Below the pieces are notes generated by a model. It worked only from the letters and a program-made list of their open reading frames with translations. It had not been told where the DNA came from and searched no databases. Source: Candidatus Aldehydirespirator sp. (GTDB lineage: Bacteria; Actinomycetota; Acidimicrobiia; Acidimicrobiales; Aldehydirespiratoraceae). From it: a stretch of DNA of 64,000 nt. The position numbers and the translations under genes are program-made. Positions 1 through 64,000 of the stretch are shown here, piece by piece; positions within the stretch are counted from its first letter, which is position 1, and each line of letters opens with the position of its first letter. The stretch lies in the NCBI GenBank assembly GCA_965203635.1, contig OZ241903.1, positions 292,232 to 356,231 of the forward strand, given 5' to 3'.

Positions 1-738
1 CTCCGACGCGGCCGCGTCGAGCAGCGCACCGTAGAGCCGAGCCTCGGTGTAGCGGGGCAGCAGCGCCTCCAGCACCGCCTCGGGGGACGGTTCGAACTCG
101 AAGCTCCCCTCCCGGCCGGTGCCCGAGCCCTCCCTGGCCATCATGTCGGTGTCGACCAGGGGCAGGAAGCGCCGCACCACCACCCGCTGGGTGCCCATCG
201 ACACGAACTCCGTGTAGATGAGCTCCACCTGGTCGACCGCCTCTGAGAGGAACGACTCGCTGACGGTCTCAGCGATGCGGCGGGCGTCGTCATAGGACGG
301 GTTGTCGCTGAAACCCGACATGGCGTTGTCGATGCGATAGTTGCGGAAGCGGAAGTAGCTGGCCGACTTGCGGCCCACGCAGCACAGCGAATAGCCCTTG
401 CCCTCCGACATGTGGGCCATCACCTGACGCTCGGCGGTGCGGATGACCGAGGTGTTGTAGGCCCCGGCCAGGCCGCGGTCGCCGGTGATGATGATGAACC
501 CGACGTTCCGCACTTCCGGCGCCTGCCGCAGCAGCGGGTGGTCGACTTCGGCCCCTCCCGCGGCCAGATCCTCGATCACGCTGGTGATCAGCCTGGCGTA
601 GGGCCGGGCCGCGTTGGCCCGCTGCATGGCCTTCACCACCCGGGTGGCCGCGATCAACTCCATGGCGCGGGTGATCTTCTTGGTGGACTGGATGCTGCCG
701 ATGCGCCGGCGCAGCTCGCGTTCTCTGCCTCCAGGCAC
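1..738 (-). CDS. atpG: F0F1 ATP synthase gamma subunit (3' part runs off the window)
   Basis: My own minus-strand translation from GTG at 738 gives VPGGRERELRRRIGSIQSTKKITRAMELIAATRVVKA..., a typical gamma N-terminus. It lies directly downstream of atpA. Confidence 0.85.
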   Translation of the reverse strand, partial: MPGGRERELRRRIGSIQSTKKITRAMELIAATRVVKAMQRANAARPYARLITSVIEDLAAGGAEVDHPLLRQAPEVRNVGFIIITGDRGLAGAYNTSVIRTAERQVMAHMSEGKGYSLCCVGRKSASYFRFRNYRIDNAMSGFSDNPSYDDARRIAETVSESFLSEAVDQVELIYTEFVSMGTQRVVVRRFLPLVDTDMMAREGSGTGREGSFEFEPSPEAVLEALLPRYTEARLYGALLDAAASE

Positions 739-785
739 GTTCGACCCTTATTCCCCTATTGCCCTACTTCGGTGTCCCCGAGCCC

Positions 786-2420
786 TCAGCCCTCGTCCCG
801 GCTCAGGTCCTCTTCGGGCAGGGTGGTCTCGGCGTCCACCATGGTGGCCTGCTCCGCACCCTGCTCGACCGCGTCGGGCTCGGTTCCCGCCACGGCCTCC
901 GAGGTCTCGAACTGGTCGGCGAAAGCCTTCACCCGGGCGTCGAAGTCGTCGGTGTCGGAGATGGCCCCGCTGTCGCGGATCTCGGCCAGCGTGGCGGCCT
1001 CCCGGCTGCGGAACCAGTCGAGCAGCTCGCTCTCGAACCGACGCACGTCGCCGATGGGCACACCGTCGAGGTAGCCGTGGGTGCCGGCGTAGATCGACAC
1101 CACCTGCTCCTCCACCGGCAGCGGGCTGTTCACGCCCTGTTTGAGCAGCTCGGTGAGGCGGTAGCCCCGCTCGAGCTGGGCCTTCGACACTGCGTCAAGA
1201 TCGGAGCCGAAGGCCGCGAAGGCCTCCAGTTCCCGGAACTGCTGGAGGTCGCCCTTGAGGGTGCCCACCGCGGTCTTCATGGCCTTCACCTGGGCCGCGC
1301 CTCCCACCCGGCTGACCGAGATGCCGACGTCCACCGCGGGGCGGATGCCCGACTTGAACAGATCGTCCTGCAGGAAGATCTGGCCGTCGGTGATGGAGAT
1401 CACGTTGGTGGGGATGTAGGCCGACACGTCGCCGGCCTTGGTCTCGATCACCGGCAGCGCGGTGAGCGATCCCGCGCCCCGGTCGTCGCTGAGCTTGGCC
1501 GCCCGCTCCAGCAGGCGGCTGTGGAGGTAGAACACGTCGCCCGGATAGGCCTCACGGCCCGGCGGCCGGCGCAGCAGCAGCGACACCTGGCGGTAGGCCT
1601 CGGCCTGCTTGGACAGGTCGTCGTAGATGACCAGGGCGTGCTCGCCGTTCTCCATCCAGTGCTGGCCCATGGCGCAGCCGGCGTAGGGGGCCAGGTACTT
1701 GTAGGGGGCGGGGTCCGACGCCGGGGCCACCACCACCACCGTGTAGTCCATGGCCCCGAGCTCGTCGAGGGTGGCCACCGCCTGGGCCACGGTCGAGGCC
1801 TTCTGGCCGATGGCGACGTAGATGCAATTCACGTTGAGGCCGCGCTGGTTCAGGATGGTGTCGAGCGCGATCGTGGTCTTGCCCGTCTTGCGGTCGCCGA
1901 TGATCAGCTCGCGCTGGCCCCGGCCGATGGGGATGAGAGAGTCGATGGACTTGATGCCGGTCTGCATCGGCTCGTGCACCGGCTTGCGGCCGGTGATGCC
2001 CGGCGCCTGGATCTCCATGCGCCTCGGGATCGGGTTGGACAGGGGTCCCTTGCCGTCCACCGGCTCGCCCAGCGGGTTGACCACCCGGCCGAGCAGGCCG
2101 TCGCCCACCGGGATCGACAGGATGTCGCCGGTGGCCTGCACCGGCTGGCCCTCCTCGATGCCCTCCACATCGCCGAGGACCACCGCGCCGATCGAGGTCT
2201 CGTCGAGGTTCAGCGCCAGGCCGACGGCGCCGTTGGCGAAGCGCAGCATCTCGTTGACGGCCGCGTCGGGCAGCCCCGACACGCGGGCGATGCCGTCACC
2301 CACCTCCAGCACGCGGCCCACCGTGGACTGCTCCAGCGCGGGGGTGAACCCCTCGAGGTTCTGGCGGATGGCAGCCGCGATGTCCGCGGTGTTGATCGTC
2401 AGTTGTGCCGTGTCGCTCAT
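786..2420 (-). CDS. atpA: F0F1 ATP synthase alpha subunit
   Basis: 544-aa ORF with Walker [10 protein letters not shown] and alpha-subunit sequence throughout. Confidence 0.97.
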
Positions 2421-2472
2421 GTCAGGTCATCCATGTTGGGTCGCTCAATCTCCTAGGTAACGGCCCGACCGC

Positions 2473-3015
2473 TCAGCCGAGGCCGCTTCGCATCTGCTGC
2501 AGGCGGCTGCGCACGCTGCCGTCGATCACGTCGTCGCCGATCTCGGTGACCACGCCGCCAACCACGCCGGGATCGACGATGGCCTGGATCTCCACATCAA
2601 GCCCCGAAGAGGCCTTGATGGCCTCGGTCAGCCGGGATCGCTGCTCGCCGGTGAGCTCCACTGCGCTGCGCACCCGAGCCACCCGCCGGTTTCGGCCGGC
2701 CGCGGCCCGGTCGATGGCGGCGTCGATGATCTCGACGAGCTCGCCGCCACGGCCTGCACCGACCACCAGCGACACCAGCGCCGCGGTCGCGGGGAGAGCC
2801 TTGCCTCCGAGCAGGTCCTCGGTGATCTGCAGCCGGCGCTCCACGTCGATGACTGAGTCGGCGAGGGTGGACTGCAACTCGTCGCTAGAGCGCAGGGCAT
2901 CGGCGAAGCGGGCCAGCTCGGACTCGACTTCGGCCTGGGCGCCCTCGGCGCGGGCCACCGCCAGCACGGCGTCGGCGTAGCCGCCGATGCGGTCGGAGGC
3001 GGACTGGTCGGCCAT
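2473..3015 (-). CDS. atpH: F0F1 ATP synthase delta (OSCP) subunit
   Basis: 180-aa ORF between atpF and atpA with an OSCP-like C-terminus (VVGGVVTEIGDDVIDGSVRSRL). Confidence 0.8.
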   Translation of the reverse strand: MADQSASDRIGGYADAVLAVARAEGAQAEVESELARFADALRSSDELQSTLADSVIDVERRLQITEDLLGGKALPATAALVSLVVGAGRGGELVEIIDAAIDRAAAGRNRRVARVRSAVELTGEQRSRLTEAIKASSGLDVEIQAIVDPGVVGGVVTEIGDDVIDGSVRSRLQQMRSGLG

Positions 3016-3078
3016 CGCTCAGACCCTGCCGATGGCCCGGGGATCAGCGTCCCGTAGGTGCCCGGCCGGTGTCACCGT

Positions 3079-3864
3079 TCAGCTCCCGTTCCCGTTGCTG
3101 CCTGCGCCGGCCACCTCGTCGATGTAGCCGTCGATCAGGGAGCGGTGAACGTCCGCGTCGAGGCTGGCGCCCACCACCCGCTCGGCTGCGCCCACCGCGA
3201 TGGCGGCCACCTCGGTGCGCAGGTCGTCTATGGCCTGGCGGCGGCTCGACTCGATGTCGGCCGCAGCCCGGGCCCGCTGCTCGGCGATGTCGGCCTCGGC
3301 GCGGGCCTGCAGGTCCTGGCGGAGCTGGTCGGCCTGGCCACGGGCCTCGTCGATGATGGCAGCCGCGGCCGACTTGGCCTCGGCCAGCTGGGCCTCGTAC
3401 TCGGACTTGGTCCGCATGGCGTCCGCCTTGGCGGTGTCGGCCGCGTCGAGGTCGGCCCGGATCTTCTCGGAGCGGGCGTCCATGGCCCGCTTGACGGCGG
3501 GGAAGCCCTTCCACCACATGAACGCGAAGAGGATCACGAAGGCCAAGCCGCCCCAGATGATCTCTTCGAGCGCGGGGAAGATCGGGTTCGGGGATTGGAG
3601 GCATCTTTCCAGATCCGTCTCCAAGGCCGCCAGGTCCTCGGAGGGGAGTGCCTTGACGGCCTCGAGGCTGCCGTGATCCTCCTTGGCTTCCGCCACCTCG
3701 GCGAGGACGCATCCGCCGATCGTCTCGCCCGCGGCCCACGCGGGCGCGGCCGCAACCAGCGCCGCAAGGGCGAGCAGGCCGAGAACGGCGGGCACCCGCC
3801 GGGTCGCTCGCCTCATGAACTGGCCACTCGGCCGTGCACCGAGCGGCAGGATCGTTGGTCTCAT
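3079..3864 (-). CDS. atpF: F0F1 ATP synthase b subunit with an N-terminal extension of about 85 aa
   Basis: A TM helix (IIWGGLAFVILFAFMWW) is followed by a long Ala/Glu/Arg-rich coiled coil. The start is 14 nt after the atpE stop. The extension has a signal-like hydrophobic stretch. Confidence 0.75.
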   Translation of the reverse strand: MRPTILPLGARPSGQFMRRATRRVPAVLGLLALAALVAAAPAWAAGETIGGCVLAEVAEAKEDHGSLEAVKALPSEDLAALETDLERCLQSPNPIFPALEEIIWGGLAFVILFAFMWWKGFPAVKRAMDARSEKIRADLDAADTAKADAMRTKSEYEAQLAEAKSAAAAIIDEARGQADQLRQDLQARAEADIAEQRARAAADIESSRRQAIDDLRTEVAAIAVGAAERVVGASLDADVHRSLIDGYIDEVAGAGSNGNGS

Positions 3865-3878
3865 GGGGGCGCCCCGGA

Positions 3879-5466
<1,588 letters not shown>

Positions 5467-5512
5467 GACGCGCTCCAAGTCCCCAAGCCGGCGTGGCTGG
5501 CGGCAACGGCGC

Positions 5513-5812
5513 TCACGACGCGCCCCGAGCCTCGGTACCGGTGTCGGCGTAGCCCGCACGCCGGCTGTCAAGGGCCTCGTCCATGGCCTCCCCGTAGCCT
5601 CGGGCGAAGCTCCACACTTGGTAGCCGAGGACCACCAGCACCAGTACCGCCGTCACCAGCGGGAACGTGCCGAGACGCCCGTCGACGAGCCAGCCGCCGA
5701 ACCCGAAGATGGCAGGGGTGGCGATCATCTCGAACGCCTTGGCCAGCGCGTCGCCCGCGCCGGCACGGATCTCGGCCGCGCCAGCGCGAGGATTCGCCTC
5801 AGTGTGTTCCAT
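5513..5812 (-). CDS. AtpZ/AtpI-family putative F0F1 accessory membrane protein
   Basis: Internal ATG at 5812 gives MEHTEANPRAG...FEMIATPAIFGFGGWLVDGRLGTFPLVTAVLVLVVLGYQVW, a two-TM protein at the head of the atp operon. Confidence 0.55.
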   Translation of the reverse strand: MEHTEANPRAGAAEIRAGAGDALAKAFEMIATPAIFGFGGWLVDGRLGTFPLVTAVLVLVVLGYQVWSFARGYGEAMDEALDSRRAGYADTGTEARGAS

Positions 5813-5841
5813 CGCCGACGGTGCCCGCGGACCCTGCGTGT

Positions 5842-6099
5842 CTACTCGCGGCCCTTGCGGCGGCCGTAGCGACGCTCGAAGCGCTCGACCCGGCCCGCGG
5901 TGTCGACGATCTGCATCGTCCCGGTGAAGAACGGGTGGCTGGCGCTGGAAATCTCCACCTTGGCCAGCGGGTACGTGTTGCCGTCGGACCACTCGATGGT
6001 GTCGTCGGTGGCAATAGTCGAACGAGTGAGGAACGACGTGCCGGCGGACTGGTCGGAGAAGACGACCAGCCGGTACTCGGGGTGTATATCGGTCTTCAT
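5842..6099 (-). CDS. rpmE: 50S ribosomal protein L31 (type B-like)
   Basis: [16 protein letters not shown]...HPFFTG, from the ATG at 6099. Confidence 0.9.
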
Positions 6100-6182
6100 C
6101 GGGGCACCAGTCTGTAAGTCGGGCGGGCCGGTCACAACCCCGGCGGCAACGAACTTTCACCCATTTCCGCGTGGAGCCGCGA

Positions 6183-7715
6183 TCAGCGCAGCAATTCCGA
6201 ATTAGAGGCGGTGCTGCGCAGCTTGGAGAGGGCCGTCTCCAGGGCCTTCACGACGGCCCCCGGATCGTCCTCCGCACCGCCGGTGAAGCTGCGCCGCAGG
6301 TCCTGGAGAGCCTGAACCTCGTCCGCGTCGATGAAGCGGTCCTCGTCGCGCGACACGGAGGCGCTCACGTCGATGGCCGGGAACAGACCGAGTTGCGCCG
6401 CCCACCGGTCGAGCCGGATCTCGGTGTTGGCCGTGCCTACGAACTCGTCGCTCAGGACGCCGGGCAGCGAGCTCGAGCCGTCGGAGACGATGGAGGCGAT
6501 CATGGTGAGGGAACCGTCTTCGGAGACGTTGCGGCCCGCTCCGAAGAGCTTCTTGGGCATGTGCACGGCGCCGCTCTCGACGTTGCCGCTGTAGGCCCGT
6601 CCCGCGTTCGACAGTGCAGCGTTGTAGGCCTGGGCCAGGGAGGTGAGGCTGTCGAGCACCACCGCCACGTTGCGTCCGGACTCGACGAGGCGCTTGACCC
6701 GCTCGATGGTCATCTCGGCCGTCTGCACGTGCTCCTCGGGGGTCTGGTCGAACGACGTGGCCGCCACATCGCCGTTGCGGACGCACCGCCGCACATCGGT
6801 GATGTCTTCGGGCCGCTGGTCGAGGAACAGACCCATCACGAATATGTCCGGCTCGTTCGTCTCGATCGCGGTGATCAGAGAGGTGAGCAGCTCGGAGGCT
6901 CCGGACCGCCGGGGCCCGCTCACCAGGACTCGCTGGCCGATGCCGATCGGCGCGACCAGATCGATGAGCCGGGCCGTGATCGCGTCGGGATCCTCGGGCT
7001 GCTCGAGCATCAGGCGTCGCACGGCGTGGATCGGGGTGAGGCTCTCGAACTGCGGACGATCCGACAATTCAGCGGGGCCGTCGTTGATCGACTCCAGCGT
7101 GAGCAGGGCAGGGTTCTTCTCGGCCCGGTTGGCCGGCCGCGACGTGCCCGTGAGGTGGTCGCCGCGTCGCAGGCCGTACTGGCGGATCGTCTTGACCGGC
7201 ACGTAGGCGTCGTTGCGGTTCGGCAAGCAGCCGTCGACCCGGAGGAACCCGTAGCCCTCGTCGCGCAGATCCAGGCGACCCGCGACCGCGACGGGGTCGC
7301 CGTCCCAACTGTCGTCACGGTCGCGGTCGCGATCGCGGCTGCGGCGGCGCCGGCGCCGGTTGCCCGGATCCACCTCGTCGTCACCGCGGTCCGACGTGCG
7401 GCTCTCCTCACGGTTGCCGGTCGCCGATCCTTCGCCGTTCTGATCGCCGTCGCGCCCGGTGGCCGGGGCGTTGTCCGTAGACCGCGGTCCTTGATCGGCC
7501 TTGCCCGATCCGCCCGGCGCGGCTTCAGCCGGCGGGCCCTCGCTCGCCGGCTGGGAGATCCTGGCGCCGTCGGCGGTCAGGTCGATGATCAGCTGGATGA
7601 TCTCGTCCTTGCGGGCCCGGCTGGAGGGCTTGGCCCCCAGAGCGGCGGCGATCTGATTGAGTTCGCCACGATCTTTGCGTTGCAGCGTGGACCGCCGCAT
7701 CTCGGTCGCTTCCAC
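6183..7715 (-). CDS. rho: Transcription termination factor Rho homologue with an RD-rich insert and degenerate ATPase motifs
   Basis: N-terminal Rho_N, an R/D/G-rich insertion, a CSD-like RNA-binding core (YGFLRV, RRGD), then a RecA-like domain colinear with E. coli and M. tuberculosis Rho. Canonical position between thrC and rpmE. Confidence 0.85.
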   Translation of the reverse strand: MEATEMRRSTLQRKDRGELNQIAAALGAKPSSRARKDEIIQLIIDLTADGARISQPASEGPPAEAAPGGSGKADQGPRSTDNAPATGRDGDQNGEGSATGNREESRTSDRGDDEVDPGNRRRRRRSRDRDRDRDDSWDGDPVAVAGRLDLRDEGYGFLRVDGCLPNRNDAYVPVKTIRQYGLRRGDHLTGTSRPANRAEKNPALLTLESINDGPAELSDRPQFESLTPIHAVRRLMLEQPEDPDAITARLIDLVAPIGIGQRVLVSGPRRSGASELLTSLITAIETNEPDIFVMGLFLDQRPEDITDVRRCVRNGDVAATSFDQTPEEHVQTAEMTIERVKRLVESGRNVAVVLDSLTSLAQAYNAALSNAGRAYSGNVESGAVHMPKKLFGAGRNVSEDGSLTMIASIVSDGSSSLPGVLSDEFVGTANTEIRLDRWAAQLGLFPAIDVSASVSRDEDRFIDADEVQALQDLRRSFTGGAEDDPGAVVKALETALSKLRSTASNSELLR

Positions 7716-7878
7716 GGATGAATTCCCCGGTTGTCGGACTCAAGCATCCCGGCTCGGCGAAGCGACGCATCACGAGCCGGAGAAGCAGCCATCACGCCGA
7801 AGGCGCGAGGCGCTCAGCGAAGGCTACGCAGCAAAGGGCCGTCGCTGCAACCAGCACGGCAGGGGTTCAGCCTCGGAC

Positions 7879-9276
7879 TTAGTCCCTCCGCGCCGAGCGC
7901 ACGAAGTCCTCGACCGCGTCGATGCGGTTCGGCAACGAGGTGCAGCGCTCAGGGAGGTCGGCCACGGCTGCCAGCGCCGGGGGCGGATCCGGCAGGCATC
8001 CGGTCGCGTTCAGGACCGCATCGGGGAACTTGGCCGGATGCGCCGTGGCCAGCGACACCACCAGCTCGCCCGGCCGGCGGCAGCGTTCGGCCACGCCTAC
8101 CCCGACCGCGGTGTGGGGGTCGATGAACATCTGTGACTTGGCATGGACGCGGCCCATCACATCGAGCGTCTCGGAGTCGTCGAGACGGTCGCCGGCGAAC
8201 TCCGCCCTCAGGCGCTCGTGCTGCTCCGTGCTCAACCCGGCCCGGCCTTCGGCCCGGAAACGGGCGAGCAGGGCGGCCGTGGCTGCTCCGTCGCCGTCGA
8301 ACAGCTCGGACAGCAGGCGCTCGAGATTGGACGAGATCTGGATGTCCATGCTGGGCGAGAGCGTGGGCACCACGTCGTGGGCGGCCAGCTCCCCGGTCTC
8401 GATGAGCCGGCTGAGGATGTCGTTGGTGTTGGAGGCGATCAGAAGGCGTTCCGTTGGCAGTCCCATGCGGCGGGCGTAGTGCCCCGCCAGCACGTTGCCG
8501 AAGTTGCCGGTGGGAACGCAGAACGTGACCGGCCGATCATCGGCCAGTCGCCGGGCCGCCCAGACGTAGTAGACGACCTGGGCCGCCACCCGGGCCCAAT
8601 TGATGGAGTTGACCGCGGCCAGCTTCGACTCGGTGCGGAACGGCTCGTCCGCGAACATGGCCTTCACCAGGTCCTGGCAGTCGTCGAAGGTTCCGTCGAC
8701 GGCAACCGCATGGACGTTGGGCGCGTCCAGCGTGGTCATCTGGCGTCGCTGGATCTCGCTGGTGCGCCCGGCGGGGTGCAGCACCACGATGTCGAGGCGG
8801 TCGCGGCCGGCCACCGCCTCCATGGCCGCGGAGCCGGTGTCGCCCGAGGTGGCCGCAACGATCATGGCCCGGTCGTCGCGGCGCTCCAGTTCGTGATCGA
8901 ACAGCCGGGCCACCACCTGCAGGGCGATGTCCTTGAAGGCGAACGTGGGCCCGTGGAACAGCTCGAGCAGCCAGTGGTCGTCGTCGAGGGCGACCAGCGG
9001 GCACACGTCGGGGTGGTCGAAGGTGGTGTAGGCGTCGGCAACCAGTGACGCCAGCTCGTCGTCGTCGACCGCTCCGCCCACGTAGGGAGCCATGATGCGG
9101 GCGGCCAGTTCGGCGTAGCTCAGGTTGCGGGCCTCGGGGCCGGCGGCCTCGGGCAGTTTGGGCACGTGTTCGGGGATGTAGAGGCCCCCGTCGGCTGCGA
9201 GCCCGCCCAGCAGCACCTCGTCGAACGCGAGACGGTCGCCGTGACCCGGCTCCGACCGGGTGCTCATGTACCGCAT
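7879..9276 (-). CDS. thrC: Threonine synthase
   Basis: Starts MRYMSTRSEP... at 9276, 5 nt after the hom stop. PLP-Lys motif FHGPTFAFKDIALQ. The upstream part of the 715-aa ORF overlaps hom and is a shadow. Confidence 0.92.
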   Translation of the reverse strand: MRYMSTRSEPGHGDRLAFDEVLLGGLAADGGLYIPEHVPKLPEAAGPEARNLSYAELAARIMAPYVGGAVDDDELASLVADAYTTFDHPDVCPLVALDDDHWLLELFHGPTFAFKDIALQVVARLFDHELERRDDRAMIVAATSGDTGSAAMEAVAGRDRLDIVVLHPAGRTSEIQRRQMTTLDAPNVHAVAVDGTFDDCQDLVKAMFADEPFRTESKLAAVNSINWARVAAQVVYYVWAARRLADDRPVTFCVPTGNFGNVLAGHYARRMGLPTERLLIASNTNDILSRLIETGELAAHDVVPTLSPSMDIQISSNLERLLSELFDGDGAATAALLARFRAEGRAGLSTEQHERLRAEFAGDRLDDSETLDVMGRVHAKSQMFIDPHTAVGVGVAERCRRPGELVVSLATAHPAKFPDAVLNATGCLPDPPPALAAVADLPERCTSLPNRIDAVEDFVRSARRD

Positions 9277-9280
9277 GGCG

Positions 9281-10588
9281 CTACTGAGGGTTCTCGTCCC
9301 CGACGACCCGGATGACGTTGCCCAGTTCGTGGACCGCCTCCAGGCCGCGGAGGTCGCGCAGCGTGGCCTGCAGGTCGCTCTCGCGGCACTCGTGGGTGAT
9401 GAACACGAGGCGGGCGTCGTCGCCCAGGCCGTGCTGCTCCATGGAACGGATGGACACTCCGTGGCGTCCGAACACGTCGGCCACCGAGGCCAGCACGCCG
9501 GGCCGGTCGGCGACCTCCAAGCCGATGTAGTACTCGGACCGCAGGTCGTCGATAGAGCGGATGCGGGCCCGGACGAGCCGCCCGATCCGGCCCGGACCGC
9601 CCGAGGTGAGGTTGACGGCCGCGTCGACGAGGTCGCCCAGAACGGCTCCGGCGGTGGGTCGGCCGCCGGCGCCCCGGCCGTAGAACATGAGCTCACCGAC
9701 CGCGTCGCCCTGGATGAACACGGCGTTGAAGCTGTCGCGCACGCTGGCCAGCGGGTGCTGCACGGGCACCATGGCCGGATGGACCCGCACGGCCACCTCC
9801 GGCGGCTCGCCGTTGCCCCACCCGGTGCGCTCGGCCACCGCGACGGCCTTGACCGCGTAGCCCAGACGCCGGGCCATCTCGATGTCGTGGAGGGTGATCC
9901 GGGCGATTCCCTCGTGGTAGACGTCGCCGGCCACCACCACTGCGCCGAAGGCGACGGTGGCGATGATGGCGGCCTTGGCACCGGCGTCGAACCCCTCGAC
10001 ATCCGCGGTGGGATCGCGCTCGGCATAGCCGAGGCTCTGGGCCTCGCTCAACGCCTCGGCGTAGCTGGCACCGCCCTCGGACATCTGGGTGAGGATGTAG
10101 TTGGTCGTGCCGTTGACGATGCCCATGATCCGCTGCACCGGCTCAGCCGCCAGCGACTCCCGGAGGGGACGGATAAGGGGGATGGCCCCCGCGACGGCGG
10201 CCTCGAACAGCAGATCGACACCGGCGTCGTCGGCGGCCTCGAACAGCTCCGCGCCGTAGTTGGCCAGCAGCTCCTTGTTGCCCGTCACGACCGGCTTGCC
10301 CTGCGCGATGGCGTCGTGCAGCAGGCTGCGGGCCGGCTCGATCCCGCCGATGACTTCCACCACGATGTCGATCTCGGGATCCGAGACGATCGCGGCCGCG
10401 TCGGTGCAGAACACCGACGGGTCGATGTTCAGGCCGCGGTCCTTGGAGATGGAGCGCACCGCGATCCTGGTGATCTCCAGCCCGATGCCGGTGCGGGTCG
10501 CCACTGTGTCGCGCTGCTCGTCGAGCAGCGTCACGAGAGCGGCGCCCACGTTGCCGCAGCCGAGGAGTCCGATACGGAGCCGGTTCAC
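9281..10588 (-). CDS. hom: Homoserine dehydrogenase
   Basis: 435 aa with N-terminal GLLGCGNVG Rossmann motif and a C-terminal ACT-like domain. Confidence 0.95.
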   Translation of the reverse strand: MNRLRIGLLGCGNVGAALVTLLDEQRDTVATRTGIGLEITRIAVRSISKDRGLNIDPSVFCTDAAAIVSDPEIDIVVEVIGGIEPARSLLHDAIAQGKPVVTGNKELLANYGAELFEAADDAGVDLLFEAAVAGAIPLIRPLRESLAAEPVQRIMGIVNGTTNYILTQMSEGGASYAEALSEAQSLGYAERDPTADVEGFDAGAKAAIIATVAFGAVVVAGDVYHEGIARITLHDIEMARRLGYAVKAVAVAERTGWGNGEPPEVAVRVHPAMVPVQHPLASVRDSFNAVFIQGDAVGELMFYGRGAGGRPTAGAVLGDLVDAAVNLTSGGPGRIGRLVRARIRSIDDLRSEYYIGLEVADRPGVLASVADVFGRHGVSIRSMEQHGLGDDARLVFITHECRESDLQATLRDLRGLEAVHELGNVIRVVGDENPQ

Positions 10589-10783
10589 CCCTCCAAGCTA
10601 CAGCCCACTCGCTACGGGCCGGGCCTCGGACGGGTCGTCACAAGCGGCTAGCGCCAGCCGGCCTTCGTTTCGAGCGCGGCGGTGCGCTCACCAAGTACAG
10701 AGATCAATGCAATCAACATGAGATACATTGTATAACATGGTTGAGACACCGGCAACCAGGACCATTCACATATACTGAGATTC

Positions 10784-11572
10784 ATGAGCAGCGACGTTCG
10801 ACTGTTCTCGAAGGACTGCTCGTCGGCGGAGGCTGCAGCCCGAGAAGCCCAGCACCTCGGGACGCTGCGCGGCCCCGGGATAGTGCCTCTACGAGGCGCC
10901 AGTACCCATGGGCTGGCGCTCGAGAAAGCGGCCTGCTCGCTGGCCGACGTGCTGCACGAGCGGGGCCCCCTACCGGAAGACGAGGTCAGGACGGTCGGAG
11001 CCGCGGCCGCGGCCGCTCTGGTTCGCGTGCACGCGGCCGGTCTCGTGCACGGGGACATCAAGCCGGCCAACCTGCTGCTGAGCCACGGCCGCGAGCTGTG
11101 GCTGTCGGACTTCGACGCGACCTGCCCCGCGGACGGCCGGCCGCTCGAGCGGTTCAGCCCCGGGAGGCTGCCACCGGGCGCCCCGGCCCGGCCCGCCGTC
11201 GACCTGACTGCGCTGGCCCTGGCGCTGGTCGAGCTGTCCACCGGCATCCTGCTGGATCCGGGTACCTCCTGGCGTGCGGCCGACCTGCGCCGTCTCGGAT
11301 GCTCGCCGGCTCTCAGCGCGGAACTCTCTTTCATGCTCGACGGCGACGGCCGGACGCTCAGCGCGCTGGATGCAGCCAAGATGCTCGGCCGGGGCGACTG
11401 CGGCTCGCTGCCCGCGCCGGCTGCGGAGGCGCGGCGCGTCGATCCCACCCCGACCGTCGACTTCATGCTGGCCCGGCACCCGCAGCCGGACGTGTCGCCC
11501 CGACCGGCGCTCAAGGCCGACGAGCCGCCGTCGAGATGGTGGCAGCGCCTGGCCGCATCCTGGCTGCCCTAG
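10784..11572 (+). CDS. Protein-kinase-like protein lacking the N-lobe ATP-binding motifs
   Basis: Has HGDIKPANLL (catalytic loop) and LSDFD (DFG-like), but no GxGxxG or VAIK segment. An AT-rich stretch with TATACT lies 8 nt upstream of the ATG. Confidence 0.5.
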   Translation: MSSDVRLFSKDCSSAEAAAREAQHLGTLRGPGIVPLRGASTHGLALEKAACSLADVLHERGPLPEDEVRTVGAAAAAALVRVHAAGLVHGDIKPANLLLSHGRELWLSDFDATCPADGRPLERFSPGRLPPGAPARPAVDLTALALALVELSTGILLDPGTSWRAADLRRLGCSPALSAELSFMLDGDGRTLSALDAAKMLGRGDCGSLPAPAAEARRVDPTPTVDFMLARHPQPDVSPRPALKADEPPSRWWQRLAASWLP

Positions 11573-11673
11573 AGCCGAGCAGGTGCGGCCGCCTCGCGTT
11601 GCGGCGTTGCGCCGGCTGACGCCGGCGAGCGCGCCGACCACTCGGACCGAGCCGTCGCCGGCCGGTCCCGGGG

Positions 11674-12999
11674 TCAGGCGTCGGGCAGCTCGCAGGCCAG
11701 CAGGTCGTCGTAGGTCTCGCGGCGGACCACCAGGCGGGCCTCGCCATCGGCGGCGAAGACCACCGCGGGCCGCAGGACCTTGTTGTAGTTGGAGCCCATG
11801 GAGTGGCCGTAGGCGCCCGTGACGGGCGTGGCCAGGATGTCTCCGACCGAGATGTCGGCGGGCACCATGGCGTCGCGTACCAGCGTGTCCCCTGACTCGC
11901 AGTGCTTTCCCACCACGGTCACGACCCGGTCCCTGGGAGCGTCGACAGATCTGGGCAGGAACGCCTCATAGCCGCTTCCGTACAGAACCGGCCGCGGGTT
12001 GTCGCTCATCCCGCCGTCGACGGCCACGTAGGTCCGGACCCCCTCGATCGTCTTGATCGTCCCGACCGTGTAGAGGGTTACCGCGGCAGCCGCCGCGATG
12101 GCGCGGCCGGGTTCGGCGGTTACCCGAGCCGTCACCCCTGCCGACCGGCAGGCCTCAATCACCGCTGCGCCCCACTCGGCGATCGTCGGTGCCGACTCGC
12201 CGGCCACGTAGGGCACGCCGAGACCGCCGCCGACCGATATCTCGTCCACCTCGAAGGGCGCGGCGGCCTCCGCGATCACCGCTACTGCCCTGGCGAAGGA
12301 GGACGCCTCGAACACCTGGCTGCCGATGTGGGAGTGGATGCCGACCACCTCGACCGAGGCCGAGGCCCGGGCCCGCTCCATTGCGGCCGCGGCCGCACCC
12401 GTCGACACGGTGAAGCCGAACTTGGAGTCGTCGGCCCCGGTCACCAGGTAGGCGTGGGTGTGGGCCTCGACGCCGGGGGTGAACCGCAGCAGCACCTTGG
12501 GACGCGCCCCGGTCTCGGCGTTCAGCGCGTCGAGGCGGTCCAACTCGTCGAAGCTGTCCACCACGATGCGCCCAACGCCGGCCGCGACGGCCTCGCGCAG
12601 CTCGCCCATCGACTTGTTGTTGCCGTGCAGCACGAGGCGGTCCGCGGGCACGCCCGCAGCCAGCGCCACCTGCAACTCGCCCCCGGTGGCCACATCGAGG
12701 CCCATGCCCTCCGAATGCACGAGGCGAGCCATGGCGACGCACAGGAACGCCTTGGCCGCGTAGGCCACGTCCGGTCCGAACGCGGCCACCGCCTCGCGGC
12801 AGCGGCTGCGTAGATGCTCCTCGTCGTAGACGAACAGCGGCGTCCCGTAGGCGTCGGCCAACTCCAGCAAGTCGCATCCCCCGATACTGAGCCGACCCTG
12901 TGACACGTCGTGGTTGTCGGGCAGCAAGCGGCGGGGCAGCGGCGAGGCCTGAGCGGGTGGCGAAGCCTGAGCGGGTGGCGCAACCTGCGATCCAGCCAT
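11674..12999 (-). CDS. lysA: Diaminopimelate decarboxylase
   Basis: Fold-III PLP decarboxylase with YAAKAF PLP-Lys region, HIGSQ and CESGD motifs. Confidence 0.93.
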   Translation of the reverse strand: MAGSQVAPPAQASPPAQASPLPRRLLPDNHDVSQGRLSIGGCDLLELADAYGTPLFVYDEEHLRSRCREAVAAFGPDVAYAAKAFLCVAMARLVHSEGMGLDVATGGELQVALAAGVPADRLVLHGNNKSMGELREAVAAGVGRIVVDSFDELDRLDALNAETGARPKVLLRFTPGVEAHTHAYLVTGADDSKFGFTVSTGAAAAAMERARASASVEVVGIHSHIGSQVFEASSFARAVAVIAEAAAPFEVDEISVGGGLGVPYVAGESAPTIAEWGAAVIEACRSAGVTARVTAEPGRAIAAAAAVTLYTVGTIKTIEGVRTYVAVDGGMSDNPRPVLYGSGYEAFLPRSVDAPRDRVVTVVGKHCESGDTLVRDAMVPADISVGDILATPVTGAYGHSMGSNYNKVLRPAVVFAADGEARLVVRRETYDDLLACELPDA

Positions 13000-13003
13000 C
13001 GGG

Positions 13004-14623
13004 CTACAGCCTCTCCGGGGCCGACACCCCGAGAATGCCCAGGGCCACGGCCAGGCCCACCCGGGCTCCCTCCACCAGCCACAGACGGGCCTGACGCAGC
13101 TCCTCGCCCACGTCGTCGCGCAGGATCGGGCAATCGTGCCAGAACCGGTGGAAAGCGGCCGCCAGCTCGCGGGCCCAGCCCGTCACCTGGTGGGGGGCGC
13201 GGGCTCGCGTCGCAGCCACCACGGCGTCGGGCAGGGACGCCAGGGCCCGCAGCACGTCCAGCTCACGCTCGTGCACCAGCACCGACAGATCCACGTCGTC
13301 CAGCGGTGCCCGCTGAACGTCGCGGGCCGCGGCCATCCGCCCCAGCGAGTGGATGCGGGCGTGCGCGTATTGCACGTAGTAGACGGGGTTCTCGGCTGAC
13401 TGGGCCGACACCACGTCAACGTCGATGGTCTGGGTGGTGTCGATGGACTGGAGCAGGTACACCAGCCGGGTCACGTCGGGCCCCACCTCGTCGAGCAGGT
13501 CAGAGACCAGCACCATGTCGCCGGCCCGCTTGGACAGGCGCACCTCGACCCCGCCCCGCCGCAGGGTGACGTTCTGGCCGATCAGCGTCTCGTAGCCGTC
13601 CGGCGGGTGGCCCAGCGCACCCAGCGCGGCCCGCATCCGTGGGACATAGCCGTGGTGGTCGGCGCCGAGAACGTCGATCACCACCTCGCCCCGGGAGAAC
13701 TTCTCGTGGTGGTAGGCGATGTCGGGCAGGAAATAGGTGGGCTCGCCGTCGCTCTTGACCAACACCCGGTCGGCACTGTCGCCGAGGTCGCCGGTCCGCA
13801 GCCACACCGCGCCGTCCTGCTCGTACACCATTTCCCGGCTGCGCAGCTCGTCGAGGACGTCGTCCATCGCGCCCCGGGCGACCAGCGCGGACTCGCTGGT
13901 GTAGAGGTCGAAGTCCACATTCATCGCGGCCATAGTCTCGGCCTGGTCCCGGCGGGCGCGTTCCAGCCCCCACTCGCGTATGTCGTCCGTGTCGGCGATG
14001 TCGGGCATCTCGGCGGCCCACTCGGCCACGTACTCGCCGTGATAACCGTCGTCGGCCGGCTCGGCACCGCGGCTCCGAGCCTCGAGAGAGGCGGTGAACA
14101 GGTCGATCTGGCGGCCCCGGTCGTTCACATAGAACTCCCGGCACACCGCGTAGCCGCAGCGTTCCAGCAGCCGGCACAGCGAGTCTCCGTAGGCGGCCCA
14201 GCGTCCGTGGCCGGCATGCAGCGGTCCGGTGGGATTGGCCGACACGAACTCCACGCTCGCCGAGCGTCCCGCACCCTCGGTGCTGCGGGCGTAGCCGTCG
14301 ACGCCGGCGTCGATCACCTCTCCGAGCACCTCGTGCAGCCAACTCGGGGCCAGCCTGAAGTTCACGAAGCCGGGGCCGGCGGCCTCCACCGTCACCACGT
14401 GCGGGGGCGGCTCGGCGCTGAGGTGGGCGACGATCTGCTCGGCCAGCTCGCGGGGCGGACGCCCCGCAGCCTTGGCCGCGGCCAGAGCGACATTTGACGA
14501 CCACTCGCCGTGGGAACGGTCCCGGGGCCGCTCGATGGCGATCTCGGCGGGCGCGCCGTCGACGCCGGCTCCCTCGAGAGCCGATCGCAGCCCGTCCCGC
14601 AAGCCGTCGCGCACATCCGGCAT
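13004..14623 (-). CDS. argS: Arginine--tRNA ligase
   Basis: ANPTGPLHAGHGR (HIGH-type motif), LSKRAGDMV and a DALR anticodon-binding C-terminus. Confidence 0.95.
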   Translation of the reverse strand: MPDVRDGLRDGLRSALEGAGVDGAPAEIAIERPRDRSHGEWSSNVALAAAKAAGRPPRELAEQIVAHLSAEPPPHVVTVEAAGPGFVNFRLAPSWLHEVLGEVIDAGVDGYARSTEGAGRSASVEFVSANPTGPLHAGHGRWAAYGDSLCRLLERCGYAVCREFYVNDRGRQIDLFTASLEARSRGAEPADDGYHGEYVAEWAAEMPDIADTDDIREWGLERARRDQAETMAAMNVDFDLYTSESALVARGAMDDVLDELRSREMVYEQDGAVWLRTGDLGDSADRVLVKSDGEPTYFLPDIAYHHEKFSRGEVVIDVLGADHHGYVPRMRAALGALGHPPDGYETLIGQNVTLRRGGVEVRLSKRAGDMVLVSDLLDEVGPDVTRLVYLLQSIDTTQTIDVDVVSAQSAENPVYYVQYAHARIHSLGRMAAARDVQRAPLDDVDLSVLVHERELDVLRALASLPDAVVAATRARAPHQVTGWARELAAAFHRFWHDCPILRDDVGEELRQARLWLVEGARVGLAVALGILGVSAPERL

Positions 14624-14635
14624 CGGCCGATCCTA

Positions 14636-14884
14636 CCGTTGGGCCCCAGCCTCCTCGGTGAGCCGAGCGCCACCGGCCCGGCCTCAACCTGCGGGACAAG
14701 ACACCCGATCGACCAGCAGTCCGGCCCGCCTTGGGCCGCGAGGACCGTTGGGCCCCTATCTCCCTGTGAGCAGCAGGCCAGTCAGGCCGGCCACCGTTGG
14801 GCCCCAGCCTCCCGGTTGAGCAGCAGGCCAGTCGCGTCGGCCACCGTGGCCCCAGCCTCCTCGGTGAGCCGACCGCCGATAGCA
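14636..14884. repeat. Intergenic tract with four copies of a roughly 49-nt motif (ccgttgggccccagcctcc..ggtgagc[agcaggccagtc...ggccac])
   Basis: Motif starts at 14636, 14745, 14794 and 14844. The last three are head-to-tail with a 49-50 nt period. Confidence 0.7.
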
Positions 14885-14896
14885 TGACCCGGCCCA

Positions 14897-14968
14897 GCCC
14901 CCGTAGCTCAGGGGATAGAGCAACGGCCTCCGGAGCCGTGTGCGCAGGTTCGAATCCTGCCGGGGGCG
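14897..14968 (+). tRNA. tRNA-Arg (anticodon CCG)
   Basis: Hand-folded cloverleaf: acceptor GCCCCCG/CGGGGGC, D arm GCTC-AGGGGATA-GAGC, anticodon arm ACGGC-CTCCGGA-GCCGT, T arm GCAGG-TTCGAAT-CCTGC. CCA is not encoded. Confidence 0.9.
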
Positions 14969-14969
14969 C

Positions 14970-16151
14970 ATGACTGTCACGGACGCGGCACCCGCACCGG
15001 CCAAGAAGCCCCGCTGGACCTACCAGTGGAAGGAACTCCACGACGAGGTCATCACCTCGGGACTGTGCACCGGCTGCGCGGGGTGCGTGATCGCCTGCCC
15101 CCACCACGTCATCGGCTACACCCACGAGCCCGGCGCCTACAAGCCGTTCCACCTCGAGGACGACGAGTACGGCCCCGGCGACTGCGTCCACGGGGTGAAG
15201 GGCTGCACGTCCTGCACGAGGGCCTGCCCCCGCTTCCGCATGTGGGAGCCCGAGGCCGACATGCACCTGTTCGGCCGGGAGCGCCACCCCGACGAGATGT
15301 CGGGCGTCTACTCCGACATCCTGCTGACCCGGGCCAGCGACGACTTCGTGTACGACGTGGGCCAGGACGGCGGGCTGGTGTCGGCCATCCTGATCTGGTG
15401 CATGGAGAACGACATCATCGACGGCGCCCTCACCAGCGGGGTGGAGTCGCTGCCCGGTGGCGAGCCGGGCTGGAAGGCGTTCCCGATGGTGGCCACCAAC
15501 CGCGACGAGGTGCTGAGGGGCGCGGGCAGCCGCTACACCTACTCGGCCAACCCGATCGCATTCGAGGAGGCCCGCGACAAGGGGCTGGAGCGCTTGGCGC
15601 TGGTGGGGATGAGCTGCCAGACGTCGGTGGGTCCGGTGATGTGGCACCGCAAGGTGGGCAAGGTCAGCAAGCCGATCAAGCTCAACATCGGCCTGCTGTG
15701 CTCGAAGTCGTTCGACGACTCGCTGTTCGACGAGCTCTTCGAGGTGAAGTACGGGCTGCCCAAGGAGCAGATCTCGAAGATGAACATCAAGGGCGTCTTC
15801 CAGATCTGGACCAAGGACGGCCGCTACTACGAGATCAACCTCAAGGAGTGCCACGCCTGGACCCGGGAGGGCTGCAACCTGTGCCCGGACTTCGCGGCCG
15901 AGCACGCCGACATCTCCACCGGCGGCATCGGGGACCTGACCGACTGGACCCTCACCATCGTGCGCACCGAGCTGGGCCGGGCCGTGATCGACGCCATGGT
16001 GCGCGACGGGGCCATCGAGACCCGCCCCGGCGACGACGACCCGGGCGCCATCGCCCTGATGCACCGCCTGTCGGCCAAGAGCCGGGAGCGCTGGCCCCAC
16101 TGGGCCGACGGCGCGGCCCGCCTGGGGCTGCCCGAACGCAAGACGGCCTGA
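14970..16151 (+). CDS. Coenzyme F420 hydrogenase/dehydrogenase beta-subunit family (FrhB/FdhB-like) Fe-S flavoprotein
   Basis: ATG at 14970 sits just after the tRNA. CTGCAGCVIACP ferredoxin motif and FrhB-like N and C domains (GQDGG, CPDFAAEHADIS). Confidence 0.8.
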   Translation: MTVTDAAPAPAKKPRWTYQWKELHDEVITSGLCTGCAGCVIACPHHVIGYTHEPGAYKPFHLEDDEYGPGDCVHGVKGCTSCTRACPRFRMWEPEADMHLFGRERHPDEMSGVYSDILLTRASDDFVYDVGQDGGLVSAILIWCMENDIIDGALTSGVESLPGGEPGWKAFPMVATNRDEVLRGAGSRYTYSANPIAFEEARDKGLERLALVGMSCQTSVGPVMWHRKVGKVSKPIKLNIGLLCSKSFDDSLFDELFEVKYGLPKEQISKMNIKGVFQIWTKDGRYYEINLKECHAWTREGCNLCPDFAAEHADISTGGIGDLTDWTLTIVRTELGRAVIDAMVRDGAIETRPGDDDPGAIALMHRLSAKSRERWPHWADGAARLGLPERKTA

Positions 16152-16184
16152 TACACAGGCCTCCCAACCCCCAAGGAGCCTGAC

Positions 16185-16799
16185 ATGGACATCGAGTTCT
16201 GGATCGACCCGCTTTGACCCTGGTGCTGGGTGACGGCCCGTTGGGTCGTCGACGAGGTGCAGCCGGCCAAGGACCTGAACATCACCTGGCAGCCGATCAG
16301 CCTGTTCTTCAAGAACGATCCCGATCCTGACTCCGACTACTACACGCACTCCTACTTCAGCCTGAGGCTGATGAGGGTTCTGGAGTCGGTCCGGGAGGCC
16401 GAGGGCGACGACGCGGTGGGCCCCCTGTACTGGGAGTACGGCCGGCGCCTGCACCACGACGGTGTGCGGGAGTTCGCGGTGGCCGACGCGCTGGAGGCGG
16501 TCGGCTACGACACCTCACATGCGGCCGCCTTCGACGACGACTCCTGGGACCCGGAGATCCGCAAACGCATGGACGAGGGCCTGGCCCTATGCGGCGACCA
16601 GGTGGGCACCCCGATGATCGCCCTGAAAGATCGCAACGGCGACAAGCAGGGCTACTTCGGCCCGGTCATCACCCGGGTGCCGCCCCCAGAGGACTCCCTG
16701 GCCATGTGGGACGCCCTGGTGGCCATGATGAACGTGTCCGGCTTCTGGGAACTCAAGCGCACCCGCACCGAACGCCCCGAGTTCGGCCCCCGCCCCTGA
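16185..16799 (+). CDS. DsbA-like / Rv2466c-like thiol reductase with in-frame TGA (candidate selenocysteine) at 16215-16217
   Basis: AAGGAG lies 7 nt upstream of ATG 16185. Read-through gives MDIEFWIDPL-U-PWCWVTARW..., colinear with the FWFDPLCPWCWITSRW active-site region and the C-terminal FWELKRTRTE of Rv2466c-type proteins. The track ORF (GTG 16230) starts after the motif. Confidence 0.65.
16232..16250 (+). promoter_or_regulatory. Candidate bacterial SECIS hairpin
   Basis: GACGGCCC-GUU-GGGUCGUC gives an 8-bp stem (one G-U pair) starting 14 nt after the UGA, with G and U in the apical loop. Confidence 0.35.
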
Positions 16800-16800
16800 A
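16773..16800 (+). repeat. Direct repeat DR-L (cgccccgagttcggcccccgcccctgaa), the true 3' end of the DsbA-like gene
   Basis: 26 of 28 nt identical to 21710-21737. Encodes RPEFGPRP plus TGA. Confidence 0.85.
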
Positions 16801-16810
16801 GCAATCAGAC

Positions 16811-18784
16811 GTGCAGGTCTCAACGATTCTAGACCACATCGACAGCGGCTACATGGCGCTTCCTAAGTTTCAGCGCGGCTACGTGTGGAATCGCGACCAG
16901 GTGCGTGGGCTCATGGAGTCGGCCTACCGCCGCCACCCGGTAGGTAGCCTTCTCGTCTGGGCCACGGCCGCAGACGACGCGCCTCACCGGGGCGAGCGAG
17001 AGTTGGCGCCAGGCGTCGTCAGACTGCTCCTTGACGGCCAGCAGCGAATAACCACCCTCTACGGCATCGTCCGCGGATCACCGCCGTCCTTCTTCGACGG
17101 GAACGCGAGAGCGTTCTCAGATCTCTACTTTCACATCGGGAGCCAGGAGTTTCGGTTCCACCAGCCCTCGCGCATGAAAGGTGACCCACTCTGGGTCGAT
17201 GTAACTGCGCTGATGCGAGAGGGGAACGCTGGACTGGGAAAACACATCGCCAAGCTGACGCAGAACCCCGAGCTCGAGTCGATGCAGGGTGACTTCATCG
17301 GCCGCCTTAACAACATCCTCGGAATCCGCGAGATCGACCTACATGTTGAGGAGGTGACAGGGTCCGACAAGACTGTCGACGTCGTAGTGGATATCTTCAA
17401 CCGCGTAAATGGTGGCGGTACCAAGCTGTCGCAGGGTGACTTGGCGCTCGCAAAGATCTGTGGCTCGTGGCCGGACGGCCGAGAGCACATGCAATCGATC
17501 CTTGAGCGCTGGCGTGGGCGCGGGTACGACTTCACCCTCGACTGGCTGCTTCGCAACGTGAACGCGATCGTGACTGGCGAAGCGCGGTTCGAACACCTCC
17601 ATGATGTATCAACCGCCGATATTCAGAACGGCCTCGACCGTGCCGAAAAGGCCATTAACCACGCCCTGAATCTGATTGCCAACCGGCTCGGCCTCGACCA
17701 TGACCGCGTACTCTTCGGCCGCTACGCGCTGCCGGTCATGTCGCGCTATATCGACCAGCGCGGCGGTCGGTTGGCGGATGCAGCCGAGCGGCGTCGCCTT
17801 CTCTACTGGTACTTCCAGAGTGCGATGTGGGGCCGCTTCTCCGGCTCGACGGAGACGACGCTCAACCAGGACTTCGAAGCGATCGAGGAGCTAGATAGCG
17901 GCCTCGACGGCCTGCTAGATCGACTTCGTCTCTGGCACGGCAGTCTACGCGTAGAGCCCGGGCACTTCCGCGGTTGGAGCCTAGGGGCGCGGTTCTACCC
18001 CGTGCTCTACGCGCTCACGCGCGTGGGTGAAGCCAGGGATTGGGGTACTGGTGACGTCTTGAAGCACGGAATGCTGGGAGCAATGAGCGCGCTCGAAGTG
18101 CACCACATCTTTCCGAAGTCTCTGCTCTACAAGAACGGCTTCGACCGCTCGCGAGTGAACGCCGTCGCGAACTTCTGCTTTCTCACGAAGGGCACGAACT
18201 TGCAGATCAGCGACCGTCCACCCTCGGAATACTTCCATAAGGTCGAGGATGGACACCCGGGTTCACTCGCCTCACAGTGGATCCCAATGGACGAGGCGCT
18301 CTGGGAAATCGACAACTACCCGCGATTCCTCGAAGAACGCCAGCGATTGCTTGCCGCCGCGGCGAATGAGTTGCTTGACGGCTTGCTGCAAGGCGCGGCG
18401 GGGTCGGTCGAGTCCGCGGAGGCGCCTCCCGCCGAAGTCCCAGCGAGCGCTCCGCCAGTAATTCCGGGTGGGATCGCTGAGGAAGACGAGAGGGCCGTGT
18501 TGCAAGCCATCAACGAGTGGGTGCGAGAGCAGGGGCTGCCGGAGGGCTACATGGAGTACGAACTCGCGCATCCCGAGACGGGCGACCCTCTCGCCATCCT
18601 CGACCTCGCGTGGCCGAACGGCCTTCAGCCGGGTTACAGCGATCCGGTCGCGCTGCTGCTCGGCGAGGAACAACAGACCTTGCAAATTGCGAACGACCAT
18701 GGCTTCCGCCACTTCACAAGTGCCGAAGCCTTCAAGCGCCACGCGGAAACCGAGGTGCTGGCCCTCGCTAGCACGGATGGGTAG
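16811..18784 (+). CDS. GmrSD-like DUF262 (ParB/DGQQR) plus His-Me/HNH (DUF1524-like) protein with an extra C-terminal domain
   Basis: ALPKFQRGYVW and LLLDGQQRITTLYGI (DUF262), then EVHHIFPKS...NFCFLTKGTNLQISD (HNH-like). About 150 further aa are of unknown type. GTG 16811 was chosen; the upstream part of the track ORF overlaps the previous gene. Confidence 0.8.
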   Translation: MQVSTILDHIDSGYMALPKFQRGYVWNRDQVRGLMESAYRRHPVGSLLVWATAADDAPHRGERELAPGVVRLLLDGQQRITTLYGIVRGSPPSFFDGNARAFSDLYFHIGSQEFRFHQPSRMKGDPLWVDVTALMREGNAGLGKHIAKLTQNPELESMQGDFIGRLNNILGIREIDLHVEEVTGSDKTVDVVVDIFNRVNGGGTKLSQGDLALAKICGSWPDGREHMQSILERWRGRGYDFTLDWLLRNVNAIVTGEARFEHLHDVSTADIQNGLDRAEKAINHALNLIANRLGLDHDRVLFGRYALPVMSRYIDQRGGRLADAAERRRLLYWYFQSAMWGRFSGSTETTLNQDFEAIEELDSGLDGLLDRLRLWHGSLRVEPGHFRGWSLGARFYPVLYALTRVGEARDWGTGDVLKHGMLGAMSALEVHHIFPKSLLYKNGFDRSRVNAVANFCFLTKGTNLQISDRPPSEYFHKVEDGHPGSLASQWIPMDEALWEIDNYPRFLEERQRLLAAAANELLDGLLQGAAGSVESAEAPPAEVPASAPPVIPGGIAEEDERAVLQAINEWVREQGLPEGYMEYELAHPETGDPLAILDLAWPNGLQPGYSDPVALLLGEEQQTLQIANDHGFRHFTSAEAFKRHAETEVLALASTDG

Positions 18785-18799
18785 CTGCATCGCCGCATA

Positions 18800-18837
18800 C
18801 CGACGACCGGGCTACACACATATGGCCCGGTCGTCGG
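18800..18837. terminator. Perfect 13-bp inverted repeat between convergent genes
   Basis: ccgacgaccgggc-tacacacatatg-gcccggtcgtcgg, 16 nt after the stop at 18784. There is no T-tract, so it could act in either direction. Confidence 0.5.
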
Positions 18838-18950
18838 TCTAGGCGCGGGCCTTGGCGGGCCGACATCCATGACTATGCGGCTGCTGCAGACGTGATCCTG
18901 CGGGTTTCGGCGGAAGTAAGTGCATGTGGCCGCTTCGCTCTTCTCGCGCG

Positions 18951-20255
18951 TCACGAGAACTGCTTGCGCTTTAGCCACACCAGCCCTTCGCCCCGCGAGA
19001 TCACCGCAACATCGATCGGGCCACCGACGACATCGGCACCGGGGGTGAACTTCTCCTGGAACGATGCAAGGTGAACAAGTGTCTCAGCCATCTCCGCCAA
19101 GTGCTCCTTAGGAAGGCCCTGAACCAAATCGAGTAACGGTGCGGCATAGTAGGCAACCCTCATCTCCAACTCATCGGGCATCGAACTAATGACCTCGGAC
19201 GGCAGGGTTTGAAGCCAATCGACAACACCGTCGTAGCGCCTGGGATTCACTAAATCTTGAAGACCGTACGCTACCCGATCGATCAGTGCATTCAACAAGT
19301 CGAACACAATACTATGGTGAGCCTCAAGGAACTGGGGATGTATACCATCTATCAGGGTCCGCGCTACGTCATGTTGCTGCGCCAGCGGATAAATCATTGA
19401 CGCGCAATTGTCGTCAATGCTGATGTGATCGAGATGACGCGCTTTGATAACATTGTCCATGACTTGATCAACAATCCAATGAGTCAAGGATGGAAATAGC
19501 TGTTCATTTCCAAAGCCCGTGACGACCATGCCTGTTGATCCTGGTGACCAATCCGCTGTGCGGAGCGACTGCAATGTCGACCTCTCTAAATCATCTCGCA
19601 GAGTTCGTGTCAGCATCCTCGCGTCAAACGCTAGCAATTCAGGTAACTGACTGAACCAGAGACTCAAGAACTCGTTCCAGCTATTCACGGTCTCGCCATG
19701 CAACTGCCACCCTCTCACTGCTGTCTCCAATTGCTGTACAGCTCTAGTTTCTGAGATGCCAGACACGGGACCAATATCAGTCAGATACTCTGATCTCATT
19801 CGGGCAGCACGACACACCTGATCTTGAAAATAATCTTTCAACGCACCACCATCACTGGGTGCTGTCTGCGCGAAACGCCGCGCGCTTTCCTGCGCCATTC
19901 CACAGAGTTGCTCCAATTCCCAGAGGATCTCTGTCCTTACGAACTCCAGTTGCATCTGTGAAGAGATGTGTGAAACCATCTGCGGTAGGAACTCCACGAA
20001 GCATGAACCGTACTCTTCAACGGTAGAGAAGGACACATCCGTGTGTTCTTGCTTATACTGCTGTACTATCGTTTCCCAAGGTATGGGACCGAGCGATCCG
20101 GCACCATAGAACATGATTAGAACCGGCGGATCGAGCGACAGTGGAAATATCTTGTTTGCCGTCTTGTATACCTTCCTATCAGCTCCCAAGGTCACAGCAC
20201 TGTCGGCCGCGACAGCGACCGCTGCCCGATTGAGTATTGCTACCTCTGCTGTCAT
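18951..20255 (-). CDS. Orphan 434-aa protein with a possible HslV/proteasome-beta-like Ntn-hydrolase core and large helical insertions
   Basis: Clean ORF with AGGTG 5 nt upstream of the ATG. GC is about 47-50 % against about 68 % in the flanks. The first 24 residues, MTAEVAILNRAAVAVAADSAVTLG, align without gaps to E. coli HslV [24 protein letters not shown]. Confidence 0.6.
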   Translation of the reverse strand: MTAEVAILNRAAVAVAADSAVTLGADRKVYKTANKIFPLSLDPPVLIMFYGAGSLGPIPWETIVQQYKQEHTDVSFSTVEEYGSCFVEFLPQMVSHISSQMQLEFVRTEILWELEQLCGMAQESARRFAQTAPSDGGALKDYFQDQVCRAARMRSEYLTDIGPVSGISETRAVQQLETAVRGWQLHGETVNSWNEFLSLWFSQLPELLAFDARMLTRTLRDDLERSTLQSLRTADWSPGSTGMVVTGFGNEQLFPSLTHWIVDQVMDNVIKARHLDHISIDDNCASMIYPLAQQHDVARTLIDGIHPQFLEAHHSIVFDLLNALIDRVAYGLQDLVNPRRYDGVVDWLQTLPSEVISSMPDELEMRVAYYAAPLLDLVQGLPKEHLAEMAETLVHLASFQEKFTPGADVVGGPIDVAVISRGEGLVWLKRKQFS

Positions 20256-20343
20256 TGTTGCACCTGGTTGTCATTGTGATGTGGAATGGACCTAGCATGA
20301 CTGTATCTCCGCATCTGCCAGCCGGCCCGAGCAACTGGGTGCG

Positions 20344-21573
20344 CTAGCCCCATAGGGCGGCGATCGGGATCGCCTCTATTCGATCCTCCAGACGGAACTG
20401 GGCCGGGCCGGTGTGAAGCACCACTCCCGCCTTGAAGCCGTCCCCAAGCTGATCACGCAGCCACACCAGATGGCGGGCGTGGGCGAGCGTGGGCGCGCTG
20501 TGGGCCTTGATCTCCATGCCGATGAGGCCTCGTGCACCCAGATCGGCGATCAGATCCACCTCGTGGCGACCGTCGCGGTCGCGCAGGTGGTACAACCTCG
20601 GCCGGATCGGGTCCACAACGATCTCGGCGCGCAGCTGGTTCGTTACGAACGTGTCGATCAGCCGACCGAGGAGATCGCCGTCGCTCATGACCAGACGCAG
20701 GTCGGCGCCGACGGCCGAGGCCCACAGGCCGGTGTCGGCCACGAATCGCTTCGGCCCGCGGGCCAGGCGCTTGAGGCGGTTGCTGCTCCACGCTGGGAGC
20801 TCAGCTATCACGCCGAGGTCGCAGAGCAGCCTGGTGTACGAGAGCGATGTGCGCCGGTCCAGGCCGGCGGCCTGGTGGAGGGTTGTGTCGTTCACGATCC
20901 CCGCAGAGTTCAGCGCGTACGCCTGGAAGAACTCGATCAGCCTGGGGGGATCGCCGCCGCGGCGCCCGGCGGCGCGTTCATGGGTGAGCAGCTGATCCAG
21001 GTAGCTGTCGAGCCAGCCGGCCCGAACGCTGCCGGCAAGTTCGATGGCCGGCTCGGGAAAGCCGCCGCGCAGCGCTATCTCGGCATAGCCGCGCAGGTCG
21101 GGCGGGTCGCTCGGGACGGACAGCGGCTCCGCTGACAACAACCCGCTCAGGAACGGGCGCGAGGGCGCCGAGACCAGCTCCCGTACGGTCAGAGGATGCA
21201 TGGCAATCCTGATGAGACGACCCGTACCTGGCCAGAGGGCCGGATCCGCATCAGAGCGGACCGAGCCCGTCAGAATGAACCGTCCGACCCGGCGATCGGC
21301 ATCCACCGCCCGCTTGACGGCACCGAGCACACCGGGGCATGCCTGCCACTCGTCGAGCAGCACAGGCTCGGGCCGATCCCGCAGCGCCGCGTCGGGATCG
21401 GCCTCAATAGGGAAGGCCTCGCGCTCGTTGTCCAGCCGCACGACGCTGGCGGCGTGGCGCAGGGCGGTGGTGGTCTTGCCTGAAGCGCGCGCACCGGTGA
21501 TCATCACTGCCGGCGCTGAGGCCAGGACCTCAGCGATCCAAGGATCAACTAGGCGCTCCAAGTAGCGGTCCAC
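20344..21573 (-). CDS. AAA(AAA_14)-type ATPase with a DUF4143 (PD-(D/E)xK-like) C-terminal domain
   Basis: Walker A GARASGKTT, Walker B VLLDEWQ, C-terminal EVDLIAD...GMEIKAHS. GTG start at 21573. Confidence 0.85.
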   Translation of the reverse strand: MDRYLERLVDPWIAEVLASAPAVMITGARASGKTTTALRHAASVVRLDNEREAFPIEADPDAALRDRPEPVLLDEWQACPGVLGAVKRAVDADRRVGRFILTGSVRSDADPALWPGTGRLIRIAMHPLTVRELVSAPSRPFLSGLLSAEPLSVPSDPPDLRGYAEIALRGGFPEPAIELAGSVRAGWLDSYLDQLLTHERAAGRRGGDPPRLIEFFQAYALNSAGIVNDTTLHQAAGLDRRTSLSYTRLLCDLGVIAELPAWSSNRLKRLARGPKRFVADTGLWASAVGADLRLVMSDGDLLGRLIDTFVTNQLRAEIVVDPIRPRLYHLRDRDGRHEVDLIADLGARGLIGMEIKAHSAPTLAHARHLVWLRDQLGDGFKAGVVLHTGPAQFRLEDRIEAIPIAALWG

Positions 21574-21602
21574 ATTCGCATGCTACCCGCCTACGCACAT
21601 AA

Positions 21603-21710
21603 GAATGCCGTTCTAGCGCACTCTTGAATGCCGGTTTGGCGCATTAGTGAAGACGGATATAGCGCATGCTCTCATGCTGGTTTGGCGCACTCCGATGCCG
21701 GTTGCTCTCC
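21603..21710 (+). repeat. Four direct copies of an 18-19-nt motif ATGC(C/T)GGTTTGGCGCA(C/T)
   Basis: Copies: gaatgccgttctagcgcac (21603), gaatgccggtttggcgcat (21626), tcatgctggtttggcgcac (21672), cgatgccggttgctctcc (21693). They lie between the start of gene 20344-21573 and DR-R. Confidence 0.55.
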
Positions 21711-21737
21711 GCCCCGAGTTCGGCCCCCGGCCCTAAA
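21710..21737 (+). repeat. Direct repeat DR-R (cgccccgagttcggcccccggccctaaa)
   Basis: 26 of 28 nt identical to 16773-16800. In the corresponding frame it would also read RPEFGPRP plus TAA, although it is not attached to any ORF. Confidence 0.85.
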
Positions 21738-21803
21738 CCCTTACGGCACACACCCGAAACTGATGCAATCTCTACTTTGGATTGTCATGATAATCTAAAG
21801 GAC

Positions 21804-22958
21804 ATGTTTCAGCGGTTGCTGTCACTGCCGGAGCCCGGGACCGAGACCTTCTTCCTGTGGGGGCCGCGACAGGCGGGAAAGAGCACCCTGCTCAGGCAGC
21901 GGTGCCCCGACGGGATTTGGGTCGATCTGCTCAAGGCGGACGAGTTCCGCCGCTACGCGACCCGCCCGGAGCAATTGCGCGAGGAACTGGAGGCGGCGGG
22001 CCCGGACCCGTCGCGCCAGGTGGTCATCGACGAGATCCAGAAGGTTCCCGCCCTGCTCGACGAGGTGCACTGGCTGATCGAGAACCGCGGGCTGCGGTTC
22101 GCCCTGTGCGGATCGAGCGCGCGCAAGGTGCGGCGAGGCGCGGCGAACCTGCTTGGCGGACGGGCCCTGCGCTACGAATTGCGCGGCCTGACCGCCGGAG
22201 AGCTCGGGGAATCCTTCGACCTCGACCGGATGCTCAACCACGGCTGCCTGCCCTCGATCTACGGGTCCAGCGGGCACCGGCGCCGGCTCGACGCCTACAT
22301 CGCCGACTACCTGCGTCAGGAGGTCGCCGCCGAGGGACTGGTGCGAAACCTGCCCGCCTTCTCGGACTTCCTCGACGCAGCCGCGCTGAGCGACACCAAT
22401 GGTGTCAACTATTCGAACGTTGCTCGCGAGTGCGGCGTGTCGGGACCCACCGCCAAGGCGTACTTCGGCATCCTGGAGGACACGCTGCTGGCTCGCTGGC
22501 TGCCCCGCTGGCGACGCCGGGCGAAGCGCCGCCTGGCCGGCGCGCCCAAGCTCTACTTCGAGGATGTGGGCCTCGTGAACCGTCTGGCGCGGCGCGGCGA
22601 ACTGCACCGCGGTTCTGACGAGTACGGCAAGGCGTTCGAGAACTGGGTGTTCCATGAGCTCTCGGCGTTCCTCGCATATCGAGAGCGCGACGAGCAACTG
22701 ACCTACTGGCGACTCCCAAGCGGCATCGAGGTCGACTTCGTGGTCGGCGACATGCGGATCGCGATCGAGGCGAAGGCGAGCGCCAGAGTCACCAACAGGC
22801 ACCTCAAAGGCCTCCGCACCCTCGCCGAGGAGCACCCTGGCGTCGGTCGCCGGGCCGTGGTCAGCCTCGAACCTCGCCCACGCCGCACCAGCGACGGCAT
22901 CGACGTCATCGGCGCAGAGAACTTCGCCCGACAACTCTGGCAAGGCGAACTCGTGTAG
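21804..22958 (+). CDS. AAA(AAA_14)-type ATPase with a DUF4143 (PD-(D/E)xK-like) C-terminal domain, second copy
   Basis: ATG 21804 follows an AT-rich stretch. Walker A GPRQAGKST, Walker B VVIDEIQ, C-terminal EVDFVVGD...IAIEAKAS. Confidence 0.85.
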   Translation: MFQRLLSLPEPGTETFFLWGPRQAGKSTLLRQRCPDGIWVDLLKADEFRRYATRPEQLREELEAAGPDPSRQVVIDEIQKVPALLDEVHWLIENRGLRFALCGSSARKVRRGAANLLGGRALRYELRGLTAGELGESFDLDRMLNHGCLPSIYGSSGHRRRLDAYIADYLRQEVAAEGLVRNLPAFSDFLDAAALSDTNGVNYSNVARECGVSGPTAKAYFGILEDTLLARWLPRWRRRAKRRLAGAPKLYFEDVGLVNRLARRGELHRGSDEYGKAFENWVFHELSAFLAYRERDEQLTYWRLPSGIEVDFVVGDMRIAIEAKASARVTNRHLKGLRTLAEEHPGVGRRAVVSLEPRPRRTSDGIDVIGAENFARQLWQGELV

Positions 22959-22965
22959 TGCCGGC

Positions 22966-24108
22966 CTACGGGCCGCAGAAGTGTGACCAGACGGCTCCGG
23001 ACCTGGCCGGGCCTATGCCTCTGACCGCTTCGAGGTCTGCCCGGCTGGAGAACGGCTGGGCGGCGACCAGCCTGGCGGAGAGCACCTCTCCGATGCCGGA
23101 AACCGCGTCGTACTGAGCCGCGGTCTTGCCCGCGATCACGCACTCGTCGGGAGGGGCAATCGTGGTCGTCGGCGGGACTGTCGTCGTCGGCGGGACTGTC
23201 GTCGTCGGCGGGACTGTCGTCGTAGTGGCCGGCGGTTCGGCCGAGAACCCGGGCGCCTGATCGCCGCATCCCGACAGCGTCCGGCTGAGGGCATCCGCCT
23301 CGGCCTGGTCGACGGCCAGGTCCCATGCCGACTTGACCGTCACCGTGACCCGAGCCAGCAAGCAACGCCCGGCCGACGTGACCGTGTACCCGCCACCGCA
23401 TGCCGACGACCGGGCGATGTCGGCGTCGGACCACTCGGAGATGTCGTCTCCGCCCTTGGACTGGTTCACGCAGGCACGCGACGCCACGTGGTTGGCCGGG
23501 TCCTGGCTGAAGCGCTGCTTCGCGTTCCCGGACCACGCCCAGCCGCCCGACTCGTGCGCCTCGTGCAAGGCCACCACATGATCGACGTTGCAGGTGTCGA
23601 TGGGGGTGCCGGTATAGGGGTCAGGAGAGCCGACCGCTCCGCGGCACAGACCGCTGTTGTGGGGGCCCCAGGCGTCGCGGTCGTAGCCAGCGTCGTATTC
23701 CGCCGCCACCGACAGCGAGATCGAAGGGATGGACGTCGTCGGTACAGACACCTCCGGCACGGACTCCGTACCTTCTGCCCCTGCAACTGTTGCCGTCGGC
23801 GCCGATATCGACGGCACCGAGACCGAGGGCGCGGAGACCTCAGGTGCAGAGGCAGTTGGAACCGAGACCTCGGGCACATACACCTCAGGCACAGAACCGG
23901 ACGGCGCAGACACCTCCGGCACAGACGTTGCACTCGTGGACGGGGTGGACTCGTCCTCGGGGGTGGTGAGTGGCGGCGCCGGGTCCTCGGTTGAGCCGCG
24001 GCCATCAATCGATCCGCAGGCGGCTGTGATGACCAGCGCCAGTACCGCTGTGACTCGTATGAGCCGTCCGAACCAGAACTCAGCGCTGCGTTCAGACTCG
24101 GACCACAT
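22966..24108 (-). CDS. Lipoprotein-type secreted HNH/DUF1524 nuclease with a ComEA-like helix-hairpin-helix C-terminus
   Basis: Lipobox LVITAAC, Ser/Pro/Val/Glu-rich linker, VDHVVALHEAHESGG...NHVASRACVNQSKGGDDISEW (DUF1524-type His-Me finger), (TTVPPT)n linker, then SGIGEVLSARL...VRGIGPARS (HhH). Confidence 0.7.
   Translation of the reverse strand: MWSESERSAEFWFGRLIRVTAVLALVITAACGSIDGRGSTEDPAPPLTTPEDESTPSTSATSVPEVSAPSGSVPEVYVPEVSVPTASAPEVSAPSVSVPSISAPTATVAGAEGTESVPEVSVPTTSIPSISLSVAAEYDAGYDRDAWGPHNSGLCRGAVGSPDPYTGTPIDTCNVDHVVALHEAHESGGWAWSGNAKQRFSQDPANHVASRACVNQSKGGDDISEWSDADIARSSACGGGYTVTSAGRCLLARVTVTVKSAWDLAVDQAEADALSRTLSGCGDQAPGFSAEPPATTTTVPPTTTVPPTTTVPPTTTIAPPDECVIAGKTAAQYDAVSGIGEVLSARLVAAQPFSSRADLEAVRGIGPARSGAVWSHFCGP
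23165..23218. repeat. 18-bp x 3 perfect tandem repeat inside the coding sequence (encodes the TTTVPP linker)
   Basis: gtcgtcggcgggactgtc occurs three times in tandem. Confidence 0.9.
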
Positions 24109-24484
24109 TTAGTGCTTCGACGTGCGGGAAGTCTCGGTCCTGGGTTACGACCGGCACCCCGAGCGCCATCGCGGTGGCGGCGATCCAGGAGTCGTTGACC
24201 GGCATGTTCAACTTCTCGTCGCGCAGGATCAGGCGAAGCCTGGCCCATGCCGAGGCGACGCCCTCATCCACCGGCACCGGCTGGAGCGAGAGCGCAGCCG
24301 CCAGCGTGGAGAGCCGCCGGTCGCGGGTGGGCGTGTCGGTTGCGGCGAGCACCCCGGCCCGCAACTCGCCGATGGTGATCACCGATACAGCGAGCTCCTC
24401 GGGGAGGGACTCTGCCAAGATCGACCTTCCCGTCTCCCGCGCGATGAAGACGGAGGTGTCGGCGAGTCCCCGGCTCAACGCCAC
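24092..24484 (-). CDS. vapC: PIN-domain toxin VapC
   Basis: GTG 24484 overlaps the vapB stop by 10 nt. LADTSVFI...ELRAGV...NDSWIAATA...VVTQDRDF carries the PIN acidic residues. Confidence 0.85.
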   Translation of the reverse strand: MALSRGLADTSVFIARETGRSILAESLPEELAVSVITIGELRAGVLAATDTPTRDRRLSTLAAALSLQPVPVDEGVASAWARLRLILRDEKLNMPVNDSWIAATAMALGVPVVTQDRDFPHVEALNVVRV

Positions 24485-24729
24485 AGCAGGTCGTCGGTCG
24501 TGTCGCCGGCCAGCGACGCCAGGTCCGCGGTGAGCCCGGCATCGGCCTGATGAGCGAGCACATCGTGGACGAAGCGGCTTCTGCTCATCCACCGCGGCCT
24601 CTCAGCCACGGGAGCCAGTTCCGCCACCGGGCGCCCGTTCACGGTGACGGTGATGCGCTCCCCGTCGGCCACACGATCGAGGAGCGCCCGAGTCTGATTC
24701 CGCAGGTCCCTAGAGGCAACCTCACTCAT
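24475..24729 (-). CDS. vapB: Phd/YefM-type antitoxin (VapB)
   Basis: MSEVASRDLRNQTRALLDRVADGERITVTVNGRPVAELAPV, a typical Phd/YefM N-terminus, upstream of and overlapping vapC. Confidence 0.8.
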   Translation of the reverse strand: MSEVASRDLRNQTRALLDRVADGERITVTVNGRPVAELAPVAERPRWMSRSRFVHDVLAHQADAGLTADLASLAGDTTDDLLWR

Positions 24730-24738
24730 GCGACAATC

Positions 24739-24754
24739 GTAGCACAATTGCTAC
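24739..24754. promoter_or_regulatory. Candidate antitoxin operator palindrome GTAGCA-caat-TGCTAC
   Basis: 6-bp inverted arms 10 nt upstream of the vapB ATG. Confidence 0.3.
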
Positions 24755-24909
24755 AGCCCGCCTCCGAGGTCGCCGAGGGCGGCGCGGCTGCATGAGCGAC
24801 CACATGTCCGAGCCGCTTTCGGTGTGGATTCCTTCCGCTTGCTCCGTTAGTTTCGGGTGTTCCGGAACTTGATCAGGTTCGCAAGTCTGCCGGCGTGAGG
24901 AGTCCCGAC

Positions 24910-27429
24910 ATGACGGCCATCTTCCGCCGAGCCATCGGCAGCAGGGCAGCATCGATAGTCGAGACGTCGTGGGCGGCGAGGTGGGCGAGGTGCCTGGCGG
25001 CAACCGTCATGGTGGCGTCGGCGGCGGCGGTGACGCATGCGCCGGCCGCAGCCCAATCCGCGGGCTTCTCAGACGTTACCGGCGGATTCTACAAGCCCGC
25101 CGTCGACGCACTGGCCGCGCTGGGCACCTTCGAGGGCACCCTCTGCGGAGACGACACCTTCTGCCCCGACAAGCCCCTCAAGCGCTCGACGATGGCGGTG
25201 TGGGTGGTACGAGTCCTCGACGGCGCGGACCCGTCGCCGATTTTACGGTCGCGCTTTGACGATGTGGACGGCGACAGCTTCTACGCGCCGTTCATCGAGC
25301 GCATGGCCGATCTGGGCGTCACCGAGGGATGCGGTGACGGCAGCGGGTTCTGCCCCGACAGCAGCGTGAGCCGAGCGCAGATGGCGGTGTTCCTCTCACG
25401 CGCCTTCAAGCTGCCCGCGGCACCGGACCCGAGCTTTGTGGATGTTGCCTCCGACGCCTGGTACGCGGGTCACGTGGCCCGCCTCGCGGCGTCGGGCATC
25501 ACCACAGGATGCGGTGACGGCAGCGGGTTCTGCCCCGACAGCAACACGACCCGCGCCCAGATGGCCACCTTCCTGCATCGCGGCCTTGGCCTCGTCGAAA
25601 CCCCGGAGGCCGAGCCGGTGCCGGAGACCGGCGAGAGCGACGACGAGGCCTTCCTCAACGACCATGTCAGCAACGATCAAGGCAGCGCGCAGCACCGTGC
25701 ATGGTGGCGACGTCCACGAGGCAATCTGCGCGTCAAGCTCCATGTGTGCGCGGAACGCGGCTTCGAGCATCTGTTCTCTCCCAGCGACCTCACGGCGTAT
25801 GCCGACGCAGCCAACGAGCAGATCGCGCCGTTCTACTCCTGGCAGTCGTCGGGACTGCTTTCCGTGCAGTTCGAGCCCGGCCAGATCGTCGCATCTGAAA
25901 TATTGGCTGACATGAAGCACTACACGAATTGGAAAAGTGTTATGGCCCCTGAGGACTGCTTCACAGTGGAGTCGAACATCGGGCAACCTGGTGTCGTACA
26001 CCATTATCTGCTGTACGGAGAGGACTATGAGACCCGCAATAGGGGCCTCGCACTCTTAGCTGGGCCTCGCAGCGCCACCTACCTGCGCCATCACCTAAGC
26101 GCTGGTCCAAATCCACTTGAGATCACACCTGATCGCTTGTTCGTCCTCCAACATGAACTGGATCACAACATCAACGCGCCCCACCTCAATGGCGCGCCGT
26201 TGGGCAACACTCGAGTATGGGCTTCTGAACGCAGCCGCCCCATAACGGTAGGCACGCTCGCGGGCTATCCCGATATCCCGAGACTGAAGGACAGCGGGTT
26301 GGACGAAGCAGGCGAACTCTACGAAGTCTATTCGGTCTTTCCCTGCTATGTCCTGGTCCGGCTGGGATGGCCGATGGGCGACCACCACCCCGCCTGCGGC
26401 CGCTGGCCCCCTCCCCCAGTGCGCGATGTCGCGGCACAGACCGACCCAGATGGCACATTCCGGGTGACATGGAGGCCCCCGTCAAGTGATCTCAACCCTG
26501 AGCCGGTGACAGGCTACGAGATCGAACTGTTGGAGTGGCGGGGCAACGTCGGCGAACCGACCAACACATTCCGCGTCTCGTCCGACACCACATCTCTCAC
26601 CCTGCCATCGCTGGAGTTGTACGTCCCGTACGGCGTGAACGTCTGGGCGACTTCGGCTGCGGGCGTCGGCGACCTTACCTGGCCTGTCGACATCCGCTAC
26701 TACGGGCCCGCCGCACAGATCAGAGTCGCCGACAGATCGGGCACGGAATGGGCTGCTTACGACTTGAGTTGGGATCCCGTCCCCGGTGCCAGTCACTACC
26801 TGGTCAGCGGCTTCGAGGACTGTACATACACGTTCGAGAACAGCCCTGACGGCCTCGGCCGCTCGTCGAGCGTGTGCTCGCAGCGCACCGAGACAGCCTC
26901 GATCACGCTCAGCGAGGCTCAGAACCACCTTGAAGCAGGACGATCATATGAGATCACCGTCTTCGCCTGCGGGGAGGGCTTCGACGAGACCCGGCTGCAG
27001 TGGCCCGATGCCGGAGACTGCTTCGCCTACGGAACAACGACCATCGACGCGCAGGCTCGAGGGTTCAAAGCCGTGGAGTTCGCACTCATCGATGGCTGCG
27101 TCTGGTTCCAGCCGGGAGCAGAGATGGACGAGGCGAATGCGGCCGGACCGTGCTACATCGTGGAATGGGTGCCGAGTCCCGGAGCGACCGAGTACGACGC
27201 CGTCGCCTGGCTGTGCCCCAACGACGGCGGGCCGTGCCGCGGAGAGGGCCTCGGGGCATACGACGATAGCTACTCCATCTCGGACGCCAAGGTCACCGCG
27301 AGACTCGACCTGGAGTACGGGAAGCGCTACGAGGTGACGGTCGACGTCGACTGCCGGGGACCAGCCGATACGGGCACATGCTTCCGCTATGCACGGGGCT
27401 GGGTGACGGTACCAGCCCGCGGCAACTGA
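24910..27429 (+). CDS. Large secreted surface protein with 3 SLH-like repeats, a metzincin-type HExxH domain and FN3-like repeats
   Basis: GAGGAG lies 6 nt before ATG 24910. Signal peptide ...AAAVTHAPAAAQS; three F(S/D/V)DV...GCGDGSGFCPD...RAQMA.FL.R repeats; QHELDHNINAPH; FN3-like VTWRPPSS...VTGYEIELLEW. Confidence 0.75.
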   Translation: MTAIFRRAIGSRAASIVETSWAARWARCLAATVMVASAAAVTHAPAAAQSAGFSDVTGGFYKPAVDALAALGTFEGTLCGDDTFCPDKPLKRSTMAVWVVRVLDGADPSPILRSRFDDVDGDSFYAPFIERMADLGVTEGCGDGSGFCPDSSVSRAQMAVFLSRAFKLPAAPDPSFVDVASDAWYAGHVARLAASGITTGCGDGSGFCPDSNTTRAQMATFLHRGLGLVETPEAEPVPETGESDDEAFLNDHVSNDQGSAQHRAWWRRPRGNLRVKLHVCAERGFEHLFSPSDLTAYADAANEQIAPFYSWQSSGLLSVQFEPGQIVASEILADMKHYTNWKSVMAPEDCFTVESNIGQPGVVHHYLLYGEDYETRNRGLALLAGPRSATYLRHHLSAGPNPLEITPDRLFVLQHELDHNINAPHLNGAPLGNTRVWASERSRPITVGTLAGYPDIPRLKDSGLDEAGELYEVYSVFPCYVLVRLGWPMGDHHPACGRWPPPPVRDVAAQTDPDGTFRVTWRPPSSDLNPEPVTGYEIELLEWRGNVGEPTNTFRVSSDTTSLTLPSLELYVPYGVNVWATSAAGVGDLTWPVDIRYYGPAAQIRVADRSGTEWAAYDLSWDPVPGASHYLVSGFEDCTYTFENSPDGLGRSSSVCSQRTETASITLSEAQNHLEAGRSYEITVFACGEGFDETRLQWPDAGDCFAYGTTTIDAQARGFKAVEFALIDGCVWFQPGAEMDEANAAGPCYIVEWVPSPGATEYDAVAWLCPNDGGPCRGEGLGAYDDSYSISDAKVTARLDLEYGKRYEVTVDVDCRGPADTGTCFRYARGWVTVPARGN

Positions 27430-27462
27430 CGCCTGCTCCTGCCGAGCGGCCCGCAACCGTCG

Positions 27463-28422
27463 TCAGTGGTCGGGCTGGACGGTCTCCACCGGTTCGCCCC
27501 TGAGCGCCGCCAGGACCTTGGCGACTACCTGGACTGAGACGTCGCGCTGGGCTGCGCCGGTGCTGGCGCCGAGGTGGGGGGTGTGGACGACCCTGGGGTG
27601 GCCGATCAGGGGGTGACCGGGCGACGGGGGCTCCTGGTCGTAGACGTCGAGGCCCAACCCTCCGAGGCGACCGTCGTCGAGGGCGGCACGGGCCGCGGCG
27701 GGGTCGATGAGGCTGCCCCGGGCCGCGTTCACCACGACCGCGCCCGGCTTGATGGCCGCGAACGCGGCCTCGTCGAGCAGAGCGGAGCCGTCCTGGAGCG
27801 CCACCGCATGCAGGCTCACGAAGTCGGACGCGGCCAGCAGTTCGGGCAGCTCGACCATCCTGGCCCCGTGCTCGGTGGCCACCTCGGCACCGATGTACGG
27901 ATCGGTGGTCAGTACGGCCATCTCGAAGGCGAGCGCCCGGTGGCCGACAGCCCGTCCGATGCGGCCGAAACCGACCAGGCCGAGCGTGGCGCCGGCCAGC
28001 TGCATGCCGACGTACTGCTTGCGGTCCCAGTTGCCGTCCGCCAGCGAGTTGTGGGCGTCGGTGATGCGCCGGGCCGCGGCCAGCATCAGCGCGAAGGCGT
28101 GCTCGGCCGCAGCCAGGGTGTTGGCCTCCGGGGTGTTGACCACCGCAATGGCCTTCTCGGCCGCCGCGGCCAGGTCGATGTTGTCGACGCCCACGCCGGC
28201 GCGGCCGATCACCCGCAGGCTCGCCCCGGCCGCGATCAGCTCGGCGTCGGCCTGGGTGCCGCTGCGGACGATCAAGGCGGCGGCGTCGCGCATCGACTCC
28301 AGCAGCTCGACCCGGCTCTGCCCGTCCGCGAAGACGGCCTCGACGCCGGGAGAGGCGCGCAGGCGGTCCGCACCGGCTGCCCCCAGCGGATCGGCCACCA
28401 GCACCTTGTGTCGTTTAGGCAT
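27463..28422 (-). CDS. D-isomer-specific 2-hydroxyacid (phosphoglycerate-type) dehydrogenase
   Basis: ATG 28422 (MPKRHKVLVADPL). NAD motif GLVGFGRIGRAV; catalytic R/E/H region ...TPHLGAST. Confidence 0.85.
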   Translation of the reverse strand: MPKRHKVLVADPLGAAGADRLRASPGVEAVFADGQSRVELLESMRDAAALIVRSGTQADAELIAAGASLRVIGRAGVGVDNIDLAAAAEKAIAVVNTPEANTLAAAEHAFALMLAAARRITDAHNSLADGNWDRKQYVGMQLAGATLGLVGFGRIGRAVGHRALAFEMAVLTTDPYIGAEVATEHGARMVELPELLAASDFVSLHAVALQDGSALLDEAAFAAIKPGAVVVNAARGSLIDPAAARAALDDGRLGGLGLDVYDQEPPSPGHPLIGHPRVVHTPHLGASTGAAQRDVSVQVVAKVLAALRGEPVETVQPDH

Positions 28423-28514
28423 CGGACACCTCTCGATCGCTTCCGGCGTGCCGCGCCTCGCCCGCCTCTCGTTCGAGCGCGGCACTCCCCCGCAGTTTCG
28501 CGGCGGAGCGTCCG

Positions 28515-29738
28515 CTACTCGTGGATGCCGAAGCGGTGCAGCCCGTAGGCGTTGATCGCGTTGCCCCGGAGCACCTTGCGGCACTCGTCGGCGTCCATGC
28601 CGACCGCCGCGAACATCGAGTGGGCCACCTTGCGGGAGTGCGGGAAGGTGCCGTCGGAATGGGGATAGTCGGTCTCGAACAGGATCTGGTCGATGCCCAC
28701 GTCGTGGCGCTGCTTGAGCCCCACCAGGTCGTCGAAGATGCAGCCGAACACCCGGCCCTGCACGATCTCGCTGGGCAGCGGCCCGTCACCGCCCACGCCG
28801 CCCCGGCCCTCCTTGAACACCGAGTCCATCCGCTCCACCTGGAAGGGCATCCAGCCCACCTGGCTCTCCGCGTAGGTGATCTTGATCTCGGAGAACCGCT
28901 GCAACGTGCCCGAGAACACCCAATCGACCATCGACCCCTCGGCGTTCTGGGCGTACAGCGACATCGAGGTGGCCAGCGGTGCGTCGGCAGACGTGGACGG
29001 CATCGACGACGACGAGCCGATGTGCATCGACACCGTGGTGCCGGACTCCTCGCAGGCCTGCCACACCGGATCCCACTCGCCGGTGTACATCGACGGCAGG
29101 CCCAGCTTGGACGGGTTCTCTGAGAAGGCCACCGCGAAGCAGCCCTTGGCCGCGCAGCGCCGCACCTCGGCTGCGGCCATCTGGGTGTCCCACAGCGGCA
29201 GCAGCGCCAGCGGAATCAGTCGGCCCCGCCCCGCGCCCCCGCCCCAGTCGTCGATCATCCAGTCGTTGTAGATGCGCAAGCACTCGGCCGCGAGCTCCTT
29301 GTCGTCGCGCTCGAGGAAGCCCTGGCCGCAGAACCGGGGGAAGATGTTGGGGAAGTTGATGGCCGCCTCCACGTGATTGAGGTCCATGTCGGCCAGCCGG
29401 GCGGTCTGCTCGTAGGTGCCGGGACGCAGGTCCTCGTAGCGGGCGGCCACGTTGCGCTGCTCCTCCCGGGGCATGCCGGCGGGACCGTGCAGCAGGCCGG
29501 TGGGCGTGACGCTGTCCTCGAACAGCCACACATCGCACCACTGCCCGTCGGGGTCGTTGCGCTCGAAGCCGTAGTGGCCGCCGGTGAAGTGCAGCCTCAC
29601 CTTCTCCTGCACCACCCTTGGCCCGCGGGCTCGCATGGACGGCGGCAACTGCTGCTGCCACAAGTCCTTCGGCTCCATGACGTGGTCGTCGACTGAGATG
29701 ATGAGCGGCAGTTCCTCGATGGCGGGAGTGGGCGTCAC
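28515..29738 (-). CDS. Amidohydrolase-2 (ACMSD-like) family metal-dependent hydrolase/decarboxylase
   Basis: IISVDDHVMEP N-terminal metal site and ...FETDYPHSDG C-terminal motif. Confidence 0.8.
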   Translation of the reverse strand: MTPTPAIEELPLIISVDDHVMEPKDLWQQQLPPSMRARGPRVVQEKVRLHFTGGHYGFERNDPDGQWCDVWLFEDSVTPTGLLHGPAGMPREEQRNVAARYEDLRPGTYEQTARLADMDLNHVEAAINFPNIFPRFCGQGFLERDDKELAAECLRIYNDWMIDDWGGGAGRGRLIPLALLPLWDTQMAAAEVRRCAAKGCFAVAFSENPSKLGLPSMYTGEWDPVWQACEESGTTVSMHIGSSSSMPSTSADAPLATSMSLYAQNAEGSMVDWVFSGTLQRFSEIKITYAESQVGWMPFQVERMDSVFKEGRGGVGGDGPLPSEIVQGRVFGCIFDDLVGLKQRHDVGIDQILFETDYPHSDGTFPHSRKVAHSMFAAVGMDADECRKVLRGNAINAYGLHRFGIHE

Positions 29739-29777
29739 TGCATCAACCCCCGACTTGGCCGCGGCGACCGGTCGGGC

Positions 29778-30179
29778 TCAGGCGTCGACCCTGCGGGCGC
29801 ATGCCGTCAAGATATCCTCCGCGGTGCCGTCCCACAGGTCCTCGGTCTCGTCGTCCAGATCGCTCGGGTTGGGGGTGGAACGGAGGGCCCTGTCTAGGGA
29901 ACGGAACTCCTCCAGCGTCAGTCGCTGGCGCAGTCCGTCGAAGGAGCATCCGCACAGCACTCTGGCCTCGGCTTCCGTGAGGTTCTCGGTGTTGGCCTCC
30001 ATGCACGACGCCATGAAGTTGTGCTCCACCGCGGACTCGGCCCCGAACTCCTCGTCTACGAAGCGTTCATCCTGCTCGGCCTCGTCCCAGGTCTCCGGGT
30101 CGGCGCTGTTGCCGCATCCTGCCACCACCAGCACGACAGCCGCGGCAAGAACCCAGACAGGACGAAGGCGTGCGCGCAT
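29778..30179 (-). CDS. Small lipoprotein, unknown function
   Basis: MRARLRPVWVLAAAVVLVVAGCGNS lipobox, followed by an acidic Cys-containing domain. Confidence 0.5.
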   Translation of the reverse strand: MRARLRPVWVLAAAVVLVVAGCGNSADPETWDEAEQDERFVDEEFGAESAVEHNFMASCMEANTENLTEAEARVLCGCSFDGLRQRLTLEEFRSLDRALRSTPNPSDLDDETEDLWDGTAEDILTACARRVDA

Positions 30180-30255
30180 AGCGGGTCTGAGGCTACCGGG
30201 TGAGGTCACAGGCGAACGCTAGTGAGTGTGACCGTCTTGCGGATTAGCGTCGTGT

Positions 30256-30307
30256 TTCCCGCTCTTGTTCGCTGCGCTCACGGGCCGCTCGGGCCACGGC
30301 CTCGCTC
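30256..30307 (+). repeat. Intergenic repeat family, copy A
   Basis: ttcccgctcttgttcgctgcgctcacgggccgctcgggccacggcctcgctc. Near-identical to 34018-34070 and 51027-51066. Confidence 0.85.
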
Positions 30308-31033
30308 AGCACCAGGCGACGGCCTCGGCTGCTCCGGCCCACCCGCTCGGCCTCCGGCACTCAGTTCCCGCGCTCTGGTGAACACGGCGTCGAGCATGGG
30401 CTCGGTGAGGCGTCCGGTGAAGGTGTTCTGCTGGCTGGGGTGGTAGCTGCACAACAGGGTGCGGCCGTCCGGAAGCGGCGCCTCGGCGCCGTGGCCGAAG
30501 CGGGGCCGCGGACCCGATCCGAGTTCGCGCCACACCACCTGGTGGGCGAAGCCGCCCAGCACGACCACCACCTTCAGCGAGCCGAGCGCGGCCAGCTCGC
30601 GCCTCATGAACGGCATGCAGGCGTCGCGTTCGACGGGGGTGGGCTTGTTGTCGGGCGGCGCGCACTTCACCGGCGCAGTGATCCATGCTCCGGTGAGGAC
30701 CAGACCGTCACCGAGATGGGTCGACTGGGCCTGGCTGGCGTAGCCGGCGCGGTGCAGGGCCCGGTACAGCCAGTCCCCGGAGCGGTCGCCGGTGAACATC
30801 CGGCCGGTGCGGTTGGCCCCGTGGGCCGCGGGCGCCAGGCCGACCACCAGCAGGCGGGCGTCGGGGTCACCGAACCCGGGCACGCCGCGGGCCCAGTACT
30901 CGTCGTCGCGGTAGGCGGCCCGCTTGGTGCGCCCGACCTGCTCGCGCCACTCCACCAGCCGGGAGCACACCCGGCACGCGGTCACCTCCGATGCCACCTC
31001 GGCAAGGGCACGGCGCGAGCCGGGGGACTCCAC
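30278..31033 (-). CDS. Uracil-DNA glycosylase, family 4/5 (UdgB-like)
   Basis: CRVCSRL Fe-S cysteines and [19 protein letters not shown]. The last 10 codons and the stop lie inside repeat copy A. Confidence 0.85.
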
Positions 31034-31061
31034 GGACGATCAGGCTACGTTGACACCCATC

Positions 31062-31742
31062 ATGGCCACGAGTTCTGCCCGCACCTCGGCCAAGCCCGCT
31101 TCCAAGGCCGGTGCTGAAGCCGCGGCCGTCGTGCTGTTCGTGCGCCACGGGCAGACCCCGACCACCGGGACGGTGCTCCCGGGCCGGGCGCCGGGTCTCC
31201 ATCTGTCGTCCGAGGGTGTGGAACAGGCTCAGCGAGTGGCCGAGCGGCTGGCCGGGCTGGGCCGGATCAAGGCGGTCTATGCCTCGCCCATGGAGCGCAC
31301 CGTCGAGACGGCCGGACCCATCGCCCGGGCCTGCAAGCTGCGAGTGCGGCGGAGCCCAGGTCTCATCGAGTGCGACTTCGGCCGGTGGACGGGACGCAAG
31401 CTTCAGAGCCTTCGCAGGCGCAAGGATTGGACCACTGTGCAGCGCCACCCGAGCGGGTTCCGCTTTCCCGGTGGGGAGTCGTTCGCCGAGATGCAGGCCC
31501 GGGCCCTCGACGCGGTGGCCGCCATCTGTGCCCGCCACGCCGGCGAGACCGTGGTGGCCGTGTCCCACGCCGATGTGATCAAGGCGGTGGCCGCGGCCGC
31601 GGCCGGCACACCGCTGGACCTGTTCCAGCGGATCGTGATCTCGCCGTGCTCGGTCACCGCCATCGCCTACCACCGGTCCGGCCCCATCCTCCTGACCGTG
31701 AACAACACCGGCGACGACCTCGCCGCTCTGCGCCCGTCGTGA
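31062..31742 (+). CDS. Histidine phosphatase family protein (MSMEG_4193-type)
   Basis: LFVRHGQT (RHG motif) and VSHADVIKA, followed by the DUF3090 and SCO1664-type genes as in other actinobacteria. Confidence 0.85.
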   Translation: MATSSARTSAKPASKAGAEAAAVVLFVRHGQTPTTGTVLPGRAPGLHLSSEGVEQAQRVAERLAGLGRIKAVYASPMERTVETAGPIARACKLRVRRSPGLIECDFGRWTGRKLQSLRRRKDWTTVQRHPSGFRFPGGESFAEMQARALDAVAAICARHAGETVVAVSHADVIKAVAAAAAGTPLDLFQRIVISPCSVTAIAYHRSGPILLTVNNTGDDLAALRPS

Positions 31743-32227
31743 GCGAGTCGTTCCACTTCGAGGCGGTCGACATGCTCACCGTGGGCACGCTCGGGCCCAA
31801 GGGCGAGCGGGTCTTCTACCTGCAGTGCCTCGCCGGGGGCGAGCTGGTGTCGCTCAAGTTCGAGAAGCGCCAGGCGGCCGCCCTGGCCGAGTACCTGGAA
31901 CGGGTGCTGGGCGAGCTGCCCGAAGCCGAGGAAGCAGACCCGCCCGACGACCTCGACATGCGTGAGCCGGTGGTGGAGGCATGGACGATCGGCGCCCTGG
32001 GAATCGCCTACGACCAGGAGGAGGGCCGGGTGATCCTGGTGGCCGAGGAGCTGGTCGAGGACGAGGACGACACCGGAGCGTCGGCTCGATTCACCCTGAC
32101 CCGCCCCCAGGTCAGGGCGCTGGTGACCCGGGCCCGGGCCGTGGTTGCCGCCGGCCGGCCACCGTGCCCGTTCTGCCTGCGGCCCCTGGAACCTTCCAAC
32201 GGAGACTGGTGCCCGTGCCACAACTGA
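31739..32227 (+). CDS. DUF3090 family protein
   Basis: GTG overlaps the previous stop (GTGA). FEAVDMLTVGTLGPKGERVFYLQ... and C-terminal CPFCLRPLEPSNGDWCPCHN. Confidence 0.8.
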   Translation: MSESFHFEAVDMLTVGTLGPKGERVFYLQCLAGGELVSLKFEKRQAAALAEYLERVLGELPEAEEADPPDDLDMREPVVEAWTIGALGIAYDQEEGRVILVAEELVEDEDDTGASARFTLTRPQVRALVTRARAVVAAGRPPCPFCLRPLEPSNGDWCPCHN

Positions 32228-32982
32228 GCGCGAGTGAGAGCGCCGGCCGCCAGTCCCCCATCCGGGACCGCCCCCCGATCGAGACTGCCCGTGCCCTGGC
32301 CCTGCTGTCCAGCGGCGAGGTGGAGCTGAGGGGACGAATGCCCTACAGCTCGAACGCGACCTTCCTGGTGGACGTGACCCATGAGGGACTCGACGCCCAG
32401 GCCATCTACAAGCCGGTGCGGGGCGAGCGGCCGCTGTGGGACTTCCCTTCCGGCCTGGCCCACCGCGAGGCGGGCGCGTTCTGGATGGACGCCGCGCTCC
32501 GCTGGGACGTGGTTCCCCCCACCGTGGTGCGCGACGACCTGCCCTTCGACGAGGGGTCGCTTCAGCTGTTCATGCCCGCCCATTTCGAGGAGCACTACTT
32601 CACGCTGGTGGAACAGGACCGGCTCAGGCCCGAACTGGAGCGCATCTGCGCGCTCGACATCGTGATCAACAACACCGACCGCAAGTCGGGCCACTGCCTG
32701 CTGGGAACCGACGGCACCGTCTGGGCCATCGACAACGGACTGTCGTTCCACTCCCAGTTCAAGCTGCGCACCGTGATCTGGGACTTCGCGGGCGAACCAC
32801 TGCCCGACGACGTGAGCCGGGACCTGCGCTCACTGCTGGACGGCGGCCTTCCCGAGCCCCTCGCCGCGGCGCTCACCGCCCAGGAGCAGGACGCCACCCT
32901 GGCCCGAACCGAGGCTCTGCTCGCTGCGGGCCGGTTCCCGTCCGACGGCCACGGCCACCGCTGGCCCTGGCCGCTGGTGTAG
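32215..32982 (+). CDS. SCO1664-family PI3/4-kinase-like protein
   Basis: SSNATFLV...IYKPVRGERPLWDFP...NNTDRKSGHCL...IDNGLSF. The start (GTG 32215 or 32209) overlaps the DUF3090 stop. Confidence 0.75.
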   Translation: MPQLSASESAGRQSPIRDRPPIETARALALLSSGEVELRGRMPYSSNATFLVDVTHEGLDAQAIYKPVRGERPLWDFPSGLAHREAGAFWMDAALRWDVVPPTVVRDDLPFDEGSLQLFMPAHFEEHYFTLVEQDRLRPELERICALDIVINNTDRKSGHCLLGTDGTVWAIDNGLSFHSQFKLRTVIWDFAGEPLPDDVSRDLRSLLDGGLPEPLAAALTAQEQDATLARTEALLAAGRFPSDGHGHRWPWPLV

Positions 32983-33029
32983 ACCGAGCGTCCGAGCCGG
33001 CGAGTTCAGAGCCGGCGGACTCCAAGGGG

Positions 33030-34001
33030 TCAGCGGCCTTCCAAGGCCTCCGTGAGCCTGGGCAGCACCTTGTGCACGTCGCCCACGATGCCGAGGTCGG
33101 CCACCGCGAAGATGGGGGCCTCGGAATCCTTGTTGATGGCGATGATGTTCTTGGAGCCCTTCATGCCCACCAGGTGCTGGGTGGCGCCCGAGATGCCGCA
33201 GGCGATGTACACGGTGGGCTTGACCACCTTGCCGGTCTGGCCGACCTGGTAGCTGTAAGGCACCCAGCCCGCGTCCACGATGGCCCGGCTGGCTCCCGGC
33301 GCGGCGCCCAGCTGCTTGGCCAGGCCCTCGATCATCGAGTACGCCTCCGCGGCGCCCAGTCCCCGCCCGCCGGAGACCACGATGGCAGCCTCGTCGAGCT
33401 TGGGGCCTTCGGACTCCTCGGTGAAGCGGTCCCGGACCACCGCGCCGCCGGTGGTGCCGAGGTCGGGAACGGGAAGGTCCACGACCTCCGCGGGCGGGCC
33501 GCCGACCGCCGCCGGCTCGAAGGACTTCGGGCGGACCAGCCAGATGTCGGGACCGCCGTCAGTGAACCGGGAGGTCACGTTGAGGGTGCCGCCGAACACC
33601 GGCTCGACCCCCACCAGACGGTCCCCGTCGAGGCGCAGGTCGACCACATTCGACAGCACGCTGACGTCCAGCTTCACCGACAGCCGGGCGGCCACGTCGC
33701 GGCCGTCGTAGGTGGTGCCCAGCAGTACGGCGTCGGGCGCGGCCACACTGCCGTCGGAGATGGCTTCGGCCACCGCCGAGGCGACCGACACGCCCTTCAT
33801 GCGCCCGTCGAGATCGCCGGTGGCGTGGACCGTGGTGACCCCGTGGTCGCCGAGCTCGGCCGCGCAGGCCGTGCCGTCTCCCCCGCAGAACACCTCGACG
33901 GTGCCGGCCACCTCCCGGGCCTTGGCCAGCATCTCGAGCGTGATGGTGGCCACGCCGTCGTCGCCGGCCTCACAGAACACCCAGATCTTGTCCAGCGTCA
34001 T
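33030..34001 (-). CDS. etfA: Electron transfer flavoprotein alpha subunit
   Basis: C-terminal FAD motif [19 protein letters not shown]. Confidence 0.93.
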
Positions 34002-34017
34002 TGCACCGACCTCCCTA

Positions 34018-34070
34018 TTCTCCGCTCTTGTTCGCTGCGCTCACGGGCCGCTCGGGCCACGGCCTCGCTC
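34018..34070 (+). repeat. Intergenic repeat family, copy B (inside the etfB-etfA spacer)
   Basis: ttctccgctcttgttcgctgcgctcacgggccgctcgggccacggcctcgctc. Confidence 0.85.
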
Positions 34071-34107
34071 GGCTCTTGGTGAAGATTCTCATGCTGCTGC
34101 TCGGCCT

Positions 34108-34887
34108 CTAGATGACCTTGAGTTCGTCGAGGAAGGCCACGATGCGTTCGTGGGCGTCGCCCTCGTCCACCACGACCTCGCCCGCGGCCCGCTCGGGAGC
34201 CTCGGCGACATCGGTGATCTCCTGGCCCGCACCAGCCCAGCCGACACGCTCGGCGGCGATCCCGAGATCGGCGATCTTCAGCTGGTCGACCGGCTTGTTC
34301 TTGGCCTGCATGATCCCCCGGAACGACGGGTACCGGGGCTCGACCACACCGGCCGTCACCGACACCACCGCGGGCAGCGGGCACTCGACAAGGTCGGCGC
34401 CGGCCTCGGTCTGGCGGCGCACGGTGGCGCTGGAGCCCTCGACCACAATCTCCTTGGCGAACGTCACCGAGGGCAGGCCGAGCAGTTCGGCCACCTGGGC
34501 GGGCACGACGCCGGTGTAGCCGTCGCTGGACTCGGTGGCGGCCAGCACCAGGTCGGGCTCGGCCCGCTCGATGGCCGCGGCGAGCACGCGGGACGTGCCC
34601 AGCGCGTCAGAGCCGGCCAGCGCCTCATCACTGATGAGCGTGGCCGAGTCGGCGCCCATGGCCAGGGCAGTGCGCAAGCCGCTCACCTCGTCGTTGGGCA
34701 CCATCGAGACCAGATGCACAGAACCCTCGCCGGCGGCGTCCACCAGCTGCAGGGCCATCTCCACCCCGTAGGAGTCGGACTCGTCGAGGATGAGCTTCAC
34801 GTTGCGCCGCAGCGTCTTGGTCTCGGGGTCGAGCGCGCCGGGATCGGCGGGATCGGGAATCTGCTTCACGCAGACGACAACCTTCAT
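34108..34887 (-). CDS. etfB: Electron transfer flavoprotein beta subunit
   Basis: ATG 34887 gives MKVVVCVKQIPDPADPG... Confidence 0.93.
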   Translation of the reverse strand: MKVVVCVKQIPDPADPGALDPETKTLRRNVKLILDESDSYGVEMALQLVDAAGEGSVHLVSMVPNDEVSGLRTALAMGADSATLISDEALAGSDALGTSRVLAAAIERAEPDLVLAATESSDGYTGVVPAQVAELLGLPSVTFAKEIVVEGSSATVRRQTEAGADLVECPLPAVVSVTAGVVEPRYPSFRGIMQAKNKPVDQLKIADLGIAAERVGWAGAGQEITDVAEAPERAAGEVVVDEGDAHERIVAFLDELKVI

Positions 34888-35014
34888 GGGCGCCAAGTGT
34901 GCCAGCGCCCGGCCAGAAACGAACCTCGCCGTGCGACGAATTCGCCCGGCTATGCGCACAGTCGCTTGCGGTCACGAGGGCGCACCCGGCTCAACCAGCG
35001 GACAGACTGGGTGA

Positions 35015-35926
35015 ATGAGGGTGCTGCTGCTGGTGAACTCGGCCGCTTCGTCCGTGACCGGACGGCGCCGGGTGGTGATCCAGAAGGCGCTGTCGGCCGA
35101 CCATGAGGTGACCCTGTCCGAGACCGTCCGGCGCGGCCATGCCACGCGACTAGCCCGGTCGGCCGCCTCCGACGGCATCGATGTCGTGGTGGTCCTGGGC
35201 GGGGACGGCACCCTCAACGAGGCCGCCAACGGCCTGGCCGGCACCGACACCGCCCTGGCCGCGCTGCCGGGAGGAAGCACCAACGTGTTCGCCCGCATCA
35301 TCGGTCTGCCCGACGACCCCATCGAGGCCGCCGGCCAGCTCCTCGACGCTCTCGACCGGGGCGCCGTCGCCAGGATCGGGCTCGGGGTCGTTGACGGGCG
35401 GTACTTCCTGTTCCACTGCGGCATCGGGTTCGACGCGGCCGTGGTGGAGCTGGTCGAGAGCCGCGGCCCGCTGAAGCGCTGGGCCGGGCACCCCCTGTTC
35501 GTCTACGCAGCGGTGACCACCTGGCTGCAGCGGGCCAACCGGCGACGTCCTCCCATGCGGGTGCTCGATGCCGACGGCGACGCGCTGGCCGAGGGCCTGT
35601 TGACGATCGTGCTCAACCTCAACCCCTACACCTATCTGGGCAGCCGCAGCTTCGACCTCGTGCCGGGCCTCGGCCTGGACGAGCCCCTGGTCACCGTGAC
35701 CCTTCCCAGCCTCTCGCTGCACCGGATGCTGCCGGTGGCCCTGAAGGCCCTGCGCTCAGGCGACGTGCGAGGCCTGCCCGGAGCGACGGTTCACGAGGGC
35801 CTGAGGGACCTGACCGTGAACGCGGAGCCGCCCGTTCCATACCAGGCCGACGGCGACCACCTCGGCGCTGCGCCCCGCCTGAGGATCCGCTGGGCGCCCG
35901 AAGCCCTGCGGCTGGTCCTGCCCTGA
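35015..35926 (+). CDS. Diacylglycerol/lipid kinase family protein
   Basis: GGDGTLNEAANGL catalytic-domain motif. Confidence 0.85.
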   Translation: MRVLLLVNSAASSVTGRRRVVIQKALSADHEVTLSETVRRGHATRLARSAASDGIDVVVVLGGDGTLNEAANGLAGTDTALAALPGGSTNVFARIIGLPDDPIEAAGQLLDALDRGAVARIGLGVVDGRYFLFHCGIGFDAAVVELVESRGPLKRWAGHPLFVYAAVTTWLQRANRRRPPMRVLDADGDALAEGLLTIVLNLNPYTYLGSRSFDLVPGLGLDEPLVTVTLPSLSLHRMLPVALKALRSGDVRGLPGATVHEGLRDLTVNAEPPVPYQADGDHLGAAPRLRIRWAPEALRLVLP

Positions 35927-35930
35927 GCGC

Positions 35931-36614
35931 TCAGGCTGCGTCGACTAGGGCCCGGGCCACGTCGGGCACATCGGTGATCAGGCCGTCCACGCCCATCGCC
36001 AGCAGTTCCGACATGCGCTCCGGGACGTTGATGGTCCACACATTGACGGACAGTCCGGCGTCGTGGGCCCGGCGCACGAATGCGACGTCGCACATGGCGT
36101 CGAAGGCGTGCACTGCCACCATGCTGTGGGCGCTGGCCCGGGCCACGGCCTGCGCGGGCGCCACGATCCCGCAGATCAGCGCGGTGCGAATGGCCGGATC
36201 GACAGCCCGCACCGCATCCGCCGCGTCGACGTTGAACGACGACACCACCGCGCGCTCCGGGCCGAGATAGGCCGCAATGAGGCCGGCCACGGCGTCGGCC
36301 ACCAGGTTCTCGCTGTCGTAGTCGGGATCGTCGGGCAGGTTCTTGATCTCGAGGTGCACTCCCATGCCCTCGCAGGCCTCCAGGGCCTCGGCCAGGCTGG
36401 GCACGTAGTCGGGCAGTTCGTCGGCGTGGAGGTGGCCGATCCGCCGGCCGTCGGCCAGGTGGGCGTCGTGGTGGACCACGGCCACGCCGTCAGTGGTGCG
36501 GCGCACGTCGAGTTCGACCCAGTCGGCTCCGAATTCTCGGGCCAGCCGGAAGGCTTCCAACGTGTTCTCGGGCGCGGCCTGGCTGGCGCCCCGATGCGCG
36601 ATCACCGCTGCCAC
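35931..36614 (-). CDS. Glycerophosphodiester phosphodiesterase
   Basis: VIAHRGAS..ENTLEAF...VELDV. GTG 36614 was chosen because the ATG 36752 start would overlap the divergent gene. Confidence 0.75.
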   Translation of the reverse strand: MAAVIAHRGASQAAPENTLEAFRLAREFGADWVELDVRRTTDGVAVVHHDAHLADGRRIGHLHADELPDYVPSLAEALEACEGMGVHLEIKNLPDDPDYDSENLVADAVAGLIAAYLGPERAVVSSFNVDAADAVRAVDPAIRTALICGIVAPAQAVARASAHSMVAVHAFDAMCDVAFVRRAHDAGLSVNVWTINVPERMSELLAMGVDGLITDVPDVARALVDAA

Positions 36615-36700
36615 CCCGGCAGTCTCGCACACACTTCCTGCCGGCAGGAATCCGACGGGCGCAGCGGTTGTGCACTGCCTAGGCTCGGCCAGCCCTGCCA

Positions 36701-37807
36701 ATGAAGATGCCTGGTCCCCGACAAGAGTCCGACGCGAGGTGGATTCCGACACTGCGAGCGATCGGCGCGGTCCTGATCGCGCTGGTGATGACTTGGACAG
36801 TCGCGCTCTCGGTCGCCGGCGCGCGTCCGGTGCCCGCCAGTGGCTCCGAGTCTGGTGACCGGTCCGACCTGCCCAAGATCGGTCACTTCGTGCGACCTCA
36901 CTACATGCCGTTCGGTCCTTGCAGCTGGCTGTTCTCCGATTCCTTCATCGACGAGATCGAGGCCGCCCACCCCGGCGCCCGGTTCACGGCGGCCGTCCAT
37001 GACCACCGCACGGGTTGCCGGTACGAGCTCAACGGCGACCTGGAGATCACCACCGCGAGCGTCATCAAGGCCCAGGTCCTGGCGGGCGTGCTGCTGGCCG
37101 CCCAGGAAGCGGGCCGTCAGCTCAGCAAGTCCGAGGCGGCCGACGTCGAGTTGATGATGCACTACAGCCACAACCGCCCGCCCACCTCCAGGCTGTACGT
37201 GCAGCTCGGCGGCGCGGCCGGCATGGAAGCGCTGGACGAGCGCTTCGGGATCGACGGCACGAGCCACACCGCGTCGTACGGCCGGACGCTGTCCACGGCG
37301 GAGGACCGGACGCGGCTCGTGGAGCAGCTTCTCATCGGCGGAGGGCCCCTGAGCGCCGAGTCGGTGCAGACGGCGTGGGAGTGGATGTCCGGCGTGAGCG
37401 CGGCGCAGAGCTGGGGGGTCACCGCCGGCCTCCCGGCCACCTACGAGGCTGCGCTGAAGAACGGCTTCTTCCCGATGTCCGGTGCCGGGTGGCGGCTGGG
37501 CACCACCGGGGTGGTGCGCGACCCGGACGGCGGCTCCTACGCCATGACCGTGATGACGGACAACAACCCGAGCGAGTCGGCCGGCATCGCTCTGGTGGAG
37601 AAGATCGCCCGCCACATCAACGCCGCACTCACCCGCGGCACGCCTGCCGAGCGGACCGCGGACCTGGTGGAGTGCGTCGAGCCGCCCAGGGGATCGTCAT
37701 GGTCCTCGGCCGCCGCGATGCTCGGCGGAGTCGATGCCGTAGAGCTGAGGCGTCTCAACGGCGGCGAACCCGGACCGCTGACCGGTCAGCGAGTCTGCTG
37801 GGCCTAG
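36701..37807 (+). CDS. Secreted serine hydrolase, class A beta-lactamase-related
   Basis: N-terminal TM/signal segment, SxxK motif (TASVIKA) and a beta-lactamase-like layout. Confidence 0.6.
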   Translation: MKMPGPRQESDARWIPTLRAIGAVLIALVMTWTVALSVAGARPVPASGSESGDRSDLPKIGHFVRPHYMPFGPCSWLFSDSFIDEIEAAHPGARFTAAVHDHRTGCRYELNGDLEITTASVIKAQVLAGVLLAAQEAGRQLSKSEAADVELMMHYSHNRPPTSRLYVQLGGAAGMEALDERFGIDGTSHTASYGRTLSTAEDRTRLVEQLLIGGGPLSAESVQTAWEWMSGVSAAQSWGVTAGLPATYEAALKNGFFPMSGAGWRLGTTGVVRDPDGGSYAMTVMTDNNPSESAGIALVEKIARHINAALTRGTPAERTADLVECVEPPRGSSWSSAAAMLGGVDAVELRRLNGGEPGPLTGQRVCWA

Positions 37808-37862
37808 AGCGAGCGCGTAACTTGTGGACGCGGAAGCCTGAACAAGCGCGAGGAGGTCCGCA

Positions 37863-39500
37863 ATGACATTGTCAGCCGCCGAAGGGCCGACCTCGGTGCC
37901 GTTGCTGGAGGAGACGATCCCGCAGAATCTGGCCCGAACGGTTGCCGAGCACCCCGACCGCGACGCGTTGGTGGCGGTGGAGCAGGGTCTGCGTTACACC
38001 TACACCGAGTTCGCCGGTGAGGTCGACCGGGTGGCCCGGGGGCTCATGGGGGTCGGGGTGGACAAGGGCGACCGCGTCGGGATCTGGAGCCCGAACTACG
38101 CCGAGTGGGTGCTGGTGCAGTACGCCACGGCCCGCATCGGCGCGATCCTGGTGACCATCAACCCCGCCTACCGGTCCTCGGAACTCGAGTACGTGCTGAA
38201 CCAGTCACAGATCTCCGTGCTGGTGGCGGTGGAGTCGTTCCTGACCAGCGACTACCGCTCGATGATCACCGAGGTCCGGGAGCGGGTGCCCACCAGCCGG
38301 GTGATCTACCTCCACACCGACGATTGGGACGACCTGCTGGAAGCTGCCGAGGCGGTGTCGCCGGATCAACTGGAGGAGCGCAGCGGGCAACTCGAGCCCG
38401 ATGACGCCATCAACATCCAGTACACCAGCGGCACCACCGGCTTCCCCAAGGGCGCCACGCTGAGCCATCGCAACATCCTGAACAACGGGCTGTTCATCGG
38501 CGAGGCCTGCCAGTACACGGCCGAGGACCGGGTGTGCATCCCGGTGCCGTTCTATCACTGCTTCGGGATGGTGCTGGGCAACCTGGCCTGCACCACCCAC
38601 GGTGCCGCCATGGTGATCCCGGCCGCCGGATTCGACCCCAGGGCAACCCTGCGGGCCGTCGCCGCAGAGCGTTGCACGAGCCTGTACGGGGTGCCGACGA
38701 TGTTCATCGCCGAGCTCGGCGAGCCCGATCTGGCCGACTACGACCTGTCGTCGCTGCGAACCGGGATCATGGCCGGCTCGCCGTGCCCGATCGAGGTCAT
38801 GCGCCAGGTGGTGGACCAGATGAACATGAGCGAGGTCACCATCGCCTACGGCATGACCGAGACCTCACCGGTGTCCACCCAGACGTCCGCCGACGACCCC
38901 CTCGAGAAGCGGGTGACCACGGTGGGGCGGGTCCATGCCCACGTCGAGATCCGCATCGTGGACCCCGCCAACGGCGAGGTGGTGCCCCGCGGCACCAGCG
39001 GCGAGTTCCAGACGAGGGGCTACTCGGTGATGCTGGGCTACTGGAACGACCCCGAGCGCACCGCGGAGGCCATCGACGCCGACGGATGGATGCACACCGG
39101 CGATCTCGCGGTGATGGACGACGAGGGCTACGTGAACATCGTCGGCCGGATCAAGGACATGATCATCCGCGGCGGCGAGAACGTCTACCCCCGCGAAATC
39201 GAGGAGTTCCTCTACACCCACCCCGACATCGTCGACGTGCAGGTCATCGGCGTGCCCGACATCCGCTACGGCGAGGAGATCATGGCCTGGATCCAACTCC
39301 GGGAAGGCTCGGACGCCACCGAGGACGACATCAAGGACTTCTGCCGGGGCACCATCGCCCACTACAAGGTGCCCCGCTACATCAAGCTCACCGACACCTT
39401 CCCGATGACCATCACCGGCAAGATCCAGAAGTTCAAGATGCGCGAGCAGTCCATCGAAGAGCTCCGCCTCGCCGACGCCGCCCAGGTCCAGAGCGCCTAG
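37863..39500 (+). CDS. AMP-dependent acyl-CoA synthetase/ligase
   Basis: [23 protein letters not shown]-binding motif and ...[11 protein letters not shown]-terminus. Confidence 0.9.
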
Positions 39501-39525
39501 CTGACCGACACGAATCGGCCCCGAA

Positions 39526-40473
39526 TTACGCTCGCCGGTATGGCAGGAGCAGAGCGCTCGGCTGGGTGCGCCGCTTGAAGAGTCCTGACACCGCCACGAT
39601 CGTCAACAGGTATGGCAGGGCGAACATGAGCTGGGGCACGAACGAGTAACCCGCCGCCTGCAAGGACAGTTGCATGGCGTCGGCTGCGCCGAAGATGAGT
39701 GCGGCCCACAGCGCCCGAGCCGGATTCCAGGCACCGAATATCACGATGGCTAGGGCGATGAACCCCTTTCCGGAGATGATCGTGTCGCGGTAGGTGTGGG
39801 CAGCGGTCAGCAGCAGGAATCCGCCTGCGCATCCGGAGAACGCTCCGGAGGCCAGAACGCCCAGATAGCGGAGCTTCGTGACCGAGAGACCCGCAGCATC
39901 AGCCGTCTTCGGATGGTCGCCGACCGCCTGGAGGGCCAGCCCGAGTCGGGTGCGATAGAGCATGACCCACACACCCGCCACCAGCCCGAGGGTGACGTAG
40001 GTGAGCGGCGACTGGGTGAACACGGAGCCCCCGAGTATGGGGATCTTGTGCAGAAGCGGGATCTCGATCGATCGGAAGCCGGACACGGTCAATATGCCGG
40101 GCGAGCTGCCGTAGATGGCGCGGAACGTGTAACTCGCGCCAGCCAGGGCGGCCGCATTGAATACCACCCCGACGACCACCTGGCTCGCCTGCACCGTGAC
40201 GTACATCCAGGCGAGGAAGAGGTTGACGGCCAGACCCACTCCCACTGCCATCATCAGCGCGAACACGGGACTGCCCGTCTCGTTGGCGGCCACGAACGCG
40301 GCCAGCGCGCCGACGAGCATCGTGCCCTCGATGCCGACATTGAGGACTCCGGACACTTCACCGATGGTCTCCCCCAATGCGGCCATCAGCACCGGCGCAG
40401 CAAGACGGATGGCACCCGCCAGCCAGGTGACCACGAACACTTCGGAGAGGAGCGTGTTGTCGAGTATCTCCAC
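39526..40473 (-). CDS. ABC transporter permease (BMP/nucleoside-type)
   Basis: Polytopic membrane protein, last gene of the BMP ABC operon. Confidence 0.85.
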   Translation of the reverse strand: MEILDNTLLSEVFVVTWLAGAIRLAAPVLMAALGETIGEVSGVLNVGIEGTMLVGALAAFVAANETGSPVFALMMAVGVGLAVNLFLAWMYVTVQASQVVVGVVFNAAALAGASYTFRAIYGSSPGILTVSGFRSIEIPLLHKIPILGGSVFTQSPLTYVTLGLVAGVWVMLYRTRLGLALQAVGDHPKTADAAGLSVTKLRYLGVLASGAFSGCAGGFLLLTAAHTYRDTIISGKGFIALAIVIFGAWNPARALWAALIFGAADAMQLSLQAAGYSFVPQLMFALPYLLTIVAVSGLFKRRTQPSALLLPYRRA

Positions 40474-41616
40474 TCACACCCCCGGTTCGTCGTGGCCAGA
40501 ACCGGTTGTGCCTCGCCCCAACACGGCCCGCAGATTGATCTTGTAGTAGCGGAGCGGGCCGCTGGCGAGGATGGCCAGAACGATCAGTCCTTGGATCACC
40601 TGCGCCATCGAGGCCGGGATCCCCGTCCGGCGCTGCATGACCTGAGCTCCGATGGACAGGCCACCCAGCAGAAACGAGGACACAGCCGTTCCGATCGGCG
40701 TCAAGCCTCCCAGCAGCGCGGCGACGATGCCCTCGAATCCCGTGGTCGTGTCGAGGCCGTCGAGCAGGCGGTACTGGACGCCCAGCACTTGGGACCATCC
40801 CGCGAAGCCGGCAAGAGCTCCGCCGAGCACGGAGGCCTGAATTGTTCGCTTGGCGATGTCTATCCCGCCGTAGTGGGCCGCCCTGGGGTTGTGTCCTATG
40901 GCGCTCAGGTCGTACCCGAGGGCCGTCAGGTGGAAGACCCCGGCGATGACGGCGACCAGCAGCACCGCGACTATCACTCCGAAGTGGAGGTTGTTCGACT
41001 GGCCGAGGAGCAGCGGCAAATGTGCAGACTCGTCGAATCTCTCCGTCTGTGGAAGAGCGCCCGCGGCCCGCATGGGTCCGCTGACCAGGTAGTTCAGCAG
41101 GAACGCGGCAACGAAGTTCATCATCAGCGACAGCAGCACCTCGTTGCCGTCGTGGCGGGCCTTGAGATAGCCCACGATCCCGCTCCAGACGCCCGCCGTT
41201 GCCGCTGCGGCGGCCAGCGTCAGCGGGATCAACAGAGCGGTCGGTGCCCAGTCCAGCGGCCGCCCGTCAGCGGCTGCGAGGGCGACAAGGGCCGCTCCGG
41301 TAGCCCCGATCAGCAGACACCCCTGGAAACCGAGGAAGAAGAAGCCGGCCCGCCAGGTGACGATCGTGCCCAGGCCGATGAAGATCAGCGGTGCCGCCCG
41401 CACAAGCGTGTCGCCCAGCCCGCGGCTGGTGCCGAATCCCTCCCGGAACAGCGTCGAGTACCCATCGAGTGGTGCGCTGTCGAACGGAATGAACAGCAGC
41501 CCTCCGAGCAGCAGCCCGGTGGTCATGGCGGCCAGCGCGATGGCGATCCCGAATGCCGGTCCGCCGATCGGAGCCAGCCGGCGCTCGAGCAGGGGCGGAG
41601 CGCCGTGCCAGCTCAT
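40474..41616 (-). CDS. ABC transporter permease (BMP/nucleoside-type)
   Basis: ATG 41616 overlaps the ATPase stop (ATGA). Polytopic membrane protein. Confidence 0.85.
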   Translation of the reverse strand: MSWHGAPPLLERRLAPIGGPAFGIAIALAAMTTGLLLGGLLFIPFDSAPLDGYSTLFREGFGTSRGLGDTLVRAAPLIFIGLGTIVTWRAGFFFLGFQGCLLIGATGAALVALAAADGRPLDWAPTALLIPLTLAAAAATAGVWSGIVGYLKARHDGNEVLLSLMMNFVAAFLLNYLVSGPMRAAGALPQTERFDESAHLPLLLGQSNNLHFGVIVAVLLVAVIAGVFHLTALGYDLSAIGHNPRAAHYGGIDIAKRTIQASVLGGALAGFAGWSQVLGVQYRLLDGLDTTTGFEGIVAALLGGLTPIGTAVSSFLLGGLSIGAQVMQRRTGIPASMAQVIQGLIVLAILASGPLRYYKINLRAVLGRGTTGSGHDEPGV

Positions 41617-43127
41617 GACTCCACACCGGCCATCAGGAGTCCGAGATCGCGGACGTCGACGTCGACATTGGGGACGACCGCGATCAGGCGGCCGTCGAAC
41701 ATGACGCCGATGCGGTCCGAGAGCTCCAGCAACTCGTCGAGGTCGACCGAGATCAGCAGCACTCCGATCCCGGCGTCGCGGCAGTCGAGGAGCGTCTGGC
41801 GCACCCGTGCGGTGGCCTTGACGTCGAGTCCCCTGGTCGGCTGCTCGGCGACTAGCAGCCGCGCGCCGCCCTCGAGTTCTCTGGCGAGGATCATCTTCTG
41901 AAGGTTGCCGCCCGACAGGTTGCCGGCAGGAAAGTCGGTGGACGGCGTGAGCACCTCGTATCGATCGACGAGCTCGTCGGCTGTTGCGGATGCGTCGCGT
42001 CGCTGCATGAACCCGTGCCGGCTGAACCGGCCGCACGATCCGAGGATCATGTTCTCCGTGATCGACAGCGCCTCAATCGAGCCGACGCCTCGCCGGTCTG
42101 CCGGCACGTAGCGCACACCGGCGTGGCGTCGCATCGACACCGAATGGCGGTCGATCGCGATCCCATCAAGTTCAATGTGGCCGCTCGCCTGCCGTCGGAG
42201 CCCGACAATGACCTCGGCGAGCTCGCTCTGCCCGTTGCCGTTGACGCCCGCGATGCCGAAGATCTCCCCCTTGCGGACCTCCAGGGACACGTCGGTGAGC
42301 CGGGCGACCCCCGTGGCGTCGGTGAGGCCGACATCGACCACCCGCACGGCCGGGTTGTCCTCATCGGGCACACTCCGATCGCTCCGCAGTTGCTCCGGCA
42401 CGCTCTCGCCCACCATCAACTCGGCCAGCTCCGCTGCCGTCGTGGACGAAGTCCGCTTGGTGGCAACGTTCTGCCCGGCGCGCATCACGGTGACGTCGTC
42501 GGTATGGGTGAGCACTTCCTTGAGCTTGTGGGTAATGAGGACGATGCTCTCTCCGTGATCGCGCAGGCGGCCGATCACCTCGAACAGACCGGCGGCTTCG
42601 ACCGGGCCCAGCACTGAGGTCGGCTCGTCGAGGATCAGCAGGCGAGCCTCGCGGAACAGCAGTTTGAGGATCTCGACACGCTGCTGCTCCCCGACCGAGA
42701 GATGAGCCACGCGTGAGTCCGGGTCGACTCCCAGCCCGTACTCACTCGACAGGTCTCTCAGTTGCTGCCGCGCCTCCTCGCGGTCGAGAGCGCCGAACGG
42801 GCCCGCCCCAGGCCCGGACCTCACACCGACCAGGACATTGTCGAGAACGGTCATCCTCGGGATCAGCAGGAAGTCCTGATGGACCATCCCGATGCCGAGT
42901 GCGATGGCGTCGGAGGGTCTGCGGATCTCGACGAGCGTGCCGTCGATGTGGATCATCCCGGCGTCGCGCTGCAAGAGACCGTAGAGGACGTTCATCAGCG
43001 TGCTCTTGCCGGCCCCGTTCTCGCCGAGGAGGGCATGCACCATCCCGGTCTCGACGGTGAAGTCGACGGAGTTGTTGGCGACCACGCCGGGAAAGGTCTT
43101 CGTGATGCCTCGAAGCTCCACCCTCAT
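41613..43127 (-). CDS. ABC transporter ATP-binding protein (tandem NBDs)
   Basis: Two Walker A sites (GENGAGKST, GVNGNGQSE) and two LSGG-type signatures. Confidence 0.92.
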   Translation of the reverse strand: MRVELRGITKTFPGVVANNSVDFTVETGMVHALLGENGAGKSTLMNVLYGLLQRDAGMIHIDGTLVEIRRPSDAIALGIGMVHQDFLLIPRMTVLDNVLVGVRSGPGAGPFGALDREEARQQLRDLSSEYGLGVDPDSRVAHLSVGEQQRVEILKLLFREARLLILDEPTSVLGPVEAAGLFEVIGRLRDHGESIVLITHKLKEVLTHTDDVTVMRAGQNVATKRTSSTTAAELAELMVGESVPEQLRSDRSVPDEDNPAVRVVDVGLTDATGVARLTDVSLEVRKGEIFGIAGVNGNGQSELAEVIVGLRRQASGHIELDGIAIDRHSVSMRRHAGVRYVPADRRGVGSIEALSITENMILGSCGRFSRHGFMQRRDASATADELVDRYEVLTPSTDFPAGNLSGGNLQKMILARELEGGARLLVAEQPTRGLDVKATARVRQTLLDCRDAGIGVLLISVDLDELLELSDRIGVMFDGRLIAVVPNVDVDVRDLGLLMAGVES

Positions 43128-43194
43128 CCCGGCAGTGCCCTTCCTCGCTTGATCGTCTCCGCCGGACCGTATTCGACCACACGCGGCGAGCTAG

Positions 43195-43232
43195 GCACGG
43201 CAAGCCGTTGGAGAGCCGACGGCTTGCCGTGC
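43195..43232 (-). other. 14-bp perfect stem-loop between the binding-protein gene and the ATPase gene
   Basis: gcacggcaagccgt-tggagagccg-acggcttgccgtgc. Likely an intra-operon mRNA-stabilising or attenuating hairpin. Confidence 0.45.
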
Positions 43233-43249
43233 TCGCTCGGCCCTCTTGC

Positions 43250-44269
43250 TCAGTGGGTGGGGACGGAGATCGCGCCCGAGTTGACCTGCTCGAAGACGCT
43301 CTCGAACTGGCTCCAGACGTCGGCGGACACGCGGTCCGGGTTGTAGTCGTCGCCACCGAACGTGAAGGTCCACATGAACTCGGTCGAAGGAGCCCACTCC
43401 ACTCCTGCGGGGTAGTCGGCTCCGCCGACGTTCTGGCCGAGGAACTGGACCATGTCGGCCAGCTCCATCCTGAAGCTGGTGAGCATCAGGTCAGGGGCCG
43501 TCTGCGTCTGGTCCTGGTAGAACCCGATGACTTCCACGCCCTGCTCTGTGGCCCCTTCGATGGCACCGAGCCCGGTCGTATCGGCGATATGGAGGATCAC
43601 GTCTGCTCCCTGGCCGATCATGGCTGTCGCGGCCTCACGTCCGAGCTGTGGGTCGTCGTAACTCCCGGTCAGGACGTCCAGGGCCTCGACCCCGTCGACC
43701 GTCTCGGTCGCTCCCGCCTTGAAGGCAAGGAGCATGGTCCGCTGCGTCGGGTTGTCCCCGCCGCCGACGATTCCGACCACGCCGGACTCCGACTGCAGCG
43801 CGGCCAGCGCACCGGCTGCGTAGGAGATGGTGTAGTACTGGGCGTCGATGAACGTGAGGTTCGACGTCAGCGGGACATCCGGATCGGGTATGAACGTGGT
43901 CGCGAAGAAGTTGGTGTCCGGATACTCGGGAGCCATCTCCGAGACCGTCGTACCGAACTCGAAGCCGTGCCCGATGATGAGGTCGTACCCGTCGAGCGCG
44001 TAGCCCTCGACTGTTGACGGGATGTCGGCCTGGGCCACGTCCTCCGTGAACGCCGTGTCGAAGCCTTGACTCGTGAGAGCGTCCAGCCCTTCGTAGGCGC
44101 CCTGGTTCCAGCCGCCGTCGTTAATGGACCCCGACATCACCAGGGCGATGCGGGCGGGCCCTGCATCCTCCGCGGCTGCGGGCTCATCCGCGTCGCCTGA
44201 GCAACCGGCAGCCACCAGCGCCAGCGCCAACAGCGCCCCGGCCAGGAGCGGCAGTCGTTTCTTGATCAT
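43250..44269 (-). CDS. BMP-family (PnrA-like) ABC substrate-binding lipoprotein
   Basis: ATG 44269 follows AAGGGGGGA. Lipobox LVAAGCSG and BMP-family sequence. Confidence 0.88.
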   Translation of the reverse strand: MIKKRLPLLAGALLALALVAAGCSGDADEPAAAEDAGPARIALVMSGSINDGGWNQGAYEGLDALTSQGFDTAFTEDVAQADIPSTVEGYALDGYDLIIGHGFEFGTTVSEMAPEYPDTNFFATTFIPDPDVPLTSNLTFIDAQYYTISYAAGALAALQSESGVVGIVGGGDNPTQRTMLLAFKAGATETVDGVEALDVLTGSYDDPQLGREAATAMIGQGADVILHIADTTGLGAIEGATEQGVEVIGFYQDQTQTAPDLMLTSFRMELADMVQFLGQNVGGADYPAGVEWAPSTEFMWTFTFGGDDYNPDRVSADVWSQFESVFEQVNSGAISVPTH

Positions 44270-44351
44270 TGGTCCCCCCTTGTAGAAGACGTTGGTCTTC
44301 GGGCCGCTCTTTGCACGGCCCATCGCGGGGAGCGCACTTTGCGCTCCGCGA

Positions 44352-45122
44352 TCATGCGATCTCATGAGCTTCCTCCAACTGGGCGCGCAGGTCGCCGAGG
44401 AACGGGATCCCCGCTAGCTGGTCGGGCTGAACGGACGGCCAGTCGACGCCGCCCGGTCGCGGGTAGCGCGTTCGAGTCTCGATCACCTCATCCGGCGTGA
44501 CGATCCAGTCGAGCGGCGTGTCGTGTTGGACCATGGCCACTCGCCCGTCGTCAACGACTTGCGAGCCGTGCACGGTGGTGACAATCGGCGTGCCGGGCTG
44601 GACCAGGCCGACGTCGCGGAATATCCCGAGCTCCAGGTCGGCGAACCCCCCGCCCTTGCCTGTCCGGCCCCCCGCCCGGGTAACTGCGACACAGCCGACG
44701 ACGACAATGTCGAACGGCTCCATTTCTTCGAACTCGACCGGAACGCCGATCTCGACGGCGCCCTCGGAGAACATCACGTTCTCGAACGAGATCCGCCGGG
44801 ACCGGAGGTCCGCAGGGTCCAGACGCACGAATGGGAACGACTCCGTGAGCTCCGGGACCGGCGCATAGAGGGTCTTGCCGTCCTGAAGCGCTCGAAGGCG
44901 GACGTGCGCCTGCGCGGGATCTGGATTCGACTTGACGACCGATGCCCGCTTCCAGATGTCTAGCGTCGCCAGCCGACCGGCCGCTTCGTGGGCTCGCACG
45001 AAGTTCGGGATCCTGCTACGGACGGCTCCGACTCCAGTGGAGGCGCTTTCGAGCGCGGACCAGACCTCGCGCCTGAGGTCGTCCTTGACCTCATTCCGAC
45101 CGGCCCATCGAGCATCGGCCAT
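44352..45122 (-). CDS. 5-formyltetrahydrofolate cyclo-ligase family protein
   Basis: ATG 45122. ...GRTGKGGGFADLELG... resembles the 5-FCL-family nucleotide-binding region. Confidence 0.6.
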   Translation of the reverse strand: MADARWAGRNEVKDDLRREVWSALESASTGVGAVRSRIPNFVRAHEAAGRLATLDIWKRASVVKSNPDPAQAHVRLRALQDGKTLYAPVPELTESFPFVRLDPADLRSRRISFENVMFSEGAVEIGVPVEFEEMEPFDIVVVGCVAVTRAGGRTGKGGGFADLELGIFRDVGLVQPGTPIVTTVHGSQVVDDGRVAMVQHDTPLDWIVTPDEVIETRTRYPRPGGVDWPSVQPDQLAGIPFLGDLRAQLEEAHEIA

Positions 45123-45192
45123 GTGCTTCCGTTCCCCCAAACGTCCGCAGCGGTTGTCAACCAACCGTACGCCTCGCGGGTCGGTGTGTCAA

Positions 45193-45209
45193 CACTTGTC
45201 TGACAAGTG
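45193..45209. promoter_or_regulatory. Perfect palindrome CACTTGTC-T-GACAAGTG, candidate GntR operator
   Basis: 8-bp arms in the divergent intergenic region between 44352-45122 (-) and the GntR gene (+). Confidence 0.5.
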
Positions 45210-45231
45210 CGGCCGGAGTAGTTTTCGTGGC

Positions 45232-45996
45232 GTGGGGCGGGCACACCAGAAGGAGCGGCCTCCTCCCCTCGAGGACCGTGTCCTGTCGCTGTGGCGCGAC
45301 AGCACCGACGACGAGGACTCGGCCACCCTGGGCGGCGAGATCGGCATCGCCGAGCAACTCGGGGTTGCCAGGCCGGCACTGCGCGAGGCGATCGCCAAGC
45401 TCGAGGCCATGGGGGTGGTCTACCGGCGGCAGGGCGCGGCGACCGTCATCAATCGCGACGCTCTACAACTCGCCGGGCGATTCGACGAGCAGGGCGAGTT
45501 CAGCGATGTGATCGAGGCGTCCGGTGCTCGTCCCTCGCTCCATCTCGAAGGCTGCGAGCACATCGAACTGACGGGCACTGACGCCAGCGTCTTCGAGGTC
45601 CCGGAGGGCACGTCGGCCATCAAGGTCACCAAGCGGTGGGACGCTGATGCGAACCCGGCTCGGGCGGCGATCGACACTCTTCCCCTGCACCCCGACACCA
45701 GCACCGAGATCGACCCGTCAGAGTCGATCCTCATCCTGGCCGAAAGGGTCCGCGGCGAGCCCGTCACGTGGGAGCTCGCACTGCCCACGGCAGTGCCCGC
45801 CGACGATGAGATCGCCAGGGTCTTGAACCTGAGCGCCGGTGCGCCCTTGCTGCTGCTCGAGACCATCGGGTTGTCGGCCAAGGGCCGGCGCTTGTATCGC
45901 TCACACGACTACCACGTCCCAGGAGCGGTGCCCCAGGGCCTCATCCGCAACGTTCGCCCCGAGGCGACCCATCAGCGGACGCAGTCCGGCCGCTGA
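45232..45996 (+). CDS. GntR-family (HutC/UTRA-type) transcriptional regulator
   Basis: wHTH IAEQLGVARPALREAIAKLEAMGVVYRRQG plus a UTRA-like C-terminus. The start (GTG 45232) is uncertain. Confidence 0.7.
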   Translation: MGRAHQKERPPPLEDRVLSLWRDSTDDEDSATLGGEIGIAEQLGVARPALREAIAKLEAMGVVYRRQGAATVINRDALQLAGRFDEQGEFSDVIEASGARPSLHLEGCEHIELTGTDASVFEVPEGTSAIKVTKRWDADANPARAAIDTLPLHPDTSTEIDPSESILILAERVRGEPVTWELALPTAVPADDEIARVLNLSAGAPLLLLETIGLSAKGRRLYRSHDYHVPGAVPQGLIRNVRPEATHQRTQSGR

Positions 45997-46045
45997 ACGG
46001 GGCACGGATCGATGGCCCATCCGGCTCCGAGGGCGGGCTGACCAC

Positions 46046-47446
46046 ATGTCCACTCTGCTGCTCAAGGATGCGGACGTCGTCATCACCCTGGACGCGCTCG
46101 GCACCACGATCCCGGGCGGCAGCGTCTACATCCGCGACAACATCATTGAGCGGGTAGGGCCCGCGCCGGACCTGCCCGACACTGCGGACGAGACCGTCGA
46201 CGCAACAGGCCTGGCCCTTGCCCCCGGCCTAATCAACACCCACCACCACTTCTTCCAGTCTCTGTTCCGCGCCGTGCCCGGGGCGCAGGACTGCGGGCTG
46301 CTCGACTGGCTGGGCCGGCTGCTCCCCCTCTACGCCGGTGTCGACGGAGAGGCAGTCAGGGTCGCCTCGTTGACGGCAATGGCCGAACTCTTGCTCTCGG
46401 GTTGCACCACCAGCAGCGATCACCACTACATGTTCTTGCACGACGCCTCAATCGATGCTCAGATCGAATCCGCCTCGGAGATCGGCATGCGTGTGCACGC
46501 GACGCGAGGGTCGATGTCGCTGGGCGAGAGCCACGGCGGCTTGATCGACGACGGCCTCGTCGAGGACGAGGACGCAATCATGGCCGACAGTGTCCGCCTC
46601 ATCGAGCGCTACCACGACCCGTCGCCTCTGGCCATGCTGCGCATCGGCCTGGCGCCGTCAACTCCGTTCGCCGTCAGCAAGGAGCTGATGAGGGAGTCAG
46701 CCGCGCTTGCTCGGTCGTATTCCAACGTCAGCCTGCACACCCATGTCGCCGAGACCCTCGACGAGATCGAGTACTGCGGCCAGCGTTTCGGGCAGCGTCC
46801 GGCCCAATACATGGAGGAGGTGGGTTGGCTCGGACCGGACGTCTGGTGGGCGCATGCCGTGCACCTGAACGATGCCGAACTCGCGATGCTGGCGGAGACG
46901 AGCACCGGGATCGCTCACTGCCCGTCCTCCAACATGCGCCTCGGGTCGGGGGTGTGCCGTGTGCGCGACATGCTGGCGGCGGGAGTCAAGGTCGGGCTGG
47001 GCGTCGACGGCTCAGCCAGCAACGACACGGGCCACCTCCTGGCTGAGGCTCGCGCCGCGTTGCTGTTGCAGCGGGTCGTGCACGGCGCAGACTGTCTGGG
47101 GGTCGAAGCGACACTGCGAGTTGCGACGCTGGGCGGCGCGTCAGTCCTCGGCCGTCTCAGCGAGCTCGGCTCGCTGGAGGTCGGGAAGGCCGCGGATGTG
47201 ATCGGGATCGACCTTCACACGGTCTCGATGTCGGGTGGCGCCGTCCACGACCCGGTCGCCGCGTTGCTGCTGTGCTCGGTCGACCGCGTCGACCTGTCCA
47301 TCATCAACGGGCGCCAGGTGATCAGGGACGGCAGGATCCTGACCATCGATTTGGAAGCGCTGGTGGGCCGCCACAACGAGATCGCTCGGCGGCTGGCGGC
47401 GGGCCATGCCGGTTACTGGGATCCGGCGGATCCGAACCGGCGCTAG
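46046..47446 (+). CDS. Amidohydrolase-superfamily deaminase (8-oxoguanine/guanine-deaminase-like)
   Basis: MSTLLLKDADVVITLD..., GLINTHHHFFQ metal site, ...HCPSSNMRLGSG, ...GVDGSASND. Confidence 0.85.
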   Translation: MSTLLLKDADVVITLDALGTTIPGGSVYIRDNIIERVGPAPDLPDTADETVDATGLALAPGLINTHHHFFQSLFRAVPGAQDCGLLDWLGRLLPLYAGVDGEAVRVASLTAMAELLLSGCTTSSDHHYMFLHDASIDAQIESASEIGMRVHATRGSMSLGESHGGLIDDGLVEDEDAIMADSVRLIERYHDPSPLAMLRIGLAPSTPFAVSKELMRESAALARSYSNVSLHTHVAETLDEIEYCGQRFGQRPAQYMEEVGWLGPDVWWAHAVHLNDAELAMLAETSTGIAHCPSSNMRLGSGVCRVRDMLAAGVKVGLGVDGSASNDTGHLLAEARAALLLQRVVHGADCLGVEATLRVATLGGASVLGRLSELGSLEVGKAADVIGIDLHTVSMSGGAVHDPVAALLLCSVDRVDLSIINGRQVIRDGRILTIDLEALVGRHNEIARRLAAGHAGYWDPADPNRR

Positions 47447-49041
47447 CCGACCGGTGACGGGACCGATCGGCGGGGGACGGTCACCTCGATCACGGTGCCG
47501 CGGGGTGCGTCGGCCGATGCCGCCTTGATGGTGATCGAGCCGCCGAGGTCGTGAACCACGAAGGTGCGCACGATGGTGAGGCCGAGCCCGGCGTCGCGGT
47601 CCAGCGAGAAGCCCTCGGGCACACCGGGTCCGTCGTCGGTGATGCGCATGGTCAACGTGCTGGCGGTGCGGGCCAGGCGCACCTCGACGAGCTCCCCCGC
47701 GCCCGCGGGAGGTGCGGCGTGCTGGAAGGCGTTCTGCACCAACTCCACCAGCACCACCGCCAGCGGCATCGCCGTCTCACCGTCGATCTCGCCAACGGCC
47801 CCCTCCACCTGAATCTTGAGGGGCCGCTCCGCCGGGGCGAGACCATCCTCCACCAAGCGCACAAGCGGGCCCACGATCTCATCGAAGTCGAGGTCGGAGG
47901 TGGTGTCGAGAGCCAGATGCTCATGCACCATGGCGATCGACGAGACCCGCCGGACCGAGGACTCGACGGCCGTCTTCGCCTCCGCGCTGCCCAGGCGGCG
48001 AGCCTGGATCTGCAGCAGCGAACTCACCGTCTGCAGGTTGTTCTTGACCCGATGGTGGATCTCGCGGATCGTCGCATCCTTGGACAGGAGCAGGCGGTCG
48101 TGGTGGCGCAACTCGGACACGTCCCGGAGCATCGCCACCGCCCCGGTGATCCGGTCCTCGGCCACCATGGGGTAGGCCCGCAGCACGACCACGATCATCG
48201 ATCCGGCCGTGAACTCGGCCACCGTGGAACGCCGGCGCCAGAACGAGCGGCGTATCACCGTGTCGTCCAGTCCGAGGTCGCTGAGGCTGCTGCCCGGCAC
48301 CGAGCGGGTCACGCCCAAGCGGTGCAGGGCGCTGCGGGCGTTGGGCGAGGCGTAGCTGATCCGGCCCTGCCGGTCCAGCACCAGCACTCCATCGCCGACA
48401 CGGGGCTCGCGGAACTCGCCGACCCGCTCCATACGCTCGTAGGGGAACGCGCCCTCGGCGATCATCCGCGCGAAGCGGTTGTACAAGCCTCGGTAGACGG
48501 TCTCCAACGGATTCTCGTGGCGGATGGGAGCCGGTGCCGCCTCGCGCGAGAGCACCGCCACCGGCGCGTCGTCGCAACGGACGGGCACATAGTCCACGAC
48601 CCGACGGCGGTCGCGTCGCGGCAGGCTGTCGGCCTCCTCCACGACCGTGTCATCGCCCACGACGGGCAGGGAACCGGCCTCTGCCACCTCCGCCTCGCCC
48701 GCCTCGCCGGTATCCATCGCAGCCTGCAGCCAGGCCAAGGCGGGCCCCTGCATGATGGTGCCCACCGGGTCGACCACATGAACGGTGGGGCCGGTGTTGG
48801 CCCGGGCGTGGGCCAGCACCACGAAGCCACCGTCGGCGCTGACGGTCTCGCTGGACGCCAGATCTGAGGCGCCCGCCATCGTGGCCGGATCGAAGCCGGC
48901 GACGCAGGGGGCGTACAGCAGCAGATCCCCGAAGGAGAGGTCGGCCAGCGGCGCCCACGAGGCCACCAGCCGGTGCAGATGATCGATGGAGCGCTCGTCG
49001 AGCGCGGTGCCGGCCCGGGCCAACTCCGCGAGACCGACCAC
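47443..49041 (-). CDS. pdtaS: PdtaS-type sensor histidine kinase (GAF/PAS, HisKA_2, HATPase)
   Basis: H-box EIHHRVKNNLQTVSSLL and ATPase N/G boxes ELVQNAFQHA, DDGPGVP, GLGL. Confidence 0.85.
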   Translation of the reverse strand: MVGLAELARAGTALDERSIDHLHRLVASWAPLADLSFGDLLLYAPCVAGFDPATMAGASDLASSETVSADGGFVVLAHARANTGPTVHVVDPVGTIMQGPALAWLQAAMDTGEAGEAEVAEAGSLPVVGDDTVVEEADSLPRRDRRRVVDYVPVRCDDAPVAVLSREAAPAPIRHENPLETVYRGLYNRFARMIAEGAFPYERMERVGEFREPRVGDGVLVLDRQGRISYASPNARSALHRLGVTRSVPGSSLSDLGLDDTVIRRSFWRRRSTVAEFTAGSMIVVVLRAYPMVAEDRITGAVAMLRDVSELRHHDRLLLSKDATIREIHHRVKNNLQTVSSLLQIQARRLGSAEAKTAVESSVRRVSSIAMVHEHLALDTTSDLDFDEIVGPLVRLVEDGLAPAERPLKIQVEGAVGEIDGETAMPLAVVLVELVQNAFQHAAPPAGAGELVEVRLARTASTLTMRITDDGPGVPEGFSLDRDAGLGLTIVRTFVVHDLGGSITIKAASADAPRGTVIEVTVPRRSVPSPVG

Positions 49042-49065
49042 CGCTGCGGTACTCCGCTCGGCCTC

Positions 49066-49293
49066 TCAGCCGAAGCCGATGGGGTGGGAGCCGGGCGGAC
49101 CCATCTCCACATGGGTGAGGCGCGATGCGGCCACCGCGATCTCCCGGCCCTTGTCGTCGGTCAGCCACAGCACCGGGACCTTGCCGTTCAGAGCCGCCTC
49201 GACCGACGCCTTGATGTTCTCGCGGTCGGCGTCGTCGGGGAGGTTCACGGTGATGGGTTGGGGGTTGTCGGCGATGCCGATGCGAAGCTCCAC
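49066..49293 (-). CDS. DUF3107 family protein
   Basis: GTG 49293 gives VELRIGIADNPQPITVNL...VLWLTDDKGREIAV. It lies 12 nt downstream of the mrp stop. Confidence 0.7.
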   Translation of the reverse strand: MELRIGIADNPQPITVNLPDDADRENIKASVEAALNGKVPVLWLTDDKGREIAVAASRLTHVEMGPPGSHPIGFG

Positions 49294-49304
49294 TCTGTTC
49301 TCCT

Positions 49305-50444
49305 TCAGACGATCTTCAACTCGGGATGGGTTCGTTTGGTGGGGCCGTGGGCTTCGATCCACGACGCCATCGCGGCGAAGACCGACGACGCTTCAGAACC
49401 GGGATCCACCGCCATTATGGGCCGACCGTGGTCGCTGCCCTCGCGCAGCGGGATGGTCATGGGAACCTGGCCAATCAGCTCCACGTCGAGTATGCGGGCC
49501 AGTTCCGCCCCGCCGCCCGAGCCGAAGAGCTGGTAGCGCTTGCCGTCGTCGCCGGTGAACCACGACATGTTCTCGATCACGCCCCGCACCGCGATGTTCA
49601 CCTTGGAGAACATGAACGCAGAGCGCTGGGCCACCCTCTGGGCCGCGGGGTTGGGCGTGGTCACCACGTAGGCCTCGGCCCGGGGCAGGAACTGCGCCAG
49701 CGACAGCGAGATGTCACCGGTGCCGGGCGGGAGGTCGACCAGCAGGAAATCGGGGTCGTCCCAGAACACGTCGGTGAGGAACTGCTCGAGAGCCTTGTGC
49801 AGCATCGGGCCCCGCCAGATCACCGGCTGGTCCTCCTGGGCGAAGAAGCCCATCGAGATGCAGCGCACGCCGTGCACCTCCGGCGGAACGATCATGTCGT
49901 CGATCACCACCGGGGCCCGGTCCACTCCCAGCATCCTCGGTATCGAGAAGCCCCACACGTCGGCGTCCACGACCGCGGTGGAGTGGCCCTTCGCGGCGAG
50001 GGCGATGGCCAGGTTGGCGGTGACCGACGACTTGCCCACCCCGCCCTTGCCCGAGGCGACCAGGAGCGTGCGGGTGGCATTCCCGGGCTCTGCGAACGGG
50101 ATGGCCCGACCCTCGGCGTGGCCGTGGGCATGGGCGGATCCGGCGGTGGCGGCCGGGTTGCCGTGCAGCTTCGTGCGCAACTCGGCCCGCTCGGCATCGC
50201 TCATCACGGTGAAGTCCAGGGTGACCGCGGCCACGCCGTCGAGTTCGAGCAGAGCGTCGGTCACCCGGCGCTGGATCTCGCTGCGCAGCGGGCAGCCCGC
50301 CACCGTGAGCGCGATGCGCACATCGGCGTGGCCCCCGTCGATGGTGAAACCCCTGTACATGCCGAGATCGACGATGCTGCGGTGCAGCTCAGGGTCCTCC
50401 ACCGGTCGGAGGGCCTCGATCACCTCCGCTTCCGTGACGGCCAC
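49305..50444 (-). CDS. mrp: Mrp/ApbC Fe-S cluster carrier ATPase with an N-terminal DUF59 domain
   Basis: SGKGGVGKSSVTANLA deviant Walker A and the CPLR DUF59 motif. Confidence 0.93.
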   Translation of the reverse strand: MAVTEAEVIEALRPVEDPELHRSIVDLGMYRGFTIDGGHADVRIALTVAGCPLRSEIQRRVTDALLELDGVAAVTLDFTVMSDAERAELRTKLHGNPAATAGSAHAHGHAEGRAIPFAEPGNATRTLLVASGKGGVGKSSVTANLAIALAAKGHSTAVVDADVWGFSIPRMLGVDRAPVVIDDMIVPPEVHGVRCISMGFFAQEDQPVIWRGPMLHKALEQFLTDVFWDDPDFLLVDLPPGTGDISLSLAQFLPRAEAYVVTTPNPAAQRVAQRSAFMFSKVNIAVRGVIENMSWFTGDDGKRYQLFGSGGGAELARILDVELIGQVPMTIPLREGSDHGRPIMAVDPGSEASSVFAAMASWIEAHGPTKRTHPELKIV

Positions 50445-50543
50445 GGCCGTAGGCTAACGGCGTGTCCAGGACGGGCCTCAGTGCTACAGCGGGTGACGGT
50501 GGGGGTGGCCGCTCCGTCGTGGACGCCTAGAGAGCGCGGATCG

Positions 50544-51020
50544 ATGCTGCACCTCGTGCGCCATGCCGACGCGGGAAGCCGGATGGCCTGGGTCGGCAAC
50601 GACTTCGAGCGACCGCTGGACGATCACGGACGGATGCAGGCCGACGCCATCGGCGCGGCCCTGGCCTCCCGGCCGGTGCGTCGCATCCTGTCGAGCCCGT
50701 ATGTGCGCTGCGTGGAGACCGTCGTGCCGCTGGGTCGGGCGCTGGGGCTGCCCGTGGAGACTTGCGACGAACTCGCCGAGGGCTCATTCGTCGGCGATGC
50801 CTTCGATCTGCTGCGATCGCTGGCTTCAGCCGAGGGTGACTCGGTGCTGTGCGGCCACGGCGATGTCATTCCCGGGCTGCTGTGGGTGCTGGCCCAGTAC
50901 GGGCTGGATATCCCTGATCTGGGAAGGTGCAAGAAGGGGTCGATCTGGGAGCTGGACGTGAGCGACGGCCGAATCGTGGGCGCCGCCTACCGGCACCCGC
51001 GCACCTTCGGGGCAGCCTGA
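50544..51020 (+). CDS. SixA-like histidine phosphatase family protein
   Basis: LHLVRHADAG (RHx motif) and ...CGHGDVIP. Confidence 0.7.
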   Translation: MLHLVRHADAGSRMAWVGNDFERPLDDHGRMQADAIGAALASRPVRRILSSPYVRCVETVVPLGRALGLPVETCDELAEGSFVGDAFDLLRSLASAEGDSVLCGHGDVIPGLLWVLAQYGLDIPDLGRCKKGSIWELDVSDGRIVGAAYRHPRTFGAA

Positions 51021-51026
51021 CTGCGA

Positions 51027-51066
51027 TTCCCGCTCCTGTTCGCTGCGCTCACGGGCCGCTCAGGCC
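51027..51066 (+). repeat. Intergenic repeat family, copy C (shorter)
   Basis: ttcccgctcctgttcgctgcgctcacgggccgctcaggcc, located between convergent genes. It contains the stop codon of the minus-strand HD gene. Confidence 0.8.
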
Positions 51067-51641
51067 GTGTATTGGGGCGGCCCAGCGAAGACCTCTTCCA
51101 GCAGCGGGGCGAAGTCCTCGATCGGAAGGTCGTCGTAGTGGGGGTCGAAGCAGTTCTGGTCGTATGAGGCGCAGAAGTCGACGCAACGGTCGTAGTGCGG
51201 CGACTCCGCGTAACGCTCTCTGGCGTTGCGGTCACCGCCGAGGTGATGGAAGTAGTAGTAGCCCTGGAACAGCCCGTGGTGACGCACCACCCACTCCGTC
51301 TCGGAGCTCACATAAGGGGCGAGGATGGCGGCCGCCACCGCGCTGTGGTTGTCGGGGGCCAGCACGTCGCCGATGTCGTGCAACAGCGCGGCCACCACGA
51401 ACTCCGAGGACTCGCCGTTGCGCAGCGCCCGGGTGGCCGACTGGCGGCAGTGTCGGGCCCGGTCGATCTGGTACCCGAGGGTGGGGCCCTCGAGCATCCG
51501 CATCACCGACAGCAGGTGCGTCACCAGCGTGTCGCGGGCGTGGCCCTCGAAGATCTGCGACAGCTGCTCGTAGTCCCCGCGGGTGCCGTCGGCCATGGCC
51601 GTCCAGCCCACTGTGAAGGTGTCGGCGAGTGTGTCAGACAT
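51060..51641 (-). CDS. HD-domain metal-dependent phosphohydrolase/oxygenase-like protein
   Basis: ATG 51641. ...AALLHDIGDV... HD motif and further His clusters (RHHGLFQGYYYFHH). Confidence 0.7.
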   Translation of the reverse strand: MSDTLADTFTVGWTAMADGTRGDYEQLSQIFEGHARDTLVTHLLSVMRMLEGPTLGYQIDRARHCRQSATRALRNGESSEFVVAALLHDIGDVLAPDNHSAVAAAILAPYVSSETEWVVRHHGLFQGYYYFHHLGGDRNARERYAESPHYDRCVDFCASYDQNCFDPHYDDLPIEDFAPLLEEVFAGPPQYTA

Positions 51642-51690
51642 AACGTTCACCCTCCTCCCCGCGGCCGGCGCCGCGGAGTCACGCCGCAAT

Positions 51691-53052
51691 CTACTGCCCG
51701 ATGATCTCGATGTCCGGGTAGAACGCGGCCGCCGCGAACCAGAACGTGTCGAGGTGCTCGACCGGTTCCAGCGAGGCGCCGACCGGATCGGACGGCTGGC
51801 CCAGGATGTCGTAGACCACGCCGGTGGCCGCATCCACGAAGCCGCCGCCGTCGGCCACGGAAAGATCCAGCAGCCGGCCGTCAACTGAGCCCACGAACAC
51901 GCCGGTGGCGCCCACGTCGCGGCCCTCCTCGATCAGGGGGCTGTCGAGGGCGCTGGCCGTGCCCGGCTCGAACAGGGCCACCAGCTCGCGGCCGGCGAAG
52001 GTGAACGGCACGACCCGGCGCTCGGCCAGCACGTCGTTGGGGATGACCGCTCCCTCGGCGCCGTCTCGCAGGGCGACCACCCTGGTGATCGGTTCGAGCC
52101 GGTCATCGGTGGGGCCGCTGAACAGGAAGGGACGGTTGTTGGAGTCGTAGAACTCGTAGGGGTTCTGTCCGTACCGGCGGGAATGGCCGGTGTCGAGGCT
52201 GAGCACGCGGCCATCGGGGTGCGATGCCAGGAAGGCTTCGAAGGACACGGTCTGGACCGGTATCAAGTCCAGTTCGGACCCGACGAGATGGCCGACCACC
52301 GCCTGGCCGGTGTAGTGGGACCACAGGCTCTCGGTCTGGCGGTCGTACATCACCAGCGACGAGTTCAACAGCGCTCCGGAGGTGCCGAAGTCGAGAATGC
52401 GGTCCCCTACCCGTCGGTCGTAGGCGACCGCGGAGTTGCACAACGGGCAGTACGACACCGTGACCGGCACCCCTCCCACCGTGCCATTCACGAGCTCGTG
52501 CCAGGTCATGATCCGCAGCGGGTAGGCCCGGGCGTCGCCGTTGACCTCCAGTGCCAGCACCGGCTCCACCCCGGCCAGCCACTCCACCCCAGAGGCTGGC
52601 TCGAAGGCGGGATCCTCGAGGGCGGGGATGGCGTCAGGGGGCACGACCCCGCGGATCTCGTCGACGTCGATGAGCGGCGGGGGCTGATCTGGGTGGAAGG
52701 GATCGCGCAGTGCGCTGAGCACGTCCTCGCGCGGCGTGGACTCGATCGGCTCGCCCCCTAGGCCGGGTGTCGAGTCACTCGCTGCGCCGGTCGCGGCAGT
52801 GGTCGGCGCGGCGGCCCCTCCGACCTGTTCATCCTCGCCGCCGGCCGGCTCGGGTTCCGCGCCCGGATCGGACTCGGCGTGTTCACTCGGTTCGCTGCCG
52901 GCTGCCAACTCCGGGGACGTCGACGCACCGTTGACGGGCGTCTCACGGTCATCGGGAGAGGAGTCCGAGCAGCCGAGGACCGCAACGACCAGGACCACGG
53001 CCACCAGCACGAGCGCGGCCCTCCCGGAAACAACTCGCATCTTGCAGGCCAT
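51691..53052 (-). CDS. DUF3179 domain lipoprotein
   Basis: Lipobox AVLGCSD, low-complexity linker and VSYCPLCNSAVAYDR (DUF3179 signature). Confidence 0.8.
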   Translation of the reverse strand: MACKMRVVSGRAALVLVAVVLVVAVLGCSDSSPDDRETPVNGASTSPELAAGSEPSEHAESDPGAEPEPAGGEDEQVGGAAAPTTAATGAASDSTPGLGGEPIESTPREDVLSALRDPFHPDQPPPLIDVDEIRGVVPPDAIPALEDPAFEPASGVEWLAGVEPVLALEVNGDARAYPLRIMTWHELVNGTVGGVPVTVSYCPLCNSAVAYDRRVGDRILDFGTSGALLNSSLVMYDRQTESLWSHYTGQAVVGHLVGSELDLIPVQTVSFEAFLASHPDGRVLSLDTGHSRRYGQNPYEFYDSNNRPFLFSGPTDDRLEPITRVVALRDGAEGAVIPNDVLAERRVVPFTFAGRELVALFEPGTASALDSPLIEEGRDVGATGVFVGSVDGRLLDLSVADGGGFVDAATGVVYDILGQPSDPVGASLEPVEHLDTFWFAAAAFYPDIEIIGQ

Positions 53053-53101
53053 ATCGGAGCAAACCTAACGTCACACACTCTTACCTCACGGGAGGTTGCC
53101 C

Positions 53102-54076
53102 ATGAGCGATCCTGTCGCCGCTCACGATCCCGCCACGGAGGCGGCTGCCGACGTCGGCGACCGGTACGACGTCCGTGTGCTGGAGCCCAGCCCGCCGGCG
53201 GTGGCCGAGGGGCCGTTCTGGGCCGACGATCCCGCCGATCCCGCACCCTCCGGGGACAACCCGGTGGTGGCGCCGCACTGCGGGGGCGACCTGAGCTGGG
53301 ACGAGCTCATCGCCGCCCGGCCGGATCTGGCCGGCTTCGCGGCCGACCGATGGCTCGGCGCCCGCCGGCGCCTCGGCAACCTGCCCCGGAACTACCCGTC
53401 GGCGCTGTTCGACTTCCACCGGTTGGCCTATTCGGTGGTGGCCGAGGCCCGCTACCAGTGCAACGGCAAATTCGGGCTGCGGTATGTGCGGGGTGGCTTC
53501 GGCACCCCGTTCTTCGGCGACGACGTCCAGGTGAGGGTGGCCGGCGATCGGCTGGTGGTCCAGGAGGCCGGGCAGGCCCGTGCCGCAGCCATCACCACGC
53601 TGCGCGAGGCCGGCGAGTTCGTGGGCGTCGACCCGGGCACCACCGCCCGGGAGCACGACAGCCCCGAACTGGGCGACATCGACCGCCCTCTCGACGTGCG
53701 GGCCGACGTCGGCGAGTTCCTGGGGGCCTGGTTCGGACTGGCCACCGCCGCGCTCGAGGAACTGCGCTTCACGCCCGGGGTGATCGATCCCGAGCGGGTG
53801 CAGCTATGGCCCGGGCACTTCGATCCCGCCATCGCGGCCGGCGACGCCGAGTCGGGCCGCCGGGCCACCTATGGCTTCTCCCCGGGCGACCATTCCCACG
53901 ATGAGCCCTACATCTACGTGGCCGCTTGGGGTGACGTCGACCGGTCCGACCCGTTCTGGAACGAGGAGGACTTCAACGGCGCGTCGCTGGCGTTCCGCGA
54001 TCTCGTCTTAGCCGACGACCATTACGGGGCCGCAGTCGCCTTCCTCCGGGCCGGCTACGCCTGTCTCAACCGCTGA
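53102..54076 (+). CDS. Conserved hypothetical protein
   Basis: GGGAGG lies 6 nt before ATG 53102. The ORF is clean and has coding-like composition, but no family was recognised with confidence. Confidence 0.55.
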   Translation: MSDPVAAHDPATEAAADVGDRYDVRVLEPSPPAVAEGPFWADDPADPAPSGDNPVVAPHCGGDLSWDELIAARPDLAGFAADRWLGARRRLGNLPRNYPSALFDFHRLAYSVVAEARYQCNGKFGLRYVRGGFGTPFFGDDVQVRVAGDRLVVQEAGQARAAAITTLREAGEFVGVDPGTTAREHDSPELGDIDRPLDVRADVGEFLGAWFGLATAALEELRFTPGVIDPERVQLWPGHFDPAIAAGDAESGRRATYGFSPGDHSHDEPYIYVAAWGDVDRSDPFWNEEDFNGASLAFRDLVLADDHYGAAVAFLRAGYACLNR

Positions 54077-55442
54077 TCGCGGCTCGCAGACCCTGAGTCT
54101 CGATGAGGCGCACCAGATCGGGGGGTTGGTGCTGTAGGGCGTCGAAGGCGTCCAGGTCGGCGCGGGCCGCGGCGGCGTCGCCCTGCTGCCAGCGAGCCAG
54201 AGCCCGATACACCAGAGCCCCGGCGTTGGCCGGGTCGGCGGCGAGAGCCTCATCGAGGTAGCCGACACCCAGTTCAGCCAGTTCGGCGTCGCCGCTTCGG
54301 ACCAGCAGCCAGCCCCGGCCGGCCAGCGCCTCGGGCTCGCCGGGCTGCGCCGCCAGCACCCAATCGACGAGTTGCACCGCTTCGAGCAGCTCGCCTCGGG
54401 TCGCCAGAGCCTCGGCCGCGGCCAGCGCCTCGGCCACCGTGAGGGCCGTCTCGGCAAAGGCGGGGCGGTCCTCTGCGGGACCCAGGCCCTCCACCGCCTG
54501 CAGCGCGGTCTCGTCTCGGGCCGCCGCCACCCTCTCGCGTACTTGTGACTGGGCCAGCAGTTGCTCGGCGTAGGGGGGCGGGTCCAGAGAGTCGAACACG
54601 GCCAGTTCCGACGCCGCGCCGGATCCGTCCCCCTGGTCCAGAGCCACGATGGCCCGGAACAGCCGGGCGTCGGGGTAGGCGGGGTCCACCGCAATGGCGT
54701 CGTCGAGATACTCCACCGCGGTGTTCAGATCGCCGCGGCGGGACGTGAGCCAGCCCCGGTAGGTGAGGGCCTCCGCGCTGGACGGCTGGAGCTCGAGCGC
54801 TTCGTCGTAGGCGGCGATGGCGCCCGCCATGTCGCCTTCGCCCAACCGCCGCTGGGCCTCGAAGATCAGCTCGCGGGTAGTGACCCGTATCTCGCCGGTG
54901 ATGGAGCCCTCGGTGCTGCGGCTGCCCGACGAACGGGCCACGAGCAGGCCCGCCGCGCCGGCCACGACCACGACGGCGACCGTCCATACCGCCGCGTTGC
55001 GCCAACGCCGTCGCCGCACCGCCATCGGCGGCTGGGGCGGGTCGTGGGCCGGTCGCCGGTCTGATCGCAGCATCCCCACCACCACGGCCGCGATACCGCC
55101 GCCGGCGAGAACAGGAAGGATCCACACCAGGCTGGTGATGCCCGACCCCGAGGGGTTGTAGTCGATGTCGACGTCGTAGGCGGCCACCAGCTGATCCCGG
55201 ATGTAGGCGTCGCTGCGGCCCTCGTCCACCCATACCGCGACCTGTCGCCGGATCTCGCGGGCCACCGGCACGTCGCTCTCGGCCACCGACTGGCCCGCAC
55301 ACACGGGACAGGCGAAGTCCTCGGCCAGAGCTCGGACCCGGTCGGCGTTGGTCCTGGGAGGGCCCTCGTCCAGCGCGCCGTACACGAACGCCCCCGCGGC
55401 GATCACGACGGCCGCGATCCAGCTTGCGGTCCGCCAACTCAT
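54066..55442 (-). CDS. ccmH: Cytochrome c maturation CcmH fused to a TPR (CcmI-like) domain
   Basis: FACPVCAGQSVAESD (CxxC), a TM segment, then Ala-rich TPR repeats. Confidence 0.8.
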   Translation of the reverse strand: MSWRTASWIAAVVIAAGAFVYGALDEGPPRTNADRVRALAEDFACPVCAGQSVAESDVPVAREIRRQVAVWVDEGRSDAYIRDQLVAAYDVDIDYNPSGSGITSLVWILPVLAGGGIAAVVVGMLRSDRRPAHDPPQPPMAVRRRRWRNAAVWTVAVVVVAGAAGLLVARSSGSRSTEGSITGEIRVTTRELIFEAQRRLGEGDMAGAIAAYDEALELQPSSAEALTYRGWLTSRRGDLNTAVEYLDDAIAVDPAYPDARLFRAIVALDQGDGSGAASELAVFDSLDPPPYAEQLLAQSQVRERVAAARDETALQAVEGLGPAEDRPAFAETALTVAEALAAAEALATRGELLEAVQLVDWVLAAQPGEPEALAGRGWLLVRSGDAELAELGVGYLDEALAADPANAGALVYRALARWQQGDAAAARADLDAFDALQHQPPDLVRLIETQGLRAAISG

Positions 55443-55986
55443 GACGGCGCCGAGAGCCGATCGATCACGTCATCGATGCCGTCGGCGGTGACCCCGCCCA
55501 GCTGCTTCCACACGACCACCCCCGAGGGAGCCACCAGGTAGGACTCGGGCACGCCGGTCACGCCGTAGGCCACGGCCGCCTGTCTCGCGCCGGTGGCCAC
55601 CACGGGCCAGTCGCCGCCATGGGCCGCGAAGAACTCCCGCACGTTCTCGACGCTGTCGTCGAACACCACCGACACGATCCGGGCGTCGCCGGCTGCCGAG
55701 TGACGCTCGTCGAAGTCGACGAGTTCGGGATGCTCCATGATGCACGGCACGCAAGTGCTCTGGAAGAAGTTGACGACAACCCACCGGCCACGCCAGTCGT
55801 CGAGATCGAAGGGCTCACCCGCCACCGTCGTCCCGACCACAGCGGGCGCCAAGCCTCCCAGGATGGGGCTGGACGCCTTGCGCTCGAACGCGGAGTCCCG
55901 GGTGGCCAGCACCACGACCAGCAGCGCGGCCGCGGCCGCCACCGGCAGCGCGATCCAGAGCGACCGCCGGCGCCGGCCACCGCTGT

Positions 55987-55990
<4 letters not shown>
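55439..55990 (-). CDS. ccmG: Thiol:disulfide oxidoreductase CcmG/DsbE (TlpA-like)
   Basis: ATG 55990 overlaps the ccmF stop. WVVVNFFQSTCVPCIMEHPEL and GVTGVPESYL. Confidence 0.85.
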
Positions 55991-57947
<1,957 letters not shown>

Positions 57948-57951
<4 letters not shown>

Positions 57952-58523
57952 GGCTCTGATGGTTCCAAGTGCGGGAGACGACGGACGCCCTCGTCGGCTT
58001 CGACGATGCGCTCGTCGTAGTCGTCGCGGTTGCGGTAGTCGTTGTCGTGCTTCACCAGCATCCGGTCCGAAGCGAAATGCCAGTCGTGCGCCGCCGCCCG
58101 GCCTGGGCTGCGACCTTGCCTCCAGGCCCCTTCGAGGACCACCGGCACGCCGGGCTGGAACAGCTCGGGCGGGTCGCCGGTGTGGATCACGTCCACCACT
58201 ACCCCGTCGAAGCCGACGGCGAAGGCCAGCACCGGCCGGTCGTCCCAGAAGGCGTGCACCGCATGGTCCAACGGCGTCCCCTGGAGGCGGAAACGCTGCG
58301 AGGCCAACTCGTCACGTCGCTCCACCGCCTCGTCGGCGTTGTAGAAGTACAGCGCGGCGTCGCCGAGCAGGTTCGACACGAGCAGCGCCACTCCCCCGGC
58401 CACGACCACGGTCACCAGCGCGGCGATCCAGCGCCGGGTGCGGGCGGGGCGCTGAACAGGACGCGGGGTGAGCGGCGAGAGTTCCGTGTCCACGGCGTCC
58501 GCCGTGCCGTCCATGGCTCTCAC
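57948..58523 (-). CDS. ccmE: Heme chaperone CcmE
   Basis: TM anchor plus OB domain. MLVKHDNDY contains the heme-binding His and Tyr. Confidence 0.85.
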
Positions 58524-58657
58524 TCGCCGTTCTCGCCGGTGCGGGCACGAGCCCGCCGCCGCAGCCGCCGGCCGCGCACCATCAGGCTGGCCGCGTAGAT
58601 GCCGACCGCGGCCAGCGTGACGCCCCAGGCGCCGAGCACGTAGCCGGCCTGGCTCAC
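58520..58657 (-). CDS. ccmD: Heme exporter protein CcmD (small, one TM)
   Basis: GTG 58657 overlaps the ccmC stop (GTGA). 45-aa product VSQAGYVLGAWGVTLAAVGIYAASLMVRGRRLRRR... Confidence 0.55.
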   Translation of the reverse strand: MSQAGYVLGAWGVTLAAVGIYAASLMVRGRRLRRRARARTGENGE

Positions 58658-59433
58658 CGGCCGGCCTCGGCGCGCCGGGCCGCTAGCGCATCGTCGAGGT
58701 CGCGGGCCCGGAGCTGCCGCTCCAGCCAGCCGATGCGGAAACGGTGCGTCATCATCCAGAGAATCGCCATCGCGGCCACGACGAAGGCCAGGAACAGGGT
58801 GAACAGGGTGAGGTCCTCGAGCTTGCCCTCTGTGAGGGAGGACTGCTGGTGAAGGGTGCGGTTGGCCCACCAGTTCACCGACCGGTTCACGATGGGAATG
58901 TTGACCCCGCCGACCAGCCCGACCACCGCGGCCCGGGTGGCCACCGAGTCCGCATCGCCGCCGAGGGCCCGAACCGACAGGTAGCCGACCATGACCAGGA
59001 ACAGGATCAGGGTGGTGACGAGACGCACGTCGCCCCACTCCCAGTAGGTCCCCCAGGTGGGGCGGCCCCAGAGCATGCCCGTGACCAGCGTCAGACCGCA
59101 CAGCAGGACCCCGACCTCGGCACCCGCATGGGCGGTGACGTCCCACCACACCGACCGGCGCCACAGCCACATCACCGAGCCCAACGCGGTCACGCCGAAA
59201 GCGGTGTAGGCGCCGAGAGCCGAGGGCACGTGCACGAAGATGATGCGCACCGAGTCGCCCTGCACATCGTCGGCCGGCGCAGCCAGAAGGCCCAGAACGG
59301 CCACGCCGGCCAGGCCGATCAGGGTGACCAGCCCGAGCCAGAAGGTGAAGCGCGACCCGGTGCGAGCGGGGCCGCCGAGATAGGAGGCGATCAGCGGCTC
59401 GGAGGGCGCGCTCTCAGGCTCCGGGGACGTCAT
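58654..59433 (-). CDS. ccmC: Heme exporter/handling protein CcmC
   Basis: WWD-type motif WGTYWEWGDVRL in a six-TM protein. Confidence 0.9.
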   Translation of the reverse strand: MTSPEPESAPSEPLIASYLGGPARTGSRFTFWLGLVTLIGLAGVAVLGLLAAPADDVQGDSVRIIFVHVPSALGAYTAFGVTALGSVMWLWRRSVWWDVTAHAGAEVGVLLCGLTLVTGMLWGRPTWGTYWEWGDVRLVTTLILFLVMVGYLSVRALGGDADSVATRAAVVGLVGGVNIPIVNRSVNWWANRTLHQQSSLTEGKLEDLTLFTLFLAFVVAAMAILWMMTHRFRIGWLERQLRARDLDDALAARRAEAGR

Positions 59434-60125
59434 GTGTCCTCCAGCAGCAGGCCGTAGACGACTGCGCCCAGCACCGCGTTCACCGCCGCGAAGCCGGCCA
59501 GCAGCCCGACCCAGGACCAGCCGTCCACCGCGACGGTGCCGAACCCGTCGGCGAAGGCCCGGGTCGCCGCGATCAGCACCGGCGCCGACACTGGAAGCAG
59601 CAGGATCGGCAGGACCGTCTGATGGGCTCGCACTCCGGCTACCACAGCACCGAGAAGGCTACCGGCGGTGGCCAGGCCCACCGTCGCCGCGACGCAGGTT
59701 GCGACCACCAGCGGGAGCGACTCGATCTCCGCGTCGTACAGCAGCACCACGCCCGGCACCAGCAGCACCTCCACGATCAGCAGCTGCACGGCCACCGCCG
59801 CGGCCTTGCCCGCGAACGCGGCGGCCGGAGCCATCCCGCTGAGGAGCAGCATCCGGCGGGCCCCGTCGGTGGACTCCACGGCCACAGACCGCTGCACGGC
59901 CACCACGGTGGCGAACAGCACCGTCATCGGTAGCAGCCCCGGCGTGGCCAGCCGCAGCGTGGGCCGGTTGGCGTCGAGAGCGAACCCGAACAGCACCAGC
60001 ACGAGCACCGCGAACGGCAGCACCTGGCCCAGCGCGGTGCGGGCCCGCCACTCGATGCGCAGGTCCTTGGACGCCACGAGGACGGCGTCGCCCGCGAACA
60101 GGCTCAACCCGCGCCAGGCGGTCAC
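59430..60125 (-). CDS. ccmB: Heme exporter permease CcmB
   Basis: GTG 60125 overlaps the ccmA stop. Polytopic membrane protein; the upstream Arg/Gly-rich part of the track ORF is a shadow. Confidence 0.85.
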   Translation of the reverse strand: MTAWRGLSLFAGDAVLVASKDLRIEWRARTALGQVLPFAVLVLVLFGFALDANRPTLRLATPGLLPMTVLFATVVAVQRSVAVESTDGARRMLLLSGMAPAAAFAGKAAAVAVQLLIVEVLLVPGVVLLYDAEIESLPLVVATCVAATVGLATAGSLLGAVVAGVRAHQTVLPILLLPVSAPVLIAATRAFADGFGTVAVDGWSWVGLLAGFAAVNAVLGAVVYGLLLEDT

Positions 60126-60769
60126 GGCCCCAGCCCCTCCGCCAGTGTGCCGCCCGCCATCGTCACTGTGCGAGTAGCGAGGTCGCCGGCCGGTCCGGTC
60201 TCGTGGGAGGCCATCACGACGGCGGCACCGGCCGCGGCCGCGGCCTCCACGACGTTGTCCACGATCTCGCGGCCTTCGGAGTCGAGTCCGGCGTGGGGCT
60301 CGTCGAGCAGCCACAGCTCGGGGCGGCGCACCACGATCGCGGCCAGCGCCACTCGACGGCGCTGCCCCGCCGACAGCCGATCGGTGGGGACGTCGCGCAG
60401 CCGCGGGGGCAGCCCGAGACGCTCCAGCGCGCCCGGCACATCGGCCCCGTCGACCCTGGACGCCCGGGCCCACACCTGGAGGTTCTCGGCTGCGGTCAGC
60501 TCGCCGTAGAGCGCAGTGTCATGGCCGAGCAGACCCACCCGGCGGCGCACCGCGGCCCGGTCGTCACCCAGGTCGCAGCCCAGCACGTCGCCGTGCCCCT
60601 CCGACAGTCGCAACAGGCCGGCGCACAGGTGCAGCAGGCTGGACTTGCCCGCACCGTTGGGGCCCCGGACCAGGACGACCTCGCGTCGCTCGACCTCCAG
60701 GTCGACCCCGGCCAGCGCCGGGAATCGCCCCAAGAGCACGACCGCGCCCTCAAGACGCACAGCGGTCAC
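60122..60769 (-). CDS. ccmA: Heme exporter ATP-binding protein CcmA
   Basis: Walker A GPNGAGKSS, LSAGQRRR signature and Walker B LWLLDEP. Confidence 0.9.
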   Translation of the reverse strand: MTAVRLEGAVVLLGRFPALAGVDLEVERREVVLVRGPNGAGKSSLLHLCAGLLRLSEGHGDVLGCDLGDDRAAVRRRVGLLGHDTALYGELTAAENLQVWARASRVDGADVPGALERLGLPPRLRDVPTDRLSAGQRRRVALAAIVVRRPELWLLDEPHAGLDSEGREIVDNVVEAAAAAGAAVVMASHETGPAGDLATRTVTMAGGTLAEGLGP

Positions 60770-60779
60770 GAGCCTAGGT

Positions 60780-61232
60780 TCAGGGGCGGCCGACCCCGGT
60801 GATGCGGGAGGGGTGGATGAACACCGCGGTCCGGCGTTCGGCCGCCATCACGCGGTCGTACTCGTCCCAGTCCCCGTGGCTGCCGCCGGCGGCGGTGAAC
60901 ACATCCCGCAGGACCCGGGGAACCGCTGACGGGTCGACACCGTCGAATCGATCATCGGGGCCGATGATCGTGGTGGCGCCCTCCACCCCGACCCACGACC
61001 AGCCCACCCGGAAGACGATGGTGGCCTCCGGGGCGCGGCGCCAGTGACGCAGCTTCACCGAGTTGCCCCGCACCACCAGAGCCACGACGTCCTCGCCGGT
61101 CACCGGGTGGGCCATCACCCCGGCGTTGACCAGCGAGGAGTGAACCGAACCATCAGGGCGCCCGAACGACACGACGGCAAGGCCCTGGTCGGCGGCTACG
61201 AACGTGCGCACATCCTCCATCGTGTGGCTCAT
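60780..61232 (-). CDS. Pyridoxamine-5'-phosphate-oxidase-like (possibly F420-dependent) split-barrel protein
   Basis: ATG 61232, 150 aa, PPOX-like beta-barrel pattern (VVSFGRPDGSVHSSLVNAGV...). Confidence 0.65.
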   Translation of the reverse strand: MSHTMEDVRTFVAADQGLAVVSFGRPDGSVHSSLVNAGVMAHPVTGEDVVALVVRGNSVKLRHWRRAPEATIVFRVGWSWVGVEGATTIIGPDDRFDGVDPSAVPRVLRDVFTAAGGSHGDWDEYDRVMAAERRTAVFIHPSRITGVGRP

Positions 61233-61246
61233 ACGGCTACTCCTAG

Positions 61247-62038
61247 TCAGGCGACCGGGTAGAAGTGGCCGGCGTTTACCACGAGGGTCTGGCCGGTGAT
61301 CATGCGGGCCCGCTGCGACGCCAGGAACACGACCGCTTCGGCCACGTCGGAGTCGGTGGGCATCTCCCGCAGGGCCATTGTCTGGGCGATCTCGTGCTTG
61401 ACCTCCTCGACGGTGATGCCCCTCGTGCCGGCCTGCCACTCGCAGTAGAGCTTGACGTTGGGCCCCCACATCCAGCTCGGAACCACGGTGTTGACCCTGA
61501 TGCCGGAGGGACCCAACTCGGCGGCCAGATCGCGTGCCAGCGACAGCAGCGCCGACTTGGCCGCCCCGTACGGGCTCTGGGGGAACTCCGGCACCGGCCT
61601 CATCGAGGCCTGCGATCCGATCAGCACCACCGACCCCCCGCCGGCCGCTACGAAGTGGGACTCGACCGCCCGCACCACGTGCACCGCGCCGAGCACGTTG
61701 ACGGTGAGGTTGAGTTCCCAGTCCTCGTCCGTCGTGCGGTGCCACGCTCCCTTCTGGGTGTCGAGGGCAGCCACATTGACCACCGCGTGAAGCGCCCCGA
61801 ACCGCTCGGCGGCCGCGTCGGCCGCGGCAGTGCAGTCCTCCTGGCTGGTGACGTCGCCCGCGCAGGTCACCACCCGCTCGCCGCTGGGATCGAGCTCGGC
61901 GGCCGCCGCGGCCAGGCGGTCCGCGTTGCGGGCCATCACCGCCACGTTGGCCCCGTCGCGCAAGGCCAGACGGGCGCAACTGGCGCCCAATCCGGGGCCG
62001 ACGCCCACCACCATCACGGTTCGTCCTTCGAGGATCAT
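61247..62038 (-). CDS. Short-chain dehydrogenase/reductase
   Basis: VVGVGPGLGAS cofactor motif and catalytic YGAAK. Confidence 0.88.
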   Translation of the reverse strand: MILEGRTVMVVGVGPGLGASCARLALRDGANVAVMARNADRLAAAAAELDPSGERVVTCAGDVTSQEDCTAAADAAAERFGALHAVVNVAALDTQKGAWHRTTDEDWELNLTVNVLGAVHVVRAVESHFVAAGGGSVVLIGSQASMRPVPEFPQSPYGAAKSALLSLARDLAAELGPSGIRVNTVVPSWMWGPNVKLYCEWQAGTRGITVEEVKHEIAQTMALREMPTDSDVAEAVVFLASQRARMITGQTLVVNAGHFYPVA

Positions 62039-62084
62039 GGCCCCAGTCTCTACCGCTGCGGAGCCGCTGCCAACGAAGCGGCGG

Positions 62085-63851
62085 CTATTCCAGGATCCAC
62101 GCCACCGGCCGGGGCTCGCCGGCGCAGGACGTGTCGGGCACCCGCTCCGGTTCCGACAGGAAGTCGCCGACGATGTCGTCGATGCAGCCGTCGTCCACCC
62201 AGACGCCGTGGTGGGCCCCGTCGCGCACCACCAGCGTGGCGTTGGGCAGGTGCTCCGCGGCCATGTCTGCGAACTCCGGCGGGGTGATCGGGTCGAACCG
62301 CCCCGACAGCATCAGCACCGGCTTGTCGCTGGACACCGCCTCAGCCGCCGTCGGCGGCGAGGCGGGAACGTCGATGAGGTCGCAGAGGTGCTCGAAGCCC
62401 TCACCGACCACCGCCGTGGCGAAGACGCTCATAGCCACAGGCTCCGTTGAGTCGAACGGGACGCTGTCGGCGCAGTTGGTCGCGAAGTAGGTGGCCTCGT
62501 GCTCCGACTCGTAGATCAGCAGGCTGTACTCCACCGCCAGGACGGCCAGGTACTCGGCCGACTCGGCGATGCCTTCGACCAGATCGAACAGGATCAGCGG
62601 CAGCGGCTCGGTCAGCAGGTCGAGATAGAGGAACTGGAACACCATCCCGGCCAGCGAGTCGCCGTCGATCAACACGTCCACCGGCTCGCCGAGGCTCGTC
62701 TCATAGCTCTCCAGGCTCACGGTCAGCGGGTCGTCGTTCAGCGCCGCGATGAGCCCGTGCAGCGTGTCCCTGAGGCTGCCGACCAATGCCGAGCATTCGC
62801 TGTCCGCGGCGCAGGCGCCGTCGATCTCGTCGAGCGCCCGCTGCGCGGAGAACACCAGCGCCGGCGTCGTCTCGAGGTCGGGCGGATACACGCCGTCCAG
62901 CACGGCGGCGGCCAGGCTCGCAGGGTCGTCTCGCAGGATCTCCAGCGCGATGGTGGTGCCGTAGCTAACCCCGTAGACAGCCCACCGGTCGAATCCGAGG
63001 GCGGCCATGACGTCCACCACGTCGGCGGCGTGGGCGGCGGTGTCGGTGTGGGCCAGCAGCGGCTCGCCCGCCAGCCGGTCGAAGCAGGCGCGGTAGGCGT
63101 CGGACTCGATCGAGCGCCCCTCGCCCGCACCGGCGCCGAGGACGTCGGCCAGGACGGCCTCGACCTCGGGACAGTCGAAGTCGACCGACCCGAATCCGGT
63201 GCCGCGCTGGTCGACGAACACCTGCGTGTAGGGCTGACGGGGGAAGTACTCGACCATGTCTGTGCTCGGCCCGCCCGGACCGCCCTGCAGCACCGCCAGC
63301 GGCGGGCCTGCTTCACCGGGCCGCGACTCGGCGGCGCCGGGCCACACGAGCAGGCTTATCCGGGTGGTGCCGGCGCTGGGGTCGCCGCGGTCTATCGGCA
63401 CGGTGGCCAGGGCGCAATGAGCGCCGGGAGCGGACGGCACGCTGGTGGGGCACTCGACGCCTGCTATCGGCGGCTCGAACACGATCGCGATGTCGCCGCC
63501 CACTGCGCCGGACGAGCCCCCAGGCTCATCCGATTCGACGGCCCTGTCCGCGGCGACAGCATCGGATGCATCCCGCGGTGGGACCGTCTCCACAGCCGGG
63601 GCATCATCCGCCGGAGCGGACCGATCCGGTTGCGCATCGGAGGTCGCGGGATCGCTCGTCGCGCTCGGCGCGCCCTCGGGACCAGGCGCGCCCGACCCGC
63701 ACGAGGAAGCTGCCAGAGCGACAGCCACCAGAACAGCCACGCCGACCCGGCAAAACGATCTTGGCCGCGCCTTGTCTATCGATCGATGCGCGCGGGAGAA
63801 CACTAGGTTGTTCACGACCTCTGACCTATGGCTTTGACCTCTGGTTTGCAA
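62085..63851 (-). CDS. Secreted alpha/beta hydrolase (tripeptidyl-aminopeptidase-like lipoprotein)
   Basis: Signal/lipobox ...ALAASSCGSG, nucleophile elbow GVSYGT and C-terminal ...DGAHHGV. The exact start is uncertain. Confidence 0.75.
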   Translation of the reverse strand: MQTRGQSHRSEVVNNLVFSRAHRSIDKARPRSFCRVGVAVLVAVALAASSCGSGAPGPEGAPSATSDPATSDAQPDRSAPADDAPAVETVPPRDASDAVAADRAVESDEPGGSSGAVGGDIAIVFEPPIAGVECPTSVPSAPGAHCALATVPIDRGDPSAGTTRISLLVWPGAAESRPGEAGPPLAVLQGGPGGPSTDMVEYFPRQPYTQVFVDQRGTGFGSVDFDCPEVEAVLADVLGAGAGEGRSIESDAYRACFDRLAGEPLLAHTDTAAHAADVVDVMAALGFDRWAVYGVSYGTTIALEILRDDPASLAAAVLDGVYPPDLETTPALVFSAQRALDEIDGACAADSECSALVGSLRDTLHGLIAALNDDPLTVSLESYETSLGEPVDVLIDGDSLAGMVFQFLYLDLLTEPLPLILFDLVEGIAESAEYLAVLAVEYSLLIYESEHEATYFATNCADSVPFDSTEPVAMSVFATAVVGEGFEHLCDLIDVPASPPTAAEAVSSDKPVLMLSGRFDPITPPEFADMAAEHLPNATLVVRDGAHHGVWVDDGCIDDIVGDFLSEPERVPDTSCAGEPRPVAWILE

Positions 63852-64000
63852 TCCCCGACACGAGCCTAGCTGCCTGCCGCGACACGCACCCCTTGGTCCC
63901 GACCAGGATCGGTCAACCTTATGGGCCGGTCTACCAGAGTTGGTCGGTGTAGGTGTCGGTGCCGACGATGGTGGGCAGGAACGGCGCCGCGAAGACGACC

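Follow-up and report, generated by a model that had tools for sequence, protein, structure and literature searches.

A displaced gene end in a candidate defence-gene hotspot of sponge-associated Acidimicrobiales: attachment site or relic of recombination?

When the end of a gene is found twice, once on the gene and once several kilobases downstream, does the repeat mark the docking site of a mobile island or the trace of a less orderly event? The question is raised by a Candidatus Aldehydirespirator locus in which a 4.9-kb segment lies between two copies of the 28-nt end of an Rv2466c-like gene, and which an earlier note had described as the classic attL/attR footprint of one integrative element. 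We propose that the repeat is most likely a trace of sloppy recombination, left where the chromosome constantly exchanges its anti-phage genes, rather than the place at which a self-contained mobile island docked. The stretch of DNA that was analysed (the window) is 64 kb long, and its features at this locus are the following.

16230..16799, + strand: Rv2466c-like gene (DsbA-fold, mycothiol-dependent nitroreductase family), 189 aa; Pfam PF22234, E 1.2e-30
16773..16800, + strand: left 28-mer; functional end of the gene, RPEFGPRP-TGA and one further base; identical end in relatives
16811..18784, + strand: GmrSD-like gene (module A), a candidate defence gene with a DUF262 N-terminal domain and an HNH-like C-terminal motif
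18800..18837, no strand: hairpin with a perfect 13-bp stem, read from the sequence, between the convergent GmrSD-like and 434-aa genes
18951..20255, - strand: low-GC ORF of 434 aa (module B), function unassigned; phrog_5990, E 8.2e-75
20344..21573, - strand: ATPase-1, AAA_14 plus DUF4143 (module C), a candidate defence gene; Pfam, and PADLOC PDC-S01, E 2.7e-94
21603..21705, + strand: array of about four 23-nt units (GATGCCGGTTTGGCGCA-type) and a partial unit, lying 5′ of ATPase-1 and closing module C on its right side
21710..21737, + strand: right 28-mer, a displaced gene end (RPEFGPRP-TAA plus one base), equal to the functional gene end of metagenome contig L138
21738..21803, + strand: leader of ATPase-2; a near-perfect palindrome of 26 nt (21775-21800) stands 3 nt ahead of the ATG
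21804..22958, + strand: ATPase-2, a second AAA_14 plus DUF4143 protein (PDC-S01); Pfam, and PADLOC E 7.5e-56
22966..24108, - strand: gene of 380 aa with a weak HHH motif; conserved right flank of the hotspot

The repeat pair and its surroundings

The two copies, 16773-16800 (CGCCCCGAGTTCGGCCCCCGCCCCTGAA) and 21710-21737 (CGCCCCGAGTTCGGCCCCCGGCCCTAAA), are direct repeats that match at 26 of 28 positions, including all of the first 20 nt, and on both sides the similarity ends at the edges of the 28 nt. Just two copies occur in the 64 kb at three or fewer mismatches and none in 100 dinucleotide-preserving shuffles, and alignment and shuffles together confirm what the earlier note had reported, namely 28-bp repeats that both encode RPEFGPRP and a stop. 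Both differences are synonymous (CGC to CGG, TGA to TAA). Of the two copies, the left one forms the genuine end of the Rv2466c-like gene. The right copy, which in the equivalent frame would read RPEFGPRP-TAA, is part of no real gene; the ATPase-2 ORF covers it through a 5′ extension that is spurious, homologues having set the true start at 21804. The proposal that the right copy is a displaced gene 3′ end, and 16773-16800 the regenerated one, is likewise supported. Neither terminal inverted repeats nor a dif-like dyad were found.

The Rv2466c-like gene is the conserved left flank, syntenic in more than 40 Acidimicrobiales loci. Beside it the GmrSD-like gene, whose start agrees with the called protein P0121, matches Pfam GmrSD_N (E 6.4e-25) and PADLOC HEC-05 (E 1.1e-40). 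The earlier list of cargo was right in its GmrSD and DUF4143 labels (Pfam, PADLOC), but a second DUF4143 ATPase (21804-22958), just outside the right repeat, and the 23-nt array have to be added to that account, and its label of HslV-like for the 434-aa ORF found no confirmation in the searches run, there being no match in Pfam, PADLOC, NCBIfam or PDB sequence searches. The GC contrast that it gave for the cargo holds, with 0.585-0.655 for the GmrSD-like gene (400-nt windows lying inside the gene) and 0.49-0.54 for the 434-aa ORF; ATPase-1 is at about 0.69-0.70. The two ATPases are 27% identical in pairwise comparison. Among 137 loci and the window the 23-nt motif clusters at this hotspot only, in 1-7 copies and always on the + strand, with isolated single matches elsewhere in five loci, and the array, which in the window abuts the right 28-mer, persists where ATPase-1 is gone. 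The palindrome of the ATPase-2 leader is conserved 5′ of ATPase-2 homologues both at hotspot loci and in unrelated metagenomes.

Single-copy, empty and rearranged alleles

The predicted empty site, a gene that ends in RPEFGPRP-TAA and runs straight on into 21738 and beyond, is present in L138, which combines the left flank of the left copy with the right flank of the right copy around one 28-mer identical to the right copy, and continues into the second ATPase. The contig begins 35 nt upstream of the 28-mer, so that the gene is seen over that stretch alone, and over 21710-22965 it shares 99.6% identity with the window. Past ATPase-2 the identity falls to 87-95% (380-aa gene), as is usual for a block that has recently recombined; the PIN-Phd-SLH block of the window is missing. 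Only the right copy and L138 show the CGG/TAA variant. The right copy, being the exact L138 allele with two synonymous differences from the left one, fits two allelic origins and not an in-situ duplication.

In the fully empty alleles, those of L003, L004 and about a dozen species, 16800 is followed directly by 22966, so the variable region is 6.2 kb long (16801-22965) and includes ATPase-2, which lies outside the repeats; ATPase-2 is missing from these alleles and directly follows the Rv2466c-like gene in L028, L029, L035, L138 and L139. Within the region, the 4.9-kb segment is a mosaic of three modules, the GmrSD-like gene, the 434-aa gene and the PDC-S01 ATPase with its 23-nt array, that occur independently of one another (L002, L142, L018, L139, L143). 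L002 has a DUF4268 gene in the place of the GmrSD gene and retains the 434-aa gene and ATPase-1; L142 has the GmrSD gene (91% nucleotide identity) and ATPase-1 without the 434-aa gene; neither has the second 28-mer. L018 holds ATPase-1 alone of the three. The 434-aa gene is shared only with L002 (95%) and L143 (99.2% over its block); ATPase-1 is present in L002, L006, L018 and L142.

The locus also carries other irregular joints. A displaced gene end of 46 nt, at another joint, lies beside a different gene in L006, and one of 482 nt lies beside a fragment of a 2-hydroxyacid dehydrogenase gene in L027. Relics of internal deletion remain of ATPase-1 (L001, L005, L139) and of ATPase-2 (L007, L018), and in L143 an ATPase-2 fragment is joined to the GmrSD 3′ end over a 12/13-nt microhomology (CTGCTCGRCGAGG). 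The right end of the window's cargo differs from that of the L006 insertion, and several haplotypes of the locus co-occur in the same sample series.

Origin of the displaced gene end

The best reading of the interval between the Rv2466c-like gene and the convergent 380-aa gene is a recombinase-free hotspot of candidate defence genes in sponge-associated Acidimicrobiales of the Candidatus Aldehydirespirator type, the content of which would turn over by homologous exchange via the conserved flanks together with frequent non-homologous joints. We lean, with slightly better than even confidence, to the right 28-mer being a relic of one such joint (‘3′-end displacement’), and the most likely mechanism is homology-facilitated illegitimate recombination, in which incoming DNA would be anchored at one end by homology in a conserved flank and joined at the other without it. 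The 28-mer would consist of the final 27 nt of a CGG/TAA-type Rv2466c-like allele and one further base; in that allele the gene stood immediately before ATPase-2, an order that L138 keeps. One joint would have brought the ATPase-1 module, by its right end (...GATGCCGGTTGCTCTC), up to position -28 of this gene, and an intact CGC/TGA-type end would have been supplied at the other side of the GmrSD, 434-aa and ATPase-1 block. The duplication, the single-copy allele, the mosaic make-up of the 4.9 kb, the lack of recombinases among the ORFs scanned and the further displaced ends and microhomology joints are observed; how the joint formed is inferred from them. Three orders of events fit the data: entry of the 4.9 kb into an L138-like allele, trapping of a 1.26-kb block (28 nt plus ATPase-2) beside a resident ATPase-1 block, or birth of L138 by deletion between the two repeats. 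Homology-facilitated illegitimate recombination and its footprint have precedent, and illegitimate joints are experimentally rare (PMC5361080), which we count against this reading. Also counted against it are the repeat at both edges, the regenerated end and the near-identical single-copy allele, which are exactly the output of site-specific integration, and the 23-nt array beside the right copy, readable as arm-type binding sites, as well as the start of L138 just 35 nt before the 28-mer and a recombinase search that covered 64 kb of a chromosome of roughly 3.5 Mb; for the window's joint, donor sequence was recovered no further than ...GCTCTC.

The same observations would fit an integrase-less island in which the 28-mer is the att core and the recombinase comes from an ICE, a prophage or another part of the chromosome. 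It is possible that the 4.9-kb cargo integrates and excises in this way at the Rv2466c-like 3′ end, with the 23-nt repeats as arm-type sites: similarity is lost abruptly outside the repeats, the array directly adjoins the right copy, the 20 identical nt at the start of the copies leave room for a crossover region, and the single-copy allele occurs in a strain 99.6% identical over 21710-22965. We nevertheless consider it unlikely. As the earlier note had stated, and as the ORF scan bears out, the segment and its surroundings yielded no integrase, excisionase, transposase or relaxase; no recombinase was among the 57 GC3-filtered ORF candidates (at least 90 aa) of the 64-kb window, out of a chromosome of roughly 3.5 Mb, nor among the 33 ORFs of 11 other occupied copies of the locus. 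Furthermore, the 28-nt repeat occurs at the window's locus only among those examined and the 28-mer is absent from IMG/VR, its dyad is just 4+4 around GT without core-type arms, and the array also occurs where there is no duplication and on either side of ATPase-2. The earlier description as one 4.9-kb element is also at odds with a mosaic cargo that has a right end unlike that of the L006 insertion, with the same modules in L002 and L142 without the repeat, with a variable region of 6.2 kb that takes in ATPase-2, and with displaced ends of 46 and 482 nt in place of a fixed core.

Short-homology recombination by host functions, in either direction, is a more doubtful alternative. An intermediate with the 28-nt gene end, whether a circle or a linear molecule, might have recombined through the 28-mer in Campbell fashion, or L138 might have arisen from a window-type ancestor by deletion between the repeats, which would make the duplication older than it looks. 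The identical stretch of 20 nt (26/28 overall) is in keeping with this, and the restriction of CGG/TAA to the right copy and L138 fits an L138 gene end descended from the relic, with synonymous changes only, as a reactivated gene end would need. Against it, stretches of 20-28 nt come close to the minimum for RecA-dependent exchange, the origin of the first duplication is left unexplained, and the diverged flanks of L138 (including the missing PIN-Phd-SLH block) argue that it is not a simple deletion derivative. That a DUF4143 ATPase cassette moves itself, inserting or homing at the locus and so making the joint, seems to us very unlikely. The ATPase-1 module does begin and end alike, at its stop codon (CTAGCCCCA) and at the 23-nt repeats, in at least three neighbour contexts, with miniature remnants that keep both ends (L001, L005, L139); ATPase-2 homologues and their promoter palindrome occur in metagenomes of 39-71% GC; and a survey of the PD-(D/E)XK phosphodiesterase superfamily (PMC3424549) reportedly names DUF4143 once. 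However, the module with its repeats is seen at one locus only and always in one orientation, neither duplications nor inverted repeats of its own flank it, internal deletions explain the retained ends equally, and PADLOC places the family among candidate defence genes. An assembly artefact, two strain haplotypes stitched at the shared gene end, is least probable of all: haplotypes do co-occur in the sample series, the break of L138, some 55 nt inside the shared sequence, is where a branch point of an assembly graph would put it, and L001 is a palindromic misassembly, but the joint ...GCTCTC/CGCCCC is not a k-mer common to the haplotypes, so reads must contain it, the window is part of a 3,536,242-bp contig, and analogous relics are on a record titled ‘chromosome: 1’ (L006) and a 3.7-Mb contig (L027). 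Excision of the segment predicts a circular junction reading ...GCTCTC-28-mer-GCAATCAG....

Comparison with known systems

The CIMEs of Streptococcus thermophilus are integrase-less derivatives of islands that tyrosine integrases have placed at the 3′ ends of genes or tRNAs. As in such islands, the direct repeats here duplicate the 3′ end of the target, the gene is regenerated and a close strain has a single-copy allele; unlike them, the present locus has no recurring core, no integrase was found in it or in the examined occupied copies, and its mosaic cargo is found also without the repeat.

A further parallel is offered by the Rhs, CDI and T6SS effector-immunity loci, whose orphan 3′ ends are attributed to homology-facilitated illegitimate recombination (Kirchberger et al. 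2017, PMC5361080, and references there). New DNA there likewise brings its own copy of the gene end upstream, the former 3′ end persists further downstream as a relic without coding function, of a length that varies between lineages, and there is no integrase. The cargo here is of defence-type genes and not toxin-immunity pairs, and the displaced gene is a housekeeping-type redox enzyme with an invariant C-terminus, so that the displacement comes without a functional ‘new tip’ and is a by-product.

Defence hotspots that are not obviously part of any mobile element have precedent in cDHS1/2 of Pseudomonas aeruginosa (Johnson et al. 2023, PMC10250203), which share with the present locus an interval bounded by core genes and empty in many relatives, varying occupants of lower GC that are (candidate) defence genes and not obviously parts of mobile elements, and a proposed route of exchange via the conserved flanks. 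The present locus differs in being much smaller (0-6 kb), in belonging to uncultivated sponge-associated Acidimicrobiales and in having occupants that are mostly unvalidated candidates (PDC-S01, HEC-05-like), and its joints, the displaced gene end included, can be resolved to the base.

Gene content of the variable interval

The two copies of the 28-nt repeat and a second ATPase gene beyond them lie in a stretch that is flanked on both sides by housekeeping genes, with argS, tRNA-Arg(CCG) and an FrhB-like gene on the left and a PIN-Phd pair, an SLH/fn3 protein, a 2-hydroxyacid dehydrogenase and an amidohydrolase on the right.

Features of the interval (window coordinates, strand, description)
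16811-18784, +, GmrSD-like gene (GmrSD_N, E 6.4e-25; PADLOC HEC-05, E 1.1e-40)
18951-20255, -, 434-aa low-GC ORF (phrog_5990, E 8.2e-75)
20344-21573, -, ATPase-1, AAA_14 and DUF4143 domains (PADLOC PDC-S01, E 2.7e-94)
21603-21705, +, array of 23-nt tandem repeats
21710-21737, +, right copy of the 28-nt repeat
21738-21803, +, ATPase-2 leader with a palindrome
21804-22958, +, ATPase-2, a second PDC-S01-type ATPase (PADLOC, E 7.5e-56; 27% identical to ATPase-1)
22966-24108, -, convergent 380-aa gene

The labels GmrSD-like and DUF4143 ATPase, assigned in an earlier note from the sequence alone, were both confirmed, the latter being refined by PADLOC to PDC-S01, a candidate defense family, and the GC profile described there was reproduced by computation. 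The PADLOC matches of the occupants (PDC-S01 for both ATPases and HEC-05) are to candidate families only, and the PIN-Phd pair is located nearby. Look-ups of the exact window proteins (ATPase-2, GmrSD, ATPase-1 and the 434-aa protein) returned no record. The closest recorded relatives of the GmrSD-like protein are 81-84% identical, and a near-identical donor was sought and none was found; one relative (P0122) is located in an unrelated defense island while another (P0197, on contig L142, which begins within the gene) is located at this same hotspot. An Rfam search of 16000-24000 gave no match at E values up to 1, and promoter and terminator scans gave nothing exceeding the shuffle expectation. 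The tRNA-Arg(CCG) gene (14897-14969), at a distance of 1.8 kb from the hotspot, did not serve as the insertion point; because it overlaps the FrhB-like ORF (14940-16151) at the start assigned mechanically, that gene must in reality begin further downstream. At 23835-27478, between the 380-aa and the 2-hydroxyacid dehydrogenase genes, the PIN-Phd pair and the SLH/fn3 gene are absent or replaced in many species and in L138, a contig with a related locus, and so a second variable interval adjoins the first.

The label 'HslV-like' that the earlier note gave to the 434-aa protein was confirmed by no tool, as Pfam, PADLOC, NCBIfam and PDB sequence searches were all without a match and Foldseek returned nothing at E < 0.1, the only related fold among its matches being a proteasome-type Anbu chain in 42nd place, at an E value of 2.3 that is far from significant. 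The AlphaFold model used has a mean pLDDT of 70.5, and the conserved termini are poorly modeled. The family has invariant T2, D18 and K35 residues and a conserved C-terminal GGPxDVAVIS motif, which we take to be reminiscent of proteasome-type Ntn hydrolases, and homologs with 23-27% identity are carried by prophages and satellites of Streptococcus and by further phages. It is possibly an uncharacterized Ntn-hydrolase-like accessory or defense protein. This low-GC family (phrog_5990) has thousands of metagenomic relatives and is in no curated family.

The 23-nt repeat, with the motif G[CT][CT]GNNT[TA]NGCGCA, clusters at this hotspot only (137 loci and the window), in one to seven copies and on the + strand in every case. 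It is present at window 21603-21705 and in the related loci L001, L002, L005, L006, L013, L014, L018, L026, L046, L047, L139 and L142, and it is kept at loci that no longer have ATPase-1; its position in L139 is on the right of ATPase-2. Our guess is that it may serve as an operator of ATPase-1. ATPase-2 is preceded by a near-perfect, AT-rich palindrome of 26 nt (CTTTGGATTGTCATGATAATCTAAAG, 21775-21800) that ends 3 nt ahead of the start codon, and the form TTGACAcTTCAAATTATCATGATAATTTGAAGT is conserved 5' of ATPase-2 homologs (L058-L137) in metagenomes whose GC contents span 39-71%. The element resembles a promoter with an overlapping operator for a nearly leaderless gene, traveling with the cassette. 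The homolog on L058 (MKWU01000250.1, a contig of 57% GC) is 89% identical to that of the window and is without an Rv2466c-like neighbor, which suggests a recent transfer of the ATPase-2 cassette between quite different genomes.

The displaced gene end and its single-copy allele

The two 28-mers, CGCCCCGAGTTCGGCCCCCGCCCCTGAA at 16773-16800 and CGCCCCGAGTTCGGCCCCCGGCCCTAAA at 21710-21737, are identical at 26 of 28 positions and are the only matches in the 64 kb at up to three mismatches, with none in 100 dinucleotide-preserving shuffles. The left copy is, as the earlier note had it, the real end of the upstream gene, which encodes a 189-aa Rv2466c-like protein of the DsbA fold (16230-16799; PF22234, E 1.2e-30), and the positions given for both copies were also borne out. 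The right copy translates as RPEFGPRP-TAA and differs from the left by CGC to CGG and TGA to TAA, both of which are synonymous, and outside the 28-mer edges the similarity between the copies is gone. The window contains both an intact gene with its own end and, on the far side of the inserted DNA, the older 3' fragment in displaced form.

The earlier note predicted that an empty site would exist in which the gene end with TAA is followed directly by position 21738 onward, and such an allele was found. A search with ATPase-2 led to a cluster (P0002) listed at 100% identity whose 3-kb contig, L138, begins CCGGCTTCTGGGAACTCAAGCGCACCCGCACCGAA / CGCCCCGAGTTCGGCCCCCGGCCCTAAA / CCCTTACGGCAC..., followed by the palindrome, ATPase-2 and the 380-aa gene. 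Its first 35 nt are identical to window 16738-16772, and the gene upstream of the 28-mer is visible for those 35 nt only. Its 28-mer is that of the right copy in the window (28/28, CGG and TAA included), and this single copy joins the two outer flanks. Across window 21710-22965 there are five differences in 1256 nt (99.6% identity), and just past ATPase-2 the identity drops to 87-95%. The right copy is a real former gene end that L138 retains in its native context, and this part of the earlier reading holds. The CGG/TAA variant is found only in these two sequences, the right copy of the window and L138, while the left copy is of the TGA/CGC type that is common in relatives, which points to two different alleles of origin. 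Two related loci also show the gene end followed by ...CTTACGGCAC..., L007 at its functional copy and L006 in a relic.

A mosaic hotspot in related genomes

Searching with the Rv2466c-like protein gave 53 loci in species-representative genomes, nearly all of them Acidimicrobiales MAGs and many from Candidatus Aldehydirespirator, and an identical protein is encoded on four metagenome contigs; the samples and MAG series appear to be sponge- or marine-associated. When all of the retrieved loci were mapped by tblastn and blastn, the order argS, tRNA-Arg, FrhB-like and Rv2466c-like genes, then the variable content, then the 380-aa, 2-hydroxyacid dehydrogenase and amidohydrolase genes was conserved in about 35 of them. 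Empty alleles (L003, L004 and about 12 species), in which the two stop codons are 15-50 nt apart, join window position 16800 straight to 22966, and so the variable region of the window is 16801-22965 and includes ATPase-2 even though that gene lies outside the repeats. ATPase-2 is immediately 3' of the Rv2466c-like gene in L028, L029, L035 and L139, it follows 23-nt repeats in L014, L046 and L026, ATPase-1 is the only occupant in L018, and both ATPases are present in L006 and L142. Other occupants include an RNA ligase, a DDE IS, TnpB, a DUF222-HNH gene and a MazF-type pair. The locus thus has the conserved syntenic flanks and the variable content, including empty alleles, of a core defense hotspot, and the interval in the window is without mobile-element machinery; IS elements are present in the L047 and L023 copies. 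Two of the retrieved sequences are unusual in structure: L001, a metagenome contig, is an inverted duplicate (palindromic) that probably results from misassembly, and OZ220727.1 carries two FrhB/Rv2466c-like loci separated by 2.7 Mb (L025 and L048), with a small duplication inside the gene in L048.

Comparison of the occupied alleles shows that the 4.9-kb block is not one unit. In L002 a DUF4268 gene replaces GmrSD and is followed by the 434-aa gene and ATPase-1 (95% nucleotide identity), and the 380-aa gene comes directly after the ATPase-1 block, with no ATPase-2 and no second 28-mer. In L142, GmrSD (91%) adjoins ATPase-1 (90%), the 434-aa gene and a gene-end relic both being absent, and what is left of the ATPase-1 module in L139 is found on the right side of ATPase-2. 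Of the occupied loci compared, the window alone has the 28-nt repeat, and independent occupied sites did not share the same core with the same element ends. An apparent decayed second 28-mer in L001 and L002, in the flank that separates the 380-aa gene from the repeat array (17-18/27 by eye), was set aside as unproven, with p ~0.1-0.2 against 2000 shuffles by local alignment.

Displaced gene ends of other lengths are present elsewhere at the hotspot. L006 has one of 46 nt (perhaps ~60) fused to the end of an SLH-type gene, and L027 (10001-13811) has a second copy of the 3' part of the Rv2466c-like gene of 482 nt and 99.6% identity that is joined to a 2-hydroxyacid dehydrogenase gene fragment, such that between the copies there are a 3.2-kb insert (an RCC1-repeat gene, an ATPase-like ORF and a MazF-type toxin pair) and that fragment. 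The position of the non-homologous joint therefore varies, from -28 in the window to about -46 to -60 in L006 and -482 in L027. In L032 (10549-10719) a 74-nt unit containing the gene end is present in three tandem copies. Relics of ATPase-1 consist of its last 75 nt with the repeat array in L001 and of a few bases in L005 and L139, and those of ATPase-2 of 13 and 22 nt in L007 and of the palindrome alone in L018. Contig L143, with 99.2% identity to window 18656-20370, the 434-aa block, shows a joint other than that of the window, at which a 12/13-nt microhomology (CTGCTCGRCGAGG) connects an internal piece of ATPase-2 with the 3'-terminal 130 nt of GmrSD. The order in L143 (reverse complement, ~1510-1830) begins with a gene for a trypsin-like peptidase, which is followed by a decayed relic of the Rv2466c-like gene end, of the type seen in L006, and then by the ATPase-2 piece and the 130 nt of GmrSD.

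Origin of the right 28-mer

The earlier note interpreted the repeats as the classic attL/attR footprint of a mobile island, a reading that is not supported given the absence of a recombinase from the window and from the other occupied copies searched, the mosaic cargo and the lack of a recurring core; the right 28-mer is probably not such a footprint. Integration by a site-specific recombinase encoded elsewhere, as in the integrase-less CIME class, would be consistent with the canonical arrangement of a duplicated 3' end and a single-copy allele, and the recombinase search covered 64 kb of a genome of ~3.5 Mb. Within the window, Pfam scans of the cargo, its neighbors and the remaining ORFs (57 GC3-filtered candidates of at least 90 aa, the others being ATP synthase, rho, amino-acid biosynthesis, ETF, ccm and similar) revealed no integrase, resolvase, recombinase, transposase or relaxase, in agreement with what the earlier note had reported for the segment and its immediate surroundings. 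Moreover, no cognate integrase-bearing element was found among 33 ORFs of 11 other occupied copies of the hotspot, where only the DDE IS, TnpB and DUF222-HNH genes were seen, and we consider a CIME-like origin unlikely. Quite improbable, in our estimate, is the more specific proposal that the 28-mer is a working attachment site, where a defense block without its own recombinase enters and leaves the Rv2466c-like gene at its 3' end with the help of either a recombinase from another locus or the DUF4143 ATPase, which would then use the 23-nt array. If it were true, the presence/absence difference between the window and L138 would represent active mobility of defense cassettes in sponge symbionts, and site-specific excision would be expected to yield the circular junction ...GGTTGCTCTC-28-mer-GCAATCAGAC....

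An exchange of the RecA type through the short homology of the 28-mer, which is shared at 26 positions by the two copies and in full by the right copy and L138, is also rather unlikely, and that the DUF4143 cassette, which differs in its neighbors from locus to locus, is self-mobile is very doubtful. An assembly artefact is hardly credible, as the window comes from a 3.54-Mb contig and analogous relics are on a 'chromosome: 1' record (L006) and a 3.7-Mb contig (L027). Two further candidates were rejected, namely a Xer/dif site of the IMEX or pdif kind (28 bp, 11-6-11 dyad), since the arm complementarity of the 28-mer is 2/11 with no dif-like symmetry, and a transposon target-site duplication, since the segment has no terminal inverted repeats, its two ends scoring lower in this respect than shuffled sequences do on average, and no transposase was found. 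The 28-mer had no match in IMG/VR viral contigs.

We propose that the right 28-mer is most likely the relic of a non-homologous joint of the homology-facilitated illegitimate recombination (HFIR), or 3'-end displacement, kind. The right end of the ATPase-1 module (...GATGCCGGTTGCTCTC) would have been joined, at position -28, to an Rv2466c-like allele directly followed by ATPase-2. In HFIR, incoming DNA would be anchored at one end in a conserved flank and joined at the other without homology, and this mechanism is preferred as it gives exactly the observed structure. Three orders of events can be envisaged. In the direction assumed by the earlier note, the 4.9 kb with its own gene end would have entered an L138-like allele. 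Alternatively, a 1.26-kb segment of 28 nt, leader and ATPase-2 from an L138-like donor may have been trapped beside a resident GmrSD/434-aa/ATPase-1 block, with the right crossover within the 380-aa gene. Two observations speak for this order: the identity to L138 falls just past ATPase-2, and in the closest relatives (L005, L001 and L002) nothing separates the ATPase-1 module, or what remains of it, from the 380-aa gene. As a third order, L138 could be the product of a deletion between the two repeats, which would account for the restriction of CGG/TAA to L138 and the right copy of the window. Each of the three would require one joint with no or very short homology; all three fit the data, and the identity profiles are ambiguous between them.

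How chromosomal defense hotspots are constructed without mobile-element genes is an open question according to the authors who defined core defense hotspots (PMC10250203). The present locus is a base-resolved example from uncultivated sponge symbionts: a 4.9-kb block distinguishes strains that are otherwise nearly identical, a displaced gene end records one of the joints, and many other fragment relics, as well as a joint with microhomology, are found within this one small interval. It supports the idea that hotspots of this kind grow via illegitimate joints anchored by flanking homology and not by dedicated integrases, and as a worked example it cautions against taking every 3'-end duplication as an att site. 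A process of the HFIR type was proposed for orphan 3' ends in T6SS, Rhs and CDI loci (PMC5361080). The locus reveals no new kind of system and is a further case of a known one, a recombinase-free defense hotspot bearing a known type of scar, the displaced 3' end; its resolution is unusually good, since the two alleles are both available, at 99.6% identity.

What the first reader, a model, noticed from the sequence alone, without database searches (positions are those of the whole stretch)
16185..16799. In-frame TGA exactly at the nucleophilic Cys of a CPWC (Rv2466c/DsbA-like) active site: candidate selenoprotein
Seen in sequence. AAGGAG is followed after 7 nt by ATG at 16185. The reading frame is MDIEFWIDPL-TGA-PWCWVTARW..., and the track ORF (GTG 16230) continues in the same frame. 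From memory, the mycothiol-dependent DsbA-like reductase Rv2466c family reads ...FWFDPLCPWCWITSRW... and ends ...FWELKRTRTE..., which is colinear with this gene. The TGA at 16215-16217 therefore replaces the first Cys of the CxxC motif, the usual position for Sec in thiol-oxidoreductase selenoproteins. A hairpin GACGGCCC-GUU-GGGUCGUC (16232-16250) starts 14 nt after the UGA and has G and U in its loop, compatible with a bacterial SECIS. The alternative is a TGC-to-TGA nonsense mutation or a sequencing error, because it is a one-base change. Standard gene callers would truncate the gene and lose the active site.
Basis: partly seen in the sequence, partly recalled or inferred. Interest (0 to 1): 0.7.

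Follow-up and report, generated by a model that had tools for sequence, protein, structure and literature searches.

The report
Selenocysteine-coding DsbA-like reductase gene
This is a real selenoprotein gene, an Rv2466c/DsbA-like thiol reductase whose catalytic cysteine is replaced by selenocysteine encoded by UGA; gene callers truncate it, but its family was already described as a selenoprotein family ("DsbA 2") in a 2008 ocean metagenome survey.

Summary
ATG 16185 opens a 204-codon frame with an in-frame TGA (16215-16217) at the first Cys of a CPWC motif. A GC-rich hairpin (16231-16251) follows.

The selenoprotein reading is strongly supported:
- The protein is Rv2466c-like (Pfam PF22234, E=5e-36). 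The TGA aligns with Cys19 of solved Rv2466c homologues.
- The same codon is TGA in 108 related Acidimicrobiia or marine loci plus the window, down to about 55% protein identity. It is TGC/TGT in 21 others. The terminal stop varies (TGA/TAG/TAA).
- The hairpin meets all four published bacterial SECIS criteria.
- The hairpin shows compensatory changes at synonymous sites: one pair occurs as G-C, A-U, U-A and C-G and is never unpaired in 81 distinct sequences. The same pairs decay in the Cys forms.
- The ten codons upstream of the TGA are under protein-level selection.
- TGA is the commonest ordinary stop in the window.

It is not new. Zhang & Gladyshev (2008, GOS) list this family as selenoprotein "DsbA 2"; a published member is 59% identical over its full length.

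Not shown: selA/B/C/D in this genome. Public gene calls are mostly truncated to about 189 aa.

The parts
16173..16178 (+). Shine-Dalgarno-like AAGGAG, 6 nt upstream of the true start codon
   Evidence: Read directly from the sequence. In 80 of 108 Sec-form loci there is an ATG or GTG exactly 10 codons upstream of the TGA.
16185..16799 (+). Full coding sequence of the selenoprotein: 204 codons plus stop; Rv2466c-like / DsbA-like thioredoxin fold
   Evidence: Translation. Pfam PF22234 at E=5e-36. PDB 4zil/4nxi/5xur at E about 1e-35 over residues 4-201. 59% identical over its full length to the published GOS 'DsbA 2' selenoprotein JCVI_READ_1027441.
16215..16217 (+). In-frame UGA, proposed Sec codon (residue 11, the nucleophilic position of the U-P-W-C motif)
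   Evidence: Aligns with Cys19 of Rv2466c homologues. The codon is TGA in 109 loci including the window and TGC/TGT in 21. The terminal stop codon varies among TGA, TAG and TAA.
16224..16226 (+). TGC codon for the resolving Cys (residue 14) of the UPWC motif
   Evidence: Invariant Cys, encoded by TGC or TGT, in all aligned sequences.
16231..16251 (+). Bacterial SECIS-type hairpin inside the coding sequence: a 9-bp stem (UGACGGCCC / GGGUCGUCG) with loop GUU, or equivalently an 8-bp stem with a 5-nt loop CGUUG
   Evidence: MFE is -13.9 kcal/mol. 98.6% of cells are paired across 81 distinct Sec-form sequences. Pair 21-33 occurs as GC70/AU4/GU4/UA2/CG1 with none unpaired, pair 18-36 as GC75/GU4/AU2, and pair 24-30 as CG72/UG9. 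In Cys forms the same pairs are formed in only 7/19, 9/19 and 14/19 sequences. The hairpin meets the four bSECIS criteria quoted in PMC13188914.
16797..16799 (+). Genuine stop codon (TGA) of the gene
   Evidence: Orthologues end in TGA, TAG or TAA. TGA terminates 26 of 43 high-GC3 ORFs in the window.

Best explanation
The gene at 16185-16799 encodes a 204-residue cytoplasmic DsbA-like thiol/selenol oxidoreductase of the Rv2466c (mycoredoxin-2) type, with active site Sec11-Pro-Trp-Cys14.

Proposed mechanism:
- During translation, the UGA at codon 11 is not read as stop.
- The hairpin 14 nt downstream (16231-16251; 22 nt from the UGA to its apical loop, which carries the conserved G-U) acts as a bacterial SECIS element.
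- The SECIS recruits SelB-GTP-Sec-tRNA(Sec), and selenocysteine is inserted.
- In the enzyme, the selenolate takes the place of the nucleophilic Cys19 of Rv2466c and attacks the oxidised substrate.
- Cys14 resolves the intermediate as a selenenylsulfide, which a low-molecular-weight thiol system re-reduces. That system is mycothiol in M. tuberculosis and is unknown here.

Shown here:
- family membership;
- the Sec/Cys alignment;
- conservation of the TGA;
- RNA-level selection on the hairpin;
- translation of the upstream peptide, judged from its pattern of selection.

Inferred, not shown:
- SelB/tRNA-Sec involvement in this genome;
- the catalytic cycle and the reductant.
For: 1. Family and position.
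- Pfam PF22234 matches at E=5e-36.
- PDB Rv2466c homologues match at E about 1e-35, and the TGA falls on Cys19 of the CPWC motif.

2. Conservation of the TGA.
- It is TGA in 40 of 47 genome loci and in 68 of 80 metagenome loci.
- These span protein identities down to about 55%.
- The terminal stop varies among TGA, TAG and TAA.

3. Cys homologues.
- They carry TGC or TGT at the same codon.
- Two of them are 75% identical relatives with the same WVTARWVVDE peptide.

4. RNA structure.
- 98.6% of cells are paired, and 0 of 500 shuffles reach the observed pairing or covariation score.
- Slid-register controls pair in only 13-65% of cells.
- The pair formed by two four-fold-degenerate third-codon positions takes all four Watson-Crick forms plus G-U and is never unpaired.
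- The three stem pairs made of third-codon positions are formed 81/81 each in Sec forms, against 9/19, 7/19 and 14/19 in Cys forms. The pair is broken in the two closest Cys forms.
- Synonymous differences drop to about 0.03 over codons 16-23, against a typical 0.15-0.30 in sliding windows over the rest of the gene.

5. bSECIS consensus (criteria quoted).
- The loop is 3-5 nt and the stem 8-9 bp.
- The loop matches N1-G-[G|U]-N-N2 as C-G-U-U-G.
- The spacing from the UGA to the loop is 22 nt.
- The MFE is -13.9 kcal/mol.

6. Upstream peptide.
- F-W-(V/I)-D-P is conserved while Pro uses all four codons and Phe and Asp use both.

7. Genetic code.
- TGA is an ordinary stop in 26 of 43 window ORFs.

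8. Prior literature.
- The same family is published as selenoprotein 'DsbA 2'.

9. Lineage plausibility.
- Actinomarinales (class Acidimicrobiia) carry selA/B/C/D.
- SelA and SelB are enriched in sponge symbiont bins.
Against: - No selA, selB, selD or tRNA-Sec was found in the 64-kb window or in about 0.6 Mb of related locus flanks. The rest of this genome could not be searched, so the decoding machinery is unverified here.
- On the single sequence, the fold is not better than shuffles (z = -0.78).
- Part of the hairpin is forced by the conserved peptide T-A-R-W-V-V-D: Cys forms still pair in 81% of cells. The RNA argument therefore rests on three or four synonymous-site pairs.
- The measure 'pairs with a change on both sides' was reached by 30 of 500 shuffles.
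- Many sequences are closely related, so cell counts overstate the number of independent events.
- There is no experimental evidence of selenium incorporation.
Confidence: 0.9

Rival explanations
1. The gene is a pseudogene or an artefact. The TGA would be a TGC-to-TGA nonsense mutation or a base-calling error, and the gene would be dead or mis-sequenced.
For: It is a single-base difference from TGC. All automated gene calls truncate the gene.
Against: - The same TGA is present in 108 independently assembled loci from many species-level genomes and metagenomes.
- The reading frames are intact on both sides of it.
- Purifying selection acts on the upstream peptide.
- The hairpin has been compensatorily maintained.
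- Terminal stops vary, whereas this codon never becomes TAA or TAG.
Confidence: 0.01
2. The functional product is the annotated 189-aa protein starting at GTG 16230. The upstream ATG...TGA would be a short upstream ORF or leader, and the hairpin would regulate initiation.
For: Gene callers choose this start in most relatives (189-aa entries). The hairpin overlaps the GTG start, as a translational regulator could.
Against: - The truncated protein would lack the whole CxxC active site that defines the family.
- The 10 upstream codons match the FW(F/I/V)DP(L/I) strand of Cys homologues and are conserved at the amino-acid level with synonymous drift.
- The SD sequence precedes ATG 16185, not GTG 16230.
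- The 'GTG' is simply the conserved Val codon, which is also present in Cys forms.
Confidence: 0.04
3. UGA read-through occurs without selenocysteine. Near-cognate decoding (Trp or Cys), or a hairpin-stimulated leaky stop (UGA-C context), would yield a non-Sec full-length protein.
For: UGA followed by C is a weak termination context. A downstream hairpin can stimulate read-through. The Sec machinery was not demonstrated in this genome.
Against: - The recoded position is exactly the catalytic Cys, where Trp would be inactive.
- The hairpin fits the bSECIS consensus, including the conserved G-U/G loop and the spacing.
- The family is already catalogued as a selenoprotein, alongside SelD selenoproteins in the same marine datasets.
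- Repeated Sec/Cys interchange is the known signature of Sec usage.
Confidence: 0.04

Closest known systems
GOS selenoprotein family 'DsbA 2' (Zhang & Gladyshev 2008, PLoS Genet, PMC2398784)
   Same: It is the same protein family.
- Published members read (V/M)DIEFWVDPI-U-PWCWVTARWVVD...GTPIIAF...FGPVITRV...GFWELKRTR.
- One member is 59% identical to the window protein over 205 residues (E=9e-90).
- The UxxC motif and the Sec position are the same.
- The family was described with 18 Sec sequences and 235 Cys homologues.
   Different: - The published members were anonymous marine shotgun reads. This one sits in a 69%-GC genome closest to sponge-associated 'Candidatus Aldehydirespirator' (Acidimicrobiia) MAGs.
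- The 2008 paper classed the family only as a weak pfam01323 match.
- The link to Rv2466c/PF22234 and the covariation analysis of the SECIS are added here.
Rv2466c / mycoredoxin-2 of Mycobacterium tuberculosis (PDB 4nxi, 4zil, 5xur; Pfam PF22234)
   Same: The fold family is the same and the proteins are collinear from the FW.DP.CPWCW active-site strand to the C-terminal FxELKRTRTE. The active-site geometry is presumably the same.
   Different: - Rv2466c has Cys at the nucleophilic position, whereas this protein has a UGA (Sec).
- Identity is only moderate (126 bits).
- Mycothiol dependence and nitro-prodrug activation are known for the mycobacterial enzyme (my own knowledge, not tested here) and cannot be assumed for this one.
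Sargasso Sea 'DsbA-like' / GOS 'DsbA 1' / 'DsbA-like form 1' selenoproteins (FrnE-type, PF01323; PMC1088965, PMC13188914)
   Same: Both belong to the thioredoxin-fold DsbA superfamily, have an N-terminal U-P-W-C motif, and carry a bacterial SECIS just downstream.
   Different: It is a different subfamily.
- Those proteins match PF01323 over their full length (E=1e-21 to 1e-30) and not PF22234.
- Their similarity to the window protein is limited to the 16-residue active-site segment.
Escherichia coli fdhF-type bacterial SECIS / consensus bSECIS model
   Same: It is a stem-loop inside the coding sequence immediately 3' of the UGA, with a small apical loop carrying G followed by U or G. The spacing (22 nt) and the stability fall within the consensus limits.
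   Different: There is no sequence similarity to the fdhF element and no bulged U. The stem is built largely from codons fixed by the peptide T-A-R-W-V-V-D. Binding by SelB was not tested.

Membership tests
Rv2466c-like DsbA-family reductases (Pfam PF22234) | Match to the family HMM above the curated gathering score | tested here: met
   125 bits against a cut-off of 27, E=5e-36, covering profile positions 1-180 of 180.
Rv2466c-like DsbA-family reductases (Pfam PF22234) | N-terminal C-P-W-C redox motif at the start of helix 1, aligned with Cys19/Cys22 of Rv2466c | tested here: met
   The motif is present as U-P-W-C. The TGA aligns with Cys19 and the TGC with Cys22 in 4zil.
Rv2466c-like DsbA-family reductases (Pfam PF22234) | Mycothiol-dependent reductase activity | not testable with these tools
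   This is a biochemical property.
Bacterial selenoprotein genes (Cys/Sec-pair criteria) | An in-frame TGA aligned with a conserved, catalytic Cys in homologues | tested here: met
   21 homologous loci carry TGC or TGT at the same codon, as do the PDB homologues.
Bacterial selenoprotein genes (Cys/Sec-pair criteria) | The TGA is conserved in orthologues of other organisms, with coding conservation on both sides | tested here: met
   108 further loci carry the TGA. The upstream F-W-V/I-D-P is conserved with synonymous variation.
Bacterial selenoprotein genes (Cys/Sec-pair criteria) | The genome encodes tRNA-Sec (selC), SelA, SelB and SelD | not testable with these tools
A SelD probe found actinobacterial-type marine SelD proteins but could not tie them to this genome. 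Only lineage-level literature support exists.
Bacterial selenoprotein genes (Cys/Sec-pair criteria) | Selenium is incorporated at the UGA position | not testable with these tools
   This requires 75Se labelling or mass spectrometry.
Consensus bacterial SECIS (bSECIS model as quoted in PMC13188914, Fig. 2A) | A 3-9 nt apical loop and a 4-16 bp upper stem | tested here: met
   The loop is GUU (3 nt) or CGUUG (5 nt) and the stem is 8-9 bp.
Consensus bacterial SECIS (bSECIS model as quoted in PMC13188914, Fig. 2A) | G in one of the first two loop positions, usually in the pattern N1-G-[G|U]-N-N2 | tested here: met
   The loop is C-G-U-U-G. The variants are C-G-G-U-G and A-G-G-U-G. G26 and U28 are invariant in 81 distinct sequences.
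Consensus bacterial SECIS (bSECIS model as quoted in PMC13188914, Fig. 2A) | 16-37 nt between the UGA and the apical loop | tested here: met
   The spacing is 22 nt.
Consensus bacterial SECIS (bSECIS model as quoted in PMC13188914, Fig. 2A) | MFE of -7.5 kcal/mol or lower | tested here: met
   The MFE is -13.9 kcal/mol for the 23-nt element. Across the Sec-form variants it ranges from -7.2 to -14.7 kcal/mol; one variant (L130) is -7.2, just above the cut-off.
Consensus bacterial SECIS (bSECIS model as quoted in PMC13188914, Fig. 2A) | The structure is maintained by selection (covariation), and SelB binds it | tested here: inconclusive
   Covariation is met: compensatory changes occur at 2 pairs and wobble-only changes at 2 more, with decay in the Cys forms. 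SelB binding was not testable.
GOS 'DsbA 2' selenoprotein family | Full-length homology to published members, with Sec at the same position | tested here: met
   59% identity over 205 aa, E=9e-90, with an identical U-PWCWVTARWVVD segment.
FrnE-type 'DsbA-like form 1' / 'DsbA 1' selenoproteins | Full-length homology (PF01323 across the whole domain) | tested here: not met
   PF01323 matches only residues 3-43 at 25.9 bits. BLASTP against a Sargasso member aligns only 16 residues.

The most novel reading that the evidence does not exclude
The SECIS of this family was not invented from scratch. It was tuned from a hairpin that is latent in the codons of the conserved active-site helix T-A-R-W-V-V-D, where Cys forms already pair in about 81% of stem cells. 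Only three or four synonymous sites plus the TGC/TGA change would then separate a Cys gene from a Sec gene. That would explain the at least five Sec/Cys switches seen within one family. It would also make this gene a natural, minimal model for how selenoproteins arise and revert. In addition, it is a selenocysteine version of the mycoredoxin-2/Rv2466c prodrug-activating reductase, a link not made in the searchable literature.
Probability: 0.45. Interest if true: 0.4.

Novelty: new member of a known kind. Interest (0 to 1): 0.27.

Why it matters
There are three practical points.

1. Annotation.
- Most of the closest public gene calls for this family are truncated to about 189 aa and lose the active site.
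- The marine SelD genes retrieved here are truncated in the same way.
- The selenoproteome of marine and sponge-associated Acidimicrobiia is therefore systematically under-annotated.

2. Family link.
- The anonymous 2008 'DsbA 2' selenoprotein family can now be tied to a structurally and biochemically characterised enzyme type, Rv2466c/mycoredoxin-2.
- This gives testable hypotheses about substrate and mechanism for the Sec form.

3. A model for recoding signals.
- With over a hundred Sec forms and interleaved Cys forms, the family is a clean natural experiment on how a recoding signal is maintained inside a coding sequence.

None of this changes current concepts. UxxC thioredoxin-fold selenoproteins with a downstream bSECIS are the most common kind of bacterial selenoprotein.

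Tried and rejected
- **Sec machinery, local searches.** ARAGORN and Rfam on the window found only tRNA-Arg. ARAGORN on the loci and tblastn with E. coli SelA/SelB/SelD against the window and all loci found nothing.
- **Sec machinery, SelD probe.** A composite SelD probe built from high-GC GOS reads retrieved actinobacterial-type SelD proteins. The sources gave no organism names. The one 2.2-Mb contig examined had no neighbouring sel genes and no link to the window genome.
- **Sec machinery, literature.** The BSepDB supplements are not held. The sponge-bin COG table excerpt showed SelA/SelB counts without column labels.
- **Other selenoprotein genes in the window.** A GC3-guided scan for coding frames interrupted by TGA gave 9 candidates. 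Only 16215 had a redox motif, and the rest look like adjacent or antisense frames. They were not pursued.
- **FrhB/FdhB-like neighbour as an obligate redox partner.** Rejected as a family-wide feature, because the synteny holds in only 44 of 104 informative loci.
- **Single-sequence folding significance.** Not informative in a 69%-GC genome.
- **Identity with the Sargasso 'DsbA-like' family.** Rejected.
- **Rv2466c plus selenocysteine in the literature.** No paper was found.

Full report
**1. Observation**

The sequence is as described.
- AAGGAG lies at 16173-16178 and ATG at 16185. The spacer is 6 nt, not 7.
- The frame reads MDIEFWIDPL, then TGA at 16215-16217, then PWCWVTARW..., and runs to a terminal TGA at 16797-16799.
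- The mechanical ORF list shows only the GTG 16230 ORF of 189 aa.
- The hairpin GACGGCCC-GUU-GGGUCGUC is at 16232-16250. A U-G pair extends it to 16231-16251.
- On this one sequence the fold is not better than dinucleotide shuffles (z = -0.78). The single-sequence hairpin therefore proves nothing in a 69%-GC genome.

**2. What the protein is**

- With Cys placed at the TGA position, the protein matches Pfam PF22234 'Rv2466c-like' (125 bits, E=5e-36, full profile). It matches PF01323 DSBA only weakly, at the N-terminus.
- No NCBIfam model matches.
- The solved Rv2466c homologues 4zil, 4nxi, 5xur and 4wkw match at E=1e-35 to 8e-33 over residues 4-201.
- The TGA falls on Cys19 of FWFDPLCPWCW, and the C-terminal FxELKRTRTE is collinear.

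**3. Comparative test of the TGA**

- A protein search returned many relatives called as 189-aa proteins that begin just after the CxxC. Full-length relatives of 204-217 aa were also returned. Three of these were inspected and have Cys.
- A scan of GTDB species genomes gave 53 loci. All but one record title name Acidimicrobiia lineages, many of them 'Candidatus Aldehydirespirator' or sponge-derived bins. The exception (L029) is labelled Gammaproteobacteria.
- At the homologous codon, 40 of 47 usable genome loci have TGA and 7 have TGC or TGT.
- A metagenome scan added 80 loci: 68 with TGA and 12 with TGC or TGT.
- The TGA persists down to about 55% protein identity.
- The terminal stop of the same genes varies among TGA, TAG and TAA, but the internal codon is never TAA or TAG.
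- The ten upstream codons are conserved as protein. W, D and P are invariant and F is nearly so. The DNA drifts synonymously: Pro uses all four codons, and Phe and Asp use both. They are therefore translated in frame with the downstream domain.
- TGA terminates 26 of 43 high-GC3 ORFs in the window, so the genetic code is standard.
- These results exclude a sequencing error, a recent nonsense mutation and a reassigned code.

**4. The hairpin is under RNA-level selection only where the TGA is present**

- Among 33 collinear Sec-form genes, synonymous differences fall to about 0.03 over codons 16-23. Sliding windows over the rest of the gene typically give 0.15-0.30.
- On 81 distinct Sec-form 54-mers (alignment A2), the 9-bp helix is paired in 98.6% of cells.
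- No shuffle out of 500 reaches the observed pairing, covariation score or number of pair types. Slid registers pair in only 13-65% of cells.
- Pair 21-33 is formed by the third positions of a Thr codon (ACN) and a Val codon (GUN), both four-fold degenerate. It occurs as GC70, AU4, GU4, UA2 and CG1 and is never unpaired.
- Pair 18-36 occurs as GC75, GU4 and AU2. Pair 24-30 occurs as CG72 and UG9.
- In 19 Cys-form sequences these same three pairs are formed in only 7, 9 and 14 sequences. The Arg codon in the loop is free in Cys forms (CGC9, CGA3, CGT3, CGG3, AGG1). Sec forms keep G26 and U28 invariant.
- Two Cys forms that are 75% identical to the window protein, with the identical WVTARWVVDE peptide, have pair 21-33 broken (G-G and A-C) and hairpin energies near -8 kcal/mol.

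Caveats:
- First and second codon positions fix much of the stem, so Cys forms still pair in 81% of cells.
- Many sequences are close relatives.
- The measure 'pairs changed on both sides' was reached by 30 of 500 shuffles.

**5. SECIS membership**

The consensus bacterial SECIS model, as quoted in a 2026 review, has four requirements:

| Criterion | Observed here |
|---|---|
| 3-9 nt loop on a 4-16 bp stem | 3- or 5-nt loop on an 8-9 bp stem |
| G in the first two loop positions, typically N1-G-[G/U]-N-N2 | C-G-U-U-G (variants CGGUG, AGGUG) |
| 16-37 nt from the UGA to the loop | 22 nt |
| MFE of -7.5 kcal/mol or lower | -13.9 kcal/mol |

All four are met in the window.

**6. Sec-decoding machinery**

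This is the one refutation test that could not be run.
- The window and about 0.6 Mb of related flanks hold no tRNA-Sec and no selA, selB or selD. This is expected by chance.
- A SelD probe assembled from high-GC GOS reads found actinobacterial-type SelD proteins. Most of them are truncated at their own Sec codon. They could not be assigned to this genome.
- The literature gives only lineage-level plausibility. All 84 complete Actinomarina genomes (class Acidimicrobiia) carry selA/B/C/D. SelA and SelB are enriched in sponge symbiont bins.

**7. What is already known**

- DsbA-like UxxC selenoproteins were reported from the Sargasso Sea in 2005. Those are FrnE-type PF01323 proteins that share only the 16-residue UPWC segment with this one.
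- The GOS survey of 2008 lists a separate family, 'DsbA 2' (weak pfam01323, UxxC, 18 sequences, 235 Cys homologues).
- Its supplementary sequences read VDIEFWVDPI-U-PWCWVTARWVVD...GFWELKRTRKEGPDFGERP. One is 59% identical to the window protein over 205 residues (E=9e-90).
- The family is therefore an already published selenoprotein family, and the window gene is a further member.
- No searchable paper links Rv2466c with selenocysteine.

**8. Evolutionary pattern and context**

- On a neighbour-joining tree of 129 sequences, at least five Sec/Cys switches are needed. Isolated Cys forms are nested in Sec clades, and there is one larger CPFC clade.
- The window is not identical to any fetched genome. 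The closest loci (L001, L004) align at about 94-97% nucleotide identity.
- Neighbouring genes:
  - argS on the minus strand (13004-14623);
  - tRNA-Arg (14897-14969);
  - an FrhB/FdhB-like Fe-S protein (14940-16151);
  - the selenoprotein gene;
  - a lower-GC stretch with a GmrSD-type nuclease gene.
- The FrhB-like neighbour is conserved in only 44 of 104 informative loci.

**9. Verdict**

- The gene is a genuine, mis-annotated selenoprotein gene with a well-supported in-frame SECIS.
- It belongs to a family that has been catalogued since 2008.
- Confidence in Sec decoding is about 0.9. The remainder reflects the unverified machinery and the absence of experimental data.
- Interest is modest: the finding is correct and cleanly demonstrable, but not new in kind.

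Noticed in passing
window 14940-16151 (+): An FrhB/FdhB-like (coenzyme F420 hydrogenase/dehydrogenase beta-type) 4Fe-4S protein gene ends 33 nt before the selenoprotein start, so the two are probably co-transcribed. The pairing is conserved in 44 of 104 informative loci, all but one of them TGA forms, but it is absent from the more distant members. The longest ORF start (14940) overlaps tRNA-Arg, so the true start is probably GTG 15026.
   Followed up: partly
window about 16800-20300: A lower-GC stretch (52-63% against about 69-71% in the flanks) lies immediately downstream of the selenoprotein gene. It holds a GmrSD-type (DUF262) restriction endonuclease gene (16811-18784, +) and a 434-aa ORF with no Pfam match (18951-20255, -). 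It looks like a horizontally acquired defence islet near tRNA-Arg.
   Followed up: partly
window 20344-21573 (-) and 21666-22958 (+): Two divergently oriented paralogous AAA_14/DUF4143 ATPase genes sit next to the low-GC stretch. A similar AAA_14/DUF4143 gene also lies downstream of the Cys-form gene in L136.
   Followed up: no
proteins P0121-P0240; GOS SelD reads: Most marine actinobacterial-type SelD proteins in the database are called at 303-316 aa, against about 345 aa for full-length forms. The published reads show GAG-U-GCK, so these SelD genes are themselves selenoprotein genes truncated by gene callers.
   Followed up: partly
L021 and L044 (both from OZ220727.1): One genome carries two copies of the gene, both with the TGA and an identical hairpin. 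The second copy (L044) reads only 519 nt to its next stop, so it may be disrupted or rearranged.
   Followed up: no
codon 10 (window 16212-16214) across 77 distinct Sec-form upstream sequences: The codon immediately 5' of the UGA strongly prefers A/T-ending forms (ATT 38, ATA 16, CTT 10), even in GC-rich genomes. The base after the UGA is always C. This may be a context effect on recoding efficiency.
   Followed up: no
Cys-form loci L032-L037, L045, L047, L073-L128, L136, L137: Even Cys-encoding homologues retain a partial hairpin at the same place (81% of stem cells paired, mean about -8 kcal/mol), because the peptide T-A-R-W-V/A-V-D forces complementary first and second codon positions. This latent structure may make it easier to gain a SECIS.
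   Followed up: partly
L029 (CAXMSE010000039.1): This contig is labelled 'uncultured Gammaproteobacteria bacterium', yet it carries a Sec-form gene 75% identical to the window protein, amid loci whose titles all name Acidimicrobiia lineages. The MAG is probably mis-binned or mis-classified.
   Followed up: no

Follow-up and report, generated by a model that had tools for sequence, protein, structure and literature searches.

A PMI-4 family proteasome homolog, probably a stand-alone N-terminal-threonine hydrolase, encoded by a low-GC gene in an Acidimicrobiia genome

Identity of a compositionally foreign gene

What kind of protein is encoded by the one markedly low-GC gene in the stretch of DNA analysed here (the window, 64,000 nt from contig OZ241903.1 of Candidatus Aldehydirespirator sp.)? 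The gene (18951..20255, minus strand) has an ATG start and encodes 434 amino acids followed by a stop codon; its frame and translation are those given in an initial annotation made from the sequence alone. Its GC content is 0.520, 17 points under that of the genome, and 400-nt windows give 0.49-0.54 inside the gene vs 0.68-0.72 in its surroundings. Scanned at 1 kb, the whole window (~0.69) has its minimum here, at 0.502 (z = -5.2), with the runner-up at 0.609; this agrees with the initial annotation, which had estimated ~47-50% against 68-70% and called the gene the strongest compositional outlier. The gene, a single one, is compositionally foreign. The label "orphan" given to it then does not stand: we found at least 2,127 homologs, and at the level of 50% identity the family comprises 4,529 clusters, from bacteria, Euryarchaeota and phages.

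Our answer, to which we give a probability of roughly 0.8, is that the gene encodes a stand-alone N-terminal-threonine (Ntn) hydrolase belonging to PMI-4 (Proteasome homolog with Multiple Insertions 4), one of 22 families of proteasome homologs catalogued computationally in 2021 (Fuchs, Alva & Lupas, Bioinformatics 2021, PMC8665760). The initial annotation had proposed a divergent, insertion-laden Ntn hydrolase of the proteasome/HslV type, and four independent lines of evidence agree with that core idea: structure prediction with Foldseek, profile-profile alignment, the invariance of Thr2, Asp18 and Lys35, and the Met-Thr starts of the family. It had named two outcomes that would tell against the idea, the lack of a fold match and a lack of conservation of the catalytic residues; both were checked and neither occurred. 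We regard the assignment of a proteasome-type core and of PMI-4 membership as almost certain.

Fold and domain layout

Structure prediction and Foldseek, two of the checks proposed initially, recovered a proteasome-type Ntn fold. The AlphaFold (AF2) model has a pLDDT of 84.7 and a pTM of 0.80, and its top 50 Foldseek matches in the PDB are all 20S subunits or Anbu, at probability 0.9-1.0 and with TM (target) of at most 0.58; a search of the BFVD viral structures gave no significant match. The predicted core is the alpha-beta-beta-alpha sandwich of proteasome beta subunits and HslV, with elements in the order S1-S4, H1-H2, S5-S8, H3, H4, S9-S10.

Five segments can be delimited along the minus strand. 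The N-terminal core (residues 1-131, 19863..20255, boundary approximate) holds S1-S4 and H1/H2, modeled as E4-9, E12-18, E35-41, E44-51 and H60-131, and aligns to residues 1-~100 of the beta subunit; in the model S3 (35-41) turns tightly into S4 (44-51), with no insertion between them. After H1/H2 comes insertion 1 (residues ~132-235, 19551..19862), mostly helical and with no counterpart in the beta subunit, whose modeled helices (H136-161, H169-180, H193-232) mostly exceed a pLDDT of 90; its position is the insertion site reported for PMI-3 and PMI-4 (PMC8665760). The central core (residues 236-306, 19338..19550) contains S5-S8 and H3 (E241-247, E256-266, E269-279, E286-290, H296-303), with an invariant G247-F-G249 on S5 and a near-invariant F291-A-Q293. 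Insertion 2 (residues ~307-380, 19116..19337) places three helices (H307-332, H338-358, H362-380) between H3 and H4, at the site where PMI-2 to PMI-6 have their "fourth insertion" (PMC8665760). The C-terminal core (residues 381-434, 18954..19115) consists of H4 (LPKEHLAEMAE..., H383-402) and the S9-S10 hairpin VGGPIDVAVISRGEGLVWL (E414-420, E424-429).

The two helical insertions, of ~100 residues after H2 and ~75 between H3 and H4, double the size of the protein. The extra, mostly helical residues noticed from the sequence are thereby borne out, as the model has helices over 99-232 and 307-380, amounting to ~175-230 residues at two sites that are missing from 20S beta subunits.

Sequence evidence for proteasome homology

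The relationship is hard to see with single sequences. The intact protein matched neither PF00227 nor any other Pfam at E <= 1, and as a single sequence it had no match in NCBIfam or among PDB sequences; the best match of a family profile to PDB sequences was the sub-threshold 3C91_H (Thermoplasma beta, E = 1.1). Full-length hhalign against one beta sequence, HslV or a beta profile yielded the C-terminal hairpin only, or nothing significant. That hairpin is itself the strongest signal in the sequence: in full-length profile-profile alignment to beta subunits it reaches a probability of 65-74% (E = 3e-5 to 6e-5), with 55-60% identity across 20 residues. The initial annotation had likened its C-terminal VGGPIDVAVISRGEG to the last hairpin of beta subunits, and the likeness to SGGMIDVAVITRKDGYVQL of Thermoplasma beta is indeed 60% over 20 residues.

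With the insertions excised beforehand, guided by the AF2 model, the trimmed profile could be aligned over its whole length to archaeal beta subunits (172-183 columns), at a probability of 94-96% and E = 1e-7 to 4e-9. Taken as isolated segments in hhalign, the N-terminal part (probability 35%) and the middle (probability 1%) are each not significant alone. The same applies to the gapless 24-residue alignment to the HslV N-terminus from which the initial annotation started. The E. coli HslV N-terminus that it gave is correct (PDB 1E94), nine of the 24 positions are identical, and Asp17 and the TLG turn match; hhalign against HslV independently arrives at this register, pairing query 5-25 with HslV 4-24, although at E = 0.11 and a probability of 0.5%.

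One element was placed wrongly at that stage. MVVTGFGNE had been equated with the GSG segment of the proteasome; hhalign and the model put GFG on S5, opposite the beta "LLVGGID" segment, and MVVTGFGNE is most probably strand S5 rather than the GSG loop.

Catalytic residues and predicted activity

The protein begins Met-Thr, with no propeptide, as do 94 of 94 diverse family members in their Met-Thr start. Among 70 sequences that are 26-37% identical to the query, T2, D18, S19, K35, G247, G249 and D415 are invariant. Three of these form the proteasome triad: Thr2 (codon 20250..20252, minus strand), the predicted nucleophile and Thr1 once the initiator Met is gone, pairs with beta Thr1 in hhalign; Asp18 (20202..20204, minus strand), the equivalent of proteasome Asp/Glu17, aligns to Glu17 of Thermoplasma beta; and Lys35 (20151..20153, minus strand), the equivalent of Lys33, lies in a motif ANK-I/L-F (ANKLF vs GKKLF of beta). 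The Lys had been seen initially as one position off Lys33 of HslV, and so it is, being residue 34 of the mature protein. Beyond the triad, Y50-G51-x-G53 after S4 offers candidates for a Gly47 equivalent, with G51 and G53 in neither the invariant nor the 90% list of the 70-sequence alignment. The Gly128-Ser129-Gly130 loop is unrecognizable: G247-F-G249 aligns to the S5 "VGGID", in the middle of the alignment where reliability is low, and the S8/H3 junction bears P-F291-A-Q293 instead.

We judge from this conservation that the protein is likely, with some reserve, to be catalytically active. By analogy with E. coli HslV, Met1 would be removed by methionine aminopeptidase; the target, a peptide bond or another amide, would then be attacked by the free amine and the hydroxyl of Thr1, and Lys35 and Asp18 would relay the proton. 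The helical domain may be a specificity cap or a regulator.

Membership in PMI-4 and comparison with known systems

BLASTP aligned the window protein over residues 1-433 to residues 1-412 of HDY66466.1, the PMI-4 representative of Fuchs et al. (PMC8665760), at E = 5e-54 and 29% identity, and the family profile matched HDY66466.1 with 585 bits (E = 3e-170). The window protein has the makeup of PMI-4: a proteasome-like core with H1-H4, both insertion sites occupied, no insertion at S3/S4, the triad and no propeptide. It also matches phrog_5990 over its full length (E = 8e-75); PMI-4 equals phrog_5990. The architecture, which the initial annotation took to be undescribed while conceding that a described family with it would remove the novelty, is therefore known, and the window protein is of no new type. 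The catalogue describes PMI-4 computationally only and gives neither genomic context nor function (PMC8665760).

Within PMI-4, the closest relatives of the window protein are from Acidimicrobiia MAGs, and its clade, which is actinobacterial (Acidimicrobiia-like), is divergent relative to HDY66466.1. Compared with typical members, insertion 1 is longer by ~20 residues in this clade, and the C-terminal "YFxPELNxxF" tail is absent. The clade also lacks an unannotated ORF of ~60 amino acids that in most PMI-4 members, HDY66466.1 included, sits at the stop codon of the PMI gene; Pfam scans placed these small ORFs in no family. Having neither tail nor small ORF, the window clade may work differently from typical members.

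A well-known relative is the 20S beta subunit (Thermoplasma PsmB, PDB 1PMA/3C91; PF00227, MEROPS T1), which shares with the PMI protein the Ntn fold, the order of strands and helices, the Thr1/Glu17/Lys33 set, and a nearly identical S9-S10 hairpin (GGxIDVAVIxxxxG). Unlike the beta subunit, the PMI protein has no PF00227 match, propeptide or recognizable GSG loop, and its gene is a mobile accessory rather than a housekeeping gene, with neither an alpha subunit nor an unfoldase as partner. HslV (E. coli, PDB 1E94) has the same Met-Thr start, so that in both proteins Thr1 would be exposed by Met removal, with no autoprocessing; HslV differs in its size of 175 residues, its double hexameric rings and its need for HslU, and no HslU-like gene was found at the window locus or related loci. 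Anbu (PDB 5NYG/5NYJ/5NYW) ranks with the top structural matches, at a TM (target) of 0.5-0.58 and a probability of 0.99. It has ~235 residues, no large insertions and a conserved operon; the PMI gene has no such operon.

Weighing the alternatives

Connectase (Methanosarcina/Methanocaldococcus; PMC7980362), the one monomeric proteasome homolog to be characterized, is highly specific; it has no propeptide, and a helical insertion lies close to its active site. It suggests another activity: the PMI protein could be a transpeptidase or protein ligase, forming a Thr1 acyl-enzyme with a specific target motif that is resolved by aminolysis. The superfamily, the catalytic residues and the absence of a propeptide are shared, the large insertions could enclose the active site, and there is no unfoldase partner; Fuchs et al. 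lay weight on connectase as a precedent (PMC8665760), and the tiny downstream ORF conserved in most members could be a dedicated substrate. The anatomy points elsewhere, however. The insertion that defines connectase consists of two helices and lies between S3 and S4, and connectase has no H1/H2; the PMI protein has the tight S3-S4 hairpin in that place and retains H1/H2 (H60-131). The PMI proteins fall in group II with Anbu, PMI-4 grouping with the WPH/Anbu-like proteins and apart from connectase (PMC8665760), and the window copy has no small ORF that could serve as substrate. We consider the ligase reading unlikely.

A classical self-compartmentalizing ring protease of the HslV/20S type would degrade proteins, in bulk or under regulation, together with an ATPase, and the surroundings offer a candidate. 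An AAA_14 + DUF4143 ATPase gene (20344..21573, minus strand) lies directly upstream on the same strand, separated by a spacer of only 88 nt (20256..20343), and a second copy (21666-22958, plus strand) adjoins it; fold and triad also suit a ring protease. Comparison with other loci is against the pairing: in the syntenic relative L167 (87%) the ATPases are reduced to decayed fragments beside an intact PMI gene, they are missing beside relatives at 56-62% identity, whose genomic contexts differ, and they are missing from the 95 dereplicated loci, where a search for any conserved neighbor of at least 70 aa found none (maximum 4 loci). We therefore rejected the DUF4143 ATPase as a functional partner. 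Moreover, proteins of the AAA_14/DUF4143 type do not belong to the unfoldase-type AAA+ and have PADLOC candidate status of their own (PDC-S01), and the insertions fall at the pore-loop and ring-ring interfaces, at sites argued to block ring and double-ring contacts, for which Fuchs et al. predict a clash on assembly (PMC8665760). Assembly into such a ring is very improbable. The stand-alone hydrolase would probably be a non-compartmentalized, substrate-specific peptidase rather than a bulk degradation barrel, since its insertions occupy the ring and double-ring contact sites and no unfoldase partner is conserved.

Could the fold instead be a catalytically dead scaffold whose insertions carry a binding or regulatory function? 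The equivalents of Ser129/GSG and Gly47 are not clearly conserved, and proteasome alpha subunits are a precedent for inactive homologs (PMC8665760). But those alpha subunits carry N-terminal extensions and have lost Thr1; here the Met-Thr start and the triad hold without exception over bacteria, archaea and phages, at ~27-35% overall identity. Such constraint would be difficult to account for if the protein did no catalysis, and we think a pseudo-enzyme more improbable still than a ring protease.

That a recent insertion left this gene behind as a decaying remnant or a chance ORF, with no function in the genome, can hardly be right: its foreign composition, the loss of the family's tail and downstream ORF, and a scan that found no promoter or terminator consensus (including no sigma-70 consensus) on the gene's strand might suggest it, but the frame is intact both here and in L167, dN/dS between the two is 0.13 at 85.6% nucleotide identity, all catalytic and core motifs are kept, and the short C-terminus is common to the whole window clade (P0001-P0015). 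The gene is under purifying selection.

Mobility and possible role

The low GC content is a signature of the family, PMI-4 genes falling under their flanks in 98% of 91 loci. We found PMI-4 genes on 184 viral contigs, in GenBank phages and satellites (including satellite ends) and on plasmids. What travels is the gene by itself, whether on prophages, phage satellites or plasmids or in chromosomal islets. Among prophages, those of Providencia and ETEC have it in the moron slot between Q and holin; the E. coli (ETEC prophage) copy, WP_000123148.1, is one that lends itself to genetics. This is the position of the Shiga toxin in Stx phages.

A Pfam/PADLOC survey of 148 immediate neighbors, the first of two batches (the other comprising 130), was heterogeneous, with few defense genes and no recurrent AAA+, and chromosomal copies mostly have housekeeping genes beside them. 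Given this heterogeneity and the scarcity of defense genes, we rejected family-wide enrichment in defense islands as demonstrated. The PADLOC-DB 2.0 HMMs gave 0 families at E <= 1 for the PMI protein itself; both of its flanking genes in the window match (HEC-05, PDC-S01).

Among biological roles, one in phage-host or mobile-element conflict is the likeliest, and we put it forward only tentatively for PMI-4. A fuller and more doubtful version is that PMI-4 is a mobile conflict module, a stand-alone Thr protease or transpeptidase typically with a translationally coupled partner of ~60 aa (inhibitor, activator or substrate), carried as cargo by temperate phages, satellites and plasmids to exclude competitors or counter host defenses; in the window clade, a derivative without the partner would have become fixed in a chromosomal defense hotspot. 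If so, no enzyme of the proteasome family would have been given a part in prokaryotic immunity or counter-immunity before this one, and a specific stand-alone Thr protease engaged in phage-host conflict would extend proteasome-family biology to that field. The enzyme might also yield a useful specific protease or ligase, as connectase did. In the literature we found no link of proteasome homologs to phage defense and no mention of phrog_5990, WP_000123148 or QQK88393. For PMI-4, the small partner ORF, the place in moron slots and the GC content below that of the flanks were all found in the present analysis.

Surroundings in the window

The gene lies in a variable hotspot near tRNA-Arg in which defense-type genes are also present. 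The GC drop begins, as read from the sequence, in the 88-nt upstream spacer, and homology to L167 reaches ~20330, within that spacer; an SD-like AGGTG (20261-20265, minus strand) stands 5 nt ahead of the ATG. Flanking direct or inverted repeats that could mark a mobile cassette were sought in the window, yielding only short, chance-level matches.

Convergent with the PMI-4 gene is a GmrSD-type (type IV restriction-like) gene (16589..18784, plus strand; PF03235, E = 8e-25; PADLOC HEC-05, E = 5e-41). Its ORF is probably over-extended at the 5' end, since its domain match begins only at residue ~78 and it overlaps a DsbA-like gene (16230-16799). Between the two convergent genes lies a perfect 14-bp GC-rich inverted repeat with a 12-nt loop (18799..18838, 100% complementary), a possible bidirectional terminator hairpin in which the consensus scan found no T-tract. 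In L167 the PMI gene is joined straight to the counterpart of window positions 16662-16787, with no GmrSD-type gene, which places the latter outside the PMI module.

The window protein is a member of PMI-4

The 434-aa ORF at 18951..20255 (minus strand), whose quoted translation matches the window sequence, had been described in an initial annotation as an orphan whose architecture was not recognised as that of a described family. We found more than 2,127 homologues in a 90%-clustered database and 4,529 family clusters at 50% identity, nearly all of 420-450 aa, all named 'hypothetical' and none with a Pfam domain. One full-length member, cluster P0386, is called 'histone H3/H4' by one JGI source, which looks like a spurious automated annotation. 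Genome scans placed the gene at 444 loci or more, in Actinomycetota, Bacillota, Bacteroidota, Planctomycetota, Acidobacteriota, Chloroflexota, Nitrospirota, Cyanobacteria, Proteobacteria and several archaea, and on 184 viral or prophage contigs.

In a family-profile search we checked which accessions lie behind the best-scoring clusters of NCBI origin. One of these, P0404, scored 585 bits (E = 3e-170) and is HDY66466.1, the representative named for PMI-4 (Proteasome homolog with Multiple Insertions 4) by Fuchs, Alva and Lupas (2021; PMC8665760); it matches the window protein from residue 1 as far as the C-terminal hairpin (BLASTP E = 5e-54, 29% identity). That study catalogued 22 new proteasome-homologue families including the PMI proteins; in PMI-3 and PMI-4, long stretches are inserted after H1/H2 and between H3 and H4. 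PMI-4 was the largest, with 501 sequences in nr90 from most bacterial phyla, Euryarchaeota and phages; its function, genomic context and AAA+ partner were all reported as not found (PMC8665760). The phage family phrog_5990 ('unknown function') also matches the window protein over its full length (E = 8e-75), and we found no later literature on PMI-4. The structure had therefore been read correctly, and the architecture is that of a described, experimentally uncharacterised family; the initial annotation was right on fold and chemistry and wrong on novelty and orphan status. The window protein is a new, divergent member of this known but functionally blank family; its clade differs from the rest in lacking the C-terminal 'YFxPELNxxF' tail and in having ~20 extra residues in insertion 1.

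Fold and catalytic residues

Searched as a single sequence, the window protein matched nothing in Pfam, NCBIfam, PADLOC or PDB. The N-terminus had been aligned to that of HslV, whose sequence was given exactly; over these 24 residues 9 are identical, without gaps, and hhalign gives the same register, but alone the alignment is not significant (E = 0.11), and the resemblance by itself would not be proof. The AlphaFold2 model is confident (pLDDT 84.7, pTM 0.80, from a 44-sequence alignment) and has the order S1 S2 S3 S4, H1 H2, a helical insertion (~132-235), S5 S6 S7 S8, H3, a three-helix insertion (~307-380), H4, S9 S10, so that the predicted topology is that of a proteasome beta subunit or HslV with two insertions. 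The top 50 Foldseek matches in PDB were all 20S proteasome subunits or Anbu, at probabilities of 0.9-1.0, with the whole query aligned and target-normalised TM up to 0.58.

Profile comparison also upholds the proteasome-like fold. The full-length family profile (70 sequences, 26-37% identical to the window protein) aligned with Thermoplasma beta only at the C-terminal hairpin (VGGPIDVAVISRGEGLVWL vs SGGMIDVAVITRKDGYVQL, 55-60% identity, probability 65-74%). With both insertions removed, as placed from the AlphaFold2 model, it aligned end to end with a beta-subunit profile built from 23 sequences (probability 94-96%, E = 1e-7 to 4e-9, 172-183 columns), pairing Thr2 with Thr1, Asp18 with Glu17 and Lys35 with Lys33 (ANK-LF vs GKK-LF). 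This triad, anticipated in the initial annotation, is invariant across the 70 sequences, as are Asn9, Ser19, Gly242, Gly247, Gly249, Pro255, Gly304 and Asp415; Thr directly follows the start codon in 94/94 dereplicated members, from all the listed phyla and phages. In HslV, Thr1 is exposed by Met removal, there being no propeptide; PMI-4 is like HslV in its Met-Thr start and lack of a propeptide. The segment MVVTGFGNE had been misassigned to the GSG segment: its invariant G-F-G (247-249) lies on S5, aligned to beta 'VGGID', and the S8/H3 junction, the expected GSG place, carries a near-invariant P-F-A-Q (290-293), this middle region being the least reliable part of the trimmed alignment.

By this chemistry, Met aminopeptidase would expose Thr1, which would serve as nucleophile with Lys35 and Asp18 assisting as in proteasomes. 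The insertions fall at the pore-loop and ring-ring interfaces (PMC8665760), and no co-occurring unfoldase was found in 95 dereplicated loci; together these suggest that PMI-4 probably acts outside any compartment, as a specific peptidase capped by helices. The chief mechanistic alternative is a transpeptidase of the connectase type.

Composition and mobility

The window gene has a GC content of 0.52 (0.49-0.54 inside vs 0.68-0.72 in the flanks, 400-nt windows), and a 1-kb scan bears out its description as a compositional outlier: it forms the deepest trough of the 64 kb (0.502, z = -5.2), the runner-up being 0.609. A repeat search found no flanking repeats marking the borders of the low-GC segment. 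Ahead of the ATG, at a distance of 5 nt, is an SD-like AGGTG. Compared with the 87%-identical copy in L167, a syntenic relative on a Tara metagenome contig, dN/dS is 0.13, and the insertions have more amino-acid changes per residue (34/178) than the core (24/256); the window gene is functional and under purifying selection.

GC is lower in the PMI-4 gene than in its own flanks at 98% of 91 dereplicated loci (L002-L159), by a mean of 9.5 points and by >5 points in 77%. This holds across host GC of 0.29-0.72, and also at L161, L162 and L167. The window's anomaly is thus a family trait, of a kind that would be typical of repeatedly transferred cargo.

In GenBank the gene turns up among isolated temperate phages and in phage satellites of streptococci, frequently at the very end of the element; further copies are carried by Rhizobium, Enterococcus and Pantoea plasmids. 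A lambdoid Providencia phage has it between Q/Dam and holin, and in a Stenotrophomonas phage it is divergent from the lysis cassette. Of 5,426 complete E. coli genomes, 9 encode a copy annotated as 'hypothetical protein', WP_000123148.1, and several of these 9 are ETEC strains (for example E. coli ETEC-2265, NZ_CP023346.1 1791826-1793109, our locus L168); in the ETEC prophages the gene sits between antiterminator Q and a methylase/tRNA/holin block and is oriented antisense to the late operon. The Q-to-holin slot is the stx position in Stx phages.

Of the neighbours 70 aa or longer, none is shared by more than four of 95 dereplicated loci, and in 56-62%-identity relatives PMI-4 is a lone gene among metabolic genes; the genetics are those of a stand-alone mobile gene. 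The 148 immediate neighbours scanned in bulk were heterogeneous, with few defence-type genes (DRT reverse transcriptase, GmrSD/HEC-06, some methyltransferases), and we claim no family-wide enrichment in defence islands. The cargo locations make a role in phage-host or mobile-element conflict plausible, a reading in which our confidence is fairly low. The value of these observations lies in leads that make PMI-4 function testable: compositional foreignness, the moron-slot location, the E. coli copy and a coupled small ORF.

A small ORF at the PMI-4 stop codon

The 70-aa threshold of the neighbour survey had hidden this ORF. Two phage annotations have a 58-aa CDS 3 nt past the PMI-4 gene, and same-strand ORFs of 45-95 aa starting -45..+60 nt from the PMI-4 stop occur in 85/92 dereplicated loci vs 39/92 on the reverse strand. 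The ORF, of ~50-68 aa, begins at the stop or overlaps it; plus-strand examples are L169:5284-5466, L164:5212-5388 and L166:6119-6295. One HMM family (consensus ...F+S..EYEKKYFPKS...DP..LG..LA+ESL.KI...) covers 47/163 loci, from Acidimicrobiia to Methanosaeta, Bacillota, Cyanobacteria and phages, with 0 matches on the reverse-strand control; a Pfam scan assigned it to no family. At the HDY66466.1 gene it is a called 60-aa gene with a 4-nt overlap with the stop and AGGAGG ahead. The PMI-4 description in PMC8665760 lacks genomic context and so does not mention it. No frame of window 18700-18950 encodes a related peptide, and the sequence is host-like immediately after the PMI-4 stop codon; the small ORF is lost in the window's clade.

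The window locus

A tRNA-Arg(CCG) at 14897-14969 lies ~4 kb from the PMI-4 gene. Convergent with the latter is a GmrSD-type gene (16589-18784, plus strand; PF03235, PADLOC HEC-05), whose mechanically called 731-aa ORF overlaps the 3' end of a DsbA-like gene (16230-16799); its GmrSD_N match begins at residue ~78, and its real start probably lies at about 16.79-16.82 kb. The convergent genes are 166 nt apart, and this gap holds a GC-rich inverted repeat of two perfectly matching 14-bp arms around a 12-nt loop (18799-18812 / 18825-18838); we found no T-tract terminator consensus there, and the repeat may be a bidirectional terminator. Upstream by 88 nt is an AAA_14/DUF4143 ATPase (20344-21573, minus strand), and beyond it a divergent second copy (21666-22958, plus strand), both matching PADLOC candidate PDC-S01 (E = 3e-94 and 1e-55). 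Such a back-to-back pair of paralogues is unusual.

Between L167 and the window, nt identity is 85.6% over the PMI gene plus ~75 nt of upstream sequence. At L167:2641-2893, compared with window 16790-18790, the next gene after PMI-4 is the DsbA-like one, matching window 16662-16787 at 89.7% nt identity, so the GmrSD gene is an indel; of the two upstream ATPases only fragments remain. The tRNA-Arg-near locus is therefore a variable hotspot with the PMI-4 gene as its stable resident, and we reject GmrSD and the DUF4143 ATPases as obligate partners.

Farther out, translations read by eye suggest that a 380-aa product (22966-24108, minus strand) begins with a signal-like segment, contains Pro/Thr/Ser repeats and an HNH-like 'DHVVALHEAHESGGW' motif, and ends in a ComEA-like helix-hairpin-helix tail; it is followed by VapC (PIN) toxin-like (24092-24592) and antitoxin-like (24475-24747) ORFs, both on the minus strand.
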